From IMG/VR virus record IMGVR_UViG_3300025889_017816, positions 55,475 to 119,474 of that record: a stretch of 64,000 bases of DNA. One strand, 5' to 3'. Shown in pieces: positions 1 through 64,000 of this stretch. Position 1 is the first letter of the stretch. Each line of letters starts with the position of its first letter. Origin of the DNA: a virus. Both the position numbers and the translations under genes were made by a program. Below the pieces are notes generated by a model that was given only the letters and a program-made list of their open reading frames with translations, did not search any database and was not told the origin of the DNA.

Positions 1-25
1 TTTAAGTTTAGCTTAGCCATAGTAC

Positions 26-2713
26 CTAAAAGTTGATAAAGAATTTGAGTGTTTCAGTTTGTCCGGTTGTTCTAACTATAGGAGATATATTTGTTAAATG
101 AATTACATCTCCAGAATTTTGTGAAATTTCAGGGGTTGTTAATGTAGTAATTGACAACGTGGGGACACCTGTAGTTTCATTTCTTAAAATACTTGTTTGT
201 TGTATACTATTTATCACAGGTTGCAAATAGATTGTATTATCTTTAACATACACCACCGTGAATATACCACCTGAATCAGTAGTGATATTATCATCTAAAT
301 TATACTGCGAACCATCCGGCACGGTTATAACGTAGCAACCATTTCCTGTGGCAGATGAAAACACAGTAGAACTATTATATCCTTTAATATTTTTAATTAT
401 TCCGTATTGTCTAAAATCATTATTTAAGAAAAAGTCACTTTGGAAATCTTCTATATTAGCTATGATAGCTACTTTTGTTGCAAACAATTCTTGAGGAACA
501 TTTGAACCATGTCCACCTTGAGGTGAAATAGTTGCCTTTGCTGTAGCACCAGTTCCTATACCTGTAAAAGATATATCTGCATAAGTGTAACCAGTACCAC
601 CATCAGTGACTTGAATGGAAGTAATAGCACCAGCTGCAACTGTTGCTACTGCTGCAGCACCAGAACCATCACCTTTAATAACCACACTAGTAGAATTACC
701 ACCAGTATTAGAATATCCAGAACCACCAGCTGTTACTTCTATTTTATTAATTTGACCATTAACAGCCACAGCATATCCTGCCACATTTTGATTTACAATA
801 CTAGGAAGATCGGTTGTTTCTAATGTTGCTACTGCTGAAGCTCCGGTTCCTCCCCCACCATAAAAATATACAAATGCAAAACTATATCCTACACCACCCG
901 AGGTAATCGTTAATGTATCTAAAAGTCCTGCAGGGGTAATACTTGCTGTTGCTGTTGCTCCATTACCATCACCTAATATTATAACATTAGGAGCAGAAGT
1001 ATAACCCGATCCAACACCAGTTATTGTAATATCTGAAACTGTTCCATTATGATCAAATCTTGAAGAGGTACCATAAAATTTAACAGGGATATAATCGGTT
1101 GTCAAGAACTTAGTTCTGTCAGCAGAAGGCACTTCATATATTAACTGCCAGGTATACCCATCAGACAAAACTTTAGGTCCTGCGTCAGAATGTGCGGGTT
1201 TAACTGTTGATTGACCACCACTATTATTATCTAAGCACTTATATATTCTGTAATTATCTGGATTATAAACATAAAAGTTAAGAGAAGATATGTTTGCATT
1301 ATCGGCATATTCAGCATAAACCGTACCTGAAACCCAATCTCTTCTAGTTACAATTAATGAAACATCACTTGGGTTAATTTTTTTAACACCTAAAATAGAT
1401 CTTTTAGCTTCAGAATCCGTAACTCTTGTATCTGTAGGTGTAGGTGGAGATACTTCATTTGTCCAAGCTAAAGGTCTTCCTAAAAATACATGAAAATAAT
1501 CATTAGGATTCAAGAAATTTGTAATAGAAAAAGTATTAATAGTTACAGTTTGATTTAAAGGACCTGTTAATGTAAAGGTACCTGGAATAACAACTTCAGA
1601 AATTGGTATTTCTGTTCCTGCATTTGCATTAGATAAACTTGTAGCTAATTGTATATTATAATTATCATTTTTAATGATAAAATAATTAGTACCGTTAGTC
1701 AATCCATTTATAGCAGTAGACCCAGTAACAGAATAAGTTATTTCATCACCTGTAACTAATGTATGATTTGGTATATGTATTTTATCATTTGCTAAATCTA
1801 ATGGAAAATCATCCAATCTAACTAATTGAAAATCATTACCAGAACCAGTAGAAGTTATATTTACTTTGGTGCCTGCAATTGCGTTAGACAATGATGTTGC
1901 TAAAGACAAAGTATTATCTGCAACATCAATAACATAATAAGTTGTATCGTCAACCAATCCACCAGGTACTGTACCTGAATTTACATAAAAATGTACACGA
2001 TCACCTGTGTTAAAACCGTGTGCATATATTGATATTCTATCATAAGATGTGTCTATAATAGTATCAGAAAATGTTTTTGTAGTTAAAGGAACTAATAGAA
2101 AATTAGACCCAGAAGGACCTCCAGCTAAATTAATTCTTTTGCTTATATCACCAGATGTAGCTCTTGCATAACCACTACCAGTACCTGAACCAGTTGCTTC
2201 TGCTAAGGCAACAACATCTGCTTCGTCTCTTATTGCCCAATATCTTGTATTATTTGTTAAATTAGTTATGCCTGCGCTTGCTCCATTTTCCAAGTAAAGA
2301 ACAACATCACCTGAGTTTAATCCATGAGCAGTAATGTCAATTTCATTATTTGGGAGATCAACTGCAGTGTCTGCAAATTTTAATGCAGTAACTTGAAAAG
2401 TTGTGGTTGAACTACCTATAGCATCATCTAACGTAATGCTAGTTCCATTTGTAGCAGTATAAGCTGAAGAATTAACTTTCACGCCATCTAGAAATACTTC
2501 TACTCTTCCTGGTGTATAACGTAATGTTCTTCCATTAGTATCCGCACCTGAGAAAGTAACATCTCCCTCAGTGCCGTTATAGTCGAAAACATATCCGTCC
2601 AAAGTGGTGAGCGTGTTTAGCTCACCACTTGGGACGTTAATATGGTTTACTATGTCTCTATGGAACGAACGAGCTAACTCGGTTCGGAACCTTATAGGTA
2701 GTAAAGAAGCCAT
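26..2713 (-). CDS. T4-like baseplate wedge subunit (gp8-like) with inserted repeated beta-domains
   Basis: gp8-type core (HVFLGRPLAW...KKINPSDVSLIVTRRDWVSGTVY...YKCLDNN...DGYTWQLIY...DFRQYGIIKN); follows gp6-gp7. Confidence 0.8.
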   Translation of the reverse strand: MASLLPIRFRTELARSFHRDIVNHINVPSGELNTLTTLDGYVFDYNGTEGDVTFSGADTNGRTLRYTPGRVEVFLDGVKVNSSAYTATNGTSITLDDAIGSSTTTFQVTALKFADTAVDLPNNEIDITAHGLNSGDVVLYLENGASAGITNLTNNTRYWAIRDEADVVALAEATGSGTGSGYARATSGDISKRINLAGGPSGSNFLLVPLTTKTFSDTIIDTSYDRISIYAHGFNTGDRVHFYVNSGTVPGGLVDDTTYYVIDVADNTLSLATSLSNAIAGTKVNITSTGSGNDFQLVRLDDFPLDLANDKIHIPNHTLVTGDEITYSVTGSTAINGLTNGTNYFIIKNDNYNIQLATSLSNANAGTEIPISEVVIPGTFTLTGPLNQTVTINTFSITNFLNPNDYFHVFLGRPLAWTNEVSPPTPTDTRVTDSEAKRSILGVKKINPSDVSLIVTRRDWVSGTVYAEYADNANISSLNFYVYNPDNYRIYKCLDNNSGGQSTVKPAHSDAGPKVLSDGYTWQLIYEVPSADRTKFLTTDYIPVKFYGTSSRFDHNGTVSDITITGVGSGYTSAPNVIILGDGNGATATASITPAGLLDTLTITSGGVGYSFAFVYFYGGGGTGASAVATLETTDLPSIVNQNVAGYAVAVNGQINKIEVTAGGSGYSNTGGNSTSVVIKGDGSGAAAVATVAAGAITSIQVTDGGTGYTYADISFTGIGTGATAKATISPQGGHGSNVPQELFATKVAIIANIEDFQSDFFLNNDFRQYGIIKNIKGYNSSTVFSSATGNGCYVITVPDGSQYNLDDNITTDSGGIFTVVYVKDNTIYLQPVINSIQQTSILRNETTGVPTLSITTLTTPEISQNSGDVIHLTNISPIVRTTGQTETLKFFINF

Positions 2714-2716
2714 TTA

Positions 2717-3175
2717 TTATGCTAGTGTTACTGTCCAAGTAATAGTCATTGCGTCAGCAGCGCCTTTGTTAACAGTTGAGAAAACTGTACGGCAAAGCAT
2801 TGTACCTCCTGAAGCAGCATTGAAAATACCTGCCTCAGTTAATGCGCCTGTGCCTGTACCTGCTGGGAATGTGCAAATATATTCAATTGAATCGTCTGTA
2901 CTGCTTGATGTTGCTTGGTTTGATGATGTAAGAGATGTACGAGAAGCAGCAACAGCAGCACCTAATGCTGTATCAGTAACAGCGGCTGCAGTAGAATTTG
3001 TACCTACTTCCATGTGTGACATAACAGCTTGACCTGTACCAATCATACGCTCAGTAATGAACTGCAAACCTACATCTGTAACAACGTTAGGAACATGATG
3101 CTCTTCCTTAACATTGCCATTTTCGTCGTGAAGGACAATCTTCAAACTGCCCTTTGCTTTTAATGTGTCTTTCAT
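2717..3175 (-). CDS. Putative virion structural protein
   Basis: 152 aa with GTGALTEAGIFNAASGGTMLCRTVF..VNKGA.D.MTITW motif typical of phage tail/baseplate-associated proteins; inside the baseplate operon. Confidence 0.6.
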   Translation of the reverse strand: MKDTLKAKGSLKIVLHDENGNVKEEHHVPNVVTDVGLQFITERMIGTGQAVMSHMEVGTNSTAAAVTDTALGAAVAASRTSLTSSNQATSSSTDDSIEYICTFPAGTGTGALTEAGIFNAASGGTMLCRTVFSTVNKGAADAMTITWTVTLA

Positions 3176-3201
3176 TTTTGCCTCTAAAAGTTTAAGTTAA
3201 A

Positions 3202-5709
3202 TTAAAATATGTAAGTTGTTCCAACATATTGTTCTGCGAAATACTCAGGTGAGTATGAATTATTGAATATTTCTCCACCAGCATCGGTCGCAGTGGCCGA
3301 ATCAGAGAGAGATTTATTAGTATTTATAACACTATTTTCTGATGTTGAAGCAGCATCAGAAACACTTCTACTGAAGGAAATTGCAGGTGAATCTGTTACT
3401 GAAACATCATCTTGTAGATCAGATGTTACGTCATCTTGTTGATCAAAAGTATAACTTATACCAGAATCGGTTACTGTAACTGTATCAGTAAGATTTACTG
3501 GTATAACCACTAAGGTTGATACATTTTCTGAAGTTGTTACAGTCTCAGTAAACGGTACGTTAATAGATTTAACTGGTGAATCTGTGACTGATATATCTTC
3601 TTGAAGATCTGAAGATATATCATTTTCCTGATAGAAATGTTTTTGTACATTCTCTGAAACAGGTATTGTTTCAGTTATATTTTTTGCAATATTTAATGAA
3701 TCAACAGCTTCGGAAGTTGTTACAGATTCGGTAAATGGTACGTTAATAGATTTAGCTGGAGAATCTGAAACAGTTGAATTATCACTTATAGGTGTACTAA
3801 ATGATTTTGCGTCAGATTCAGAAGATGTGACCGTATCAGACAATACCTTATCTAATTGGAATACACTATTTTCAGAAACTGCAATATCTTCCTGTAGATC
3901 AGATGTTAAGTCATCTTCCTGTGCAAATTCATATCTAGATGATTCTGTAACCGCAACTGTTTCTGAAGAAGCAATCACATTTAAGGATTTAATTACACTT
4001 TCAGAAACCGTAATATTTTCCTGTAGATCAGAGGTTACGTCATCTTCTTGAATGAATTGTTTTCCGACATTTTCTGATACAACAATTGATTCGGAAACAT
4101 TTAGATTAAAAATCTTTACTTCAGATTCGGAAACCGATACAGATTCCGATTTTTCTAATGATGTTGAAATAGAATCTACTTCAGAAGAAGTTACCGTTTC
4201 AAAGAACTCTCGCAAGTAAGTTAGAGTAACTTCTTCTGAATCTGTAACCGTAGCAGAATCAGAAATTGGTCTAGTTAAAGACTTAGCATCAGATTCAGAA
4301 ACCGTAACTGTATCCGAGGCTTCTAAGAAAACATGATAATCAACTTCAGTAATACTGGATGTTACTGAAGGTGTTACTGAGATCTCACCTTCCAAATTCA
4401 ATTCAGAAAACAACTTAAATCCAGCAGGGTGAGTGCTTTCTAAGAATGTAGTATCCCAGTCGTTTCTTTGTTTTGATGATGATACTACATAGGAATATGG
4501 TTGATAATAATCATAGTCCTGTAAATGAATATTACTTGATAAGAATCCTTCATTATTTTTGAATTCACCAGGCGCATGATATACTAAACCAGTATTGAAT
4601 GTAACAGTTGCGGATGACCCTGTAATTCTTGGTTCAAATTCAATAGTAAATGTTTTTACAGGTTCTCCCGAATCATCACGGAAAGCAAATTTTTCACCTG
4701 TATCAATAATGGCTAATCTCTTTAACAATCCAACGGTTGTTGCCTCAGCATAATCTCCCGTCAAAACATAATCTTCAGCAAAATATGTTGCCGAAGATCT
4801 TTTTCCTGTTTTTGTAACACGAACAATTGCATTATTTTGTATCAAATCATAAACATATGCATCAGCGCCTGTTAGTATTTCTGTATAATCTCCAGCAAAA
4901 TAAAGACCCTCAACACCTGTTTCACTAATAAAATATGAATCATCTCTAACAAAACTTGAACCTTCATCATCAACTTTAGATATAGAAACTAACTGTTTGG
5001 TTATAGAACCATATGTAACCCCTGCTTTTTCAACATAAACATGAGTATCATGGCTTCCTAATGATGTTGTTAAATTAGAATCTAAAGAAATATAATCAGG
5101 CCACGCATAGTCTGGATCTAAATCTACTTCTAATTGATAGATGTTAGGACGAGTCCTAAAAACATCATAACATCTAGTAGTTACAGTTCTTTCAATATTT
5201 CCTGCACCTGGAATAAATTCCAAATATCTTAATGTAATTATGGAAGCATTTAAGGCATAGATGTTGTTACTAGAAAAATTAGTATTGTTTACTTTAATAA
5301 ACTTTTTTCTTCTCCAACGACCATCAGAAGCACGAAGTATATAATCACCGGGATACGTTACTGATGCTGTATCGTTGAACATGAAACGGAAAAACATTTC
5401 CGTAGAATTTTCTGAACCTTTAGATTCATAATATTGATTGATATACTTTACTAGCTTTCTCGTAGAAAGCTCAATTTGATCGGAGAATTCATTTGCAAAT
5501 TGTTTTCTAAACTCAGGAATAAAAACATCTAATGTAGCATCAATGTCCATCCAGTCGTCAGAATTAAGAAGATAATAATGCGATTGTCCGGATTTTTCCA
5601 TCCATGTGTAATAATGTTCTAGGAAGGTGACAAAATCAGGGTACTCGGCCCTTACGAAATCAGGGAGCTGCCCTGAAATTAAATGATGCAGTTTCTTCCT
5701 AATAGACAT
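3202..5709 (-). CDS. Baseplate wedge initiator (gp7-like) with long Ser/Thr/Val/acidic repeat C-terminus
   Basis: N-terminal QLPDFVRAEYPDFVTFLEHYY...YESKGS...YPGDYILRASDGRW, then LQDYDYYQPYSYV...HPAGFKLF; directly after gp6. Confidence 0.8.
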   Translation of the reverse strand: MSIRKKLHHLISGQLPDFVRAEYPDFVTFLEHYYTWMEKSGQSHYYLLNSDDWMDIDATLDVFIPEFRKQFANEFSDQIELSTRKLVKYINQYYESKGSENSTEMFFRFMFNDTASVTYPGDYILRASDGRWRRKKFIKVNNTNFSSNNIYALNASIITLRYLEFIPGAGNIERTVTTRCYDVFRTRPNIYQLEVDLDPDYAWPDYISLDSNLTTSLGSHDTHVYVEKAGVTYGSITKQLVSISKVDDEGSSFVRDDSYFISETGVEGLYFAGDYTEILTGADAYVYDLIQNNAIVRVTKTGKRSSATYFAEDYVLTGDYAEATTVGLLKRLAIIDTGEKFAFRDDSGEPVKTFTIEFEPRITGSSATVTFNTGLVYHAPGEFKNNEGFLSSNIHLQDYDYYQPYSYVVSSSKQRNDWDTTFLESTHPAGFKLFSELNLEGEISVTPSVTSSITEVDYHVFLEASDTVTVSESDAKSLTRPISDSATVTDSEEVTLTYLREFFETVTSSEVDSISTSLEKSESVSVSESEVKIFNLNVSESIVVSENVGKQFIQEDDVTSDLQENITVSESVIKSLNVIASSETVAVTESSRYEFAQEDDLTSDLQEDIAVSENSVFQLDKVLSDTVTSSESDAKSFSTPISDNSTVSDSPAKSINVPFTESVTTSEAVDSLNIAKNITETIPVSENVQKHFYQENDISSDLQEDISVTDSPVKSINVPFTETVTTSENVSTLVVIPVNLTDTVTVTDSGISYTFDQQDDVTSDLQDDVSVTDSPAISFSRSVSDAASTSENSVINTNKSLSDSATATDAGGEIFNNSYSPEYFAEQYVGTTYIF

Positions 5710-7592
5710 TATTCATTAAACGGAACAGAATTAATCACCAAACCTGGTTTAATATTTGCTTCAGCAATACTCAAAGAATTATCCAATGTAACAATTGTGT
5801 TTTTTGCAGGTAATGCTGTAACAGCAAATTTTGAAATATCAGAAGCACGAACCAACCCACTGGTTATATTTTGATATAAAGGTTGAGGTCTGACATTTAA
5901 ATATAACTTGTTAACGTTGCCTACATATCTCGTTACTTTTATTTCTTTCAAAGTAACTATTCCTGTCTCATAGTTTACGGTTCCATAAGAAGTAATTTTT
6001 TGTTTATCTTCTTTGTTTACAAAATATAAAGTTCCAGTTCCCGTATCATCTTGAATTGCTGCATCACTAAAATCTTGTAAATATCCTGTGTATTCTACGC
6101 CATTAACTGTAGTAGTAAAAACTGAGCTTACAACAGTTTCAGGATCAATAGCAGTAAGATAATTCAATACCTGTGAGTATGCGGATGAAGCACCAGCACC
6201 TATTGATATTCTTTTCTGAAGATTCATCTTGAACAATGAACCCACAACTGAACGATTTAAATCCTTAACTCTTTGTTGTACTCTAGAAAGAATAAAGGTT
6301 CTACTTAGTGTACCTAATTCCGTAGAAAAATAATTTTCAATTTCTGCTTTAACTAATGCTGAAAGATCTTTTGCTTTTAATGTAGTTAATTTAGGATCAT
6401 AATTAACTGTACCTGTAAGACCCAAATACAAATAATCAGGATCAACAAACTCATGTTGAATACTCATTACAGAACGTGGTCTTAATAAAGTTTCTGTAAT
6501 ATAATCTTTATCTGCTTCAGTTAAAACTTGTCCGGAAACTGTATCAATAGAAATGAAAACTTTACCATAAATTGGAGGAGAATTTTCTTCGCCGCCCCAA
6601 ACGGTAACTTCTCGTGCTTTTGATAAATTTTGTTTGATGATTGTTCTATAATCATCAGAAGTTACAGCACGATTTCTATTAGCATTAAATTTAGGAGCAT
6701 TGTGTCTAATGCTATCAATGGTTTCTTTTTCAGCACCATTTGCAGCTGCAGTGTTAATGGTTATTGTTGCTGCATCTTCACCATCAATATCACCTATTAA
6801 CGTGAAATTTCTTGCACCATTTGCAATAGAACCTCTGGAAACAACATAAGAAATTGTAACAATATTTCCTGCTGTTAATTTTGCACCTACATTATCATCA
6901 CCAAAAACTAATTGAAATTTTCCTTCTTTGTTTTCTTCAACCCAAAATACTTTACTAGTTGAAGTAACATCAAGAATGTTAGAAGCCTTGGTCCATGTGG
7001 CTGTTGTTAAATCTGAAATACTAGTTTGAACAGACACAGAAATTGTAGATGTATCAACAGAATCATTTGGAATAACTAAAGGACCTGAAACATTGTCAGA
7101 AACAATTGTGAAAGAATTGGATAAACGTATACCTTCAATCAAATCAATCGAAGTAAAAACAAAGTTTCCTGATTCATTTAATGTTGCTGTTTGTGATTCA
7201 TTTACATTAAAGGTAAATGTTTCATCATTAATTGTTGCAGAAAATTTATTTGAAGGTGTTATGGTTAATGTTACACCCACAGTATCAATTCTTGGTACCG
7301 TAATGTTAACGTTTGCTATTGCAGAGGTTGTTGATCTAGGTGTATAACCTAACATTTTTGCAATTGATGTTACCGAACTTCTTTTTATTGCAGTATCAAT
7401 AAACATTTCATTGGCTTGAAGATTAGCCAATACTGCATTATAATGTGTATTATATGCTAAAACATCCAACAACAAACTTAATGCTGAACCGTTGAAATCA
7501 TAATCTGTAAATTCATTTTGGGCAGCAAGATATGTTTTTAAGTTAGTTTTAATATCAGCAAAATCTAATTCGGTAATATTTAATTCAGCCAT
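5709..7592 (-). CDS. gp6: Baseplate wedge subunit gp6
   Basis: ELDFADIKTNLKTYL...FTDYDFNGSALSLLLDVLAYNTHY, RAVTSDDY, WGGEENSPPIYGKVFISI. Confidence 0.93.
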   Translation of the reverse strand: MAELNITELDFADIKTNLKTYLAAQNEFTDYDFNGSALSLLLDVLAYNTHYNAVLANLQANEMFIDTAIKRSSVTSIAKMLGYTPRSTTSAIANVNITVPRIDTVGVTLTITPSNKFSATINDETFTFNVNESQTATLNESGNFVFTSIDLIEGIRLSNSFTIVSDNVSGPLVIPNDSVDTSTISVSVQTSISDLTTATWTKASNILDVTSTSKVFWVEENKEGKFQLVFGDDNVGAKLTAGNIVTISYVVSRGSIANGARNFTLIGDIDGEDAATITINTAAANGAEKETIDSIRHNAPKFNANRNRAVTSDDYRTIIKQNLSKAREVTVWGGEENSPPIYGKVFISIDTVSGQVLTEADKDYITETLLRPRSVMSIQHEFVDPDYLYLGLTGTVNYDPKLTTLKAKDLSALVKAEIENYFSTELGTLSRTFILSRVQQRVKDLNRSVVGSLFKMNLQKRISIGAGASSAYSQVLNYLTAIDPETVVSSVFTTTVNGVEYTGYLQDFSDAAIQDDTGTGTLYFVNKEDKQKITSYGTVNYETGIVTLKEIKVTRYVGNVNKLYLNVRPQPLYQNITSGLVRASDISKFAVTALPAKNTIVTLDNSLSIAEANIKPGLVINSVPFNE

Positions 7593-7596
7593 TTTA

Positions 7597-7995
7597 CTAC
7601 CTTAGTCTTTCTAGTGTTATTGATAATGAACTTGTTTGACTGATCCCTAATACTTTAAAAAATATAGTAACCTCATATTCATTTTCATCATAATTAGGAA
7701 TAACATCTACTCTCTGTACTGTTACCCGCGGTTCATTGTTTTCCAAAACTATTTGTATTTTTTTTGCTAAAACATTAGAAGAAATATTGTCCATAGGTTC
7801 AAACAAAACAGCGTTTAAACCAGATCCAATATCTGGGCGAAACAATCTTTCACCAAAATTAGTAAATAATAAAATTTTCATGGACTGTTTTACAGCATTA
7901 ATGTCCACCTTTTTCAAAACATCTTTGGTTTCAGGATGTTTATCAAAAGAAAGATCTAGGTCTTTATATATTTTGTTGGATTTTAGAATACTCAT
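7597..7995 (-). CDS. gp25: Baseplate wedge subunit gp25
   Basis: YKDLDLSF..HP...AVKQS...GERLFRP.IGS...NEPRV; C-terminal LERLR. Confidence 0.92.
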   Translation of the reverse strand: MSILKSNKIYKDLDLSFDKHPETKDVLKKVDINAVKQSMKILLFTNFGERLFRPDIGSGLNAVLFEPMDNISSNVLAKKIQIVLENNEPRVTVQRVDVIPNYDENEYEVTIFFKVLGISQTSSLSITLERLR

Positions 7996-8004
7996 TTTTA
8001 CTTT

Positions 8005-8012
8005 TATTTATA
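8005..8012 (-). promoter_or_regulatory. T4 late promoter TATAAATA
   Basis: Exact TATAAATA on the - strand just upstream of the gp25 ATG. Confidence 0.8.
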
Positions 8013-8016
8013 TGAA

Positions 8017-9873
8017 TTATACTGAGATGCCTACTGAACCTGCCAATTGTAAAAGAACCCCTATTCCTTGTGGATGTGGTTTATGATCTAAGTAAGTAAT
8101 CATGTTTCTTCTCGGACCATCACGGTTAAAAGATAAATGAATCCAAGGAGTTCCACCTCTTTGATATTCTAATAACATTTGATCAAAATTAACATTATCT
8201 CTTATCCATTTTGCAATTTCAAAATATTGACTATTGGTTGCGCCTCGGAATTGTATATCAGCAGCCTGTCCCTTTAGGTGTTGGGAAGTTAAAGATCCTC
8301 CTTCAGGAACATCCGTTCTGAACCCAGATGTTATTATCATATTAGGATATTTTGCTTTTATCGGATCAAGCACCTGTGTTGCCAATCCTCTTAGATTGCA
8401 AGCAATTTCTCTTTTAGATAAAGTACCTTGCGCCCTCAATCTCCTGTTTGGATCACTACAACAAATTGCTTTATATGTTAAATCTTCAATTTTAAAAAAT
8501 GTAGAAATTTGATATGTTTCGGGTATTTCCTGTATATTATTTATCTCACCACATCCTGGAATAGATGTTGGTAATTCTGCTGGTTGAGTTCCATCTGAAT
8601 CTTGTACCGTAACTGCTGAATTAAGTGTTTCCTGAGAAATAACTCCGTCTGCTACGGCGCTAGCCAATTCTCTTGCAATAATTTCTGCATTAACTGAAAA
8701 ATCTTCACCCAAAAGATCTAAACGAAAAATTAATTGTTCCAATCTTGAAGGAACCAACAAATCAGAAAAACTAGGTAATTGTGGAGATTTAGAAGACACA
8801 GAATCATTCATTAAAAAAATTGCACCTGGAGTAGAAGGTGCAAAAGATTTGACTACATACTTTAATCCAACTGTTTTAGTAATCAAACTTTTAATATCAG
8901 TTTTTAATCCAAATAAAAATTGATTTGCTCTAGAAAATAATTTCATGTCATCAGAAGAAAATATTTCCATTTCTTTTTTAGAATGAAGCTCCATATTATC
9001 ACCTGAGGTAATACTTACTTTACCTGCAACTTTCATTTCATAATCACCGTGAACATGATGAGTTAAATCACCATCAACAGTTAAGTTACAATCATTCTTA
9101 ACGTATATGTTATTATTTCCTTCAATAGTTATGTTAGCATTTCCCTTTATTAAAACATTATTATGTCTAAGAGAAATTTCATAGTTATCACCTGTAATTT
9201 TTTCTATTTTTGTTCCATTTACATCAATATCAAAATAGGTTCCTGATTTATGATATAAAGATATTCTTTCATTGCTAGGTGTATCATCTATTTCGATTAC
9301 ATGGCCTGATTCAGATTGATAAACATGGTTAAATGGATAAGAAGCATTGTAATGTGATAATGGTTGATCCCAGGTTTTACCATCCGATGTTTGAATATTA
9401 GTTTGTCTGTTATCGTCTTTAATTTTTACAACAGTATTTGCTATATCTTGATTTCTTGCTAATTTATTTGTGTCTGGCTCACTCAAATATTCTGCTTTAG
9501 GATAAACTTTGTTTGGATCTTGAAATCCGTAATTGGAGTTATTCCTTAAGGCGTTTACATATGTCTCACCAGGAACACCACCTAAAGTTCCAATCATTAT
9601 AGGTTCTTGACAATCTTCACCATCACGAAAAAAACCTAAAACCCATGTGCCTTCAACGGGACCTATAGGAGCATTACCTATACCTGACATGGCAGCTGAG
9701 GTAATAGGCTGTAGAGGAAAAGCCCAAGGCAAGTCTTCGGTTGGTAATAAGGATTTATTAGAAGTGTGATATCCCACTACTCTAACCTTACAACGGCCGA
9801 GATACATAGGGTCAAAGCGATCTTCTACTACACCTACCCACCAATGAAAATTATTTCCGTATAAGTTTTCCAT
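8017..9873 (-). CDS. gp5: Baseplate hub/spike gp5-like protein with C-terminal peptidase M15 domain
   Basis: gp5 OB fold (WWVGVVEDRFDP..LGRCKVRVVGYH...LPWA), ESGHVIEIDDTP and beta-helix repeats; C-terminal ITSGFR...SQHLKGQAADI...WIHLS metallopeptidase motifs. Confidence 0.85.
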   Translation of the reverse strand: MENLYGNNFHWWVGVVEDRFDPMYLGRCKVRVVGYHTSNKSLLPTEDLPWAFPLQPITSAAMSGIGNAPIGPVEGTWVLGFFRDGEDCQEPIMIGTLGGVPGETYVNALRNNSNYGFQDPNKVYPKAEYLSEPDTNKLARNQDIANTVVKIKDDNRQTNIQTSDGKTWDQPLSHYNASYPFNHVYQSESGHVIEIDDTPSNERISLYHKSGTYFDIDVNGTKIEKITGDNYEISLRHNNVLIKGNANITIEGNNNIYVKNDCNLTVDGDLTHHVHGDYEMKVAGKVSITSGDNMELHSKKEMEIFSSDDMKLFSRANQFLFGLKTDIKSLITKTVGLKYVVKSFAPSTPGAIFLMNDSVSSKSPQLPSFSDLLVPSRLEQLIFRLDLLGEDFSVNAEIIARELASAVADGVISQETLNSAVTVQDSDGTQPAELPTSIPGCGEINNIQEIPETYQISTFFKIEDLTYKAICCSDPNRRLRAQGTLSKREIACNLRGLATQVLDPIKAKYPNMIITSGFRTDVPEGGSLTSQHLKGQAADIQFRGATNSQYFEIAKWIRDNVNFDQMLLEYQRGGTPWIHLSFNRDGPRRNMITYLDHKPHPQGIGVLLQLAGSVGISV

Positions 9874-9875
9874 AA

Positions 9876-11111
9876 TTATTTAATAGGCTCCGAGAAAGAT
9901 TCTTTTATACACTCTAAAATCATGTTGTGTGTATCAAATGTGAATTCATGTCTAATATTAGTAATTAAATATTTTCCTGTAAGATATGGATCAAAAACAT
10001 CATCCGAGGGAGTTTCTTCAGACAAATATATACTCTTCGGTATAGAAATACCTATCATTTGCCCCACTTCTATATCAGTTTTACCGAAAACTTCTATTGT
10101 TAATTTCAAATTACTATATTGATATAGAATATGGTTTCTTTGCATTACCCAATTATCATAGGAAAAATTTCTTTGATCGTTAAACAAATTATAATGATTT
10201 GTTCTAACGTGTAAATGACTTTCTGGATTTCTTAGCAAATTAGGTGATAACATTGAATATTCTTCAGAATGTTCATGAGCATTATAATATTCTACACCAT
10301 CAAATATAAATTCACGATATTCTTTTGTAGCAACATCATGTGTAACAAGTTTACTAGCAAGATAACCATAATCTTGCGCGTCCATAATATTCAAATAATC
10401 AACAGCGTTTATTTTTTTAATAAATTTATAACGTTGTTCCAAGGATAATTCTGCTGAGCGCGCCGTTTCAAAATACAAATAGGACTCATACAAATTATCC
10501 TTTCCTTCTCTTATCAAATCGTCTATGCTGTTAAGATAAAAGTTTTTATTTGTTTCATAAAACAAAACACCTGGTGTGCTTTGATAACTACGATTTGTAA
10601 CCCAATTAATACATTTCAAAGGACTCCAAAACGGAGACACAAAACTCAAACTAGTATTGTGATCTTCGTATATTATTAACTGTTTTTCAAGAGATATTTC
10701 ATTAAAAATATCCTTAACAATATCATCAGTCTTACCTGAAAATTTTTTAGATAAACGTATAGAATTATCTAAAAACCCTTCCTGTGACATAAAGTGTAGT
10801 ACATAGGCCTGTGTGGTTCTTGCAATAACTCTTTCATCTACACTAGTTATATGAAAGGTACCTTCTATGGTTTGTCTGAATCCAGGAGTTTTATATCTTA
10901 TTCTTAAAAGTTCTGTGCCTGTTATACCAAACTGAGTTATCATACTAGCACTATCACTAAAAACAGCATATCCTGTTATTACGTTACTGAAAAGATCTTC
11001 ATGTAATACTACATTAACGATGTGTGCTTTAACATCGTATTCAATTTCGTCTTTTAGTAAAGTTATTTCTTCAGGTATAACATTACCCGCATTAAAAATT
11101 TCATTTTCCAT
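9876..11111 (-). CDS. Baseplate hub/tail protein (gp27-like)
   Basis: HEDLFSNVITG, FVSPFWSPLKCINW, LFYET, GKYLITNIRHEF motifs; between gp53 and gp5. Confidence 0.7.
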   Translation of the reverse strand: MENEIFNAGNVIPEEITLLKDEIEYDVKAHIVNVVLHEDLFSNVITGYAVFSDSASMITQFGITGTELLRIRYKTPGFRQTIEGTFHITSVDERVIARTTQAYVLHFMSQEGFLDNSIRLSKKFSGKTDDIVKDIFNEISLEKQLIIYEDHNTSLSFVSPFWSPLKCINWVTNRSYQSTPGVLFYETNKNFYLNSIDDLIREGKDNLYESYLYFETARSAELSLEQRYKFIKKINAVDYLNIMDAQDYGYLASKLVTHDVATKEYREFIFDGVEYYNAHEHSEEYSMLSPNLLRNPESHLHVRTNHYNLFNDQRNFSYDNWVMQRNHILYQYSNLKLTIEVFGKTDIEVGQMIGISIPKSIYLSEETPSDDVFDPYLTGKYLITNIRHEFTFDTHNMILECIKESFSEPIK

Positions 11112-11800
11112 TATATAATTAATCTATTAAAGGTGGAGACGAAAAGACCTACTTGATTAGGTTGTAGGATTTTTATTGCGCGTTTATCATCATTTAATTT
11201 AATCTCATGTTCATAATTGGTAACACTAGTTGCTCCTAAATAATCACTATCCACAATATAACCATCCGAACTTACATAGTGATGTACAACTGCGCTAGGA
11301 TCAGTCACACTTGATATTGCAATCCCAGAAATATTCTTGGTTACATTTGTGAGTGTGTTTGAGTTGGTTAATATCGGTTTTTTAAATTGTGATCTTAAAT
11401 TCAATGTAGTGCCTGATATAGAACTAACAATAAAATGATAATTATTGTTACTTTTGATTTCATCATTTTTTGCAAACTGTGATCCATCTGTAACCGTCAT
11501 TGTGAAATCGTAGTTTAAATAAACTAAATCAACTACACTTTGGTTGGAAATTGGCCATTCATTCCTAGGATCTGTAATATCATTCACCATCAATATAACC
11601 CAATAATTTTCAGGTGTCCCATAAAATCTTTGACTAACAAGTTCAGGAGTCTCACCATCTTTAATTAGGTAATCATCCAAGTTCACAACACCATCCCTGA
11701 ATTTTTTAGAAATTGTGACTCTTCTTAAAAAATCTTTAATTATAATATTTTTTTTATTGTTAGTAGTTATTATACTAGGAAAATTCTTGAAGTATGACAT
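11111..11800 (-). CDS. gp53: Baseplate wedge subunit gp53
   Basis: MSYFKNFP...IKDGETPE.VS..FYG....YWVILMVN.I.DP...WP, VTNYEHE...ND.KRAIKIL. Confidence 0.9.
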   Translation of the reverse strand: MSYFKNFPSIITTNNKKNIIIKDFLRRVTISKKFRDGVVNLDDYLIKDGETPELVSQRFYGTPENYWVILMVNDITDPRNEWPISNQSVVDLVYLNYDFTMTVTDGSQFAKNDEIKSNNNYHFIVSSISGTTLNLRSQFKKPILTNSNTLTNVTKNISGIAISSVTDPSAVVHHYVSSDGYIVDSDYLGATSVTNYEHEIKLNDDKRAIKILQPNQVGLFVSTFNRLII

Positions 11801-12939
11801 TAATATCCTTCCTCAATTCTGTTTCTTGTTAGTAGTTCTATTTCAGTGAAACTTAAGGTCATATTAATTTCTGTTGGCATACCGTTTGTATCCTTAAAGG
11901 TCACAAAATCTTGACCTCCATATTTTACTTCCATATCAGTCAAGTAACAATTTCCTATTTGGAATAAATGTTTATTACGTTGATCCTTGTGCCAATATTC
12001 AATTTTAAATTCTCCCGGATATCCTAAAATAAAATTCTCTTGTTTCAGTGTGGGGTGCATATATAGTTTGAAGGTTTTTATGATATCCAAAACCTGAATC
12101 ATTTCATCGTAGTCCTTTGGTAAGAAAACATAACTAAAGTTAAATTTTCTGAATCCAACATTTTTGAATATTTGTGCTGTGAATGGGTTAGGGGCAATAC
12201 CCGCAGAAGATGAAACTAATCCAGTTATATTACCTATACCCTGAAATGCTCTTGGGTTTTGTCTTAAAATCAAATTACCCATTGCACCACCTGCCTGTTC
12301 TAATGCGGCCTTTGCGCCCTCTAGAGCTCCTGTTACACCTCCCCCATCCGCAGCGCCGCTTATAGCATCCAATGCTCCACTAAGTCCTCCCAATGGACCT
12401 ATATCGGATGTATCATAATCAGCTTTATAACTTGAACTGGGAACATCTTTAACATATAAAGCAATTGCTTTATTTAATACTACACGATCTTGATCACTAC
12501 CTACTGGAAGAATTTTCTTAGCAATTCCTAGACCAGCGCCGGCGCCGGCTAACGCTCCAGCCGTTCCAAAGCCTCGGGTGACTCTGCGGCCGGCCCCAAA
12601 AGTTCTCGCTAAACTTCTACCAACACCACCTAAGATTTGTGCACTACCAACTACAGCAAGTCCCCTAGCAAGATTTTCTAGGGCGTCCCCTTCTATTTTA
12701 TCCGGACGATTTGAGTTACTAATATCTGTAGTAATTTTTCTAGACGTTGGATTATTAACAACTTCAGCAGCACCAACATCCGAACGTCTAGAAGTTATAT
12801 AAAACATTACCCAATGCGGATATTCTTGGGTTTCACCATCCCCGACTTTTAATGGATATCTAGATACAGTGAACTCGTTTGTAGTATTATCAAGAGAAGC
12901 CTGATTTATTAGATTTTCTTGGCTAGTTGGATCCAGCAT
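11800..12939 (-). CDS. gp48: Baseplate tail-tube cap gp48
   Basis: NPFTAQIFKNVGFRKFNFSYVFLPK...I.TFK..MHP, CYLTDMEVKY, LSFTEIELLTR. Confidence 0.85.
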   Translation of the reverse strand: MLDPTSQENLINQASLDNTTNEFTVSRYPLKVGDGETQEYPHWVMFYITSRRSDVGAAEVVNNPTSRKITTDISNSNRPDKIEGDALENLARGLAVVGSAQILGGVGRSLARTFGAGRRVTRGFGTAGALAGAGAGLGIAKKILPVGSDQDRVVLNKAIALYVKDVPSSSYKADYDTSDIGPLGGLSGALDAISGAADGGGVTGALEGAKAALEQAGGAMGNLILRQNPRAFQGIGNITGLVSSSAGIAPNPFTAQIFKNVGFRKFNFSYVFLPKDYDEMIQVLDIIKTFKLYMHPTLKQENFILGYPGEFKIEYWHKDQRNKHLFQIGNCYLTDMEVKYGGQDFVTFKDTNGMPTEINMTLSFTEIELLTRNRIEEGY

Positions 12940-12982
12940 AAATACTCTCGCTATATTAAGGTAACCTATAGGATTATTTATA
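12937..12982. promoter_or_regulatory. Face-to-face late promoters for gp4 (+, CATAAATA 12937-12944) and gp48 (-, TATAAATA 12975-12982)
   Basis: Late-promoter octamers on both strands, each overlapping the start codon of the opposite gene. Confidence 0.65.
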
Positions 12983-13443
12983 TGACTTATGCAAAGGATA
13001 CTTACAAAGGATACTTTGTTCCATTAAATCCGCAAAAATATGTGGGTGACCCAGGTAATATTATATATCGTAGCAGTTATGAACTAAAATTCATGAAGTG
13101 GTGTGATAATAATAAATCTGTTATAAAATGGGCTAGTGAAGAATTGGCTGTCCCATATATTAGTCCTATAGATAGGAAATATCACAGATATTTCATAGAC
13201 TTCTTGATAGAAGTTCAGGACCGAGAAGGAAAAATTAAAAAATATATGGTAGAAGTAAAGCCTTACAAATATACTCAACCACCTGTCCCACAAGCAAGAA
13301 AAACAAAAAGATTTATCTCCGAAGTAAAACAATGGGGAGTTAATCAAGCCAAGTGGGAAGCAGCATCAACATATGCTTCTAAACAGGGATGGCAATTCAT
13401 TATCATCACCGAGAAAGAATTAGGATTAGGAAAAACACTATAA
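12982..13443 (+). CDS. gp4: Head completion nuclease gp4 (TnsA-like)
   Basis: YKGYFVP.NPQKYVGDP.NIIYRSSYELKFMKWCD...WASEE...HRYF.DF...VEVKP, NQAKWEAA; start moved to ATG 12982. Confidence 0.92.
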   Translation: MTYAKDTYKGYFVPLNPQKYVGDPGNIIYRSSYELKFMKWCDNNKSVIKWASEELAVPYISPIDRKYHRYFIDFLIEVQDREGKIKKYMVEVKPYKYTQPPVPQARKTKRFISEVKQWGVNQAKWEAASTYASKQGWQFIIITEKELGLGKTL

Positions 13444-13446
13444 ATA
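13439..13446 (+). promoter_or_regulatory. T4 late promoter TATAAATA
   Basis: Exact octamer overlapping the gp4 stop, upstream of gp2. Confidence 0.75.
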
Positions 13447-13523
13447 GTAGAGTATTTTATTAATCCCCGACATAGTGAATTTATCATCGTGTCAATATCT
13501 TGTCAAGTATCAATTGAACCAAA

Positions 13524-14096
13524 ATGCCATCAATCAAACCTTTAGATCAGCTCAGAAAGTTAGAAACACCTGATAAATCATTCAGGTGGTATTTGAACAC
13601 GATCAGAAAAGTTGGTTTAGCTAGTTATTCGGCTAATAGGGCAATGAAAACTGATATTGGCGAATTTACTGCGGATGTTGAAATAGGAAATATGTATCTG
13701 TTTTTATATGACCCTAAAAATAAAGAAACATTGCCATATTATGATGCTGCTCCTTTAGTTGTTGCATTCCGAACAACCCTAGATGGGTTCTATGGACTGA
13801 ACCTGCATTACTTACCACCAATGATGCGAATGAGATTGTTTGGTAATATGATAGATGCATCAGTTGATAAGCTAGATGAGGGTTCTAAAATTATGTTGAA
13901 ATGGAGTGTTTTGAAAAACATATCTAGATTTCCAGGAAGTAATGTGTGTGTTAAAAAATACTTGTACTCACAGGTATCTTCTAGATTATTAAAAATTAAT
14001 CCAAAAGACTGGAGAATAGCTTGTATGTTGCCTATACAAGTATTCGAAAAACGATCCGATAACTTTGTATATCAAGATTCTAGGAGTAAAATGTAA
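13524..14096 (+). CDS. gp2: DNA end protector protein gp2
   Basis: MYLFLYDPKNKETLPYYD..PLV, GLNLHYLPP..R, CVKKYL. Confidence 0.92.
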   Translation: MPSIKPLDQLRKLETPDKSFRWYLNTIRKVGLASYSANRAMKTDIGEFTADVEIGNMYLFLYDPKNKETLPYYDAAPLVVAFRTTLDGFYGLNLHYLPPMMRMRLFGNMIDASVDKLDEGSKIMLKWSVLKNISRFPGSNVCVKKYLYSQVSSRLLKINPKDWRIACMLPIQVFEKRSDNFVYQDSRSKM

Positions 14097-15028
14097 TGCA
14101 AGAGGTAATGTCAACCCAGGGCCTCACCGTCACGGTTCCACCTTCAATACCAACATTAGAAGAGTTTGTTTCTCTCCTCAAAACAAGAAATCTTCAAAGA
14201 CAAGAAAGATTTTTTGCTTCCTTTTCCTATTTTAGTGGAGAAGTCGATGACCTAACACTATTATGTTATAGTGCAAGTTTGCCTGGTAAAAATATCAATA
14301 ACCGCACCATAAGAATAAATGGTTTGGATGAAAGAAGAGCATCCACAGCAGATTATACAGGAAATTCTATTACATTATCTTTTTTAGTAGATCCACAGTT
14401 TTCTCCTAGAAATTATTTTGAAAAATGGATGAAAGCCTGTGTGGGTGAAGTAACAACTGGGAGAGAAGTTGGTTTTTATTCGGATTATGCAAAAGAAATA
14501 AAACTTTATGCTCTCATGCCAGCTGGTATACCTGGAGAAAAACTCCTTAATCTTAGCCCTACTATTGCTGATAGAGTAGATTTTGGTAACCAATTAACTT
14601 CAAATCAAGGATTAGGAGCAGCCATAAATAAATTGTTTGCCAAAGGATCACAAAAAGTTGATAGTGCTTTTGCAAGAGCAAAGGCAGGTACTATAGGGCG
14701 TTTAGATATTGCATCTAATCCAATATATGAAGCATTCCGTCAAATAGAAGACATAACATATACTATAGAATTAAAAGAATGTTGGCCAACAAGACTGAAT
14801 TCAATCAATATGAATTATGAAAATTCAGGAGTAACAAGAATGGATGTAGAATTTACATTTAAATATTGGGTTTCTAGTGTCGATGTTGCCCCTGAGGATT
14901 TAGCCGATAAAGCCAACAACAAGATGAATGAATTCTTAAACGGATTTAAGAAAAAAATACCGGGAGGTTCACTTGATACTTTTGGGGTGAATTTAAAAAA
15001 TAAAATTACTAATGTTTTTAATCGTTAA
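14096..15028 (+). CDS. Baseplate-tail tube initiator (gp54/gp19-like)
   Basis: LLCYSASLPG, RNYFEKWM, LKECWP, VEFTFKYW tail-tube-family motifs; synteny gp2-gp54-gp26. Confidence 0.72.
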   Translation: MQEVMSTQGLTVTVPPSIPTLEEFVSLLKTRNLQRQERFFASFSYFSGEVDDLTLLCYSASLPGKNINNRTIRINGLDERRASTADYTGNSITLSFLVDPQFSPRNYFEKWMKACVGEVTTGREVGFYSDYAKEIKLYALMPAGIPGEKLLNLSPTIADRVDFGNQLTSNQGLGAAINKLFAKGSQKVDSAFARAKAGTIGRLDIASNPIYEAFRQIEDITYTIELKECWPTRLNSINMNYENSGVTRMDVEFTFKYWVSSVDVAPEDLADKANNKMNEFLNGFKKKIPGGSLDTFGVNLKNKITNVFNR

Positions 15029-15044
15029 TAAAAAAGGAGGGTAA

Positions 15045-15749
15045 ATGATACCTTCAGTGACCGTGCCTACATATAAAATGATTTTGCCTGTAAGTAAAGA
15101 TGAATTTGAATTTAGACCATTTTTAGTTAAAGAAGAAAAAATTTTATTGATGGCGAAAGAAACAGAAAATGTAAAAGAAGCTTTTTTGGCACTAAACGAA
15201 GTAATTAATAAATGCACATTTGAAAAAATGAAATCATCTAATTATTCTGTTGCTGATACTGAATATGCTTTTTTACAAATAAGAGGAAAATCCATAGGAG
15301 AAACTTTGGATCTAAATTTAATTTGTCCTAATAAAGAATGTAAAAAAAGCACTATAACTACAGTTCATGTTGAGGATTTTGTTTTAGATCGTGAAATTGA
15401 TAACCAACATAATACTATAAGTGTAGGAGGTATTAAGGTTATTATGAAATATCCTGCTTTGGAACAAGTAGGAGAAATTATTGATAATTTCACAGAAGAC
15501 ACAGTTATTTCTATAATAGCAAAATCCATAGACAGTATGTACAATGATGAAGAAAAAATTGTTATTGATGAATCTAATATTGAGGATGTTATTGAATTTA
15601 TTAACAACCTAACAATACAAGATTTTTCAAAGTTCAAAGAATTTTTTAATAATGTTCCTAAGTTAAGAAAAAAAATTACTCTTGATTGTAACCACTGTGG
15701 AGAACAAAATAGTTTTGAAGTGGATGGGATAACATCTTTTTTCGTTTAA
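15045..15749 (+). CDS. gp26: Baseplate hub assembly protein gp26
   Basis: PTYKM.LP.S....FRPFLVKEEKILLMA, EYAFLQIRGKSIGE, C-terminal CxxC..GITSFF. Confidence 0.9.
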   Translation: MIPSVTVPTYKMILPVSKDEFEFRPFLVKEEKILLMAKETENVKEAFLALNEVINKCTFEKMKSSNYSVADTEYAFLQIRGKSIGETLDLNLICPNKECKKSTITTVHVEDFVLDREIDNQHNTISVGGIKVIMKYPALEQVGEIIDNFTEDTVISIIAKSIDSMYNDEEKIVIDESNIEDVIEFINNLTIQDFSKFKEFFNNVPKLRKKITLDCNHCGEQNSFEVDGITSFFV

Positions 15750-15928
15750 CTCTTTCTCATGATAGTTTGGAAAATTTTTACAAAACAAATTTTTTAATGA
15801 TGAAGGTTCATGGTTATTCTCTCACAGAATTAGAGAACATGATTCCATGGGAAAGAGAAGTCTTTATAGCTTTATTATTGGAATACATAGAAAAACAAAA
15901 TCAAAAAAACAAAAATGAGGATTTTTGA
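15743..15928 (+). CDS. gp51: gp51-like baseplate hub assembly catalyst, in the -1 frame relative to gp26 (not in ORF track)
   Basis: Hand translation RLTLSHDSLENFYKTNFLMMKVHGYSLTELENMIPWEREVFIALLLEYIEKQNQKNKNEDF*; YSLTELENMIPWERE is the gp51-family motif. Confidence 0.85.
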   Translation, partial: RLTLSHDSLENFYKTNFLMMKVHGYSLTELENMIPWEREVFIALLLEYIEKQNQKNKNEDF

Positions 15929-17100
15929 TGGACAGCGAACGCCTAGACATTGCTGAAGATATAGCCGAATCTATAGTAAGACTTGTTCTTGCGAGCGAAG
16001 ATAAAGAAGCATCTTATGATTTAAAAGAATCTTTAGATCAACTTCCGAAATCTGCTCCACGGTTAGAACAAACATCTAATGCCTTTGAAGAGGCCAAAGA
16101 AAAGGGACTTACTGATAAACAAATTTTAGCTGGTTTTGGTGGCAAGAAAGCCAAAGAAATGATGTTATCAGGAAATTCAGGGGGTTCTGAGGACAGTGAC
16201 ATTTCCGAAGCCTCAGGTGAAGGTGGAGATTCTCCTATGGAACTAATTGTAGAAGCTGTTACAGGTATCAATGAAAATACAGCAGCCATATTAGCAGGAT
16301 TAGAATCTGGTGATTTTGGTGGAGGTGAAGACGAAGGTCTTTTAGAAAACCTCAGTGACAAGTTTGGTGGAATGTTCGCTGGGTTAGGTCGCACCCTGAC
16401 TGGTGCAATCAGAAGTATAGGTAGTGGAATTGCTCGCCTGGGTGGTGGAGCGGTCAGTATGGCTGGCCGAGGAGTCAGTATGGCTGGCCGAGGAGCACTT
16501 TCTATGATGCCTTCAGGTATGGCTGCCACAATGGGAGCTTCCGTGGCCGGTTCGTCTGCTCTTGCTATCGGTGGTACGGTCTTAGGTGGTCTGGCTGCTG
16601 GAATGGCTATAGGTGACCAATTTAATACTTCTGTAGAAGAAGGCGGGTCGGGTAATCTTCGTGACTGGTGGAGGAATAGTAGATTATTGGGATTGAGAAA
16701 GCAATCAATTGCAGAAAGAGAAAGTGAAGAACAAATCAATGCTAGCGGCGATGCTGCAGCGCGTGCAAGAGGATACAGTAGTTTTGCAGAAATGCAGGCG
16801 GCGAATGATGCGAGACGAGCTGCCCAGAGTCAAAACCAAGAAATGTTAGGTGAAGTTATTAATACCCCACGGATTAATACATCTGAGTCTTTACGAGAAG
16901 AAACTGAATATATGGCTGAAGGGCACAGAATTGCTTCGACTGAGGAACTAGCAGCTGGTCTTGGTCTTAATTATGCTCCAAACAATACTACAAATATTGT
17001 AAATAATGCTGGATCATCTCAAACAGCAACCATACAAACAAGAGACACACACAACAGTTATAGAAGATATCAGGATAAAAGACAAAACAGAGTTTATTAA
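15928..17100 (+). CDS. Putative tape-measure/hub protein (gp29 position)
   Basis: Gly/Ala-rich, C-terminal APNNTTNIVNN segment, follows gp26/gp51 with TGATG overlap; 21-bp tandem duplication at 16453-16494. Confidence 0.5.
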   Translation: MDSERLDIAEDIAESIVRLVLASEDKEASYDLKESLDQLPKSAPRLEQTSNAFEEAKEKGLTDKQILAGFGGKKAKEMMLSGNSGGSEDSDISEASGEGGDSPMELIVEAVTGINENTAAILAGLESGDFGGGEDEGLLENLSDKFGGMFAGLGRTLTGAIRSIGSGIARLGGGAVSMAGRGVSMAGRGALSMMPSGMAATMGASVAGSSALAIGGTVLGGLAAGMAIGDQFNTSVEEGGSGNLRDWWRNSRLLGLRKQSIAERESEEQINASGDAAARARGYSSFAEMQAANDARRAAQSQNQEMLGEVINTPRINTSESLREETEYMAEGHRIASTEELAAGLGLNYAPNNTTNIVNNAGSSQTATIQTRDTHNSYRRYQDKRQNRVY

Positions 17101-17104
17101 ACTG

Positions 17105-17140
17105 AAAAAGAGGGGGGCTTAAAGGCCCCCCTCTTTTTTT
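17105..17140. terminator. Bidirectional rho-independent terminator
   Basis: AAAAAGAGGGGGGC-TTAAAG-GCCCCCCTCTTTTTTT between convergent genes. Confidence 0.93.
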
Positions 17141-18023
17141 AATCTTCAGCTAACTTAGCAAAATAGCTAAGAGTATCATCCTCGTCTTCATCCTCCATTG
17201 GAGAAGGAGCACTCCTAATAACAGGAGCTTCCTCTGAAATCTCAGAGATTTGATCTGCTGTCATAGCAGAGACAGGATTACCCTTTAAAACCATTTCGAG
17301 CTTTCTCTTAAGCTCATCATAACTCTTGAAATTCTTTTCGTCTAAGAATTCCTGTAAAGAGTGTTGCTGATTCCAAATAACTTCAATATCTGAATCGGAA
17401 TCTGCAATTGCAGAAGGCGAATCAAACTCGGACTTGTCGTAGTTGCGATAACCCTCAACATTACGAATCTTCAGCTTGAAGTCTGCACCAGCCCAGAAGT
17501 CAAAAGGATTAATAGGATCTTCATCCTCAAACTGTGGGTGCATTACGTCCTTGATCTTATCAAAGATTTTCTTACCAAACTTGTATAGGAAAACCTTCCC
17601 ATCATTCTCAGGATTAGCTGAATCCTTAACTACGAGAATGTTAGAGATATGACTTAGACGGCGCTTCTGCTTACGAGCAATTTCCTTATTGCTCTCAACA
17701 CCTGAATTCCAAAGCTCATTGTTAAGCTCAGAAACAGGATCGGGTTGATTAATAGTGGTCAAGCTGTTCTCAATATACCAGCGACCTGTGGGACCCTGAA
17801 ACCCATGATCCCAAACACGAACCCATGGAATCTCCTCACCCTTTGGCGGAGGAAGAAAGCGGATCACAGCATAGCCGTTGCCTGCCTTATCAACTGTAGG
17901 CTTCCAAAAGCGATCATCACCACGTGGCTTTGATGATGGATTAGAAATCTTCTCAACCTCTTTCATGAGGTTTTCGAAGTTGCCACGGCTACTGCGTAAA
18001 TCTGATAAACTTGAAAATGACAT
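17139..18023 (-). CDS. gp32: Single-stranded DNA-binding protein gp32
   Basis: DDRFWKPTVDKAGNGYAVIRFLP...WYIENSLTT...YFAKLAED; start ATG 18023 after AAGGAG. Confidence 0.96.
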   Translation of the reverse strand: MSFSSLSDLRSSRGNFENLMKEVEKISNPSSKPRGDDRFWKPTVDKAGNGYAVIRFLPPPKGEEIPWVRVWDHGFQGPTGRWYIENSLTTINQPDPVSELNNELWNSGVESNKEIARKQKRRLSHISNILVVKDSANPENDGKVFLYKFGKKIFDKIKDVMHPQFEDEDPINPFDFWAGADFKLKIRNVEGYRNYDKSEFDSPSAIADSDSDIEVIWNQQHSLQEFLDEKNFKSYDELKRKLEMVLKGNPVSAMTADQISEISEEAPVIRSAPSPMEDEDEDDTLSYFAKLAED

Positions 18024-18076
18024 TGTATTTCTCCTTGTATAGCGTTGTATGTTGTTGTATAGCATTTTTCATAATA

Positions 18077-18256
18077 TTATTCATCATCCTGGTCTGTGTA
18101 ATCCAAGTCTAATGAATCTTCATCAAAATCATCATATTCTTCATCAAGATAATCGTAGACTCTACCTTTGTGTTTTTTAAACAAATCCTTATTGTTTCTT
18201 TTACTTTGGTGTCTTCTTTCTTGATATTCTTCTTCTTCCCAATAATTGTTACTCAT
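18077..18256 (-). CDS. Small basic/acidic hypothetical protein, 59 aa (not in ORF track)
   Basis: MSNNYWEEEEYQERRHQSKRNNKDLFKKHKGRVYDYLDEEYDDFDEDSLDLDYTDQDDE*; fills the gp59-gp32 gap. Confidence 0.65.
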   Translation of the reverse strand: MSNNYWEEEEYQERRHQSKRNNKDLFKKHKGRVYDYLDEEYDDFDEDSLDLDYTDQDDE

Positions 18257-18839
18257 TATAAACCTTTTTTGTAATCATTTGGTATTTATCTTTCTCAACT
18301 GTTAAGAACGGTGAATATTTTTTGATTTTAATAGAAACTTCTGCCCATACTGGATCAAGAAATAATTTCTTGTCCAAGTATAATCTAAATTTATATAATT
18401 TATTTAGAATTACAAGAGTTTCTAAAGAAACAATTTTACCATAATATAGTTTTAAAATAGGTGGATGGGTGTTTTCAACTTCCCAAAGTTCTGATAAAAC
18501 AGGATAATGTTCCTGAATCCTCTGAAGTTCGGATTCATATGTGTATGCCATACTTTGTATTCTTTTTTGCCATTCCAAATATGTGTTCGCACCACCATCA
18601 TCAAATAAACCACCCCATGTATCACCTGTAATAAAATTTGCAACAAAATATTCCACAAATGCATCTTGTGAATTATACTTGGATTTTATTTTATTTAAAT
18701 AAATTCCAAACTCTTTTTTAACACCTTGTTTTGGTTTTTTAGGGATTCTTCCTTTTCTTATATCAAAATTATCTGAATCCTGTGTGAAATGTAATCTTAA
18801 AGCAGTATAAACCTGATATAAAGATTCTACATTGCTCAT
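18249..18839 (-). CDS. gp59: Helicase loader gp59
   Basis: YTALRLHFT, YFVANF, Y.EWQKRIQS..Y, HPPIL, SLETLVIL, KKYSPFL. Confidence 0.9.
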   Translation of the reverse strand: MSNVESLYQVYTALRLHFTQDSDNFDIRKGRIPKKPKQGVKKEFGIYLNKIKSKYNSQDAFVEYFVANFITGDTWGGLFDDGGANTYLEWQKRIQSMAYTYESELQRIQEHYPVLSELWEVENTHPPILKLYYGKIVSLETLVILNKLYKFRLYLDKKLFLDPVWAEVSIKIKKYSPFLTVEKDKYQMITKKVYNE

Positions 18840-19129
18840 GGCAACTTAGGTGTTTTGTTTTTCTTTAATAAGTTCATTTCTTCAGCTTCAGCTCTAATTT
18901 TTTCTTTCAGAGATGAAGTTATAAAACTAGAAACAGCTTGAGGTTCAATATCATTCTCCTCACAATATTCTAGTAACATTTCAAAATAGCCCAAACGCCT
19001 CAGAACAGCCTGTTCTTCAATATACATTGAAAAATCTATAGCATTATTAAATTCACCTTTGGTAATAATATATTCCAAAGTTACAATCTCAACTGGTTGA
19101 GGTTTTGGTAATTCAAATTCATCCATCAT
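18836..19129 (-). CDS. gp33: Late transcription coactivator gp33
   Basis: FS..IE, YCEENDIEP, SLKEKIRAEAEEMNLL; synteny gp33-gp59-gp32. Confidence 0.88.
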   Translation of the reverse strand: MMDEFELPKPQPVEIVTLEYIITKGEFNNAIDFSMYIEEQAVLRRLGYFEMLLEYCEENDIEPQAVSSFITSSLKEKIRAEAEEMNLLKKNKTPKLP

Positions 19130-19635
19130 GCACCATCCGCTAATTCATAAAAAATGTGATTTCCTATTTGTTCAATTTGTTTTGCATAAGGCCATTTTGG
19201 ATTTACATATGATGCATGAAAAAATAAAGCATCTTTTAAAATATCCAATTCTAAATTATCATTTAGAAATTTTTCTGCCAAAATATAAGTTTCATTGAAA
19301 AGATGTGGTTCAAATCTTGTTCTTGCTCCACAAGTCCAAGAAAACTGACACCCTACATCATTTCTTTGAAAAACAACCTCACAAATAGAATTAGGATATT
19401 GTTTATTTCTAACTCTATTCATAGTAACTGTAGCAACTGCTAATTTTCCTTCATAAGGTTCATTCAATGACTCAAAGAAAATATTTTGAGCCAAACAATT
19501 TATTTCTGAACCTTCAAATTCAGATTTTTCAACAATTACCTCAACTACAGGAGGTAAAGTATTTGGAATATTAGTTGGAAAAACTATTAATACTAAAGAC
19601 GATAGTACCAAAGTTATAATAATATATCTCATCAT
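19126..19635 (-). CDS. Cell wall hydrolase (SleB/Hydrolase_2) with N-terminal membrane anchor
   Basis: CLAQNIFFES..EP..GKLAVATVTMNRV....YPNSICEVVFQ...QFSW, IGNHIFY; start moved to 19635 after AAGGGAGG. Confidence 0.88.
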   Translation of the reverse strand: MMRYIIITLVLSSLVLIVFPTNIPNTLPPVVEVIVEKSEFEGSEINCLAQNIFFESLNEPYEGKLAVATVTMNRVRNKQYPNSICEVVFQRNDVGCQFSWTCGARTRFEPHLFNETYILAEKFLNDNLELDILKDALFFHASYVNPKWPYAKQIEQIGNHIFYELADGA

Positions 19636-19656
19636 AAGTACCTCCCTTATTGATGT

Positions 19657-19685
19657 AATATAATACATTACAATTGGTTTGTCAA
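19657..19685 (-). promoter_or_regulatory. Sigma70-type promoter TTGACA-17-TATATT
   Basis: Near-consensus boxes with 17-bp spacing upstream of the SleB gene. Confidence 0.75.
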
Positions 19686-20338
19686 GGTTTAAGTTCGAAA
19701 AGGTCCCGGTAGTATAAAAGACCTTCTACAAAATCATCCCTTTTGCCTTGAAAAGTTTGGACAAACCCATCTTCGACTACGATAATAATTGTTAAACGAT
19801 TGATAGGTATATTGGTTCTTTCTTCGAACATTATTGCATATGCTGAGGCTTGCATAAAATAATGCAAAATGTGTTCTTTATCTTTTTCTCTTCTGGCAGT
19901 TTTAAAATCTATGATAGATAATTTACCATCATATTCAGCTATACAATCTACACGTCCTGCTAATCGTAAATGATCAGAATATAACGGCGCCTCAAGGGAC
20001 CTTATATTATTTATTCTATCAAGTTCCGGGAGTATGACAGAAAACATCTCCTTTTCCATTAGAGATATGTTTTCTAACTCCTCATTATTGAGGTAATTTT
20101 CAATAATGTTATGTATCCTTGTTCCTCTGTTGGCTGCCTGTTTAGATATTTTATTTGCTTCTTCCTCACCAACACGTTTGCGCCATTCTTGTATACCTTG
20201 TTTAGTATGTTCAGATAACACCGTGGTGACGGAAGGGTAGGATTTACCTTCAGGAGTTTGGTAAACCCTACCCTTCTCGGTCGTGTAAGCAGTCAAATCC
20301 TGTAACTCAACAGGAACATGATTAAATTTTTTCATCAC
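19682..20338 (-). CDS. PD-(D/E)XK exonuclease of T4-like phages
   Basis: YPSVTTVL, WRKRVGEEEA, RGTRIH, AGRVDCIAEYDG.LSIIDFKT, YFMQASAYA. Confidence 0.88.
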   Translation of the reverse strand: MMKKFNHVPVELQDLTAYTTEKGRVYQTPEGKSYPSVTTVLSEHTKQGIQEWRKRVGEEEANKISKQAANRGTRIHNIIENYLNNEELENISLMEKEMFSVILPELDRINNIRSLEAPLYSDHLRLAGRVDCIAEYDGKLSIIDFKTARREKDKEHILHYFMQASAYAIMFEERTNIPINRLTIIIVVEDGFVQTFQGKRDDFVEGLLYYRDLFELKP

Positions 20339-20364
20339 ACCTCAACTTGTTTAATCATACTATT

Positions 20365-20393
20365 AATGTAATAATAATTTATTGTTATGTCAA
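20365..20393 (-). promoter_or_regulatory. Sigma70-type promoter TTGACA-17-TACATT
   Basis: Near-consensus boxes and spacing upstream of the exonuclease. Confidence 0.7.
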
Positions 20394-21136
20394 GATGCCA
20401 TTAACACCATATCGTCGTAGGCCAATCTTGCTAAAATATATTCTTTAACAAGGTTGCTTCTAACAATATCGGTGATTTCAAATTCTAGCATTTTGAATGT
20501 TGACATATGTTTTGTTATACTTATAAACTTATTTAACCCAGACATATCCTGTTTTCTATAAAGATCTGTTTGCCTAAAATCTCCACAAAATATAATTTTA
20601 GAATGTTTGCCAATACGGGTCATGATACTATTAATTTCCATATCGTTCATGTTTTGACATTCATCAACAATAACAATGGAATTATCCATTGTTAATCCTC
20701 TTACATACGATGTTGTCATGAATTCAATTACTCCTTGTTCCATTAATTTCATGTATGCAATTTTTCCAAATCTAGGAATTAAATCTGAACAAATATCCTG
20801 ATATGGTCGAGAATATATTTCAGTTTTTTCTTTTTCGTTTCCTGGCAAAAATCCTATGTCTCTGGATGGAACTGCTGATCTTACTATAACAATTTTTTCG
20901 AACTCTGAGGTTTCCTTTAAAACCTCATTTAATGCATTGTACAATGCGATATATGTCTTACCTGTTCCTGCTACGCCATGCAATAATATAGCTTCAGTAC
21001 CCTTGTTGTAAAGTTTATAGAATTTGTCTTGGTTAATTGTTAATGGTTTGATTGGTTTTAAATCTCCTTTGATAATTAAATTAGGGTTTCTACCATTAGA
21101 ATTTTTAACACTTTGGCGATTTTTTTTACGGGACAT
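20390..21136 (-). CDS. phoH: PhoH-like ATPase
   Basis: GVAGTGKT, IVRSAV..RDIGFLPG, YVRGLT, IVDECQN, GDFRQTDL, DIVRS.LV; start moved to ATG 21136 (MSRKK). Confidence 0.93.
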   Translation of the reverse strand: MSRKKNRQSVKNSNGRNPNLIIKGDLKPIKPLTINQDKFYKLYNKGTEAILLHGVAGTGKTYIALYNALNEVLKETSEFEKIVIVRSAVPSRDIGFLPGNEKEKTEIYSRPYQDICSDLIPRFGKIAYMKLMEQGVIEFMTTSYVRGLTMDNSIVIVDECQNMNDMEINSIMTRIGKHSKIIFCGDFRQTDLYRKQDMSGLNKFISITKHMSTFKMLEFEITDIVRSNLVKEYILARLAYDDMVLMAS

Positions 21137-21157
21137 TTTAGACTCGCTAGTTAGGGT

Positions 21158-21196
21158 AAAAAAATAACTCCCCCAGTGCTTAAGCACCAAGGGAGT
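21158..21196 (-). terminator. Probable rho-independent terminator after the FmdB gene
   Basis: ACTCCC..GTGCTTAAGCAC..GGGAGT hairpin followed by a T-run on the - strand. Confidence 0.6.
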
Positions 21197-21219
21197 ATGT
21201 TTAAGTTATTTCGTACTTT

Positions 21220-21486
21220 TTAAAAGTCGAAACTGCTGTTGCTAAGTGTGTTGCCTCTGTTATTTGATTCAATTTTTTGCATCACCTCTTTGAAGCCCCC
21301 ATCGGGTCTTCTGATTCCTAGTCTTACCGGGTCTCCTAAAGCAGGAGCGGAAAATATAACCTTCTTGACCTGAACCTCACCACAATTAGGACATGGTTCC
21401 TCCTCGGGTTGTTTCATGTTAGGAATGCTCAATATCTTTTCAAAATAATGTTCACATTTGTCACACTTGTATTCATAGTTAGGCAT
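21220..21486 (-). CDS. FmdB-family zinc-ribbon protein
   Basis: MPNYEYKCDKC...PCPNCG, PDGGFKEVM; start moved to 21486. Confidence 0.85.
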   Translation of the reverse strand: MPNYEYKCDKCEHYFEKILSIPNMKQPEEEPCPNCGEVQVKKVIFSAPALGDPVRLGIRRPDGGFKEVMQKIESNNRGNTLSNSSFDF

Positions 21487-21518
21487 ATTTTTATTTATCT
21501 CATCGGGTTTTTTACGGT

Positions 21519-22811
21519 TCACTTAATCTTCTTGGAAGAATCTGCTTCGGTTTTATCCTCACGAATTTCAAGGAAAACAGGGAGGAACAAACTCTCAGTA
21601 TCAGAATTCTTGTCCTTGATTCTTGCATTATATTTAACTGCAACAATCTTACCTACAGTATTATCTACTGTGTATTTATCACGCTGTTCATCCGTAAATC
21701 CACTACCAACATTAACACGAATTTTCTTGTCAGCAGATTCAAGAACGAGAGCACCTAACTTACCAACATTCTTACCTGTACCTTCTTGCCAATCAACACA
21801 AAGCAAATCACAATCTAACTCACCCTTAAACTTAATTTGATGAGTAGCACGCTTGTCTTCCCATGGACTATTGATATTTTTTAGGATGATACCTTCCTCA
21901 CCCTTGTTAAAATATTCCTGAAACAGTGTGTTAGCCTGATCTTCAGATACTACCTCATGATTTTCAATGATGGAAATTCTATGAACAGCCTTGTTTGGAT
22001 CAACACCTAGCAACTTAGAAAATCTTTGTACATAAGGTGTGTTACAAACACCAACCTTGAAATCTTGTAGAGGAATAATGTCCCAAATAGTAGCATAAAC
22101 CATATTTGCTTCCTTGAGAGAGATAGTTCCCTTTACTGCCTTATTAAGGATACCATTACCCTTTTGTCGGTTCATAATAGAACCATCTACTTCCTTAACA
22201 ATAAGCTCTCCATCAAACACACAATTTTCTGTCCCTGCATATGCAAGAAAAGCCTGATTTAATACATCATGAAGCTCTATGCTTTTTCCGTTTCTTGACT
22301 TTAATTCAATTTTCCCATTTTCTACAATAGCATTGAAACGCATCCCATCTAACTTTAGTTGAACATATGCGGGATATTCCATTCTAGCCATTAACTTCTC
22401 GCTGTATCCAGAAGCTAACATAACAGGGTAGGTTGGGATAAGATTAGGAAAAATTTTGTTAACAGTTGCGGTAGAAACACCACACTTCAAATCCTTAGAA
22501 ATAATCCTGGTAACAATGTCTGCATCTTCAGGATGAATATTTTCAAGAATCCAAGTAAGTCGGTCAATGGCAGCATTACCTGTGATTTTTCTTGTATAAA
22601 TTTCTTCCAGATGAAAAAACACATCGTCCCAATTTAGATTAAAGGACTTGTTTTCGTATGCTGGGATCTTTCTTATGTAAAACTGAGTATAAGGATCCAG
22701 AGCAAGAAACATTACCTTCTGTAAGGTTTCATTCATGAAATTAGACCGAAGAATATCCTCCTTGTCTAATCTAGAAGAAGTTGATTCTAATGCCTTGAAA
22801 ATATGATACAT
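21519..22811 (-). CDS. gp30: ATP-dependent DNA ligase gp30
   Basis: KLDGMR, FDGEL, EGIILK, KFK motifs and OB domain (VGSGFTD). Confidence 0.95.
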   Translation of the reverse strand: MYHIFKALESTSSRLDKEDILRSNFMNETLQKVMFLALDPYTQFYIRKIPAYENKSFNLNWDDVFFHLEEIYTRKITGNAAIDRLTWILENIHPEDADIVTRIISKDLKCGVSTATVNKIFPNLIPTYPVMLASGYSEKLMARMEYPAYVQLKLDGMRFNAIVENGKIELKSRNGKSIELHDVLNQAFLAYAGTENCVFDGELIVKEVDGSIMNRQKGNGILNKAVKGTISLKEANMVYATIWDIIPLQDFKVGVCNTPYVQRFSKLLGVDPNKAVHRISIIENHEVVSEDQANTLFQEYFNKGEEGIILKNINSPWEDKRATHQIKFKGELDCDLLCVDWQEGTGKNVGKLGALVLESADKKIRVNVGSGFTDEQRDKYTVDNTVGKIVAVKYNARIKDKNSDTESLFLPVFLEIREDKTEADSSKKIK

Positions 22812-22843
22812 ATATTTCTCCTTGAAGAATCCATTTCTACTTA

Positions 22844-22872
22844 AATATAATACTTCAGGAGTGTTTTGTCAA
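22844..22872 (-). promoter_or_regulatory. Sigma70-type promoter TTGACA-17-TATATT
   Basis: Near-consensus boxes upstream of the ligase, followed by AAGGAG. Confidence 0.75.
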
Positions 22873-22875
22873 GTG

Positions 22876-24348
22876 CTATAAAACCAAAATATCGTAAACA
22901 TTACTAAATTCTGTGGCATCCTCTATGGTATTAACCATTGGTTTTCCACGAATATTTAAACTGGTATTTAAAATCATTGGACAACCAGTTTCCTGTTCCC
23001 ATAATTTCAAGAATTTATTAAACCCTGGAGAATCATATTCTGAAACAGTTTGGACTCTAGAGCTTCCATCATGATGTATGATGGCTGGGAATTCATCTGG
23101 TTTTTTACATTGCATTGTGTATTGCATATATGGACTTTCAGAGGTACACATATGAAAATAATTTGATGCTTCTTTTTTAAGGATGGCGGGAGCAAAAGGT
23201 CTGAATTTTTGTCTACGTTTAATTTCGTTTACTTTATCTTTTATTTCAGGACCTCTAGGATCAGCCAGTAAACTTCTGTGACCTAAAGCTCTTGGTCCAA
23301 ACTCTGCTCTACCATTAGCAATACCAACAATTTTATGTTTTTTTAAAGCATCTACTAATTGTTCGGCTGGATACTTACCTTTAATATCATGTCCTAAAAA
23401 TGCATTATTAAAAAGCATAGATTGTTTTCTTTGAGCAGCAACCGCACCCAAACTGTTACCTGCATCACCTGGGTTAGGCATGATCCACACATTTTTGAAA
23501 TAAGTATGTGCAATAGAATTAGCTACACAATTTAATGCACATCCACCCGCAAGAACTAAATTATCCGATGGTACTAATTCTTTGGCTTTGTGCAACAAAT
23601 CATGAAAATATAATTCATAAACAAATTGTGTGGCTGCTGCAATATCATACTTATCTTGTTCAGAAGATAGTTCGCGCCTCCACCATTTACAACCACGATG
23701 AAGGTTTTCCTTTAACTTAAGATCATGTTTTGTATCAAAGAAGTCTTCCAATATTATTGGAGCATACTTGGATGCGTCTCCATATGCAGCCATACCCATC
23801 AAAATATATTCTTCTTCGTTTGGTTTTAATCCAACACGTTGGGTCATTGCAGAATACCACAATCCTAAACTATGGGGATATTTAACACTAAATTTCTTGT
23901 GTAATTTTTTATTTTTTCCTTCCCATATTGTTGTGGTATCAAATTCACCTATGGCATCAATCACTAAAATGGCAGCATCAGGAAACAAAGAAGTATAATA
24001 ACCACCTGCTGCATGACTTTCGTGGTGATTACCGAACGTTAAATATTTTGGGTCAATATTATATTTCAGTAAATAATCTCTAAAATTATTTTCTTTCCCT
24101 AACCACCCTTGACCTGACATGAATTGTCGGAATGTTTTTGTAAATGGATTTTCATACCATACTACTTCATCTGGTTTGCCAAAATACAAAGCATCTGAAA
24201 TTAAATCATGGTGTAAATGAGCATCATTCTTTTTTCTTGAATAACGTTCACTTTGTGCGGCAAAAAGTATGGTGTTGTGTTTATCCACAACCGTGATTGC
24301 TGCATCATGGCTATTTGCTGATATTCCCCAACTAATCATATTATTCAT
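22876..24348 (-). CDS. Carbamoyltransferase (NodU/CmcH/TobZ family)
   Basis: HDAA, ERYSR.KND, HHESHAA, DAIGE, GGCALNC.AN, EFGPRALGHRS, FRPFAP, LNTSLN. Confidence 0.95.
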   Translation of the reverse strand: MNNMISWGISANSHDAAITVVDKHNTILFAAQSERYSRKKNDAHLHHDLISDALYFGKPDEVVWYENPFTKTFRQFMSGQGWLGKENNFRDYLLKYNIDPKYLTFGNHHESHAAGGYYTSLFPDAAILVIDAIGEFDTTTIWEGKNKKLHKKFSVKYPHSLGLWYSAMTQRVGLKPNEEEYILMGMAAYGDASKYAPIILEDFFDTKHDLKLKENLHRGCKWWRRELSSEQDKYDIAAATQFVYELYFHDLLHKAKELVPSDNLVLAGGCALNCVANSIAHTYFKNVWIMPNPGDAGNSLGAVAAQRKQSMLFNNAFLGHDIKGKYPAEQLVDALKKHKIVGIANGRAEFGPRALGHRSLLADPRGPEIKDKVNEIKRRQKFRPFAPAILKKEASNYFHMCTSESPYMQYTMQCKKPDEFPAIIHHDGSSRVQTVSEYDSPGFNKFLKLWEQETGCPMILNTSLNIRGKPMVNTIEDATEFSNVYDILVL

Positions 24349-24349
24349 A

Positions 24350-25213
24350 TTATAACATTTTTTCTATTTTAGGTAAGATATGCTGCTCTAAAAAATTTTT
24401 ATGTGCTTCGGGGCCTGGATGAACAGTATCTAATAATTTATAATTGTTTTTTTCTGTGAATTCCAATAAAGGTTCCATTACCCAATTATCAAAATTGATA
24501 CAATCATAAAGAGGTTTTAAAAAATTATATTTTTTATAACAAATATCTTTCTTGATTTTTTTAAAGTGAAAATCATAATCAGGATAATAGAAAAAATCTA
24601 TAGCCATCATATTCAACATTTTGATGTTATTTTTTTCACAAAAATATTGTAGTAATAAAATATTATTAAATGTTTCTAACAATTCACTTCCGGAAGAGTG
24701 GTAGGTATCGTACCAAGGTTTAACAAATTTATCAATTTCTGGGTACCAACCGAATTCATATGTACCACCAGGACTTCCTACAGCCCAAAATTCATTAATA
24801 TTTGTTGTTTCTTCTTTTGAAAAGGACTTTAAGGCGACATGATGATAGGTTCGGTTTGGAAAGGGAAAAATATCTAAAAATATAGGATTTAAAACTGGTA
24901 ATGGTTCTCTTTTTAATAAGATTGGATCATAAACATATAAATCTGAACCATACATTTCTTCCCTGTCTATTAAAAATAATTTTCTAGGAGGATAGGTCCA
25001 AAGAACAGCTAGAAAAATTTCATTGGAGTTATATCCTTTTTCAAATGCTGTTTGAATACCATGTATTGAACTTCTGGTAATCCATTCATTTCCATATGAA
25101 GGCATAGCAAGATTGTGTATAGGAACCATCAAATGCTCAGCCAATCTATTATTCCAATCAGGGTGCTCGGATGAAAAGCTATCACCACTTGTTATTAGTA
25201 TTTTAATTTCCAT
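24350..25213 (-). CDS. SGNH/GDSL-like protein
   Basis: N-terminal GDSFS, NLA...GNEWI, C-terminal DTVHP. Confidence 0.6.
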   Translation of the reverse strand: MEIKILITSGDSFSSEHPDWNNRLAEHLMVPIHNLAMPSYGNEWITRSSIHGIQTAFEKGYNSNEIFLAVLWTYPPRKLFLIDREEMYGSDLYVYDPILLKREPLPVLNPIFLDIFPFPNRTYHHVALKSFSKEETTNINEFWAVGSPGGTYEFGWYPEIDKFVKPWYDTYHSSGSELLETFNNILLLQYFCEKNNIKMLNMMAIDFFYYPDYDFHFKKIKKDICYKKYNFLKPLYDCINFDNWVMEPLLEFTEKNNYKLLDTVHPGPEAHKNFLEQHILPKIEKML

Positions 25214-25998
25214 TATAACTGTTCTTTAATTTTTAAATAATGGTTAAACAAATATTCTGCAACCAATGAATGTCCAAAATCATTATAATGGCTGAGATCT
25301 AGTTCTCCGGTAATACTGTCATAACCTAGCATAATATTTTGCCAAGATTCTTCAGAATGTATGTGCTCATCTTCCATGTTCTTGTCTGTGTACATTAAAG
25401 TCGAACATTTATTACCTATTATCTGCTCGGCCATTTTTTCCCAAATATTGATTGCTCTATGCCAATATATTAGCAGTTTTATATTGTTCAACTGGCATAT
25501 TGATTCTATTAAGGTATGATAAACTTGCCATTTATGTAGGAAGAAAAGTTCGTTTTCTGCGGTTACGGATTCTAATGCGCTTATATATTTTGACATCATT
25601 ACTTGTTGAAAATCATTAGGGTTGACATTTTTATATGCTGGTAACCCAATCTTGAAATTGTAATACACATAATCTCCTAAATTGGATTCGCGTATTAATG
25701 GTAAATCCCCAGGAACGGCGGGGCCATGATCTTTTCGTCGTTGTTCTACATCATTTAAAAGAGTCGGAACCTCTTGGCGAGTAGGTTCTGGCCATTGTAT
25801 AATGACAAGATCACCGGAGACTAGTTTTCCGTTTGTAATAGCATCAACAACTTCTTTAATAACACGATCATTAGATCCGCAACCCTGTGCTAAATGCAAA
25901 TAGTTATACCCTAATTTTTCCGCAAGGACTACACCGTAAGGTCGTAGGACCTTACAATAATCTGAAAAACTACAACCACCTACTGCTAAAGTTGGCAT
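25213..25998 (-). CDS. SGNH/GDSL-like protein
   Basis: GGCSFS, AQGCGSNDR, VIIQW, C-terminal DLSHYN..GH. Confidence 0.6.
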   Translation of the reverse strand: MPTLAVGGCSFSDYCKVLRPYGVVLAEKLGYNYLHLAQGCGSNDRVIKEVVDAITNGKLVSGDLVIIQWPEPTRQEVPTLLNDVEQRRKDHGPAVPGDLPLIRESNLGDYVYYNFKIGLPAYKNVNPNDFQQVMMSKYISALESVTAENELFFLHKWQVYHTLIESICQLNNIKLLIYWHRAINIWEKMAEQIIGNKCSTLMYTDKNMEDEHIHSEESWQNIMLGYDSITGELDLSHYNDFGHSLVAEYLFNHYLKIKEQL

Positions 25999-27263
25999 TA
26001 TTTCCCCTCATAAAAAATTCTATACTTCTTTTTAAAAATTTGATTTACTGTATTTTTTAAATTTATAAAACTATCCTTCAAATGATCATTATTATAAAAA
26101 TGTTTCATGTTATGTTCTAAAATAGGTATATTTTTTAATATAATTTGATTTTTTTGTCTTCTTGATAAAGAAATCCATTTTTCCAATGATTGGTGAGCGC
26201 AAAAGAATCTTTCCTTATCATTTTCAATATCATCATAACTTTGATCTATACCATAAAAATCCGTTTCATATCCTAAAGTTTGTAAAAATTTTAAAACTCC
26301 TTTTTGTCCTAATAATATAAACGGATGTCCAGCAACTATAGGTTTAAAAACTTTTTCAGTTATAAACAATCCAGGGTCAAAAAAATTTGTTTCAGTTACG
26401 AAAGTTAATAAACTACTTTTATATATATCGTGATTAAATCTGGCTGTTTCATCCAAATATTCAATTTTTTGCGACCAATCACCGTCCACAAATATCGGCA
26501 AATTCTCCATCAAAATATCGGTAAAATATTTATGATTAATATCAAAATAATTTTCTACCAGCTCTTTCGGGGTCATTGTTTTATTAATATCACATAAACC
26601 ACTAACCACATTATTTTCAACTAAGTTTTTATCTATTAAATAAAACAAATGGAAAAACCGTTGTAATCTTCCGGTTCGGTTTAAACTATTAAAAGATTTT
26701 GCTTCCAAATCCCTTATTGCTTTTAATACCAGCGGATTTTTAGGTATCTTGTTTTCAAAATAAAAAAATCCTGCGAGACCATAACAATGAGCAATTCTTG
26801 GGGTTACCTTCTTTTTTATACACCAATTTTCATATTCATGATTAAATAATTTATCACCATTGAAAATTAAAACACTAAATGGAGGCAATTCATGCATTTT
26901 CATAAAATCATGAATTTTCTGAAACCCATTAGCTTTTTCATAATTTAAAGATTTTCCTTCTTCCGTATTATCTATCACTAATATTATTTGTTCCTGTTTT
27001 AAGGCCTTGATTGTTCTTTCTGGTATATGATTGAGTATATTTTCAGTATGAGGTGTCGCTCCCAGCCAAGTATCTGCATGTTCTCTAACTTTAATAAAAT
27101 AAATTCCTTTTTCAGGATAAGGTACTAATCTGCTACGAGACTCCTTAACAACAAAACCTGCCCGCCGTGCTTCTCCGATACTATGTAAAGAATAATCAAA
27201 AACTTCTTTTTCCAAATGACTTAAATTTCCTAAGTTTTTGTCATCATAATATGCTACAATCAT
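25998..27263 (-). CDS. GT10-like ('TEK' motif) putative glycosyltransferase
   Basis: SLNR, FVTET...FITEKVFKPI...HPFILLG...L..LGYET, DQSYD. Confidence 0.55.
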   Translation of the reverse strand: MIVAYYDDKNLGNLSHLEKEVFDYSLHSIGEARRAGFVVKESRSRLVPYPEKGIYFIKVREHADTWLGATPHTENILNHIPERTIKALKQEQIILVIDNTEEGKSLNYEKANGFQKIHDFMKMHELPPFSVLIFNGDKLFNHEYENWCIKKKVTPRIAHCYGLAGFFYFENKIPKNPLVLKAIRDLEAKSFNSLNRTGRLQRFFHLFYLIDKNLVENNVVSGLCDINKTMTPKELVENYFDINHKYFTDILMENLPIFVDGDWSQKIEYLDETARFNHDIYKSSLLTFVTETNFFDPGLFITEKVFKPIVAGHPFILLGQKGVLKFLQTLGYETDFYGIDQSYDDIENDKERFFCAHQSLEKWISLSRRQKNQIILKNIPILEHNMKHFYNNDHLKDSFINLKNTVNQIFKKKYRIFYEGK

Positions 27264-28312
27264 TGGTAATCACCATAAGTATCATTTCGTATAGTGTCCA
27301 ATGTAACACAATGTGGACCGCCACTCAAGGTTCTACAGTGTCTCAATCTAATAGGTAACACATCAAAACCGCTAGATTCTAATTGTTTTATGAGCGGTGT
27401 TTGTCTTTCTTCTACAGCAACTAAAGTTTCAGATAAACTTAAAACATTCATGCCTATCCACGGACTTGCTGCTGCCCAGTGTTCTTCATAAGGGGTTTCT
27501 ATAGGGTCAACACTCCAAATTTTTTCCCAATTTTTAAAATATGAAGGTAAATTATTTTCGTTTATTCTTTTAGGATTTAATAAAACTTTACCTGGAGCTA
27601 AAGGCAAAATAGTAGTATCAACATGAATAAAAGCATATATGTTTTCTAAAAGATGAACCTTATATTTTTCACCTAGAAATCTTTGTAGCCATTTTGCTCC
27701 TAGTATATTACCTGAATTTGATACTAAATAAAAAATGTCTTTTCCACACTTAATTACATTTGCAGCATCAAAAGCAATTTCATAATTTGTTAAGGTAGGT
27801 TTACTTAAATCTGTTCGGTCATATAACTTATTATCTAATTGCGGTTTTGGGGCAGATATCCAATTACTACCCGCATCAAAATATTTCTGAAATAAACTTC
27901 TATAAGCAAACGTTTCGAAGTATCTTGATCTAAGTGGCATAGGTGTTTCAATAATAGTATCACCTATAATTAATACACTATCTCTTGGACAATAAAGATA
28001 ATAGCCATCAGAAGTCCAATTTGGTGTTGAAAAAGTATCTGCACAATTTTTAATTTCAGGTCTATAAACAATAATACCTAGATTTTCCAATTGTGTTTGA
28101 AAAACATTCAAATCTTCTATGGTCTCTTCTATGATTTTAGAATCATAATAACCGCTGGGTAAATTATCGGTTTTTTCATAGTTTGCATAATCCACGCAAT
28201 GCATATCATGTTTTTTAATTGTAGGGATATGAGCAAATTCTGCTCTACCTAAAATTATTTCTTTTAAATCGCCCCATTCTGTGTGACAATTAATTTTGTT
28301 TAGTGTTTCCAT
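27260..28312 (-). CDS. Amidinotransferase (glycine/inosamine-phosphate amidinotransferase family)
   Basis: HTEWGDLKEIILG, CPRD, FDAAN, HVDTT, GGPHCVTLD catalytic motifs; start moved to 28312. Confidence 0.9.
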   Translation of the reverse strand: METLNKINCHTEWGDLKEIILGRAEFAHIPTIKKHDMHCVDYANYEKTDNLPSGYYDSKIIEETIEDLNVFQTQLENLGIIVYRPEIKNCADTFSTPNWTSDGYYLYCPRDSVLIIGDTIIETPMPLRSRYFETFAYRSLFQKYFDAGSNWISAPKPQLDNKLYDRTDLSKPTLTNYEIAFDAANVIKCGKDIFYLVSNSGNILGAKWLQRFLGEKYKVHLLENIYAFIHVDTTILPLAPGKVLLNPKRINENNLPSYFKNWEKIWSVDPIETPYEEHWAAASPWIGMNVLSLSETLVAVEERQTPLIKQLESSGFDVLPIRLRHCRTLSGGPHCVTLDTIRNDTYGDYQ

Positions 28313-28313
28313 T

Positions 28314-29501
28314 TTAAAATTTCCACGGCGTATGTCTGAAATCTGTGATTTCAAAAAATCTATTATAATTGTGCTCTACTATATCTTTTATATTTAATTG
28401 CCATTCATGCCATTGCTCTTCAGACAGATTACATAATCTTTCTATTTCGTCTACAATAGCAGCTAATCTTTTTTTAGGGTCAACAATCGTGTCATAATTC
28501 TCATTAATAAAGGGATGGAAGGTTTTATATCCTCTATCTCTTAATGCAGATAACATAAAAGCAGAACCAACCAAAATAAATGGATGTTTAACTGATATAG
28601 GTTTATAGGTTTTTTCTGTAAAAAATTTATGTGATTTATATTCACCATAAGTCCCCATAAAACCGGATTCGTGTGGATAAAAAATTGTTTCAGTTACAAC
28701 GGAAAAATAACTATTTTCAAAATACTCCAAATCTTTTGGTGTCATATCAACAGGATTATTTCTGAATTCTGAAACTCCACCCTCTAACCGTAGAGGTAAC
28801 ATATTTTCATTTTCTTTTATTGTATTGAATACTTTTTCCTCGTAAAAGGGATGTTGGAGTGAATCACCATAGTTATCTAACCACCTTTTAACCCAATTAA
28901 TATTTGGGGCGTAGCCTGCCCCCGCCATCGAATAAAAAGATTGATTTAATAAATTTTTATTTATAACCTTAGATAACAATTCCATTCTATGTAATCTTTC
29001 TACCTTATTAAAACATAGAAATTTTTTTTCTCTTTTTCCAATAAGATAAGAATCAGTTTTAATTTTTGTGCCTTGATAATCTCTAGCAATTTTTTCAAAA
29101 ACATAATAGGATATTATATTAATTCTCTCTCTGTAATTTAAACTATTGCAAAATTGATCATAACTTTTAGGACCGTCTAAAGTTCCAGTTGTTAAAAAAA
29201 TATTTGATGCATCAATGTCTGTATTTTCTATAACATTATGAATTTTTTTTATGAGAGATATATGTACGGCTTCCATTGAATTAAAAAATATTATTTTTTT
29301 ATTTTCCTTTAAAACGGCTAGAATAATTTCTTTCAATTCTTCATCGGTAAATCTATTAATTTTGTCAGCATAAGCGATAATAATGAAAAAATCATTTTGA
29401 AGTTCGCTCAATTCCTTATAAATCAAAACTAGCAGAAGGAAATAGGTATCTGATTCCTCCTGTAAAAAAGTATATTTTTGATTTATTTCCTGTAGGTTCA
29501 T
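28314..29501 (-). CDS. GT10-like ('TEK' motif) putative glycosyltransferase
   Basis: FLCFNK..R.HR, FSVVTET...FFTEKTYKPI..KHPFILVG, GYKTF...NENYD. Confidence 0.55.
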   Translation of the reverse strand: MNLQEINQKYTFLQEESDTYFLLLVLIYKELSELQNDFFIIIAYADKINRFTDEELKEIILAVLKENKKIIFFNSMEAVHISLIKKIHNVIENTDIDASNIFLTTGTLDGPKSYDQFCNSLNYRERINIISYYVFEKIARDYQGTKIKTDSYLIGKREKKFLCFNKVERLHRMELLSKVINKNLLNQSFYSMAGAGYAPNINWVKRWLDNYGDSLQHPFYEEKVFNTIKENENMLPLRLEGGVSEFRNNPVDMTPKDLEYFENSYFSVVTETIFYPHESGFMGTYGEYKSHKFFTEKTYKPISVKHPFILVGSAFMLSALRDRGYKTFHPFINENYDTIVDPKKRLAAIVDEIERLCNLSEEQWHEWQLNIKDIVEHNYNRFFEITDFRHTPWKF

Positions 29502-30727
29502 CTTGTATTGCCATATTGGATAACGATAGATTCAGAAATATCTTCTGTTTTTAAATATCTCCAAATATCTATAATAATACTTCCTGGAAGTATATTACAA
29601 TAAAAATGTTGTTTATCACTACCAATTAAATGGCTATGACTATAGGTTGTTGGAGCATGATGAGCAAGAAGAATAACACCATGAGCTTCATTTATCACAT
29701 CATTAGTAAGAGGGTCAATATATATTACCTCATGTCCTTGCTGTTCCACATAATGACCAATTAATAAACTGTAACTGCCTTCTGTGTATGCAACACCTGG
29801 CTTATATGCCTTACCATGAATATAAATTTTCATATTATTTTTATTGGCTAGGTCAACCATCTTTTCTGCCACACGTTTGGCTTGTAGTTCTCTACTATCC
29901 ATGATGGCGCCAAATAAATCATAACCTAAATTTAATTTTTGTGATAACCAACGTAAAGCAATGTTATCACGAGGATGGCAAGCACCTGCATCTCCCATAC
30001 CCGCTTTCATATAGGCCGGCCCCATGATCCGTCGGTCGCTTTCTGCCAAAGCTTTTGTCACCACATCCACATTGATGTTTCCAGATGCTTCTGCTACATC
30101 CTGTATCATGTTGACTAATCCAATTTTAGCAGAGATGAAAGTATTATAAAAAATCTTGATGCATTCTGCTTCATCCCAAGTACCTATGACATATCTTGGG
30201 TCATTTTGCATAATAGTTTTATAAAAATTTGTTAAAATTTTTGCATCACCTGTAGTGGTTCCATCTTCAGTTCCTATAATAACCATTTCAGGATTAATCA
30301 TGTCCCAGTTTACAGATCCCATTGCAATTAGATATGGGTTGTAAATGAATCTATAATTAGATGTGTGTTTGATAAATTCTCTGCGAGTGGTTCCTGGAAG
30401 AACAGTACTAATAAGAACTATTAGTTGATCTTTAGTGCAATGATTATTCAATTCCTTTAATATATCAATAACTATTGAATAATCAAAATCTTTCGGCTCT
30501 AAATGTGCTGTCGGTATTTCACCACCATAAGAAGAATCATGAGGTGTTGGGACAGCAATAAAAATTAATTCTCTGTTTTGTACCGCTTCTTTTATAGAAG
30601 ACAAAACAGAGAATTCTGCTATACCATGATCTTCAATATCATATCCTACTACATCATAGCCAGCATTTTTCATTTCGTTTGCACACGGTGCTCCTAATTT
30701 ACCGCAACCAATCATTGCAACCTTCAT
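29498..30727 (-). CDS. UDP-glucose/GDP-mannose dehydrogenase family protein
   Basis: GCGKLG Rossmann motif, IAVPTP, STVLPGTT, YNP, K..YN, GAC.PRD. Confidence 0.9.
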   Translation of the reverse strand: MKVAMIGCGKLGAPCANEMKNAGYDVVGYDIEDHGIAEFSVLSSIKEAVQNRELIFIAVPTPHDSSYGGEIPTAHLEPKDFDYSIVIDILKELNNHCTKDQLIVLISTVLPGTTRREFIKHTSNYRFIYNPYLIAMGSVNWDMINPEMVIIGTEDGTTTGDAKILTNFYKTIMQNDPRYVIGTWDEAECIKIFYNTFISAKIGLVNMIQDVAEASGNINVDVVTKALAESDRRIMGPAYMKAGMGDAGACHPRDNIALRWLSQKLNLGYDLFGAIMDSRELQAKRVAEKMVDLANKNNMKIYIHGKAYKPGVAYTEGSYSLLIGHYVEQQGHEVIYIDPLTNDVINEAHGVILLAHHAPTTYSHSHLIGSDKQHFYCNILPGSIIIDIWRYLKTEDISESIVIQYGNTR

Positions 30728-30739
30728 TGATTTAATCTC

Positions 30740-32791
30740 CTAGAAAATGCAATCATCGAAATTGTAATTTTTGTATCTAGCCAAACAACCTAATTGGTCA
30801 ATAAATGGATTTGTAAGAAATAAAGACGAAGCTAAATGTATTTCCTTAGGTAACTCCATATCCTTAGATAATTCCAAACACCTATTATAATTATAATTTA
30901 TTTTTTCTTCCAAAGATTTATACACATCATTTAAATTAGTCAAATTAGAAATTTTAATCATTTCTTGAGCAAACATTTCAGTTTTTATATTTAGATCTTC
31001 AATATTATCAAAACTATAATCTATAATTTCATCATACAGTTCAAAACCAAGCTCTCTCAAATATTGGTTTATGCCGACATAACCAAGAACTGCGAAAGGT
31101 TTTTTAAAAATTAAAGGCTTTATTGTTTTTTCTGTTATGAATATAACATTGCTCGTGCTTTCCGTAACAAAATCAAAAAATACATCATTATATTCTTTTG
31201 GTATTACATAGGATCCCCTATGGGAAGCCATATTATCTAAATCAATAATTGTTTTTTTGTCAAAATATTCAAAATCAAATTGCATATTTTTTACAAAACC
31301 ATTTATATCTGCCCAACTAACAACTCCTTTGTCAAAAAGATTATATTTAGCAATTTTATCAATTAAAAAACATCTATGAATATGTGGGTTATTATTTAAA
31401 CATATAAAAGGTATGGATATATGTTTGTTTTCTATAGGTGGCAAAGTTTTTAAAATAGGAGTTGAATATCTAAAATAAAATTTCGGCCAATATTCTACAT
31501 TTACATTATTGATATTTAAATCTTCTATATAATTTTTTATTAGTCCTGACTCTTTACATCCTAAAACAAAGGTTACTTTTATATCATACTGGTTGACTAT
31601 ATTTACAAAATCCTTAGTTGCCCATGGCTGCCATTCAATTTCTCCCAAAATAATAATTCTTTTGGGTTTTTTATTTTTTATTTCTTCAACTATTTCCTCA
31701 TAATTTATTTCCGCATAATGAAAATATAATTTTTCTGGTCTATAAGTTTTTTGGAAATAAAATTTTTCTTCGTTATCCTCAAAATTATTGAAAATGCCCG
31801 CTAAACCTTCATCTCCGGGTAGAGGAAATTCTTTGTGAGGAAAAGTTTTAAAATACTCTTTTATGTGACTAGGTACTGATTTAGATGATCTTGCAAAATT
31901 TTTTGCTAAATTATAATTAAATTCTATTTTTTCTTTTATTTTTTCATATAGCCCTTCTAAATCTTCGGAAAAAATTATAGCATGAACATTTTTTAAATAC
32001 AACTCTATTCTTTTTTCTATATCTTCTTCATCATCAAAAGAATAATCAAATATTTCATCATATAGTAGAAATCCTAATTCTTGTAGTTTTTTATGTATAT
32101 TTACAGCTCCTAAAATTAAAAAAGGTCGTTTACATAAAAGAGGAGTTGCAGTTTTTTCTGAAATAATTGGAACTATTTCATCAGTCTCAGCTACCAAATG
32201 CAAAAATCCTTGGAAAAACTTTTCATTAAATGAATAGCTTGTTCTATTTTGCAAATATTCATCATCAATATGCAATTTACCACCGTTATAATATTTCCAC
32301 TTGTATACTTTACTGTAGTTATTTTCATCATGAAAAGTAACCAAACCTTTATCTAAAAAACTTTCCTTTTGTAATTCATCTAATAACATACATCTATGTT
32401 TTTTTCCTCTACCTATAAAACATAAAAATGGGTGGGTAAATTTTATATTTGTATGTGATGAGTTTTCATAAAAAATATTTCTTACTGCTTTCATTTGCAT
32501 ATCAGTTTTTACAAAATAAAAAGTTGGCCATATCTGACATTTAAACAAATCCTCCCTAACACCTAATTCAATTATTCGGTTTTCTAACCATTTTTGATCT
32601 AGTGTGCAGGTACTCACAATTATTTCAATATTATTTTTATTAATATATTCAACCTCTTTTTTGCCGATTATTATATCATACTCATCAAAGTGTAAAAAAT
32701 ATATTTTTTGTGAATTAGATTCCAATATATATTGTTCTATTATTGTTGAATCTGGTTGGTAAGCATAAACAGCTATAGTTTTGTTATCCAT
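30740..32791 (-). CDS. Protein with two tandem GT10-like ('TEK') domains
   Basis: Two copies of HRC.L.D...(S/T)EKT..PL...RPF/KPF..LG...LGF.LYDEI.DYSFD. Confidence 0.55.
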   Translation of the reverse strand: MDNKTIAVYAYQPDSTIIEQYILESNSQKIYFLHFDEYDIIIGKKEVEYINKNNIEIIVSTCTLDQKWLENRIIELGVREDLFKCQIWPTFYFVKTDMQMKAVRNIFYENSSHTNIKFTHPFLCFIGRGKKHRCMLLDELQKESFLDKGLVTFHDENNYSKVYKWKYYNGGKLHIDDEYLQNRTSYSFNEKFFQGFLHLVAETDEIVPIISEKTATPLLCKRPFLILGAVNIHKKLQELGFLLYDEIFDYSFDDEEDIEKRIELYLKNVHAIIFSEDLEGLYEKIKEKIEFNYNLAKNFARSSKSVPSHIKEYFKTFPHKEFPLPGDEGLAGIFNNFEDNEEKFYFQKTYRPEKLYFHYAEINYEEIVEEIKNKKPKRIIILGEIEWQPWATKDFVNIVNQYDIKVTFVLGCKESGLIKNYIEDLNINNVNVEYWPKFYFRYSTPILKTLPPIENKHISIPFICLNNNPHIHRCFLIDKIAKYNLFDKGVVSWADINGFVKNMQFDFEYFDKKTIIDLDNMASHRGSYVIPKEYNDVFFDFVTESTSNVIFITEKTIKPLIFKKPFAVLGYVGINQYLRELGFELYDEIIDYSFDNIEDLNIKTEMFAQEMIKISNLTNLNDVYKSLEEKINYNYNRCLELSKDMELPKEIHLASSLFLTNPFIDQLGCLARYKNYNFDDCIF

Positions 32792-34692
32792 GATTTTCCA
32801 AAATTTCTTCTTCTGTAAAAAAATATTTGCTCACAAAATCTATCTAAAGACACGGTTTTATCTTCAGGAAAATCAAATTCATAGGTAGTTGGAACATCTA
32901 ATTCTGATATATCTTGCATATATCCTAAGAAATCATAATTAAAAGTTTTTGTTAAAGGATAATTAGTAATTTTTTTATGATCAATTATATAATATTTTTG
33001 AAATTCTAATAATTCATCAAGCAAATTATCATCCAATGAATATTTTGATTTAACAAAGTTTTTTATTATATCAAAGAAATGTTCATACTTATCTTCAAAA
33101 TGCATTTTAATAATTGTGCTATGGATTAAATTCCAACCATGTATTTCAACTTTTGAAATTGGTTCATGAGCTATTTCTCCGTTGACTGTCCAAATATTGT
33201 AATGATGTCGAACAGAATTCATTTCTTTTTTCAACCAATCATCCTGATGAATATATTCAAAAAGGTTTTCATAAAATTCTGAATAATCTACATTTTTTGC
33301 TTTATATAGATATCTACTAATAAAACTTGTTAAGCCATTGATATGAAAGGTATTTAAAAACCAAGAAAAAACTTGAGCATCTAACATTTTTTCCCTAGGC
33401 ATATCCTTTGTTGCTGTAACAACTTCAATAGATTCTCTTACTTCTCTCTCATTATATGTGCCAACAATATAGTCATAAACCTCAGCACTTTCAATATTGT
33501 GTTCTGCTCGTTGTGTTAAATTCATTTCAGCATTTTCTAATAACTGTGCTTGGTAAACAGTAATACCTGTGTGATTATTTGCTCTAAAAAGTTTATAAAA
33601 ATTCTCTTTCCATGATTCTAGAGTTTCTTCTGGCAACCCAAGGATTAATTCTGTATACAAAGGCACTCCTTCTTTTTCACACATTTCAAAAACTTCTTCA
33701 ATTTTATTCATGCCAAGGTTTTTTCTTCTTACTGCTGAAAGAACATCTTCATGAAGACTTTGAACACTCAAATTTAAACCAATTTTTGCGCCGCCACCGT
33801 CAATAAGTTTTTTTGCAATTTGAATAACGGATTTTTTTTGATTTTTAGCCCATGCCAATGTGTAACTTCTTGGATTATTATAGGTTTGTTGAACTTCTAT
33901 AAGTTTATCAGCAATTCTTGCATCTCTTTCTTCAAAGATACCGAAATTTGCATCAGTAAAACTAACGAAATCAAAACCATGTTGGCCGGTCCATTCTAAT
34001 TCATCATAAACTCTTTGTTCATCAAAAAGTTTTACTTTTGCATAAGTTAAACTACCCCAGTCGCAAAATGTACATTGATATGGACACCCACGATTAGTTT
34101 CTATAGTCATGTTCCATCTAACATCATCATTTTGCGCAATTAAATCATCAAATAATCCAGACAAATATGGGCTAGGTATAGTATCTAGTTCGCTAATTCT
34201 ATCAGCGATTCCTGTGGTTATTGCCTTACCATTTTCGTTTATTACAAGGCCTCTTATTTTATAAAAATCTTCAGGGGAAGATGCTTCAAGAACCTTTTTA
34301 AATGTTATCTCACCTTCTCTGATAACAGCTAAATCTATAAAGGAAAATCTTTCAAAAATATCTTTTTTTTCAATTGGTGGTTCAGGACCACCAAATATTA
34401 TTAACATATTTGGGTTAACTTTTTTTAATTCTTTGGCTAATTTGTAGTTATAATTTCTATTCCAAATATAAGTACTGAAACCAACTATATCATGATTTTT
34501 TAATCTCTCCACTACCTCATCAATTTCCTCTCTTCTCCAAATAAATTCACCTAATTCATATTTTTCACGGATATTATCAAATTGATTAACATATGACCAA
34601 ATAATACCTGCACTATATGGTAGGTAATAAGCATTGAACTCTTTAGGTCCTTGGTTGAAATTTGGATTCACAAAACTTATAATTTTTTTCAT
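32773..34692 (-). CDS. B12-binding-domain radical SAM enzyme
   Basis: GFSTYIWN, GGPE, GE.TF, SPYLSG, ETNRGCPYQCTFCDWG, DANFG. Confidence 0.9.
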   Translation of the reverse strand: MKKIISFVNPNFNQGPKEFNAYYLPYSAGIIWSYVNQFDNIREKYELGEFIWRREEIDEVVERLKNHDIVGFSTYIWNRNYNYKLAKELKKVNPNMLIIFGGPEPPIEKKDIFERFSFIDLAVIREGEITFKKVLEASSPEDFYKIRGLVINENGKAITTGIADRISELDTIPSPYLSGLFDDLIAQNDDVRWNMTIETNRGCPYQCTFCDWGSLTYAKVKLFDEQRVYDELEWTGQHGFDFVSFTDANFGIFEERDARIADKLIEVQQTYNNPRSYTLAWAKNQKKSVIQIAKKLIDGGGAKIGLNLSVQSLHEDVLSAVRRKNLGMNKIEEVFEMCEKEGVPLYTELILGLPEETLESWKENFYKLFRANNHTGITVYQAQLLENAEMNLTQRAEHNIESAEVYDYIVGTYNEREVRESIEVVTATKDMPREKMLDAQVFSWFLNTFHINGLTSFISRYLYKAKNVDYSEFYENLFEYIHQDDWLKKEMNSVRHHYNIWTVNGEIAHEPISKVEIHGWNLIHSTIIKMHFEDKYEHFFDIIKNFVKSKYSLDDNLLDELLEFQKYYIIDHKKITNYPLTKTFNYDFLGYMQDISELDVPTTYEFDFPEDKTVSLDRFCEQIFFYRRRNFGKSWITKL

Positions 34693-34695
34693 ATT

Positions 34696-35793
34696 TTAAT
34701 CCTCAATAAATTTATAAAAAGCTTCTTTCCTTTTTTCATCCACACTATCAATCATATTTTTCATATTTAAATAATTTTTATGTGCTCGTTCTGAAAAATT
34801 ATTTATTAATACAGAATAATCTTCAACATTTTTATCTAAAAGGTAATTATATACTCTTTCAATTTCATTCCCAATCAATTTTATTCTTACATAAGGATCA
34901 TGCTCTTTATCATAAGAATGATCAATAAAATCATCAAAAATATCAAACCCCAAACTTCTAAGATATTCAGCATATCCTTCGGGTGCTACAAAAATAGGAA
35001 CTTGGTGACAAAAAAATGCCTTGCTGGTTTTTTCTGTGAAGAAATGTCTATTCCAAGATTCACATATAGGTAAAAGTGTACCTTCAGGAGAAATTACAGG
35101 TGAATAATCATACCCAGATTCCATTACCACATTTATTAGAGCAGACACCCAAATCGAAAGATGTTTATGTGAATCATCATAATGTTCTAGGATATTTATT
35201 TTCCCAAAAGGAGTTAATGGGAATATTTTTCTCACATCTTCAGGTAATAAAGAAAGGTAATTTTCTAACATTCCTTCTTGTTCTAATGCTGCACCGCAGG
35301 TTATTATTGTTTTATCAGATAAATGCAGGTTCCTTTTAATTAATTCATAAGTCATCAAAACCCTAAAAGGTCTAGCAATTCTTGCTAATGAGATCAAGAT
35401 TTTATCTTTTTTAACTACTGTTTCAGGATAAAAACCGGAAGTGCCAACAACACCAACATTTACCATAGAAAGATGATGCCATTTTCTAGATAAGGGATTA
35501 ATAAGAGCTCCACAATCTACAAATAACATATCTTTTTCTTCTATACCTAAATTTTGTAATATTCTAGATATTTCAAACCAATATGAAGAAAAAAATGCTT
35601 CAGTACAAATATGAATAATAATTTTATCCATATCTTTAATAGTTTCTTTGTTTTCTTCAATTAATTTTAATACCCGGTCATATGCACTACCTTCTTGAAT
35701 TATAAAAATTTTTTTATTTATATCTGAAATTGGATATTCCCAATCCCTGCTGAAAAAACCAATAGAAACGTCACAATGATGATTATGTATCAT
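34696..35793 (-). CDS. GT10-like ('TEK' motif) putative glycosyltransferase
   Basis: INVVMES...FFTEKTSKAF, LRSLGFDIFDDFIDHSYD. Confidence 0.5.
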   Translation of the reverse strand: MIHNHHCDVSIGFFSRDWEYPISDINKKIFIIQEGSAYDRVLKLIEENKETIKDMDKIIIHICTEAFFSSYWFEISRILQNLGIEEKDMLFVDCGALINPLSRKWHHLSMVNVGVVGTSGFYPETVVKKDKILISLARIARPFRVLMTYELIKRNLHLSDKTIITCGAALEQEGMLENYLSLLPEDVRKIFPLTPFGKINILEHYDDSHKHLSIWVSALINVVMESGYDYSPVISPEGTLLPICESWNRHFFTEKTSKAFFCHQVPIFVAPEGYAEYLRSLGFDIFDDFIDHSYDKEHDPYVRIKLIGNEIERVYNYLLDKNVEDYSVLINNFSERAHKNYLNMKNMIDSVDEKRKEAFYKFIED

Positions 35794-36592
35794 AATTATT
35801 ATTTTTTATAAAAGTATACAGGCAATTTGCAATAACTTTATAACCTTCTATGGTAGGATGAATACAATTTGCCAAATAGGTTAATGGCCATGGTAATTCT
35901 GTATAAGTACCAAAATGTTCATCATGGTTACAAAAACCATCTAAATCAGATAAAAGATTTATAAAATTTTTATATTGGTCATGTTTATGGTAGTAATTAT
36001 CCCATTTAATTAAATTTGTGTATTTTTCTCCAATGTGATTTTTCAAATATCCAGGCAAAAAATATGGATCATATGCATTTGCAAATATGAATTTGAAATT
36101 ATATCTTTCTGCAAAAGTTTGAGCTTCCAGTACCGCAGCTAAAAATTCCATACACATCATTGCAGGGCAAAAAATTTCGGTTCTATATGCATCCCACCAA
36201 GGCTTTGGTGGGTCGTGAGGTTGCGGCCAAGCCGTCCAAAACTTATAGTGTTGATCTGGGCGATCATTAAATGTGTCCCATCTCTCTAATCCTGGACACA
36301 TTAAAATAATTATTCCGCTATCATTTTCCCAATCCACCTCGTCGGTTAAATAAAGTTGTTTTACAGCGGCCGTGTTGCCTATCCCTCTAACTCCTAAATT
36401 CACAGGAGTGTAATCGGTTAGATGATCTCTACACAAAACATTAATCCAACTATTTTCGTGTTCATATCCTCTCAGATGTTCATCAGGAACCCCGCGCAAG
36501 TTTACACGACCATTGTATTGTTTCCATATTTCTTCCGGATATCCACCTTCACCTTGAGCCCAACTACATCCCAACCCAACTATTTTTTTCAT
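35783..36592 (-). CDS. SGNH/GDSL-like protein
   Basis: GLGCSWAQG, NLGVRGIGN, C-terminal CIHPTIEGYKVIA. Confidence 0.6.
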   Translation of the reverse strand: MKKIVGLGCSWAQGEGGYPEEIWKQYNGRVNLRGVPDEHLRGYEHENSWINVLCRDHLTDYTPVNLGVRGIGNTAAVKQLYLTDEVDWENDSGIIILMCPGLERWDTFNDRPDQHYKFWTAWPQPHDPPKPWWDAYRTEIFCPAMMCMEFLAAVLEAQTFAERYNFKFIFANAYDPYFLPGYLKNHIGEKYTNLIKWDNYYHKHDQYKNFINLLSDLDGFCNHDEHFGTYTELPWPLTYLANCIHPTIEGYKVIANCLYTFIKNNNYDT

Positions 36593-37902
36593 AGGAATTT
36601 ACTCCAAAATGTTTTACTTAAATTTTTATCACGATAAACTTCTACCAATCTCTGGTAGTTATAATCTACAATCTCTAAGGTTTCTTCAAAAAATTTTTTC
36701 TTTGTTTCTAAATCCCATAGATTTATTTCTTTACATATTTCACCTACTCTAATATATCGGTCATAATCATTTTGAATATCATCATAATCTTCAGGGAACC
36801 AATTTGAAAATGTTTTATAACCATGGTTTCTAAAATATCTCAAAACTCCTGGTGTGCTTAAAATCATAAAAGGTTTTTTATAATAAATTGGTTTATATGA
36901 TTTTTCTGAAATTTGTTGGACAGCTCCGTTACCTTGTGTTTCAGTAACCAAACAAACCAAAGATGCTTCATACCAGGAGCGCAATTTCCTCATTGTATCT
37001 TGTACCATATCACCATAACTAGTATCAATGTCTACACGCAATGGTAACCTATTTTGTATGTTATTTAAATCTTCTTCAGTAAGTCCTATTCTTTGAGCAA
37101 ATGTTCTATTAACCACATCCTTCCATACTTGTCCTGTACTATCCGGATGTTCTGCAGGCATACTAAAAAAACTATCTTTGAGTAAATCATTTTTGTAAAA
37201 ATACATAAGAAGATTAATTCTGTGTTCTCTGTATCTTCTATTCAAACAAATAAATGTGGTTTTTATATTTTTAAAATCTTTATTTCCAATATAGTTGGAT
37301 TGTGGCCCCTGAAAATTTCTAGAAAGATGCCATTCATTGCTGTCCCAAAAAGTTATATTCATTCTTTGATCTATTGGGATGTTTTCATTATTACACCATT
37401 CCGTATATAATTCATTCCCGTTTGGGGCGCCGGACTGATAAAAAACTTTTGGTAAAGGTATATGATGTTCAGAAAAATATTTGTGCATTGTTTTATACAA
37501 ATATGGATAAATTTCTGCCTCAACTGAATATTCTAACAACAAATAACCATTACCGGACCTTATTCCGTGTTTTATATGGCCAGGTGTATTACTAAGTTCA
37601 AACAACCCAGGAGAATGATCATAAATGAAATAACCTGGAAAAGGTTTTTCATGATGTAGTTCAAAGGGATAAACAAAAGTATCTTCCGGTTTAATTTCTG
37701 ATGATGGAATTAATTCAAAAACATCTTTCATAGTAGAAAAAAAATTTGAGTTTATTCCACTAGATCTCCATTTTTTTGATAATCTATTTGAGTGTTGTAC
37801 CTCTTCGAGAACCGAAGATAATTGGTATATGTTCGGTGTTTCTAGATTTGGTATTGGTCCGGTCGGACCAAACCAATCGTATACTATTTTAATTTTCTTC
37901 AT
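36589..37902 (-). CDS. GT10-like ('TEK' motif) putative glycosyltransferase
   Basis: FICLNRR.REHR, LVTET...ISEKSYKPI...KPFMIL, GYKTF....EDYD. Confidence 0.55.
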   Translation of the reverse strand: MKKIKIVYDWFGPTGPIPNLETPNIYQLSSVLEEVQHSNRLSKKWRSSGINSNFFSTMKDVFELIPSSEIKPEDTFVYPFELHHEKPFPGYFIYDHSPGLFELSNTPGHIKHGIRSGNGYLLLEYSVEAEIYPYLYKTMHKYFSEHHIPLPKVFYQSGAPNGNELYTEWCNNENIPIDQRMNITFWDSNEWHLSRNFQGPQSNYIGNKDFKNIKTTFICLNRRYREHRINLLMYFYKNDLLKDSFFSMPAEHPDSTGQVWKDVVNRTFAQRIGLTEEDLNNIQNRLPLRVDIDTSYGDMVQDTMRKLRSWYEASLVCLVTETQGNGAVQQISEKSYKPIYYKKPFMILSTPGVLRYFRNHGYKTFSNWFPEDYDDIQNDYDRYIRVGEICKEINLWDLETKKKFFEETLEIVDYNYQRLVEVYRDKNLSKTFWSKFL

Positions 37903-38788
37903 TAGTAATTACCGTTATAATCCTATTTGCTGCAGTTTGATGTCCTCTCCAACTTGGGTGTATTCCATCTACTCCTGCATGGATATGATACCAATCACAA
38001 TGACCTTGTTGAAAATTTAAAATAAAAGGCTCAACAATTAAATGTGTTCTAAAAATTTCAAAATCATATTTCGGCCACATATCATCTAAAATAAAATTAT
38101 AAACCTTAATATTAAGTGCTTGTAAAAATAAATTTACTTGATTGTAATATTGTACAAAGGAATTACTCCAAGTTTCTTGTACAACTGCACTTCTTAGAAA
38201 ATTTTCCTGATATACATTCACTGCTTCGTCCCAAAGGTTTGTGGGGGTATTTGTTGGTAATAAATGTAATGCAGTACCTTCGTTATTGATACAATCAATT
38301 ACCTTGGTTTGTCTTGACGGTTCTGGCCATACTATAAGGATTCTTTCTGGTTTTGGTCTATTTTGCATAAACCATCCGAAAATATTTAGACTTACATATT
38401 CTGGAGATCCACCACCTTTAGATATGTTCACAACATTTCTATTAAAATGTTCTTGATAATAATGATCCCAACGTTCCTTTAATCGCACACCAATGCCTTC
38501 TGGCACAGAACACCCTATTGCTAAATCATAAGGACCTTTATTGATAATATCAAATTCATGAGTTCTATAACCATAGCTATTGAAAAAATAGAAATCATCT
38601 TCCAGATTTCTATATGGCCATTCTTCCTCTGAAACATTTTTAGGTATAATAACACTATCTACAAAATTATAATATAGATTTTCGTCCCACGTTCCTAAAA
38701 ATTTTCTAGGTCCCAGGTGATTGTAACCTTCCACATATTTTAATATGTCTCTATATAAATGATTTGGTTTAAAAGTCAAATTACGCAT
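37889..38788 (-). CDS. SGNH-like protein
   Basis: FNSYGYR, AIGCS..EGIG, NISKGGGS, DGIHP...GH. Confidence 0.55.
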   Translation of the reverse strand: MRNLTFKPNHLYRDILKYVEGYNHLGPRKFLGTWDENLYYNFVDSVIIPKNVSEEEWPYRNLEDDFYFFNSYGYRTHEFDIINKGPYDLAIGCSVPEGIGVRLKERWDHYYQEHFNRNVVNISKGGGSPEYVSLNIFGWFMQNRPKPERILIVWPEPSRQTKVIDCINNEGTALHLLPTNTPTNLWDEAVNVYQENFLRSAVVQETWSNSFVQYYNQVNLFLQALNIKVYNFILDDMWPKYDFEIFRTHLIVEPFILNFQQGHCDWYHIHAGVDGIHPSWRGHQTAANRIITVITNEEN

Positions 38789-39753
38789 TATTTTCTCTTA
38801 GGTATAATGATATCAGTTCCACAAACGCAATGATATTTATCACAAATTATACTTTTTGGTTTTACCTGTTCAACATCAGTTAAAATGTGACCAACCACAC
38901 CAGAAACACCACAACTAGCCATGGTTATTAATCCTGCGGGGTTAATAAAAACTGAATCTCCGATATCACATTCCCAACCTGTAAAAAAATTCTGACGGGC
39001 AATGATAATTTCATTACTGTTTATAAATTTGTCTGTACCGTCTGACCATTTACCATAGGAAACAGCAACACTATCTTTAAATGGTTTGTTGGGGGCAAAC
39101 TTAACTTCCAGATCTTGGTGATTTTCTATCCATTCATTTTTAGCAGAATCTTTATATTCCCATGGCTTTGCAAAAGCAGACATTTCATCAAACAAAGGTG
39201 TCCATTCAATATAATAACCAGGCAATTCTCTCTTTAACATTTCACCATATTCTACAACTTCCCAAAATTTTTCATCATGTAATAAAAGTTTATTACAAAA
39301 GTAATTTATTTTATCGCATAAAAATAAACTATTTTTAAAATATCTTTCTTTGTTTACCCCTTCAATATGAAAACTAGCTACAATGTCATCAAAGAGCTGG
39401 TAATGAGATTTCCACCAAGATGTAGCTCTACTTAAATTAGTATTAATAGCTATTGTATTATTTGGTGTATTTTCTTTGAAAAACTCTACTACAGGAATTA
39501 AATTTTTCCAAATCGTTGGTTCTCCACCACTCAAATATAACTTGAAAGCGTTATAACCATTTTCCTTGTAGATGTTAATTATTTTTTCTAGTTGACGAAG
39601 ATATATATCCGTGTTATCATCATTTTTATGATTACCATTCCAATTACCTGGATTACAATAACTACAACTATAGTTACAATTATCGCTAACCTGCCAAGTA
39701 ATGGCTAGATATTTTTCTTTAGGGTATATTTCTTCTATTCTTGATTGGACCAT
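38788..39753 (-). CDS. Radical SAM enzyme with C-terminal Cys-rich (twitch-like) region
   Basis: CNYSCSYC, SGGEPT, SFH, GWEC..G, C-terminal CDKYHCVCGTD. Confidence 0.9.
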   Translation of the reverse strand: MVQSRIEEIYPKEKYLAITWQVSDNCNYSCSYCNPGNWNGNHKNDDNTDIYLRQLEKIINIYKENGYNAFKLYLSGGEPTIWKNLIPVVEFFKENTPNNTIAINTNLSRATSWWKSHYQLFDDIVASFHIEGVNKERYFKNSLFLCDKINYFCNKLLLHDEKFWEVVEYGEMLKRELPGYYIEWTPLFDEMSAFAKPWEYKDSAKNEWIENHQDLEVKFAPNKPFKDSVAVSYGKWSDGTDKFINSNEIIIARQNFFTGWECDIGDSVFINPAGLITMASCGVSGVVGHILTDVEQVKPKSIICDKYHCVCGTDIIIPKRK

Positions 39754-41021
39754 AAGTATAATTCTTTAAATTGAGGAATAGCTTCAAAAATATTTTCATT
39801 TCTTAATTCATCATAAGTTGCATTTAGTTTAAAAAATTCTTGGACTCCACCTTTATTGGATTTTACATGATCCAATGCTCCTATAATAGGTAATAATTTA
39901 TCTATATAAGGATGAGATTCAGGAAATTTAGTCCTCATATCATGATGGTGTTGTCTCCACATTTGCTGTACGTTCTTTGCTATATGTAGAGGTAAAATAT
40001 CTATAGATTGATACCAAGGATAAGTTAGAATATTCAATCTCATACTATTTTCTGAAAAATCTATTATTTCATTTTTAATTAACCATTCATGTAATTTTGG
40101 GAAATCAAAAATGTTGTATAAAGATATAGTAGGTGTTATACCAAATTTAACATGGGGGACTTCTTTTTTTAATTCGTTAATGTTTTTAACAATTTGCTCC
40201 CAATTTGCACCATGTCGAAGAAATTGTATGACATCTCCCATTGCATCTAAACTGGCCCATATTTGAACGTTTTTAAATTTTTTCCAATAATCTATAGCAT
40301 TTTTATCTTTATATCTTAAGGTCAAAAAATTTGTCGTATATGTTAATTCCACATCTGTGTGATGATTTTCCAACCAATAATCTAAAATATCATAATGCTC
40401 TTTGGTTATCAAAGATTCTCCGCCAGCAAAATATACCTCTTCCACATCAAGAAGATAAGGCTCCAATTTATTTAAAAGATTATTTTTTTCATTATTAGAA
40501 ACTACAATTTTTTTCATGTTAAAAAAAGTTTCTAAGTTTTCTTTTCCTTTATCTCCGTACATTTGGACATATTCTTCAGCCCAACGACTACTGCAGGCTG
40601 GACCACAAGTACGACATTTCATATTACAAAGATTACTAAACCTTATATCTAGGTATTTCATCTTAAAATCTGTAATTTCACCATCATCTTTTGTATTTTC
40701 TACCAAAGTTTTAGAGCTTTGTAATCTTCTTGTATTATTAGATTGTCTCAACGACCATAAACCATATCCTTCCAATTCATAACATCTTTTACATTCTTCT
40801 ACATACTCATCTTTTAACATACTAACACGTATTTCTTTATATCTTTCTGAATTCATCATATCCAGGACGGTTTTTTTATCCGTAGAAGAAACCGGTTTAT
40901 TTGAATCAGCCACACAACACGGCATTATTCTTTTGTCCGGCCAGGCATGAAAATGAATCCAAGGCAAAACACAAAAATGCTTAGTTTGTTCTGGGTTACT
41001 CAATATCGGCAAGGTTTTCAT
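39735..41021 (-). CDS. Twitch-domain radical SAM enzyme
   Basis: N-terminal FCVLPWIH...PCC...C.RCY; DIRFSNLCNMKCRTC; YFAGGE. Confidence 0.9.
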   Translation of the reverse strand: MKTLPILSNPEQTKHFCVLPWIHFHAWPDKRIMPCCVADSNKPVSSTDKKTVLDMMNSERYKEIRVSMLKDEYVEECKRCYELEGYGLWSLRQSNNTRRLQSSKTLVENTKDDGEITDFKMKYLDIRFSNLCNMKCRTCGPACSSRWAEEYVQMYGDKGKENLETFFNMKKIVVSNNEKNNLLNKLEPYLLDVEEVYFAGGESLITKEHYDILDYWLENHHTDVELTYTTNFLTLRYKDKNAIDYWKKFKNVQIWASLDAMGDVIQFLRHGANWEQIVKNINELKKEVPHVKFGITPTISLYNIFDFPKLHEWLIKNEIIDFSENSMRLNILTYPWYQSIDILPLHIAKNVQQMWRQHHHDMRTKFPESHPYIDKLLPIIGALDHVKSNKGGVQEFFKLNATYDELRNENIFEAIPQFKELYLWSNQE

Positions 41022-42252
41022 ACCATTCTCTCAATTCGGGGAAAGACTCACAAAAATTTTCGTTTCTTATACTATCAAAATGCTGAGTTAAATTTTTAAA
41101 TTTCTTTTGCCATTCTATATTTGGTTCAGTATCTTCCTGAATAAAATGGTATATGTCGGTCAAATTACTTTTGATTGGACCATCTTCATGTGTATTTAAC
41201 CAATTTAGAATTTTATTTTTTGCTTCAGTTTTTAATTCTGTTGTTAGAACATTGTTCAAATTATAATGATCTGGATTAATTAATTTATAAAAAGAGCAAG
41301 TAGTTGTTTTCCAATCTATCAACCCTTCCTGATGTAAATGATCTAAAAAATCTGTTATTGTTAATATATTAAAAACACCAACTACACAATTGAATGAAAT
41401 AGAAACTGAAGGACATTTTTTTTGAACTATTTTCAAATTTTCTAAAATTTTATTCCATTCGGTACCATGTCTCATGTATTCTGCTCTAGACCCAAAACTA
41501 TCTAAACTACCATACACTTCGACCTTTTTAAACTCATTCCATAAATCGGTGACATTTTTATTTTTAAATTCTAATCTACTGCAATTTGTATTATATCTTA
41601 ATATAACATCCGTGCTGTTATTGTCAATAAGATATTCCAATATTTGATAATGTTCGGGGGTAATTAATGGTTCTCCACCAGCAAAATATAACATTTCCAA
41701 ATCACCTAAATGAGGCTCAAATTGTTTCAGCAAGTTGGGATCCCCATTTGAGGCATGCATTAATCCATTTACTTCTCCGTATCCTTGTTTGAAAGATTCA
41801 GCAGCCCAGGTAGAAGAAAACATATCACCACAAGTTCTGCACTTAAAATTACATAGGTTACTAAACCTAACATCAAAATATTTCAAATGCATCCCAGGAA
41901 GATATCCATCTTCTAAAGTTTCTTTGGTTAAATCAAAATGTTGCCCAAATTCATTGTTTGCAAAATTTCTAAATGAAAATCCACCTGAACCAGTAGATTC
42001 ATGTCTATAACAATTTGCACACCCTTCTACAATTTCACCAGCAAGTAATTTTTTGCGAACTTCTTTTAATTCTGGGCTGTTCCAAAGTTCTTCAATAGAA
42101 GATTCTCTTACATTTCCTATCGGATTTTCGTAACGAGTGGTACAACATGGATATGCAGCTCCATCGGTATTTACATATAGATGTATCCATGGAAACATAC
42201 AAAATGTTTTGTTAGTTTCTAATAACTTATCAAGTTCTGGATGTTTACTCAT
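40996..42252 (-). CDS. Twitch-domain radical SAM enzyme
   Basis: FCMFPWIH...YPCC...C.NCY; DVRFSNLCNFKCRTC; YFAGGEP. Confidence 0.9.
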   Translation of the reverse strand: MSKHPELDKLLETNKTFCMFPWIHLYVNTDGAAYPCCTTRYENPIGNVRESSIEELWNSPELKEVRKKLLAGEIVEGCANCYRHESTGSGGFSFRNFANNEFGQHFDLTKETLEDGYLPGMHLKYFDVRFSNLCNFKCRTCGDMFSSTWAAESFKQGYGEVNGLMHASNGDPNLLKQFEPHLGDLEMLYFAGGEPLITPEHYQILEYLIDNNSTDVILRYNTNCSRLEFKNKNVTDLWNEFKKVEVYGSLDSFGSRAEYMRHGTEWNKILENLKIVQKKCPSVSISFNCVVGVFNILTITDFLDHLHQEGLIDWKTTTCSFYKLINPDHYNLNNVLTTELKTEAKNKILNWLNTHEDGPIKSNLTDIYHFIQEDTEPNIEWQKKFKNLTQHFDSIRNENFCESFPELREWYENLADIE

Positions 42253-43634
42253 AGTTTTTTGCCTGCAAGATAGAAATCCTTGTATTCTGGGAATGTTTCC
42301 AAGAAGTTTGTTCCTCTTCTCTTATCATATTCGGTAAACCATTGATAAAAATCCTTATGACCCATTTCTTGTCTTGCGGGATCATAATGGGTTGCTTCCA
42401 TGTATTTCAAAACACGCTTGAATCTTTCCAACTCAAGTTCAGAAAATTTTGTTACATCATTTTCATCTGTGTTTTGCTTCATGAAGTCATAATGCTTGTA
42501 CATATATGGCATGAAAACATCTTTAGGTAGAATATTCATATCATACTGTATAGGTTCTTTGAGATATGGTGTATCAAAGCGTATCTTTCTTTCCAATGGT
42601 CTTATTTCGTCATCAGGAATGACATCATTGTATTTAATACGCCACTCTAATATTTTCTTTAACAATTTGTCAAAATTTGCAATGCTTAATGCGTTAAAAG
42701 TAATCATGAAAGTAACATGGCTCTTGGTCATGTTCACATAAGTATCTAAATTATTTTCCCAAGTTTGTAAATTCAATCCTGTTCTTAGATATTCGGCCTG
42801 TGGGCCCCATGTATCAACACTACTAAACAATTTAAATTTTTTAATACACTTATTGTCCAATAGTTCAGTAACGTGGTTTGAAAGACGAACAACCCATTCG
42901 TTTTTTCCACCCAAATTACTATTGATGTTTAATTCTAAATTGGGTTGTGGATCTTCTTTCAAAGATTCTAACAATCTCCAAGTACTTTTATGCATCAAAG
43001 GTTCTCCGCCAGTTAAGCGAAGAATGTTCAGAGTTTTTCTAACTTCAGGCCACCATTTCCACCAAGCATCTACATAAGGATTGGTTTCTTCCTCATACAT
43101 AGTGAACCAATCAATATCATTACGATGATTTTTAACCATGGTATAAGGACCATGGGTCTTAATCTCATTATAATATCTTGAAGATGCCTTAGGATGACAA
43201 TATCCACACTTAAAATTACACTCGTTACCAAAACTTAATTCAATATATTCTGGATTAATGTTTTGATCCCATGGTCCGTTTTTAATTTGTTCATATCTTT
43301 CATCTGTGTATATGGATGCTGTACGAATATGTCGGTCAGAAATATAATCAGGACCCATGTCTTCAATGTTCCAACAATATTGACATCCAGAAGGTCTTTC
43401 TCCATTTAACATCTGAAGACGTTCTTGTTTTTTATGTGAAGTATTATGTAGTGCTGAAGGATTATCTTTTAACTCATCCAACATAATTTTATGCGGAGCA
43501 GGGTGATAACAACTATGGGTTTCACCTGTTTGCAAATATATTGTAACGTGGTGCCACTTAGCCAAACAAAAAGTACAGCTTAGTTTATCCACTACAGGTA
43601 AAACTTTTTTAATTCTGTCTAAATCATAACTCAT
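42249..43634 (-). CDS. Twitch-domain radical SAM enzyme
   Basis: FCLAKW...THSCYHP...CQYCW; CNFKCGYC; LTGGEP. Confidence 0.9.
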   Translation of the reverse strand: MSYDLDRIKKVLPVVDKLSCTFCLAKWHHVTIYLQTGETHSCYHPAPHKIMLDELKDNPSALHNTSHKKQERLQMLNGERPSGCQYCWNIEDMGPDYISDRHIRTASIYTDERYEQIKNGPWDQNINPEYIELSFGNECNFKCGYCHPKASSRYYNEIKTHGPYTMVKNHRNDIDWFTMYEEETNPYVDAWWKWWPEVRKTLNILRLTGGEPLMHKSTWRLLESLKEDPQPNLELNINSNLGGKNEWVVRLSNHVTELLDNKCIKKFKLFSSVDTWGPQAEYLRTGLNLQTWENNLDTYVNMTKSHVTFMITFNALSIANFDKLLKKILEWRIKYNDVIPDDEIRPLERKIRFDTPYLKEPIQYDMNILPKDVFMPYMYKHYDFMKQNTDENDVTKFSELELERFKRVLKYMEATHYDPARQEMGHKDFYQWFTEYDKRRGTNFLETFPEYKDFYLAGKKL

Positions 43635-44304
43635 TATACCCTATCTCCATGAATCTTGTGAATTGTACACAATCTAATTCTCCACTATATAAAACTTTAT
43701 CCATTTTATTTTTTTGTAAAAACTCTTTCATGTTTTCCGATGTTCTTATGTGGTCATCCAAAGAAGAAAAATTATTACCCTGTAAACATACCAGTGTGTT
43801 TAATGGTATGTTACCAACCCAAGTATTAAAATCTTCCTGTGTAATATGTTCCGTACTAGTATTAACAATTAGAGTGGTTATTTCTTGAATTTCAATATCT
43901 CTATAGGTGGTTTTAAAATTATGATAAAAAAATTCATCTATTTTAGTCATATCCTGTGTTAGAAATATTATCCTGGGATCATAATTTGTTAACATAGAAC
44001 CCTGGTCCGCACATTTTTCATCCTTATCTATACTATAAACTTTTTTAATATTAGGTAAATTGTCAATAATATACATTGCAGCTAAACCATGCCATCCACC
44101 AAAAACATAGGCTACTCCTTCTTTCTCTAAAGAAGGATTGTTTTTATAGATGTTTTTTATTTCTTCAATCATCCAACCTTTACTTTTTATTTGACTGCCC
44201 CAAAAGGCTTCTAATAAATCATATTTGGTTTTAGGATCTTCCGTATTTCGAATAACATTCATCCAATGGATAAATCTATCCTCAATGATATATGAATGGG
44301 TCAC
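43624..44304 (-). CDS. Class I SAM-dependent methyltransferase-like protein
   Basis: QIKSK.W, VFGGWHG, SIDKD, VNTSTEH, LQGNN. Confidence 0.7.
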   Translation of the reverse strand: MTHSYIIEDRFIHWMNVIRNTEDPKTKYDLLEAFWGSQIKSKGWMIEEIKNIYKNNPSLEKEGVAYVFGGWHGLAAMYIIDNLPNIKKVYSIDKDEKCADQGSMLTNYDPRIIFLTQDMTKIDEFFYHNFKTTYRDIEIQEITTLIVNTSTEHITQEDFNTWVGNIPLNTLVCLQGNNFSSLDDHIRTSENMKEFLQKNKMDKVLYSGELDCVQFTRFMEIGYNEL

Positions 44305-44398
44305 GCTTTCTTAGCTCCTTCATTTTACGCTTATTGCGATATTTTACTAACAAGGATATCATTTTGTCTACAATGATATCAATTAAATTTAAAAACAT
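44282..44398 (-). CDS. Small 38-aa 'RKRDPFIY' protein (not in ORF track)
   Basis: MFLNLIDIIVDKMISLLVKYRNKRKMKELRKRDPFIYH*; starts 1 nt after the upstream stop. Confidence 0.65.
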   Translation of the reverse strand: MFLNLIDIIVDKMISLLVKYRNKRKMKELRKRDPFIYH

Positions 44399-44399
44399 A

Positions 44400-46619
44400 T
44401 TACTCATGTCCAACCTCCAATACAGGTAAAGCTATTTTTTTTCTTCTTGGTGATGCGCCTTGATTGTTCCCCCAATCCCCCTTACCTTGATAATGATATT
44501 CAAAGGAAAAATCTATAGTGGAATTTAAACGTTCTTCTTCTAACAACATATCATAAAAATCACGATCACCTCTTCCGATTTCCAAATCCCAATTTGGCTT
44601 AGCTAACTTTCTTGCTCTGTAAGCTGCATTTGATTGCATCCTACTGTAATCTTGAGCATAAAATGGTCCTTTTCTGCCAGGATTACCGTCTTTATCAAAT
44701 TCATGGGGGTATGGTCGGTCATCATAAGGATTTTCTATCTGATCAAACTTATATTTGAAATCTGCTTCCCATTTACCATCTTCGGTTATAGAAAAATAAA
44801 AATCTGCGTTATACATACCAGGACCAAATTGACTGCCAAATTCTTTTAAATCAATTTCAGGATTGAATTTAACTTTAGCATTATATCCACCTCTGGTTTT
44901 CCATAACATACGGAAAAAAGGCCACATTTCATTAACAAGTGTATTAGCAAAAGGATTTATATCAACTTTAATGATGTTGTAATCAAAATCTTCCCATTCT
45001 ATTTCTCTCATTAATTTAGGATCATGCAATTGAATATCATAATGTTCTTTTGCTAGATTAAAACGAACAGGATATCCAAATGGAACGTCAGTACAACCAG
45101 TCATAAAGTCTAAAAACATATGAAACGTCTTAACTCTGGTCATTACATGAGTTCCACCTATCTTGAAATCATTTGATATCCAGTGTCCTTGGTATTTGTG
45201 AGCACTAACATTGAATTTATGTGTATTTTGTCCTACTATGGACTCTGGACCAACTGCCATACCAACACCTGCACCAACATTGTTGATATTGTTGTTACGA
45301 TTTCTCCAAAGCAAAGTCATACTATCAGCAAAATCTTGAAATTCTTCGTTTGGGAAACCAACAATCCAATTTGTAGCAGCAAAAATACCAACTTCTTTAC
45401 CGCTTTTGAAATTTGCTTCCATTTCTTCTACAGTAACTCTCTTGTTCATCAAATCTAATACTTTTTGACTGCCAGATTCTATTCCATAATTTAAAATTAT
45501 ACATCCACCTTCTTTTAAGTCCTTAAAGAAGTCAAGATCCATTCTTCCATCACATCTAGCATAGCCAGTCCATTTTATATCCAATTTTTTAGCAGCTACG
45601 CCTCGACAAAAAGCTCTAAGTTCATTTAAATTACCATTTACTAAACTATCAATGAACCAAATAATGTCAGTTCCTTTGTTATAATAAAGCCATTCAATTT
45701 CTTCCAAGGCATCGACAGCAGTTCTTTGGCGATATTTCCAGAAATGTGTTTCATCACAAAATGTACATTTTGCTGTACATCCTCTACTGAATTGAGAATT
45801 TACACCATTAGGAAGAGCATATTGCGAGAAGTCAATACTCTCATAATCAGGCAAAGGAAGTCCGTTAATGTTAATTCTTTGATCAACAGGTTGTTTAATA
45901 ATGTGTGTTTCGTTTCTAACCACCCCATTTTCAATTTCTTCTAAAATTTCTAACAAGGCCGCCTCACCTTCACCTACAACCACATAGTCATAATAAGGTT
46001 GTACATTAAACCAACTTTTATGAACATTACTTCCACCAACCATAATTTTAATTTTTGGGTTTCTTCTTTTTAATTCTTGTGCCATCCATTTAGTAGGCTC
46101 TTCACTAATATAATACATCGAAAAACCAACGACATCAGGGTCATATTGTAAAATTTCTTCAATGCCCTCATTCAATAAAGGTTCTAAAAGAGGGTGAATG
46201 TCCCTCATATAGGTTTCACCCAACCAATGCCAACTTGCGCTTGGATCATAAAGTCTAAATGGTATCTTATTGTTAGGACGCCAATCATTGTTATGTGCAT
46301 TGAAGGTTCTAACATTTAGATCCCACAAATTTGTCTCATAACCAGCAGTTTTTGCAATACCACTTAGTAGTGCAATATTGTAAGGAGGCATATGAGGCGA
46401 CCACTCTGGACACATAACCAATGCCAATTTAGTTTTTCTGGTTTTATAATCAATATATAAAGGTGTTAAATTCTTTTGCTCAACAGCCTTAGCATATGGA
46501 GCAATAGCCTCCATCATCGCCACGTGGCGATCATTGGAAATTTCTACTGGTGGTGCTTCTCTAGCCTCTACTTTAGATTTGGCTAGAGAAATCATGTTAA
46601 AATCTACAGGTTTAGTCAT
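44400..46619 (-). CDS. B12-binding-domain radical SAM enzyme
   Basis: PPY.IA.L, DVVGFS, VGG, VVGEGE, LPDY, SRGCTAKCTFC, GIESGSQKVL..MNK, IVGFP.E. Confidence 0.92.
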   Translation of the reverse strand: MTKPVDFNMISLAKSKVEAREAPPVEISNDRHVAMMEAIAPYAKAVEQKNLTPLYIDYKTRKTKLALVMCPEWSPHMPPYNIALLSGIAKTAGYETNLWDLNVRTFNAHNNDWRPNNKIPFRLYDPSASWHWLGETYMRDIHPLLEPLLNEGIEEILQYDPDVVGFSMYYISEEPTKWMAQELKRRNPKIKIMVGGSNVHKSWFNVQPYYDYVVVGEGEAALLEILEEIENGVVRNETHIIKQPVDQRININGLPLPDYESIDFSQYALPNGVNSQFSRGCTAKCTFCDETHFWKYRQRTAVDALEEIEWLYYNKGTDIIWFIDSLVNGNLNELRAFCRGVAAKKLDIKWTGYARCDGRMDLDFFKDLKEGGCIILNYGIESGSQKVLDLMNKRVTVEEMEANFKSGKEVGIFAATNWIVGFPNEEFQDFADSMTLLWRNRNNNINNVGAGVGMAVGPESIVGQNTHKFNVSAHKYQGHWISNDFKIGGTHVMTRVKTFHMFLDFMTGCTDVPFGYPVRFNLAKEHYDIQLHDPKLMREIEWEDFDYNIIKVDINPFANTLVNEMWPFFRMLWKTRGGYNAKVKFNPEIDLKEFGSQFGPGMYNADFYFSITEDGKWEADFKYKFDQIENPYDDRPYPHEFDKDGNPGRKGPFYAQDYSRMQSNAAYRARKLAKPNWDLEIGRGDRDFYDMLLEEERLNSTIDFSFEYHYQGKGDWGNNQGASPRRKKIALPVLEVGHE

Positions 46620-47674
46620 TTTATTGTATAATTTTCTAAGGAACGATTAAGTTGATTGTTCACACGAATGAAATTTGTCTTGGAATACATTTCTGAGACG
46701 TTTTTTGCACCAATATATGCACAAGTTGACCTAATTCCTCCAAAAATTTCTTCGATTGTGTGTTTTACAAGCCCTTTATAAGGAATTTCTACTACTCTGC
46801 CCTCTGAAGCACGATAACTCTTGACAGAATTGTGCTTTTTCTGTGCTTCACGACTGCTCATACCATAAAAAAGTACTTTTCCGTTAACAATTTCACACTC
46901 TGACTCGTCATGGCCGGCAAAAACACTACCTGCCATGACCATTTGGGCACCTATACCTAGTGCCTTTGAGAAATCACCAGGGAAAACGCACCCTCCATCA
47001 CTCTGAACACCACCACCTACTGCATCAGCAGCAGGAACACACTCTTGTAAAGCGGAAAATTGTGGGAATCCAACGCCAGCTACCCTTCTTGTGGTGCAAA
47101 CAGCGCCTGTTCCTATGCCAACTCGTGCTAAATCTGCACCTGAAAGTATTACACGCTCCACGGCCTCAGGTGTTACTACTGTTCCTGCCATAATAAAAGC
47201 GTTTGGAATAGCTTCCCGTACTCTGGAAATGAAATCATAAAAAGAATTCATGTAACCATTAGCAACATCAATAACAATTTTCGGTGTTTCTAGGTTTATT
47301 TCTGAATTAACTGTTAGAAATTTACTTAAATTTACTGCTTTCTCTAGTTCTTGGCCCGACATCCCAATAGAAATGAATGCCTTATCCATTATTTGGTCTA
47401 TTACTGAATTAGATAGATTTTTAATTAAATAATCCATCCATTGTTCTTCTGTAACGTGCTTTGTTATTGCAGTAAAAACATCATAACTTGACAGAGATTC
47501 ATTCATGGAAAATGTACCAACACCATCCATGTTGGCTGCAATAATAGGAACTCCTTTAATTTTAGCTCCCCATTTCCCTGAAATTTCTGTTTTGAGCTTA
47601 ACCTCAGACCTAGAATTAATATCTGAAAACTGTGGCACTATCAAAACATCATCAAAATCTAGCATTATATTCAT
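46616..47674 (-). CDS. guaC: GMP reductase
   Basis: LDFDDVLI.P..S.I.SRS, ANMDGVGT, IDVANGY, GIG.GAVCTTR, SDGGC..PGD, FYGMSS, YRASEG. Confidence 0.93.
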   Translation of the reverse strand: MNIMLDFDDVLIVPQFSDINSRSEVKLKTEISGKWGAKIKGVPIIAANMDGVGTFSMNESLSSYDVFTAITKHVTEEQWMDYLIKNLSNSVIDQIMDKAFISIGMSGQELEKAVNLSKFLTVNSEINLETPKIVIDVANGYMNSFYDFISRVREAIPNAFIMAGTVVTPEAVERVILSGADLARVGIGTGAVCTTRRVAGVGFPQFSALQECVPAADAVGGGVQSDGGCVFPGDFSKALGIGAQMVMAGSVFAGHDESECEIVNGKVLFYGMSSREAQKKHNSVKSYRASEGRVVEIPYKGLVKHTIEEIFGGIRSTCAYIGAKNVSEMYSKTNFIRVNNQLNRSLENYTIK

Positions 47675-47676
47675 AA

Positions 47677-47937
47677 TTAACCTTTTGGATTAGTCACGGT
47701 CTCATAAAGTGTTTCAAAGTTTTTATTAATTTCTTGTTCTTCGGAAAAATTACCCTTGTGATAGGTTCTTGCCAACTTATTTAGTACTTTTCTATTAAGT
47801 TGTAATTCTTCACAAATATTGTCCTTGATATTTTTAATTAAATCACGCTCTGCTTCTACTCTGGTCATGGAAGCAGATAATTCTCTTAGTGATTGTAAAA
47901 GTTTTAGTTTATCTTCGGGGGTGGATGGTAAGGTCAT
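47677..47937 (-). CDS. T4 DsbA-like double-stranded DNA-binding protein
   Basis: E.S.SMTRVEAERDLIK....C.E....KV..KLARTYHK.NF.EE....FETLYE. Confidence 0.75.
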   Translation of the reverse strand: MTLPSTPEDKLKLLQSLRELSASMTRVEAERDLIKNIKDNICEELQLNRKVLNKLARTYHKGNFSEEQEINKNFETLYETVTNPKG

Positions 47938-48848
47938 ACTAAACTCCTATTATGTAAAATTGTTTTGTATTGAAACCAAGCTGCTTCCTTGGCTTTTGTT
48001 TCCAAATCAACATCAATGTTTAGTCCATAGTCATCAATAACATGGTCAGCAAAGTCCGAATGTGCACGAGGATTACCACTTACATTTTCGTGAAAATTCC
48101 TACTTTCAGAATAATGAAACAAAGGTCTTGTTTCACCCCATGTACTAGCTGCCAATGTTGCTGCTTCCTCTGACGATAAACCATCAGGATGGAATGTATG
48201 ATGAAAATAGTCAAACGTTATGGGTGTTTTAATTTGTGAGTAAATGTGTTCGTGGAGTTGTTTGACAGAAAAAGCATTTGCCTTATCATCGTTTTCAACA
48301 ACCAGACGCTTTTTAGTTGTGTCGTCCAACATATGAAAAGTTGAAACAAAGTCTTCGACCACACGTTCACTAAAGTTTTGTCCAACATGAATGTTAAGAC
48401 AATAAAAATGATTAGCAGGGAGACCCATCATTGATAGAAGTTTATCATGATGATTTAGATCATGAATACTTTTCTCAACAACATGAGATTTCACAGATGC
48501 AAGTTTAACAAAATGATCCGGATGGAAAGTAACACGTTGTCCACTTTCCTTTACTATATCACCTGCTTGTTTTAGTACAGAGGAAATTTCCTCAATACCT
48601 GGAACATCTTCCAATTCATATTCTGAATTCCATGGGAATATATTACTACCAATACGAAAAACTTTAACATTGTTTTCCACGTTCCACTGTAGTATGGAAA
48701 TCAAGTCTTTGGAATTTTGTAAGGTTAGTTCAGCAACATAATCTATTCCTTTAGACTTGTATGTAGCTTTACGCATGGTCCTACCAGTGGTAATACCATG
48801 TTTGCCTAAAGTAAGATTGATACAGCAATAACCAAATTGATGGGGCAT
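47934..48848 (-). CDS. uvsE: UV-damage endonuclease UvsE
   Basis: GYCCIN, FRIGS..FP, RVTFHP, NIHVG, RLVVENDD, FDYFHH, HYSES, AHSD, ETKAKE. Confidence 0.93.
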   Translation of the reverse strand: MPHQFGYCCINLTLGKHGITTGRTMRKATYKSKGIDYVAELTLQNSKDLISILQWNVENNVKVFRIGSNIFPWNSEYELEDVPGIEEISSVLKQAGDIVKESGQRVTFHPDHFVKLASVKSHVVEKSIHDLNHHDKLLSMMGLPANHFYCLNIHVGQNFSERVVEDFVSTFHMLDDTTKKRLVVENDDKANAFSVKQLHEHIYSQIKTPITFDYFHHTFHPDGLSSEEAATLAASTWGETRPLFHYSESRNFHENVSGNPRAHSDFADHVIDDYGLNIDVDLETKAKEAAWFQYKTILHNRSLV

Positions 48849-48877
48849 ACAACCTCCTCACAAAATACACATACTAT

Positions 48878-48906
48878 AATATAATAAAAAAACTACAATT
48901 TGTCAA
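48878..48906 (-). promoter_or_regulatory. Sigma70-type promoter TTGACA-17-TATATT
   Basis: Near-consensus boxes upstream of uvsE, followed by GAGGAGG. Confidence 0.75.
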
Positions 48907-48915
48907 TAATAGGGT

Positions 48916-49071
48916 TCACCAATAAGGACTGTAGGTGTGTTCACCATTAGCACCGGGTAGTTTATTCTTTCGGTTATGGGCCTTTCTTTTAACTTTCTTG
49001 GTAGCACCAGTTTTCTTATTTTTTCTTTTTACATAGGACTCTTTAATCCTAGTAGTACCATATTTAGGCAT
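48916..49071 (-). CDS. Small Lys/Arg-rich protein, 51 aa (not in ORF track)
   Basis: MPKYGTTRIKESYVKRKNKKTGATKKVKRKAHNRKNKLPGANGEHTYSPYW*; TAATG coupling to the upstream ORF. Confidence 0.6.
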   Translation of the reverse strand: MPKYGTTRIKESYVKRKNKKTGATKKVKRKAHNRKNKLPGANGEHTYSPYW

Positions 49072-49169
49072 TAATTTCTCCCTTTTCGGTTATTTCTACG
49101 AGCCTTACGCTTCTTACTCCCAATCTTTCTACGTCCTGTACGTGGACGATTTTTATGTGGATGTGGCAT
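49071..49169 (-). CDS. Very basic 32-aa peptide (not in ORF track)
   Basis: MPHPHKNRPRTGRRKIGSKKRKARRNNRKGRN*; AGGAG RBS at normal spacing. Confidence 0.65.
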   Translation of the reverse strand: MPHPHKNRPRTGRRKIGSKKRKARRNNRKGRN

Positions 49170-49183
49170 ATTATTCTCCTATA

Positions 49184-49963
49184 TCATAAACCCATTTTTT
49201 CTCTAATTTTTGTAGCACTAATTGCTTCAGTTTCATCATCTAATTTAATTTGCTCCACCTTGTAACCAACATCACGTCCATAATAAACACCTGTGATATT
49301 AGGAGCTCTCATTATCTTATACATCCCAAAGTATTTATTACCTAGAGCACGGTTAATGCCTAATTCAACTTCACGGAAATTAAAAGGATTTTTACTGTCT
49401 CCATGAGTATCACGAATTACTATTAATACTTGTCCTTCTTTTTTCAACATGGTCTCAAATAATTTCTTGTGACCATCATGAAATGGTTGAAATCTACCAA
49501 TCATTAATGCAGTTGGTTTCTTGTCATCAAACTTTGTGAACATAGAATTCATGAACATAGCTCTTTCAAATATTATGTCCAGTAAACTAGGTTCGTTCCA
49601 ATCCATGACCTGATAATCTATATCATGTATGCCTGGAGCTTCGAACATCTTGTTTGTGTCTGTGAATCTACCTTCACGAATTGTATTCATCCATATTGTA
49701 TAATCTGCATCAAATATATCTCTGGTTTCTTTTGTAGGACAAACAAAGTCACAAACACTATTCTTGCCCATGTTTTCAGCAACCATACTTAAATTTTTCA
49801 TGCGCTCTGCTTGACGTAATCTAGCTTCTGGAGAAAAATCCCAGTCATTAAAACTTTTTCTAATTTCGTCTGCATTAAAATGTACTGCATCAAATTTCTT
49901 TGCTAATTTTTCTGAGAAAGTAGTTTTCCCAGATCCAGGTAATCCCATAACTAATATTCTCAT
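49184..49963 (-). CDS. Adenylyl-sulfate-kinase-like domain fused to an HxGH nucleotidyltransferase domain
   Basis: GLPGSGKTT, NADEIR...DWDFS...R.RQA.R, FEAP; then GRFQPFHDGH...GRDVGY...ISATKIR. Confidence 0.82.
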   Translation of the reverse strand: MRILVMGLPGSGKTTFSEKLAKKFDAVHFNADEIRKSFNDWDFSPEARLRQAERMKNLSMVAENMGKNSVCDFVCPTKETRDIFDADYTIWMNTIREGRFTDTNKMFEAPGIHDIDYQVMDWNEPSLLDIIFERAMFMNSMFTKFDDKKPTALMIGRFQPFHDGHKKLFETMLKKEGQVLIVIRDTHGDSKNPFNFREVELGINRALGNKYFGMYKIMRAPNITGVYYGRDVGYKVEQIKLDDETEAISATKIREKMGL

Positions 49964-51003
49964 AAACCCTCTTTCTTAGTAGACCATACAATTTCATTTA
50001 AAGTATGGTGATAATTCCACATAATTGTATTTTCAACAAACTCTTTAAATTCTTTGCTACTATTAAACACATAATTTTGATTTTTAAAATTTACAACCCA
50101 GGTTTTAACTGCATCAAGAACATCCACCTTGTTAATAATTAAGTTGGTAACATTGTTGATATACATGGCCTGAATTACGCCGTCTAATTGTAACCATCGA
50201 ATATGGCGCTTTCTTCCTGTTGTAGCACCAATTTCACCACCAATTTCTTGTATTTTATTGAATACATCAAGATATTGATTTACATCTGCTACTGAGGCAA
50301 AATGTGTTTTATGACCTGAGTATGTTTCATAGGCCTTCATGATACCATAAACGTTACGCCAGTATCTAGGTGCAATACCTGAAATTTGAACACTTGCAGA
50401 TGTGCAACTGCTAGATGTAACATACGGGTAATCACCCCAGTCCAAGTCGATCTGGAATCCTTGGGCGCCTTCACATAACACATCAATTGGAAAATACTCG
50501 CGTCTGTTATAAAAATAATTATATGTATCAATGATTGTGAATAATCCACGCTCATATGGATTCATAACATCAGCAATTCGTTTTCCTGTTCGTGCTACTT
50601 TGTCACGATATGTTGGTCCAATACCTTGACCTGTAGTACCCAACTTTACGTCTTTGGTATCCTCATCAATGTGTTCAGGCATTGTTACATGGGCTCGTTG
50701 GTCCACGAATACTTTACCATTGTACCCAAGAGAGCGAAGCATTGATATTTCTTCATTTAGCTTTGATATGTTAACAACACATCCAGCTCCTATAATACTA
50801 GGAATATTATAAAATATTCCAACAGGAACTTGGTGTGTTACAATTTTAACGCCGTCATGATAAATGGTGTGTCCTGCGTTCCCACCACCATTAAATCTGA
50901 GCACAGCATCATAATTATTATTTTTTGCTAAATGGTCAGATACTTTACCCTTGCCAGTATCACCAGCTTGTAAATCAATTACAATATCAGCATTACCAAT
51001 CAT
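49960..51003 (-). CDS. purA: Adenylosuccinate synthetase (short form)
   Basis: Q.GDTGKGK, GG.NAGHT, GTTGQGIGPTY.DK, EGAQG...D.DWGDYPYVTSS, GATTGRKR, NKVD. Confidence 0.88.
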   Translation of the reverse strand: MIGNADIVIDLQAGDTGKGKVSDHLAKNNNYDAVLRFNGGGNAGHTIYHDGVKIVTHQVPVGIFYNIPSIIGAGCVVNISKLNEEISMLRSLGYNGKVFVDQRAHVTMPEHIDEDTKDVKLGTTGQGIGPTYRDKVARTGKRIADVMNPYERGLFTIIDTYNYFYNRREYFPIDVLCEGAQGFQIDLDWGDYPYVTSSSCTSASVQISGIAPRYWRNVYGIMKAYETYSGHKTHFASVADVNQYLDVFNKIQEIGGEIGATTGRKRHIRWLQLDGVIQAMYINNVTNLIINKVDVLDAVKTWVVNFKNQNYVFNSSKEFKEFVENTIMWNYHHTLNEIVWSTKKEGL

Positions 51004-51018
51004 AATATATTTCCTTTG

Positions 51019-51339
51019 TTACGCCGTAAAACTACTCCCACACCCGCAGCCACCTGTGGCATTTGGGTTATTAAAAATAAAACCAGATCCCATCATGTCA
51101 GATTTATAATCCAGGGAAATTCCCTCTAGATACTGAGCACTAAAAGGATCTATAATAAGATTTATATCTTCTGTAATCGCAATAATTTCATCATCGTCTT
51201 CAATGACATCTTCCAAATACATACCATATTGAAACCCAGAACAACCACCTGGAAGAACACTCATTCGGACGTTTCCAATCTCTTTTTCTTTTACCTGTCT
51301 TATTTGGTTTAAGGCAGTTTCAGTAACAGTAATGTTCAT
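51019..51339 (-). CDS. Fe-S cluster assembly accessory protein (IscA/HesB family)
   Basis: GGCSGFQY...GSGF.F.NPNATGGCGCGSSF. Confidence 0.95.
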   Translation of the reverse strand: MNITVTETALNQIRQVKEKEIGNVRMSVLPGGCSGFQYGMYLEDVIEDDDEIIAITEDINLIIDPFSAQYLEGISLDYKSDMMGSGFIFNNPNATGGCGCGSSFTA

Positions 51340-51373
51340 GTTTTTCCTTTTTTTTGCTTCCTATATACATAGG

Positions 51374-51402
51374 AATATAACAACTTTTTATCTATATGTC
51401 AA
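51374..51402 (-). promoter_or_regulatory. Sigma70-type promoter TTGACA-17-TATATT
   Basis: Near-consensus boxes upstream of the IscA gene. Confidence 0.7.
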
Positions 51403-52403
51403 TAGCGAAGAATGTCATCTTCCAAATCATATTCATTTCTTTTTTCTAAAGAAATCAAAAGAGGAGGCAATCTTCCTGCTCGGGCAGAAGTGGACATGGC
51501 ATATTTGGAAATTTTCATTTCTGTTCGTAATCCAGGATAATTAGGTAATGATTTTCTTCCTCGTTGATTACGAATCACCCATATAGGCTTTTTTTCTTTT
51601 GGAATATCATTTAATGTTTTATAAATGTCATATACCCTAACTTCAATTCTATTTTTAGAAAAATTATAAGAAAAATCATTTTTCCGAAATGATCGAACAA
51701 TAATGGCACCGTCTTTAACTATAATGTCACTACCAAAAACAGTAATGGTTTGTTCTTTCACGGTGGCTTCCATGGCAACAACTCTGTTTAAAGATACATC
51801 ACCGGGTGATCCGCCGGTCAATTGAATTTCATCTTTATCCAGTAATTTTTCAATTAATTTGGTACCCGCATCACGAAACAATCTGTCTGAACTTTCCCAA
51901 CCTCCAGCATCTTCCTGCTTTATGGATATCGGAACTTGCCCGGAGGTTGTAATTAAATTCACATCAGATTTTTTTGATCCAGCAGTGTCGGTACCTGCAC
52001 CAACAACATCTGTGACATTGTTTACAACAAATGTTTTTTTCCCAGATTCAAACGCAATTGTTACGGGTGTTGATACCATGAATGATTTTAATTGATCAAT
52101 AAGAAATTTTTCGTTGGCAACACCTGCGCCACCACCTCCGCCTCGACCTCCAAACTCAGATGTTTTTTGTATTTGATTTAACGGCAATAGTTTACGGATA
52201 TTTTTATCTCGGGTGATCAAATTAATGGCAATGGGATCGCCTTTAACGGCACTGCGAAGAATATCGGCAATTTGCTCGTTATATTTGGGAAGTTTGCGCG
52301 TTTGTTTGTCTATGAAAAGAAAATCCTCGTTGTTTTTCCATTTGTGCAGAAAAATTTCAATATTGTCTCTTTTTTTTAATTCTGTTAACCCCAAACTAGC
52401 CAT
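51399..52403 (-). CDS. Hypothetical protein, possible PD-(D/E)XK nuclease
   Basis: KTSEFGG...NE...KSDVNL.......ISIK resembles a restriction-endonuclease-like active site. Confidence 0.45.
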   Translation of the reverse strand: MASLGLTELKKRDNIEIFLHKWKNNEDFLFIDKQTRKLPKYNEQIADILRSAVKGDPIAINLITRDKNIRKLLPLNQIQKTSEFGGRGGGGGAGVANEKFLIDQLKSFMVSTPVTIAFESGKKTFVVNNVTDVVGAGTDTAGSKKSDVNLITTSGQVPISIKQEDAGGWESSDRLFRDAGTKLIEKLLDKDEIQLTGGSPGDVSLNRVVAMEATVKEQTITVFGSDIIVKDGAIIVRSFRKNDFSYNFSKNRIEVRVYDIYKTLNDIPKEKKPIWVIRNQRGRKSLPNYPGLRTEMKISKYAMSTSARAGRLPPLLISLEKRNEYDLEDDILRY

Positions 52404-52409
52404 GGTTTT

Positions 52410-53039
52410 TTATTCCTTGATTATATCGTAATAGAAATTGTTACTATCTTCGGTTGAGTATTTTGGAGTATTTTCAACAGAATATTTTCTATGACATAAT
52501 TTACGAGGCACTACTAACTCTTTGGATACTGTGAAACTTGGATCAAAAAAGCGCATTCTGTTATTGGGTTGAATGGCAAATCCACCAAAATCACATTTAA
52601 TGAAATGCCCACATTTATGATTATCAGGCGTTTCGGCATACCCGTATCTAGCCTCAGAATAATCTCCCTGTGTCCAATCTATTGTAAACATATATGTTCC
52701 AGATGTTTTAATATTGTCTCTGTTATAATATACACAAGATAAACCGTCCAGGGCAGCATATGTAGTAATGCTCACGTTATAACTAAAACAGTTCCATAAT
52801 TGTAACTGAGTTAAGTGCACATACTCACATGGTTTCCAACACAAAGCACTCACAGGAACACCCCACCATACTCCACCATCAGTTAACATTATGTTAAACA
52901 AACAAGCTGATCCTGGACGAGATATTATACCAAATACAATACACTCGTAATATTCCTCAAACCCAGCTTCATGATTTTGTAAATATTGCCCACGAACATA
53001 ACATGATATTATAGGAATGCTAGTGGAATGATAGGGCAA
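52410..53039 (-). CDS. Hypothetical phage protein
   Basis: 209 aa; C.VR..YL, QLWNCFSY, YMFTIDW, HKCGH, QPNNR; GGAGGAG RBS before TTG. Confidence 0.7.
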   Translation of the reverse strand: MPYHSTSIPIISCYVRGQYLQNHEAGFEEYYECIVFGIISRPGSACLFNIMLTDGGVWWGVPVSALCWKPCEYVHLTQLQLWNCFSYNVSITTYAALDGLSCVYYNRDNIKTSGTYMFTIDWTQGDYSEARYGYAETPDNHKCGHFIKCDFGGFAIQPNNRMRFFDPSFTVSKELVVPRKLCHRKYSVENTPKYSTEDSNNFYYDIIKE

Positions 53040-53047
53040 GGCTCCTC

Positions 53048-53188
53048 CTAAATCTTGGATTCCATGTTGGATATTATCTGAGATATTTCTGAGTTAAACT
53101 TAAGCATCTCATATTTCACAACAAAGTATACAAGAATGCTCGGCGCAAAATAATATATTATTTTAAGTAGTAATGATATGTTATCCAT
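53048..53188 (-). CDS. Small membrane protein, 46 aa (not in ORF track)
   Basis: MDNISLLLKIIYIFAPSILVYFVVKYEMLKF...; AGGAG RBS; CATAAATA late-like box at 53201-53208. Confidence 0.55.
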   Translation of the reverse strand: MDNISLLLKIIYYFAPSILVYFVVKYEMLKFNSEISQIISNMESKI

Positions 53189-53247
53189 AATAACTCCTAG
53201 TATTTATGAGGGGATAAAAATAATGTCTCGTTGTTTAAGTTTTTGGA

Positions 53248-53436
53248 TTAACCTCTGCCATATACTATTATGCTAAGTAACTGCGATATGGCAAAAAAGA
53301 ATGTCATAGTGTACATAATAGCAAATAATGTATATACTTTCTGTGACATATTAATGTTATGAATATCAGACATAGATGTGTAGTATATCAGAGGGAATGA
53401 TATTAAGAAAAATATTGCTAGTGATAATAAGGTCAT
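53248..53436 (-). CDS. Small two-TM membrane protein
   Basis: Two hydrophobic segments; CAGGAG RBS. Confidence 0.55.
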   Translation of the reverse strand: MTLLSLAIFFLISFPLIYYTSMSDIHNINMSQKVYTLFAIMYTMTFFFAISQLLSIIVYGRG

Positions 53437-53694
53437 AGTATATTCTCCTGAAGAAGCGCAAGCAAGTCCTGAGGACCTGTATTGGTCGTTTTTTGCGGCG
53501 AAAAATTTTTCATAATAAAGGTATGGAAAATGTCCTAGATTTCCCTAGTGAGGAATGGCGCAAAGAAGCAAGGCGTTAGGTGGGGTTTATTACTCGACCC
53601 TCTGGCTAAAGTAGTGACCAACTTTTTCATACCCCCTGTTCCTATGCTCCTCTTCCTGTTATATTATATGGCTCCACCTATCCCCCCTAGCTCC

Positions 53695-54630
53695 TCAACT
53701 CCTGCACAGTAGCACACGAGCCATACCTTCCCATTCACTCTGAGCAGATTTAGCTAGAGCAATGATTTTCATTGCCGTACGCAGACTGAGTTCACGGAAA
53801 TCATCGCGATGCTTATTGATGAATGCGAGGATATTATGTCCCATATCAGGCGACACACCTTCCACGGCGAACATTTTGCCTGCGGTAGCTACATAGCTGA
53901 TCCACAGTGCGATAGCCTGACGATCATGAAGCCTGAGATCCAGATACAGACTGCGGGACATGAGGGCCTCGAAATGCTGCACCATCTTGGACTTGCCCTC
54001 GTCCACATATTTCTGGAAATCGAGGTTGGAAATGAAGATGAAGCTTCCATGGAAATCGTACTGCTGCGGGACATCGTCCTGACGCAGGGTTGCTGAATCC
54101 TTCATCCAAGAAACGGTGCGCTTGCGCGAAGAGTCACACAATGCCTTGAGGACGTTCAGTGCATCCTCGTCCATGAAGATCCCGTCGGCGTCATCCAGGA
54201 CAATTACGGATCCTGGAGATGAATTGCGAAAACCCAGCTTGTATAGCTCGACTCCGGAAAGTGCACCTGCCACCTGCTCGGACTTTTGGTAATCCTCGAG
54301 CTGACGCATCACGTTATAGGTCTTGCCTACACCGGGTGCTCCGGAAACCACCAGAGACCTAATTGCACCACATTTGGAGGCAGTGGTGAGCTTATCGAGC
54401 ATCCCGAACCTAAGTTTAAGGTCCTCCAAGACTTCCTCGTCGGATCTGCGCTCATCCTGCGATACTGGACCGGTGGAATACTTACCATGCCCAATCTTAA
54501 GGGCCTCCAGGATTGCATGAGGCTTACAACCCGCCTGACGGCACGCCTGGAGAATATCGACCCGCCCATGAACGGTGCGTCCCGAAGCCTTGAGAATTTC
54601 GATGGCCTTGTTTTCAGCAGAGTTGAGCAT
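53695..54630 (-). CDS. AAA+-like ATPase
   Basis: Walker A GAPGVGKT, Walker B IVLDDAD, FIFISN, ALMSRS, ELSLR. Confidence 0.8.
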   Translation of the reverse strand: MLNSAENKAIEILKASGRTVHGRVDILQACRQAGCKPHAILEALKIGHGKYSTGPVSQDERRSDEEVLEDLKLRFGMLDKLTTASKCGAIRSLVVSGAPGVGKTYNVMRQLEDYQKSEQVAGALSGVELYKLGFRNSSPGSVIVLDDADGIFMDEDALNVLKALCDSSRKRTVSWMKDSATLRQDDVPQQYDFHGSFIFISNLDFQKYVDEGKSKMVQHFEALMSRSLYLDLRLHDRQAIALWISYVATAGKMFAVEGVSPDMGHNILAFINKHRDDFRELSLRTAMKIIALAKSAQSEWEGMARVLLCRS

Positions 54631-54690
54631 TGGATTTTTTGGTTGAGATTTCCTGAATGCCTATAAATCTAATGGGATTTAAGGTGTTTG

Positions 54691-55098
54691 TCAAGAGCTC
54701 CCACGAAGGATGTAGGGCTTGTTCCACTTGCCGACCTGCACGTCCATATAGTAGGCGGTGTTGAAGTAATCCACCATTGCATCCGACTTGTCATACCAAT
54801 CGGCAGCCTTGAGCGCCTGAAAAACCTCGGCGAAGAACGCCTTGGACTGTCCCGTGTAGTGAGTTTGGTGGTGATACGGATTCACGTCCAGATGCCCAGG
54901 GAACATATCAGCCAGAGACCCACGGAACGCCTCACGGTTACGGTCGTTCCAGAAGTCCAGCTTGCCCTCCTTGATCGTGAGGACGATGGTCGAGTGGTGA
55001 CGAACCTTGAGAGACCCCTTGACCCCGTACTTGGCGAGGATAGGCTTGACCGCCTGAGCAATCACCTTCTTACGGTCTTGGTTCATGTAAGCGCACAT
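54691..55098 (-). CDS. Hypothetical early protein
   Basis: 135 aa behind a promoter repeat with AAGGAG; AYMNQ...KYGVKGSL.VRHHSTIVL...DYFNTAYY...GKWNKPY. Confidence 0.8.
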   Translation of the reverse strand: MCAYMNQDRKKVIAQAVKPILAKYGVKGSLKVRHHSTIVLTIKEGKLDFWNDRNREAFRGSLADMFPGHLDVNPYHHQTHYTGQSKAFFAEVFQALKAADWYDKSDAMVDYFNTAYYMDVQVGKWNKPYILRGSS

Positions 55099-55159
55099 TT
55101 TTTGCTACTCCTTGAGTGATTTTGAATATGCGTAAATATAGCACCGTTGGAACCAAAAG

Positions 55160-55378
55160 TCAAGAGCTTTGACTCTCGCTCTCAGGCATATCGTACCAGT
55201 GAATGGTTTCCTTTTGCAGAGCCTCCGCTCGCTTCAACTCCCGAGCAATAAGGTTGTTGAACAGTCCGTAAACAACCCATCCCACCTGACGCTCACTCCC
55301 GGAGAGGGATTCGATATAGTCGTGAATCTCCTTTGCATTCTCCGGCGTGTGGAACAGTCCCATTTCCTGGATCTTCAT
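55160..55378 (-). CDS. Hypothetical early protein
   Basis: 72 aa directly after a repeat RBS (CAGGAG). Confidence 0.75.
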   Translation of the reverse strand: MKIQEMGLFHTPENAKEIHDYIESLSGSERQVGWVVYGLFNNLIARELKRAEALQKETIHWYDMPESESQSS

Positions 55379-55442
55379 TTGTTCTCCTGAGTGATCTTGA
55401 ATGTGCTATAATATAGCACCGTTGGAACCAAAAGTCAAGCCC

Positions 55443-55688
55443 TTACCACTCTCCTGAATAATCATCAAAGTGGCCATAGTCCTCATCCGTTCCCCACCCA
55501 GCGGAAGCGAGCGTATCCGCGTCCGCTTCCACGTCGGTGTAATTGTCTTCCTTCTCCTCTGCCCAGCCCTGGTCAAACTCGGCATCGTCCGACTCCGTGA
55601 AGAGGCCAGGCTCCTCCGATTCCCACTGGGCATAGTAGTCCGCCTCGTCAATCGTGACCCACTCGTCCTGGTTATCGTACGGATTCAT
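55443..55688 (-). CDS. Highly acidic early protein
   Basis: 81 aa, about one third Asp/Glu, DADTLASAGWGTDEDYG motif; directly after a repeat RBS. Confidence 0.75.
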   Translation of the reverse strand: MNPYDNQDEWVTIDEADYYAQWESEEPGLFTESDDAEFDQGWAEEKEDNYTDVEADADTLASAGWGTDEDYGHFDDYSGEW

Positions 55689-55753
55689 GCTGTCTCCTAT
55701 TGTGATCTTGAATCTGCATTAAATATAGCACCGTTGGAACCAAAAGTCAAGCC

Positions 55754-55954
55754 CTAGAGCTCCCGCAGTCTCCCGGAGCGATCTACCATCGGGATCACGA
55801 GACCCTGCCCCCAGAGCCCCAGCTCCGTGCGCAGACGGTACAGCTGCCATCTGATGGATGAGTGCTTCCTCCAGATCGCGTGATCATCCGTAAACTCATA
55901 CCAAGGGTCGTACTCTCCCCGAAGCCTGTGCCATTCTGTCAGCATCTTGTCCAT
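55754..55954 (-). CDS. Hypothetical early protein
   Basis: Start moved to MDKMLTEW after TAGGAG; YDPWYEFTDDHAIWR. Confidence 0.7.
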   Translation of the reverse strand: MDKMLTEWHRLRGEYDPWYEFTDDHAIWRKHSSIRWQLYRLRTELGLWGQGLVIPMVDRSGRLREL

Positions 55955-56020
55955 CGTGTCTCCTAGTGTGATTTCTAATCTGCTATAATATAGCACCTTT
56001 GGTCCCGTTTGTCAAGCACC

Positions 56021-56275
56021 TTAGTGGTCCATCGCCTGGACGTCCATGACAATCGAATCCTCCAGAATCTGCTGGGCCACGGTGTTCCAGTACTGGTAGG
56101 ATGGGTTCGTGTTCACCATGGTTTGCATCTCCAGCACGGCTTCATCCCTGGTTAGGAATCCTTGGACATAATTAAAGTCCGAAGGATATTCTCCGAGCCT
56201 AAGAGATTCCAGCTCCATGCCCTGGATCATGTATCCATTGACGTCTGGTATCACACGCAGGTAGGTGGTTCTCAT
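56021..56275 (-). CDS. Hypothetical early protein
   Basis: 84 aa, TAATG-coupled to the upstream peptide. Confidence 0.65.
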   Translation of the reverse strand: MRTTYLRVIPDVNGYMIQGMELESLRLGEYPSDFNYVQGFLTRDEAVLEMQTMVNTNPSYQYWNTVAQQILEDSIVMDVQAMDH

Positions 56276-56376
56276 TATCGGCGCTCCACGATATACTCAA
56301 CCAGCTGCGCCACGAGCACCACGGCGAAGAGAAAACATCCCACGACGATGGCGAATTCCGTGTCCGATCCGTACAT
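56275..56376 (-). CDS. 33-aa single-TM peptide (not in ORF track)
   Basis: MYGSDTEFAIVVGCFLFAVVLVAQLVEYIVERR* directly after a repeat RBS. Confidence 0.65.
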   Translation of the reverse strand: MYGSDTEFAIVVGCFLFAVVLVAQLVEYIVERR

Positions 56377-56434
56377 TTTGCTCTCCTGATGAGATCTTGA
56401 ATCTGCTATAATATAGCACCTTTGGTCCTACTTG

Positions 56435-56632
56435 TCAAGCCCTTTGCACCAGGGTTCGGTGACAGACCGTGCACTGGACACCCTTCACCCCATTGGGGGC
56501 CTGCAAGGGGTTGATGTGGACCTGGGCATCACGCCAGTAGGTCCACGTGTTGCAGGTCTTGCAGTAGCTGCTAACCTTAGTGGACGGTTCCTGCCAAACT
56601 TCGCTTCTCCAACTCTCGTACCGCATTTGCAT
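56435..56632 (-). CDS. Small zinc-ribbon protein
   Basis: CKTC...CTVC; follows a repeat RBS (true start may be the second Met at 56626). Confidence 0.7.
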   Translation of the reverse strand: MQMRYESWRSEVWQEPSTKVSSYCKTCNTWTYWRDAQVHINPLQAPNGVKGVQCTVCHRTLVQRA

Positions 56633-56691
56633 CTCCTAGTGTGATCTCTAATCTGTGCTATAATATAGCACCTTTGGAACCAAAAGTCAAG

Positions 56692-56947
56692 AGCATGGGA
56701 AACCCCCTTCGGTGACTATGCCGGAGGGGGAACGGCGTCCCGTTTTTCACCATTAATCGGGATTTCTATTCCTCGGCCGACTCGCACGGCAGGCAGTCCC
56801 GTATCGCCTGTATTAATTAACATTACAAATGAGGCCGAAAACAGCGCGAGTGTTTCTCCCGCATGTCCTCTGTGGGGGTCAGCCCTAGGAGGCGATGATT
56901 TTTCGGTGACTAGCCGTTTGTCATCCTTTGGCTAAACTGTTTCCAGC
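56692..56947 (-). ncRNA. Candidate structured non-coding RNA (~255 nt)
   Basis: Own promoter at 56953-56981, no RBS or ORF, several inverted repeats and a 3' GC-rich hairpin. Confidence 0.55.
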
Positions 56948-56952
56948 ATATT

Positions 56953-56981
56953 AATATATCACCATTGATATCAAATGTCAA
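56953..56981 (-). promoter_or_regulatory. Sigma70 promoter TTGACA-17-TATATT with extended TG, lacking the leader/RBS of the other copies
   Basis: TTGACA at 56981-56976, TG-A-TATATT ending at 56953. Confidence 0.8.
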
Positions 56982-57241
56982 GAGGGCAATACCACTTCCA
57001 CAGCACCGTCTGGTTGAACCACCTCATAATGTACAGAGACCAGCTGGTAAATCTCTGTCCACTGAGCTTCGCACTCATTACACCTAATCCTCAGCCATGC
57101 CTCACCAGGAGAGCATTCTTCACCAGGGACTCCTGGTGATCCTGGTGGGGTAAACCCTTGGGGACCAGTGCCTAGGTCAGTTGAAGTGCAAAAGATGCAA
57201 ACGCTGCACCCGGATTCTACATATTCGGTATAGGTTTTCAT
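56978..57241 (-). CDS. Small zinc-ribbon protein
   Basis: CIFC...CNEC.AQWTEIY; ATGA-coupled. Confidence 0.7.
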   Translation of the reverse strand: MKTYTEYVESGCSVCIFCTSTDLGTGPQGFTPPGSPGVPGEECSPGEAWLRIRCNECEAQWTEIYQLVSVHYEVVQPDGAVEVVLPS

Positions 57242-57432
57242 AGGTATAGGTAATGGTGTTTGGCGGCCTTGAGCTGCTCAGATTCTTCTACGGGTACCAC
57301 ACGGACACCAGTTATAATTCCATCGGGGTGGAGCATGGAGGATATATCTTCTCGCAGATCGCGCACGAGCGGCTTAAGCTCGGCCTCTGGGAGATCAGAT
57401 ATCTCCACCTCTACCACGAAGGAAATCTTCAT
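57238..57432 (-). CDS. Hypothetical early protein
   Basis: 64 aa, ATGA overlaps at both ends. Confidence 0.65.
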   Translation of the reverse strand: MKISFVVEVEISDLPEAELKPLVRDLREDISSMLHPDGIITGVRVVPVEESEQLKAAKHHYLYL

Positions 57433-57608
57433 CCCTTGCCAAGAATGAAGTTCACCGCCATATAGCGCAGTGAGGTTTGGTGAGTTTGTCCGTCAATACG
57501 GACGGCAAAGTATACACCAGGAGTTTCCTCCTTAATGTATCCAGCAATGCTTCCGGTTGCTGCTCGCACTTCCTGGTATCCGTTGCTCATAAACCACTCC
57601 TCATTCAT
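57429..57608 (-). CDS. Hypothetical early protein, 59 aa (not in ORF track)
   Basis: MNEEWFMSNGYQEVRAATGSIAGYIKEETPGVYFAVRIDGQTHQTSLRYMAVNFILGKG*; fills the gap, ATGA-coupled. Confidence 0.65.
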   Translation of the reverse strand: MNEEWFMSNGYQEVRAATGSIAGYIKEETPGVYFAVRIDGQTHQTSLRYMAVNFILGKG

Positions 57609-57611
57609 GGG

Positions 57612-57776
57612 TTAGTTCCAACCATTGGTATCGTACATCATCATATCACGGATTGCATCCTCGATATCATCCATTTCCTCGGTGATCTGGAAGATTAGAT
57701 CCATATCCTTCTGGTTGTTAGGATCCAGAAGATGGAGCATTCCTTCGAGCTGTTCCAGTCGATCAATCAGGTTCAT
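57612..57776 (-). CDS. Small acidic helical early protein
   Basis: Start moved to MNLIDRLEQLE after AAGGAG. Confidence 0.7.
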   Translation of the reverse strand: MNLIDRLEQLEGMLHLLDPNNQKDMDLIFQITEEMDDIEDAIRDMMMYDTNGWN

Positions 57777-57833
57777 GACTTCTCCTTGAGTATTCGGAAT
57801 CTGCATTAAATATAGCACCATAGGGATAGTTTG

Positions 57834-58049
57834 TCAAGCACAGCGTCCATCAGGTTTTATCCCAATACCTGTGTCCAGGACATGAGGCTTGCGCATCTCC
57901 AGCACCGTTTCCACAGCACCTCTCACCAAATCAGAGGATGCATTCTCGGTAATCAGGTATACCGCCACGGCCTGAGCTTCGGTTCTGCTCAAGGGACCAC
58001 AGACGTCCTCAACCATTCCTTGGATTTCTACAGCCTGTGCATATCTCAT
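57834..58049 (-). CDS. Hypothetical early protein
   Basis: 71 aa, TAATG-coupled. Confidence 0.6.
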   Translation of the reverse strand: MRYAQAVEIQGMVEDVCGPLSRTEAQAVAVYLITENASSDLVRGAVETVLEMRKPHVLDTGIGIKPDGRCA

Positions 58050-58273
58050 TAGCTTAGCAGATCCGCAGCAGCAGCCAGGGCCTCAGCATCTTCTTGCAAA
58101 CTTTGGTATACATCACGACGATGTACCAAGGATTGCAGCTTGCGCTGCTCATGTTCTAGCTCACGGGTGCGTTGGTCTACCAAACGCTCTTGGCGAGACA
58201 CATCCCCGTCCAGAGTCTCAAGGATTTTCTTGAGCTTCTCCACGTTAAGTTTCATAAATTTCTTATCACTCAT
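58049..58273 (-). CDS. Coiled-coil early protein
   Basis: Heptad-like Leu/Glu/Lys pattern; ATGA-coupled. Confidence 0.65.
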   Translation of the reverse strand: MSDKKFMKLNVEKLKKILETLDGDVSRQERLVDQRTRELEHEQRKLQSLVHRRDVYQSLQEDAEALAAAADLLS

Positions 58274-58581
58274 CGGTAAAGGTAACCAGTATAAGGATCC
58301 ACCACCTGACGCAGCTTCTCCATGTCAGTATTTAGATCGTACCGAGCTCCCTTGGCAGGTGCTCTCCAAGAGGCAGCCTTATACACCTCCAGGGTGGATT
58401 TGTTCACGAAACTATGGACGCACTGTCCACCATGGCGGTCAGATCTGACCTCCACGATCTTAACATACTTGCTCCCAGGCTGCTGCTCGAACGTAGGAGG
58501 AGTCAGGTTCGGGAGACGCTCGGCATAGTGAGCATTGGTCTTTTCCTGAATGATTGCTACATACTGGTCGATCAGGCTCAT
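58270..58581 (-). CDS. Hypothetical early phage protein
   Basis: G.KYVKIV....VHSFV......VYKAASWRAPAKGARY motif; directly after a repeat RBS. Confidence 0.8.
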   Translation of the reverse strand: MSLIDQYVAIIQEKTNAHYAERLPNLTPPTFEQQPGSKYVKIVEVRSDRHGGQCVHSFVNKSTLEVYKAASWRAPAKGARYDLNTDMEKLRQVVDPYTGYLYR

Positions 58582-58647
58582 GATGTTCTCCTAGTGAATT
58601 CTTGAATCTGCATTAAATATAGCACCTTTGGTTGCCCTTGTCAAGTG

Positions 58648-58953
58648 CTAGTAAGAAACTCCTTGGATCAGCTCACGGTTCAGGAACACAGGTTCGAGAT
58701 TATATCGCTTTTGGTGACAGGCGATGCACACATATTTGCCCTCGGATTTGCGCATCACCAGGGAGTTATCAGCTCGCCTACGCCCCGTATAATGAGCAGA
58801 ATGTTTGGCACAGTACTGACACAATGGGCGCCCGTTTGCATGGCGGCGAATGCTCAGGCGCTTGTGAAACTCCTGGCGCTCCTGCTGCAGCATCATGCTG
58901 CTCCCAGAATCTGTGCTGCGCTGGACCCGCTTTCTCTGGCCTACCATCTTCAT
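58648..58953 (-). CDS. Basic zinc-finger-like early protein
   Basis: CQYC...CIACH; first gene of the array, directly after a repeat RBS. Confidence 0.7.
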   Translation of the reverse strand: MKMVGQRKRVQRSTDSGSSMMLQQERQEFHKRLSIRRHANGRPLCQYCAKHSAHYTGRRRADNSLVMRKSEGKYVCIACHQKRYNLEPVFLNRELIQGVSY

Positions 58954-59038
58954 GAATTTCTCCTAGTGAGATCTTGAATCTACATTAAATATAGCACCGA
59001 TGGGACCAAAAGTCAAGACCCCAGGCCTCAGGACCCCA

Positions 59039-59093
59039 GGATGAGAATGAGTTTCAACCTCAGGTAGGCGGATGAGAATGAGTTTCAACCTCA
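59039..59093. repeat. 24-bp direct repeat x2 (GGATGAGAATGAGTTTCAACCTCA)
   Basis: Identical copies at 59039-59062 and 59070-59093. Confidence 0.9.
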
Positions 59094-59229
59094 ACCTAGC
59101 ATTTTAAGGATAAAATTTGCATTTATCCAGGTGCGCTCAATTGCATTGGTCCAGGTGCGCTCCCACCTGCGCAGTCCCAGCTCCCAGGTCCCATCTACGC
59201 TGAGCACCTTACTACCGAGATCTATACTA

Positions 59230-59500
59230 TATCCCGCAGAGCTCCCGTAGCATTCCCGCAATAGTATATGCAAAAACATATATGTGCGTTCTACCAGGAG
59301 TCCCGCAAAATTTCCCACAAATATTCCCGCGCTTTTTTCCCGCGCTTTTCCCGCGCATTATCCCGTATATAATGCACGCATCCCATCTACCACGAATCCC
59401 GCGCATAATCCCGTATAGTATCCCGCATAACATTATTGCTATAATATATGCACACGTTCTACCACGGATCCCGCGCTAAATCCCGCACAACAACCCGCGC
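59230..59500. repeat. Iteron-like TCCC(G) array with ~11-12-bp periodicity
   Basis: TCCC at 59232, 243, 254, 301, 313, 325, 338, 349, 361, 381, 397, 409, 421, 469, 481 (ACCC at 493), all on one strand. Confidence 0.85.
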
Positions 59501-59671
59501 TGAATCTTACGGCGTGGGGGAATGCTACTCCCCCATAGCCCTTGATTTATACCCTTATAAATATTATACTTTGAGTACAGGACTTGCTTGCAAGTCTTCA
59601 GAACTTCAGAGCTTTCTTGCATTGCTCGTTTCTTTATACTGCTACTGGATACTATACAGGGATATTTTGTT

Positions 59672-60151
59672 ATGATTAAGAGTATATTGCGCGACTATTT
59701 TGCTCCATTATCCAAAGCTTCTGTTCCGTCATTATCTAACGGAGATTTAGCTACATCAATCTTTGTTGCGCGATATCTTTCAACTCGTAGTCGTGCTTCT
59801 AGAGCGCGTGTTGGGTGTGTTATATGGGATACTTCTTTGCGTACCATTGTTTCTATTGGTTATAACGGTACTGCTCCTGGAGCTGATAACACTATGGAAA
59901 TAGATAACGTTACATTACCTTCTGTGATTCATGCAGAAATTAATGCTTTAAGCAAGTTATCATGGGTGCAACGATATAAGCGCTCGTTAGTGCTTGTATG
60001 TACTCATCTTCCATGTATATCTTGTGCTTCTGCAATAACCAAAACGAAAATATCCCACGTTTACTACCTGGATAACTACGGGAGTTTGGATGGTTTGCGA
60101 TACTTGCGTTCGTTTCCTCATATGAAAATTACACGGGTTATACCACAATAA
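59672..60151 (+). CDS. dCMP deaminase
   Basis: RARVGCVI, SIGYNGT, VIHAEINAL, THLPCISCA; start moved to ATG 59672. Confidence 0.9.
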   Translation: MIKSILRDYFAPLSKASVPSLSNGDLATSIFVARYLSTRSRASRARVGCVIWDTSLRTIVSIGYNGTAPGADNTMEIDNVTLPSVIHAEINALSKLSWVQRYKRSLVLVCTHLPCISCASAITKTKISHVYYLDNYGSLDGLRYLRSFPHMKITRVIPQ

Positions 60152-60660
60152 TGTATTTCTTATACCAGAAAAATAATGTATTGTTAATATCTAGGAAAAC
60201 TGCTCGGGAGCTTGGTTTTGCACACGAGTTGTTGTCACGGTTTCATAAGATCCAGGATTGTATATCATATATAGGTAAATATTATGCTGGTATAAGTTAT
60301 GTTACCGATGCCACCGTGAAAAGCATCCATCATGGACACACGCCTGAGGGAAAGCAGCGTATTGCTGAGGCAAAGCGAAATGATAATCCAAACAAGTATG
60401 GTTTAAGTGAAGAGCACAAGCGCAAAATATCAGAAAGCATGAAATTGGTAAGAAAGCATACCGTTCATCCAATGCAAGATCGTAAGCATCGACCTATGAG
60501 CAAAGCAAAAACGGGAGATACTATGCGCAAATCTTGGAAAAAAGATCCAAAGATCTGGGTAGTATCTCCCGAAGGAAAAGAATACAGAGTATCTAAATCC
60601 TTTGTTTTACCCGAAGGATGGTCTCGTGGACGTAGTCGTAAGCCATATATGCGTTTATGA
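60151..60660 (+). CDS. NUMOD3-motif DNA-binding protein (homing-endonuclease-derived)
   Basis: HTPEGKQRIAEAK, LSEEHKRKISESMK, HPM.DRKH...SK.K, LPEGWSRGR. Confidence 0.7.
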   Translation: MYFLYQKNNVLLISRKTARELGFAHELLSRFHKIQDCISYIGKYYAGISYVTDATVKSIHHGHTPEGKQRIAEAKRNDNPNKYGLSEEHKRKISESMKLVRKHTVHPMQDRKHRPMSKAKTGDTMRKSWKKDPKIWVVSPEGKEYRVSKSFVLPEGWSRGRSRKPYMRL

Positions 60661-60677
60661 AAAACAATAACAATATA

Positions 60678-60830
60678 CTAAAGATTACCAATATTATCAT
60701 ACACGATATTGTCAGTATTGCTTTCACAAGCATCAAGAGAGTTTCTGAAAGTGCACTCATTTTCTACACTCCAATTCATGTGGGTACATCCCGTAATACA
60801 TAACAACATTAATAATATATATTTTTTCAT
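60678..60830 (-). CDS. Small lipoprotein, 50 aa (not in ORF track)
   Basis: MKKYILLMLLCITG-CTHMNW... signal peptide with lipobox. Confidence 0.5.
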   Translation of the reverse strand: MKKYILLMLLCITGCTHMNWSVENECTFRNSLDACESNTDNIVYDNIGNL

Positions 60831-60888
60831 ATTTTCTTTGACTCCAGTAAGTATAATAATAGAAACATTACAACGATAAACTTAACCA

Positions 60889-61287
60889 TTATCTTATAAT
60901 GCCGCGATCTGGTGTTGGTTTTGGCGACGGAGTTTCATCACCACCTCTTGGTCTTGCTGGTCTATCTGGACGAGGCATTGGTCTATCAGGTCTAACATCA
61001 GGTCTGGCATCAGGTCTAGGTCTCATTGGACCTTGTGGGTTCTGTGGTCTAGCATTAATAATGATTGGACCTCTTGGTAATATTCTTGGGTTATAATAAT
61101 ACCAACTATCCATATAAGGATATCCCATTGTCCATGGATACCAAGGATTCCAGTTTCTTTGTACTGTAGGCATTGTGAACTTTCTTACCTTTACTGGTTC
61201 AACATCGTTAGTAGGCATTTCATATAGATTAATTGTGCATGATGATGTAATTAATAGTCCTACGAGTATGAAAAGCGAACGTTTCAT
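60889..61287 (-). CDS. Pro/Arg-rich lipoprotein
   Basis: MKRSLFILVGLLITSS-C lipobox; RPD repeats. Confidence 0.7.
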   Translation of the reverse strand: MKRSLFILVGLLITSSCTINLYEMPTNDVEPVKVRKFTMPTVQRNWNPWYPWTMGYPYMDSWYYYNPRILPRGPIIINARPQNPQGPMRPRPDARPDVRPDRPMPRPDRPARPRGGDETPSPKPTPDRGIIR

Positions 61288-61296
61288 GTTATCCTC

Positions 61297-62109
61297 CTAA
61301 AATTGAAATTGTGTTCCAACCATGAATATTACTGGATTACTCTTTTTGAACCCTACTAATTCTGTTATCGGGTCAAATGTTTTATTTAATCTAAAATTGG
61401 TGTTTAAAACAAATCTATCGGTTAACTTCCAATCTAATGAAGTTCCATAATATAAATCTAAATTAGTATCGTTAAAATAAAAACCATTCAACTCACCAAA
61501 GTCATCTTTGTATATGCTGAATATGTCTACCAGTGCAAATATCTGTGGTGATATATCTATTCTTTGTGTTTCAAAGGTATAGGTATACATCAACATACCT
61601 CTTCCTACTATGTTACTAGATGCTGGTAAAAACCCATCCTCGTCTTCGTATTCTCCCCAAGTAGTTTCAGACACGTTTATATTGTATCCAAATGTGCCTT
61701 TTTTTGATGGGAACAATTCTATTAATGAAATACTAATATCTTTTTGAAAATCAAAGTCAGAAGCAAAAAATGCTTGTAGGGTAGAAATTTTATTATTACT
61801 TACCTTACTGATACCGTAACCAAACCCATAATAGTCCCATGCGGGATTTAAAGATGAAAGAAACGAGTGGCTCCATTTCCCACTTAAAGAAGACTTACTG
61901 TATCCTAGATTTAAGGTTGTAGATACTTTTCCATCAACAACGCCTATGGATAAATTAGAGGATGATAATACATCTTTTTGAAAATCAACATAGGACTCTA
62001 AAACATCTACATCGTTCCACTCAGAACTTTCATCAAACAACTCTTTGTCATTTGGGTCTTGTGCTGTTAAGGATGTTGGAATTAATAATAATAATAAAAA
62101 TTTCTTCAT
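61297..62109 (-). CDS. Secreted, probable outer-membrane beta-barrel protein
   Basis: Signal peptide, alternating aromatic beta-strands, C-terminal VGTQFQF. Confidence 0.6.
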   Translation of the reverse strand: MKKFLLLLLIPTSLTAQDPNDKELFDESSEWNDVDVLESYVDFQKDVLSSSNLSIGVVDGKVSTTLNLGYSKSSLSGKWSHSFLSSLNPAWDYYGFGYGISKVSNNKISTLQAFFASDFDFQKDISISLIELFPSKKGTFGYNINVSETTWGEYEDEDGFLPASSNIVGRGMLMYTYTFETQRIDISPQIFALVDIFSIYKDDFGELNGFYFNDTNLDLYYGTSLDWKLTDRFVLNTNFRLNKTFDPITELVGFKKSNPVIFMVGTQFQF

Positions 62110-62121
62110 GTATACTCCTTT

Positions 62122-63741
62122 TTAGAATGTTACAGAACTTCCGATCATCAAGTAATTTAATACTGGACTACCTTTTGATATCATCATTCTATATGCACCC
62201 ATTAGTCCAAAGCGTCTGGTAAAACTATATGCTAACCCAGACCCTACCATAGTATTTATTGTTCCAGATACGGAAAAACCAGAAACCGTGTTATATGATA
62301 TCGGACTTGTAATTAAAAATAACTGCGGTGACGATGAAAATCTAGATGTCAATTGAACCATTGGTGGCATATAAAACATGATAACACTGGTACCAAACAT
62401 TGGCTTGTATCCTTCTTCACCGTTCATTAACATGGTTAACCCACCAGCACTAACACCCCAAACACCACCTTTGTCATCAGGCAATACTTCGGTTCTGCTA
62501 GCCATCATTAGTATATTACCGTTCAAATAGGCAAACACACCTGAGTAATTGTAAACACCAAGAAGTTCTCCTTGAGATAATCCCATTTTTGTGTATGCAC
62601 CTGCCATGGCAAATTGTTGTAAATCACTCCATATTACAGCAGTTGCACCATAACTTTTATCACCCATTAAGGAACTTCTTGAAGCACCAACCGTACTAAT
62701 TGATGTTAAACTACCATCAGCATTTTGTCCTACGGTTAAGTTGGCAGCAACAATAATAGGGTTTGGTGTGCCTTCAGAACTTTCCTCAGATTCTTCTTCA
62801 CTAGATTCTTCAGATTCCTCACTGGATTCCTCACCAGATTCTTCAGAGCTTTCGTCTCCACCACCCTCATCACCACCACCTTCGTCACCGCCGCCACCCT
62901 CATCACCACCACCAGATGTATCTTCTGAGGAAGATGTATCACCACCCGAATCACTACTGCTATTAGAATCTCCACTACTAGAGTCTCCACTACTGCTACT
63001 ACTTTGTTCATTACTAGAACTACTAGAGCTACTAGATTGCTCGTTACTGGATGATGAATTTGATGATGTACTGCTAGACGATGAACTACTGGACGATGAA
63101 CTTGATGATGTACTGCTACTTGACGAGGTACTACTTGTTGATGTAGTATTACCAGACGAAGGAGCAGGAGCACTAGAAGTTGTTGGAGTAGGTGTAGAAG
63201 AAGCAGTACTACTTGCCGTACTTGATGCCGTGGACGATGCTGTACTGCTTGCTGTAGATGATGCTGTACTAGAAGCAGTAGAACTGGCAGCACTGGTTGC
63301 TGCGCTACTAGCCGCTCCACCTGCTGCGGAACTAGCTGCACTACTGGCTGCTGAACTAGCCGCGGAACTGGCAGCACTACTGGCTGCTGAACTAGCTGCA
63401 CTACTTGCCGCCGCACTAGCTGCAGCACTGGCTGCCTGGGTAGCAGCTTGTGTAGCAGCCTGGGTTGCTGTTTGTGTTACAACTGGATTATCTACAACTG
63501 GACATGGAACATATGCAGTTACTTGTGCAACCCATTTTTCTAAATCACCATTTCTTGCTTGTGTTGCTGTAAATATTTTGGATATACCACGATAGAAAAC
63601 CATTACACCAATGTTTTCCATAGGGAAGGTTGCTGTTTTTACTGTATTGTCACAAGGATCAATCCATGTAGAAACAACAACCTGTGCCTCTAGGTTATTT
63701 GCAAATAGTAAAAAGGCTAATGCAAATAATATCTTTTTCAT
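62122..63741 (-). CDS. Secreted protein with long Ser/Ala/Thr/Glu low-complexity linker and beta-rich C-terminal domain
   Basis: Signal peptide, (AASS)n, poly-Ser and (EESS)n tracts, C-terminal Phe. Confidence 0.7.
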   Translation of the reverse strand: MKKILFALAFLLFANNLEAQVVVSTWIDPCDNTVKTATFPMENIGVMVFYRGISKIFTATQARNGDLEKWVAQVTAYVPCPVVDNPVVTQTATQAATQAATQAASAAASAAASSAASSAASSAASSAASSAASSAASSAAGGAASSAATSAASSTASSTASSTASSTASSTASSTASSTASSTPTPTTSSAPAPSSGNTTSTSSTSSSSSTSSSSSSSSSSSSSTSSNSSSSNEQSSSSSSSSNEQSSSSSGDSSSGDSNSSSDSGGDTSSSEDTSGGGDEGGGGDEGGGDEGGGDESSEESGEESSEESEESSEEESEESSEGTPNPIIVAANLTVGQNADGSLTSISTVGASRSSLMGDKSYGATAVIWSDLQQFAMAGAYTKMGLSQGELLGVYNYSGVFAYLNGNILMMASRTEVLPDDKGGVWGVSAGGLTMLMNGEEGYKPMFGTSVIMFYMPPMVQLTSRFSSSPQLFLITSPISYNTVSGFSVSGTINTMVGSGLAYSFTRRFGLMGAYRMMISKGSPVLNYLMIGSSVTF

Positions 63742-64000
63742 TTTCTTAGTGCAGCAATACTATCCAAAGGAACAATGTGATCTAAGAAAGAATTTGTTTT
63801 TTCAGGAACATTAGGAAATACATATCCTGTAATTTCTCCTGTAGCAACAATCTCAATAATTTTCCAACAATGGGTTGGAACTGATAAACGATTTACTTTT
63901 CTTTCTTCACCAACACAACCTGCTTCAATACGAATTGTGTCGTGTTCTTCTGCAAGTTTTCTAGTGTAATCTTCTAATGACTTCCACTGACCACGATTCA
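63738..64000 (-). CDS. DNA/RNA non-specific endonuclease (NucA-type), C-terminal part; 5' end outside the window
   Basis: Hand translation NRGQWKSLEDYTRKLA...VPTHCWKII...GYVFPN; ATGA overlap with the next gene. Confidence 0.8.
   Translation of the reverse strand, partial: NRGQWKSLEDYTRKLAEEHDTIRIEAGCVGEERKVNRLSVPTHCWKIIEIVATGEITGYVFPNVPEKTNSFLDHIVPLDSIAALRK

Follow-up and report, generated by a model that had tools for sequence, protein, structure and literature searches.

Known systems

PeSLs are elements of the hyperplastic regions of T4-type phages that combine sigma-70-like early promoters with terminating or attenuating stem-loops (Arbiol et al. 2010, PMC2839356; Comeau et al. 2014, PMC4122927). 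As described in the portions of these two papers considered here, the stem-loops often contain G and C tracts, lie between the -35 and -10 elements or over the -10 element, and are followed by an SD and an ATG at the 3' end; PeSLs flank orphan ORFs and mediate cassette shuffling (PMC2839356; PMC4122927). The terms 'noncoding', 'non-coding' and 'small RNA' do not occur in the main texts of either paper, supplements aside.

The replication origins of T4 offer a further comparison. In the portion of the source considered here, oriF and oriG are described as a promoter followed by an A+T-rich unwinding element of replaceable sequence and use an R-loop primer, and oriE is described as needing an early promoter and having 12-nt iterons near the transcriptional divergence point (PMC3016281).

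An early promoter array with one cassette lacking a protein gene

The window, meaning the whole stretch of DNA that was analysed, comprises the last 64 kb of a 119-kb IMG/VR record with an estimated completeness of 67%. The record carries myovirus markers (baseplate hub and wedge families, dCMP deaminase), and its 311-aa ATPase has relatives at <60% identity in 1,306 phage records, mostly named for Escherichia, Klebsiella and Vibrio. We read this uncultured phage as a distant T4-like myovirus.

On the minus strand between 55135 and 59016 we found ten exact matches to an array consensus, TTGAC-N14-GTGNTATANT; allowing ≤1 mismatch, the window holds 14 matches against 0.21 expected. All ten are sigma-70-type promoters of the form TTGAC(A/T), 17 nt, TATATT with an upstream TG, packed into 3.9 kb on one strand. 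Downstream of nine of them come a common leader, an SD of the AGGAG type and an ORF 33-135 aa long. The tenth promoter (56953-56981) is the sole one without leader, SD and ORF, as the earlier note on this DNA had stated.

Judged by its sequence, the array matches published PeSL cassettes. Near-consensus sigma-70 early promoters recur, that of the tenth cassette being one of the ten copies; stem-loops lie in the spacer (TTTGG-TT-CCAAA) and, as the palindrome GTGCTATATTATAGCAC, over the -10 element; and the elements, with an SD and ATG at the 3' end, border small orphan genes. A G/C-tract stem-loop before the promoter, with differences between close relatives clustering at such elements, is a further likeness to the PeSLs as far as the cited portions describe them. 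Two differences stand against these likenesses: the tenth cassette has no SD, start codon or ORF, which is what would make it unusual among such cassettes, and on the transcribed strand the C-tract here comes before the G-tract, in contrast to the G-loop-C order that those portions give for the RB49/phi1 form. The unit is a real, ORF-less, promoter-bearing cassette in an array of a known kind.

Several other features of the early region were recorded. Two exact copies of a 24-nt direct repeat, GGATGAGAATGAGTTTCAACCTCA, occupy 59039-59062 and 59070-59093, just upstream of the first array promoter. The related phages L005, L006 and L007 carry a similar promoter array, TTGACAAATGG...GGTGCTATATT (for example at L005 6783, 7160, 7392 and 8829), and in several of their units the longest ORF found opens with an ATG only 7 nt past the promoter match, which suggests that these early mRNAs may be leaderless and start at that ATG. 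Three small early proteins of the window (56435-56632, 56978-57241 and 58648-58953) contain paired CxxC motifs and are zinc-ribbon-like in look.

Coding potential, RNA families and homologues

No leader, AGGAG or usable ORF was found in the 258 nt 3' of the promoter at 56953-56981. The only nearby ATG (56949) meets a stop after 5 codons, in agreement with the earlier note, and the frames of the one relative (see below) are interrupted over the unit by stops and indels. A 71-aa open frame gave one marginal match (E 9e-4) among 1.84 billion protein representatives, and an 88-aa antisense frame gave none in the protein search. Reading the 5-codon ATG and the 71-codon frame as one gene across a TAG was considered and rejected: neighbouring genes use TAG as a stop, and the frame is interrupted in the relative. 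That the unit lacks a conserved reading frame and is non-coding is supported.

Rfam 15 (ribozymes, riboswitches, group I introns, 6S, tmRNA and others) gave no match in the window at gathering threshold. When E was relaxed to 10 on the unit, the sole match was a meaningless 11-bit lncRNA, and ARAGORN found no tRNA or tmRNA in the unit. The earlier note had recognised no named family, and none emerged from this check.

A blastn search of the unit against 50,697 phage records returned no match. With the flanking 87-aa and 65-aa proteins as IMG/VR queries we retrieved a single relative contig (hereafter the relative) and one further 80%-identical protein on a 720-base contig. An alignment of ATPase relatives yielded 66 loci of related phages (about 900 kb), over which nhmmer and blastn gave no match apart from the relative. 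DNA patterns taken from the unit retrieved, in IMG/VR and metagenome contigs, only the same relative or chance matches; the latter, which lay in high-GC contigs, unrelated metagenome contigs and a DNA methyltransferase gene, were discarded. A covariance model of the 5' domain, R1, matched 925 kb of sequence only at E 0.2-8.6; because the best two matches (L016 and L014) lie inside a 72-aa protein gene without protein similarity to the unit, we took them as chance. The pairing and conservation comparisons below draw on two haplotypes only, which are 88% identical. The unit's own stretch is present in runs of 14 studies.

Anatomy of the unit and its conservation

The elements of the unit, all on the minus strand, are as follows.

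56953-56981, minus strand: early sigma-70-type promoter of the ORF-less unit (TTGACA, 17-nt spacer, TG, TATATT; spacer palindrome TTGATATCAA)
56831-56949, minus strand: conserved 5' block, RNA 1-119 of the predicted transcript (0/119 differences from the relative)
56936-56947, minus strand: 5'-terminal hairpin GCUG-GAAA-CAGU (from folding; invariant)
56698-56703, minus strand: 3' GUUUCC, which could pair with GGAAAC as an alternative to the 5' hairpin (invariant)
56910-56935, minus strand: hairpin UUAGCC / 14-nt loop / GGCUAG, inside a 48-nt module (56891-56938)
56839-56868, minus strand: terminator-like hairpin GCG.GAG / CUC.GCGC (-12 kcal/mol), then UGUUUU (terminator scan and fold)
56802-56830, minus strand: A+T-rich hypervariable segment, RNA 120-148 (14/29 positions differ from the relative)
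56757-56801, minus strand: second conserved block, RNA 149-193, 45 nt (CGGGA/UCCCG and GACU/AGUC arms)
56703-56744, minus strand: 3' hairpins AACGG-GACG-CCGUU and CCCCCU...AGGGGG, directly upstream of the next promoter
56703-56730, minus strand: CCCCCU...AGGGGG (C5U/AG5) hairpin (from complementarity), abutting the next promoter
56662-56690, minus strand: next array promoter, marking the unit's downstream limit; leader and SD belong to the 65-aa zinc-ribbon-like gene (56435-56632)

The promoter hexamers and their 17-nt spacing are identical in the relative, and most of the intervening sequence (alignment columns 333-348) has been replaced. The promoter haplotypes in runs X3 and X9 differ in the spacer only, at 56968, 56969 and 56971. 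Downstream, the 119 invariant nucleotides are followed by the A+T-rich segment, which has one base inserted at its 5' edge besides the 14 differing positions and retains its A+T-richness; by the 45-nt core, with one substitution and one insertion; and, 3' of this core, by an 8-nt deletion in the relative. The rest of the unit shows 13-20 differences per 60 columns, where neighbouring genes have about 1-9 and intergenic stretches 12-20; the 3' half of the unit diverges at the level of intergenic DNA. In this comparison of two sequences, constraint is visible only in the first ~119 nt and the 45-nt core. A contig of run X6 (56817-57300) has four differences, none in 56831-56949 or elsewhere in the unit; run X9 has no cover over 56708-56809 and weighs neither way. 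Over 240 nt the neighbouring 65-aa gene differs at a single position, which shows that blocks have been exchanged recently in this region and that such recombination could mimic constraint in the unit. A non-coding early transcript is probably made, with its 5' ~119 nt under constraint.

All helices are invariant between the two haplotypes except the inner 3' hairpin, and since the conserved blocks do not vary they are uninformative on pairing. None of the 38 variable columns falls within the 90 columns of the proposed local helices, which were picked after the alignment was seen. GGCCG of the 45-nt core complements CGGCC at 56833-56837 and crosses the CGGGA/UCCCG arm, again by invariant pairs. 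In the AACGG/CCGUU hairpin the sole change is that of the loop from GACG to GAAA. The C5U/AG5 hairpin keeps its outer stem in the relative and has its inner stem swapped for a different, fully paired one (12 bp, z -3.57).

The earlier note had placed this CCCCCT..AGGGGG hairpin at 56703-30, where it is indeed present, and had taken it to close the RNA of the unit. It lies directly before the next promoter and fits that promoter better, as the PeSL-type stem-loop or attenuator of the following cassette. It abuts the promoter, its pairing is kept by compensating changes, and it forms part of the only unusually stable segment of the unit (see below); its role as a terminator is putative.

An alternative 3' end comes from a consensus terminator scan, which matched 56863-56845 plus CTGTTTTCGG at the end of the conserved 5' block. 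The U-run there is short and partly paired in the MFE structure. In the tail past the 3' hairpin there are only three U, and no strong terminator lies between the unit and the 65-aa gene. Terminator-ended trans-acting sRNAs of bacteria and phages have a sigma-70 promoter, a 5' hairpin, a poorly paired middle and a 3' GC hairpin with a U-run. The unit resembles them in having its own sigma-70 promoter, a length of about 110 nt to the hairpin, and the same order of hairpin, poorly paired stretch and GC-rich hairpin with U-run, the last as a consensus match only. It differs in the shortness of the U-run and in having no family in Rfam 15, and it is known from sequence only.

Folding of the unit

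The earlier note had proposed a highly paired, pseudoknotted RNA of ~255 nt. Absence of an ORF and the individual hairpins that it listed were borne out, including the GCUG-GAAA-CAGU tetraloop and the UAGCC/GGCUA stem with which the transcript would open; high pairing was not. The whole unit (258 nt) has an MFE of -85.8 kcal/mol (z -1.67), and an equally stable fold was reached by 8 of 200 shuffles. The unit ranks 349 among 1,850 GC-regressed windows of this genome (z -0.82), and its antisense strand folds better than its sense strand. The 5' 115 nt are similarly ordinary (rank 649 of 3,980 genome windows, z -0.91); only the 3' 69 nt are unusually stable (rank 93 of 5,972, z -2.4).

The three inverted repeats said to cross each other are complementary and do cross. 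In the relative, 56803-09/56890-96 loses two of its seven pairs and 56773-78/56833-38 one of six, leaving 56780-85/56846-51 unchanged; by our own arithmetic, several complementary pairs of 6-7 bp are expected in 258 nt. A deletion in the relative removes the helix GUCACC/GGUGA of the global MFE structure. With ordinary stability and two of the three crossing helices not kept, a single ~255-nt highly paired pseudoknotted fold is not supported.

An 11-nt direct repeat, TTCGGTGACTA, does lie near both ends (56708-18 and 56902-12), as described in the note. Its significance did not hold: two or more matches at ≤1 mismatch turn up in 15 of 100 shuffles, and the second copy is absent from the relative. 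The 9-mer core TTCGGTGAC (RNA sense GUCACCGAA) occurs on one strand, inside 455 nt, at 56455-56463, 56708-56716 and 56902-56910 (0.15 expected), with no further copy elsewhere in the 119-kb genome; two copies are in the unit, one of which the relative lacks, and the third is near the 3' end of the 65-aa gene.

Elsewhere in the genome, the best-folding 258-nt windows after GC correction are 17045-17302 (minus strand, z -4.2) and 57293-57550 (minus strand, z -3.5), the latter inside the small early genes at 57238-57608.

RNA-library contigs and a 48-nt module

Among the assembled contigs of one RNA library, a 151-nt contig equals 56848-56998 with zero differences. As it crosses the promoter, it points to read-through or DNA carry-over and not to a transcript begun at 56953-56981. 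A second contig matches the shared leader at 56632-56677, and we read its loose-end letters as running into the 66-aa cassette; the RNA library therefore contains no fewer than two fragments of the phage's early region.

A 48-nt module (56891-56938), made up of the second hairpin and UCACCGAAAAAUCAUCGCC, recurs in runs X3 and X9, where its flanks differ and its depth is higher. In run X3 the depth is 57-60 in bins over 56878-56945 and about 12-14 beside them, with loose ends at 56938 and 56891; record 23 of run X9 carries the module. These observations hint that it belongs to a wider element.

An iteron-like array near the unit

At 59230-59500, read in minus-strand sense, 13 copies of RCGGGA, mostly followed by T/A, are spaced by 11-13 nt within clusters that are separated by repeated GTGGTAGA and A+T-rich blocks. 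This array lies at the transcription divergence point and the cumulative GC-skew minimum and resembles the evenly spaced 12-nt iterons of T4 oriE, as far as the cited portion describes them (PMC3016281). Two more distant relatives contain the same motif array (L009 3735-3905 and L010 3934-4135), and homologues of the 101-aa zinc-ribbon-like early protein lie beside the iteron array in the relatives L005, L007 and L009. By analogy the array is a candidate replication origin or regulator-binding site. We also considered an iteron link of the unit itself and rejected it: the RCGGGA excess there is striking against the whole window and marginal against the early region, and the flanks are unlike the iteron consensus.

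Weighing the explanations

Our preferred reading, to which we assign a probability of roughly 0.4, is that the unit gives a non-coding early transcript whose functional part may be an RNA of ~110 nt. The array consists of PeSL-type cassettes in a hyperplastic early region, and the cassette at 56692-56981 is one without a protein gene. Transcription by host RNA polymerase would begin near 56945-56949 and yield a non-coding transcript, the constrained first ~110-119 nt of which would comprise the 5' hairpin, the second hairpin, a poorly paired stretch of ~40 nt (UCACCGAAAAAUCAUCGCCUCCUAGGG...) and the GC-rich hairpin. The latter, with UGUUUU, could end a small RNA of ~110 nt that would presumably act in trans, and read-through would add the variable A+T-rich spacer, the conserved 45-nt core and the strong C5/G5 hairpin, a putative stem-loop or attenuator ahead of the next promoter. 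We favour the ~110-nt early RNA because the conserved block ends at the terminator-like hairpin (56863-56845 plus UGUUUU).

The cassette might also be non-functional filler, a PeSL-flanked unit that lost or never had its ORFan, for instance by PeSL-mediated recombination, and that is transcribed only through its position in the array. Ordinary folding energy, the intergenic-level divergence of the 3' half and restriction to one narrow lineage all suit filler, as does the fact that nearby blocks of zero divergence arise for other reasons; PeSL recombination is also reported, in the portion of the source considered here, to insert, delete and replace cassettes with crossovers in the stem-loop (PMC2839356). 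It is harder to reconcile with promoter hexamers retained around a replaced spacer, with 119 unchanged nucleotides beside patches of 13-20 differences per 60 columns, with the lack of any trace of a former protein and with the presence of the stretch in runs of 14 studies, and we hold it to be rather unlikely, if well worth keeping in view. Distinctly less probable is one ~255-nt highly paired, pseudoknotted RNA with its own terminal hairpin, serving as a decoy, antitoxin mimic or ribozyme. Such a fold could draw on the complementarity of 5' GGAAAC and 3' GUUUCC, on CGGCC/GGCCG crossing CGGGA/UCCCG and on a possible 8-bp helix ACUCGCGC/GUGCGAGU, all kept in the relative; on the GAAA tetraloop and the change of GACG to GAAA in the relative; and on the 3' UUUCCC tail, which in the relative has lost its partner to a deletion and gained a new one, GGGAAA. 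The retained helices, being invariant, carry no test of pairing, however, and the z-scores (-1.67 and -0.82), the pairs lost from two of three long-range helices, the deleted MFE helix and the lack of an Rfam match even at E up to 10 all argue against it.

Two further explanations place the function in cis. The unit could be an R-loop primer site, with a promoter and A+T-rich stretch as in T4 oriF and oriG, or DNA bound by an iteron-recognising protein. Like those origins, as far as the cited portion describes them, it has a promoter driving an untranslated stretch with an A+T-rich segment that alters its sequence yet remains A+T-rich, and, as at oriE, an iteron array lies at a transcription-divergence point nearby, 2.3 kb upstream (PMC3016281). 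The unit itself contains three RCGGGA at 59-60-nt spacing. Its A+T-rich part, however, is about 120 nt downstream of the start and not adjacent to it, between conserved GC-rich blocks, and is known from sequence only. The excess of RCGGGA is marginal in the GC-richer early region (4 others in about 1.9 kb by our own count), the T/A found after 11 of the 13 iterons is missing from the unit's three copies, and the 8-nt deletion of the relative falls within the second spacing, so that this spacing is lost there; the iteron array, 2.3 kb away, is itself the better origin candidate. We regard a cis-acting origin or binding site as improbable. Still less credible is a long structured 5' leader that would control, in cis, the 65-aa zinc-ribbon-like gene downstream. 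The two are not divided by a strong terminator (the tail has three U), they occur together in both haplotypes, and they share the 9-mer GUCACCGAA, whose only copies in the 119 kb are two in the unit and one close to the gene's 3' end. Against this, a complete promoter with leader and SD, belonging to the 65-aa gene, lies between that gene and the unit, and one of the unit's two 9-mer copies is absent from the relative.

For a non-coding early RNA of ~110 nt, a more specific role was also considered. The unpaired stretch contains CUCCUAG (56885-56891), a 7-nt match to the CUAGGAG SD region common to four array leaders. Duplex energies of this stretch against the array leaders were no better than against other start regions and do not single the leaders out, and the anti-SD proposal was set aside. 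That the cassette carries RNA as mobile cargo, an early ~110-nt regulatory RNA pairing through CUCCUAG with the CUAGGAG of the array's own leaders, is a long shot; such an RNA would shut off translation of the early cassettes, or a longer pseudoknotted form would act on a host factor.

The argument depends on sequence conservation between two nearly identical haplotypes of an uncultured phage, and it amounts to a modest lead rather than a discovery. If the unit is an RNA carried as cargo, the 48-nt module with other flanks would mark a wider, undescribed RNA family, and one more early phage RNA would join a class that is still poorly known. A conserved non-coding RNA as cassette cargo would, if true, extend the idea of PeSL-mediated shuffling from orphan proteins to RNA genes.
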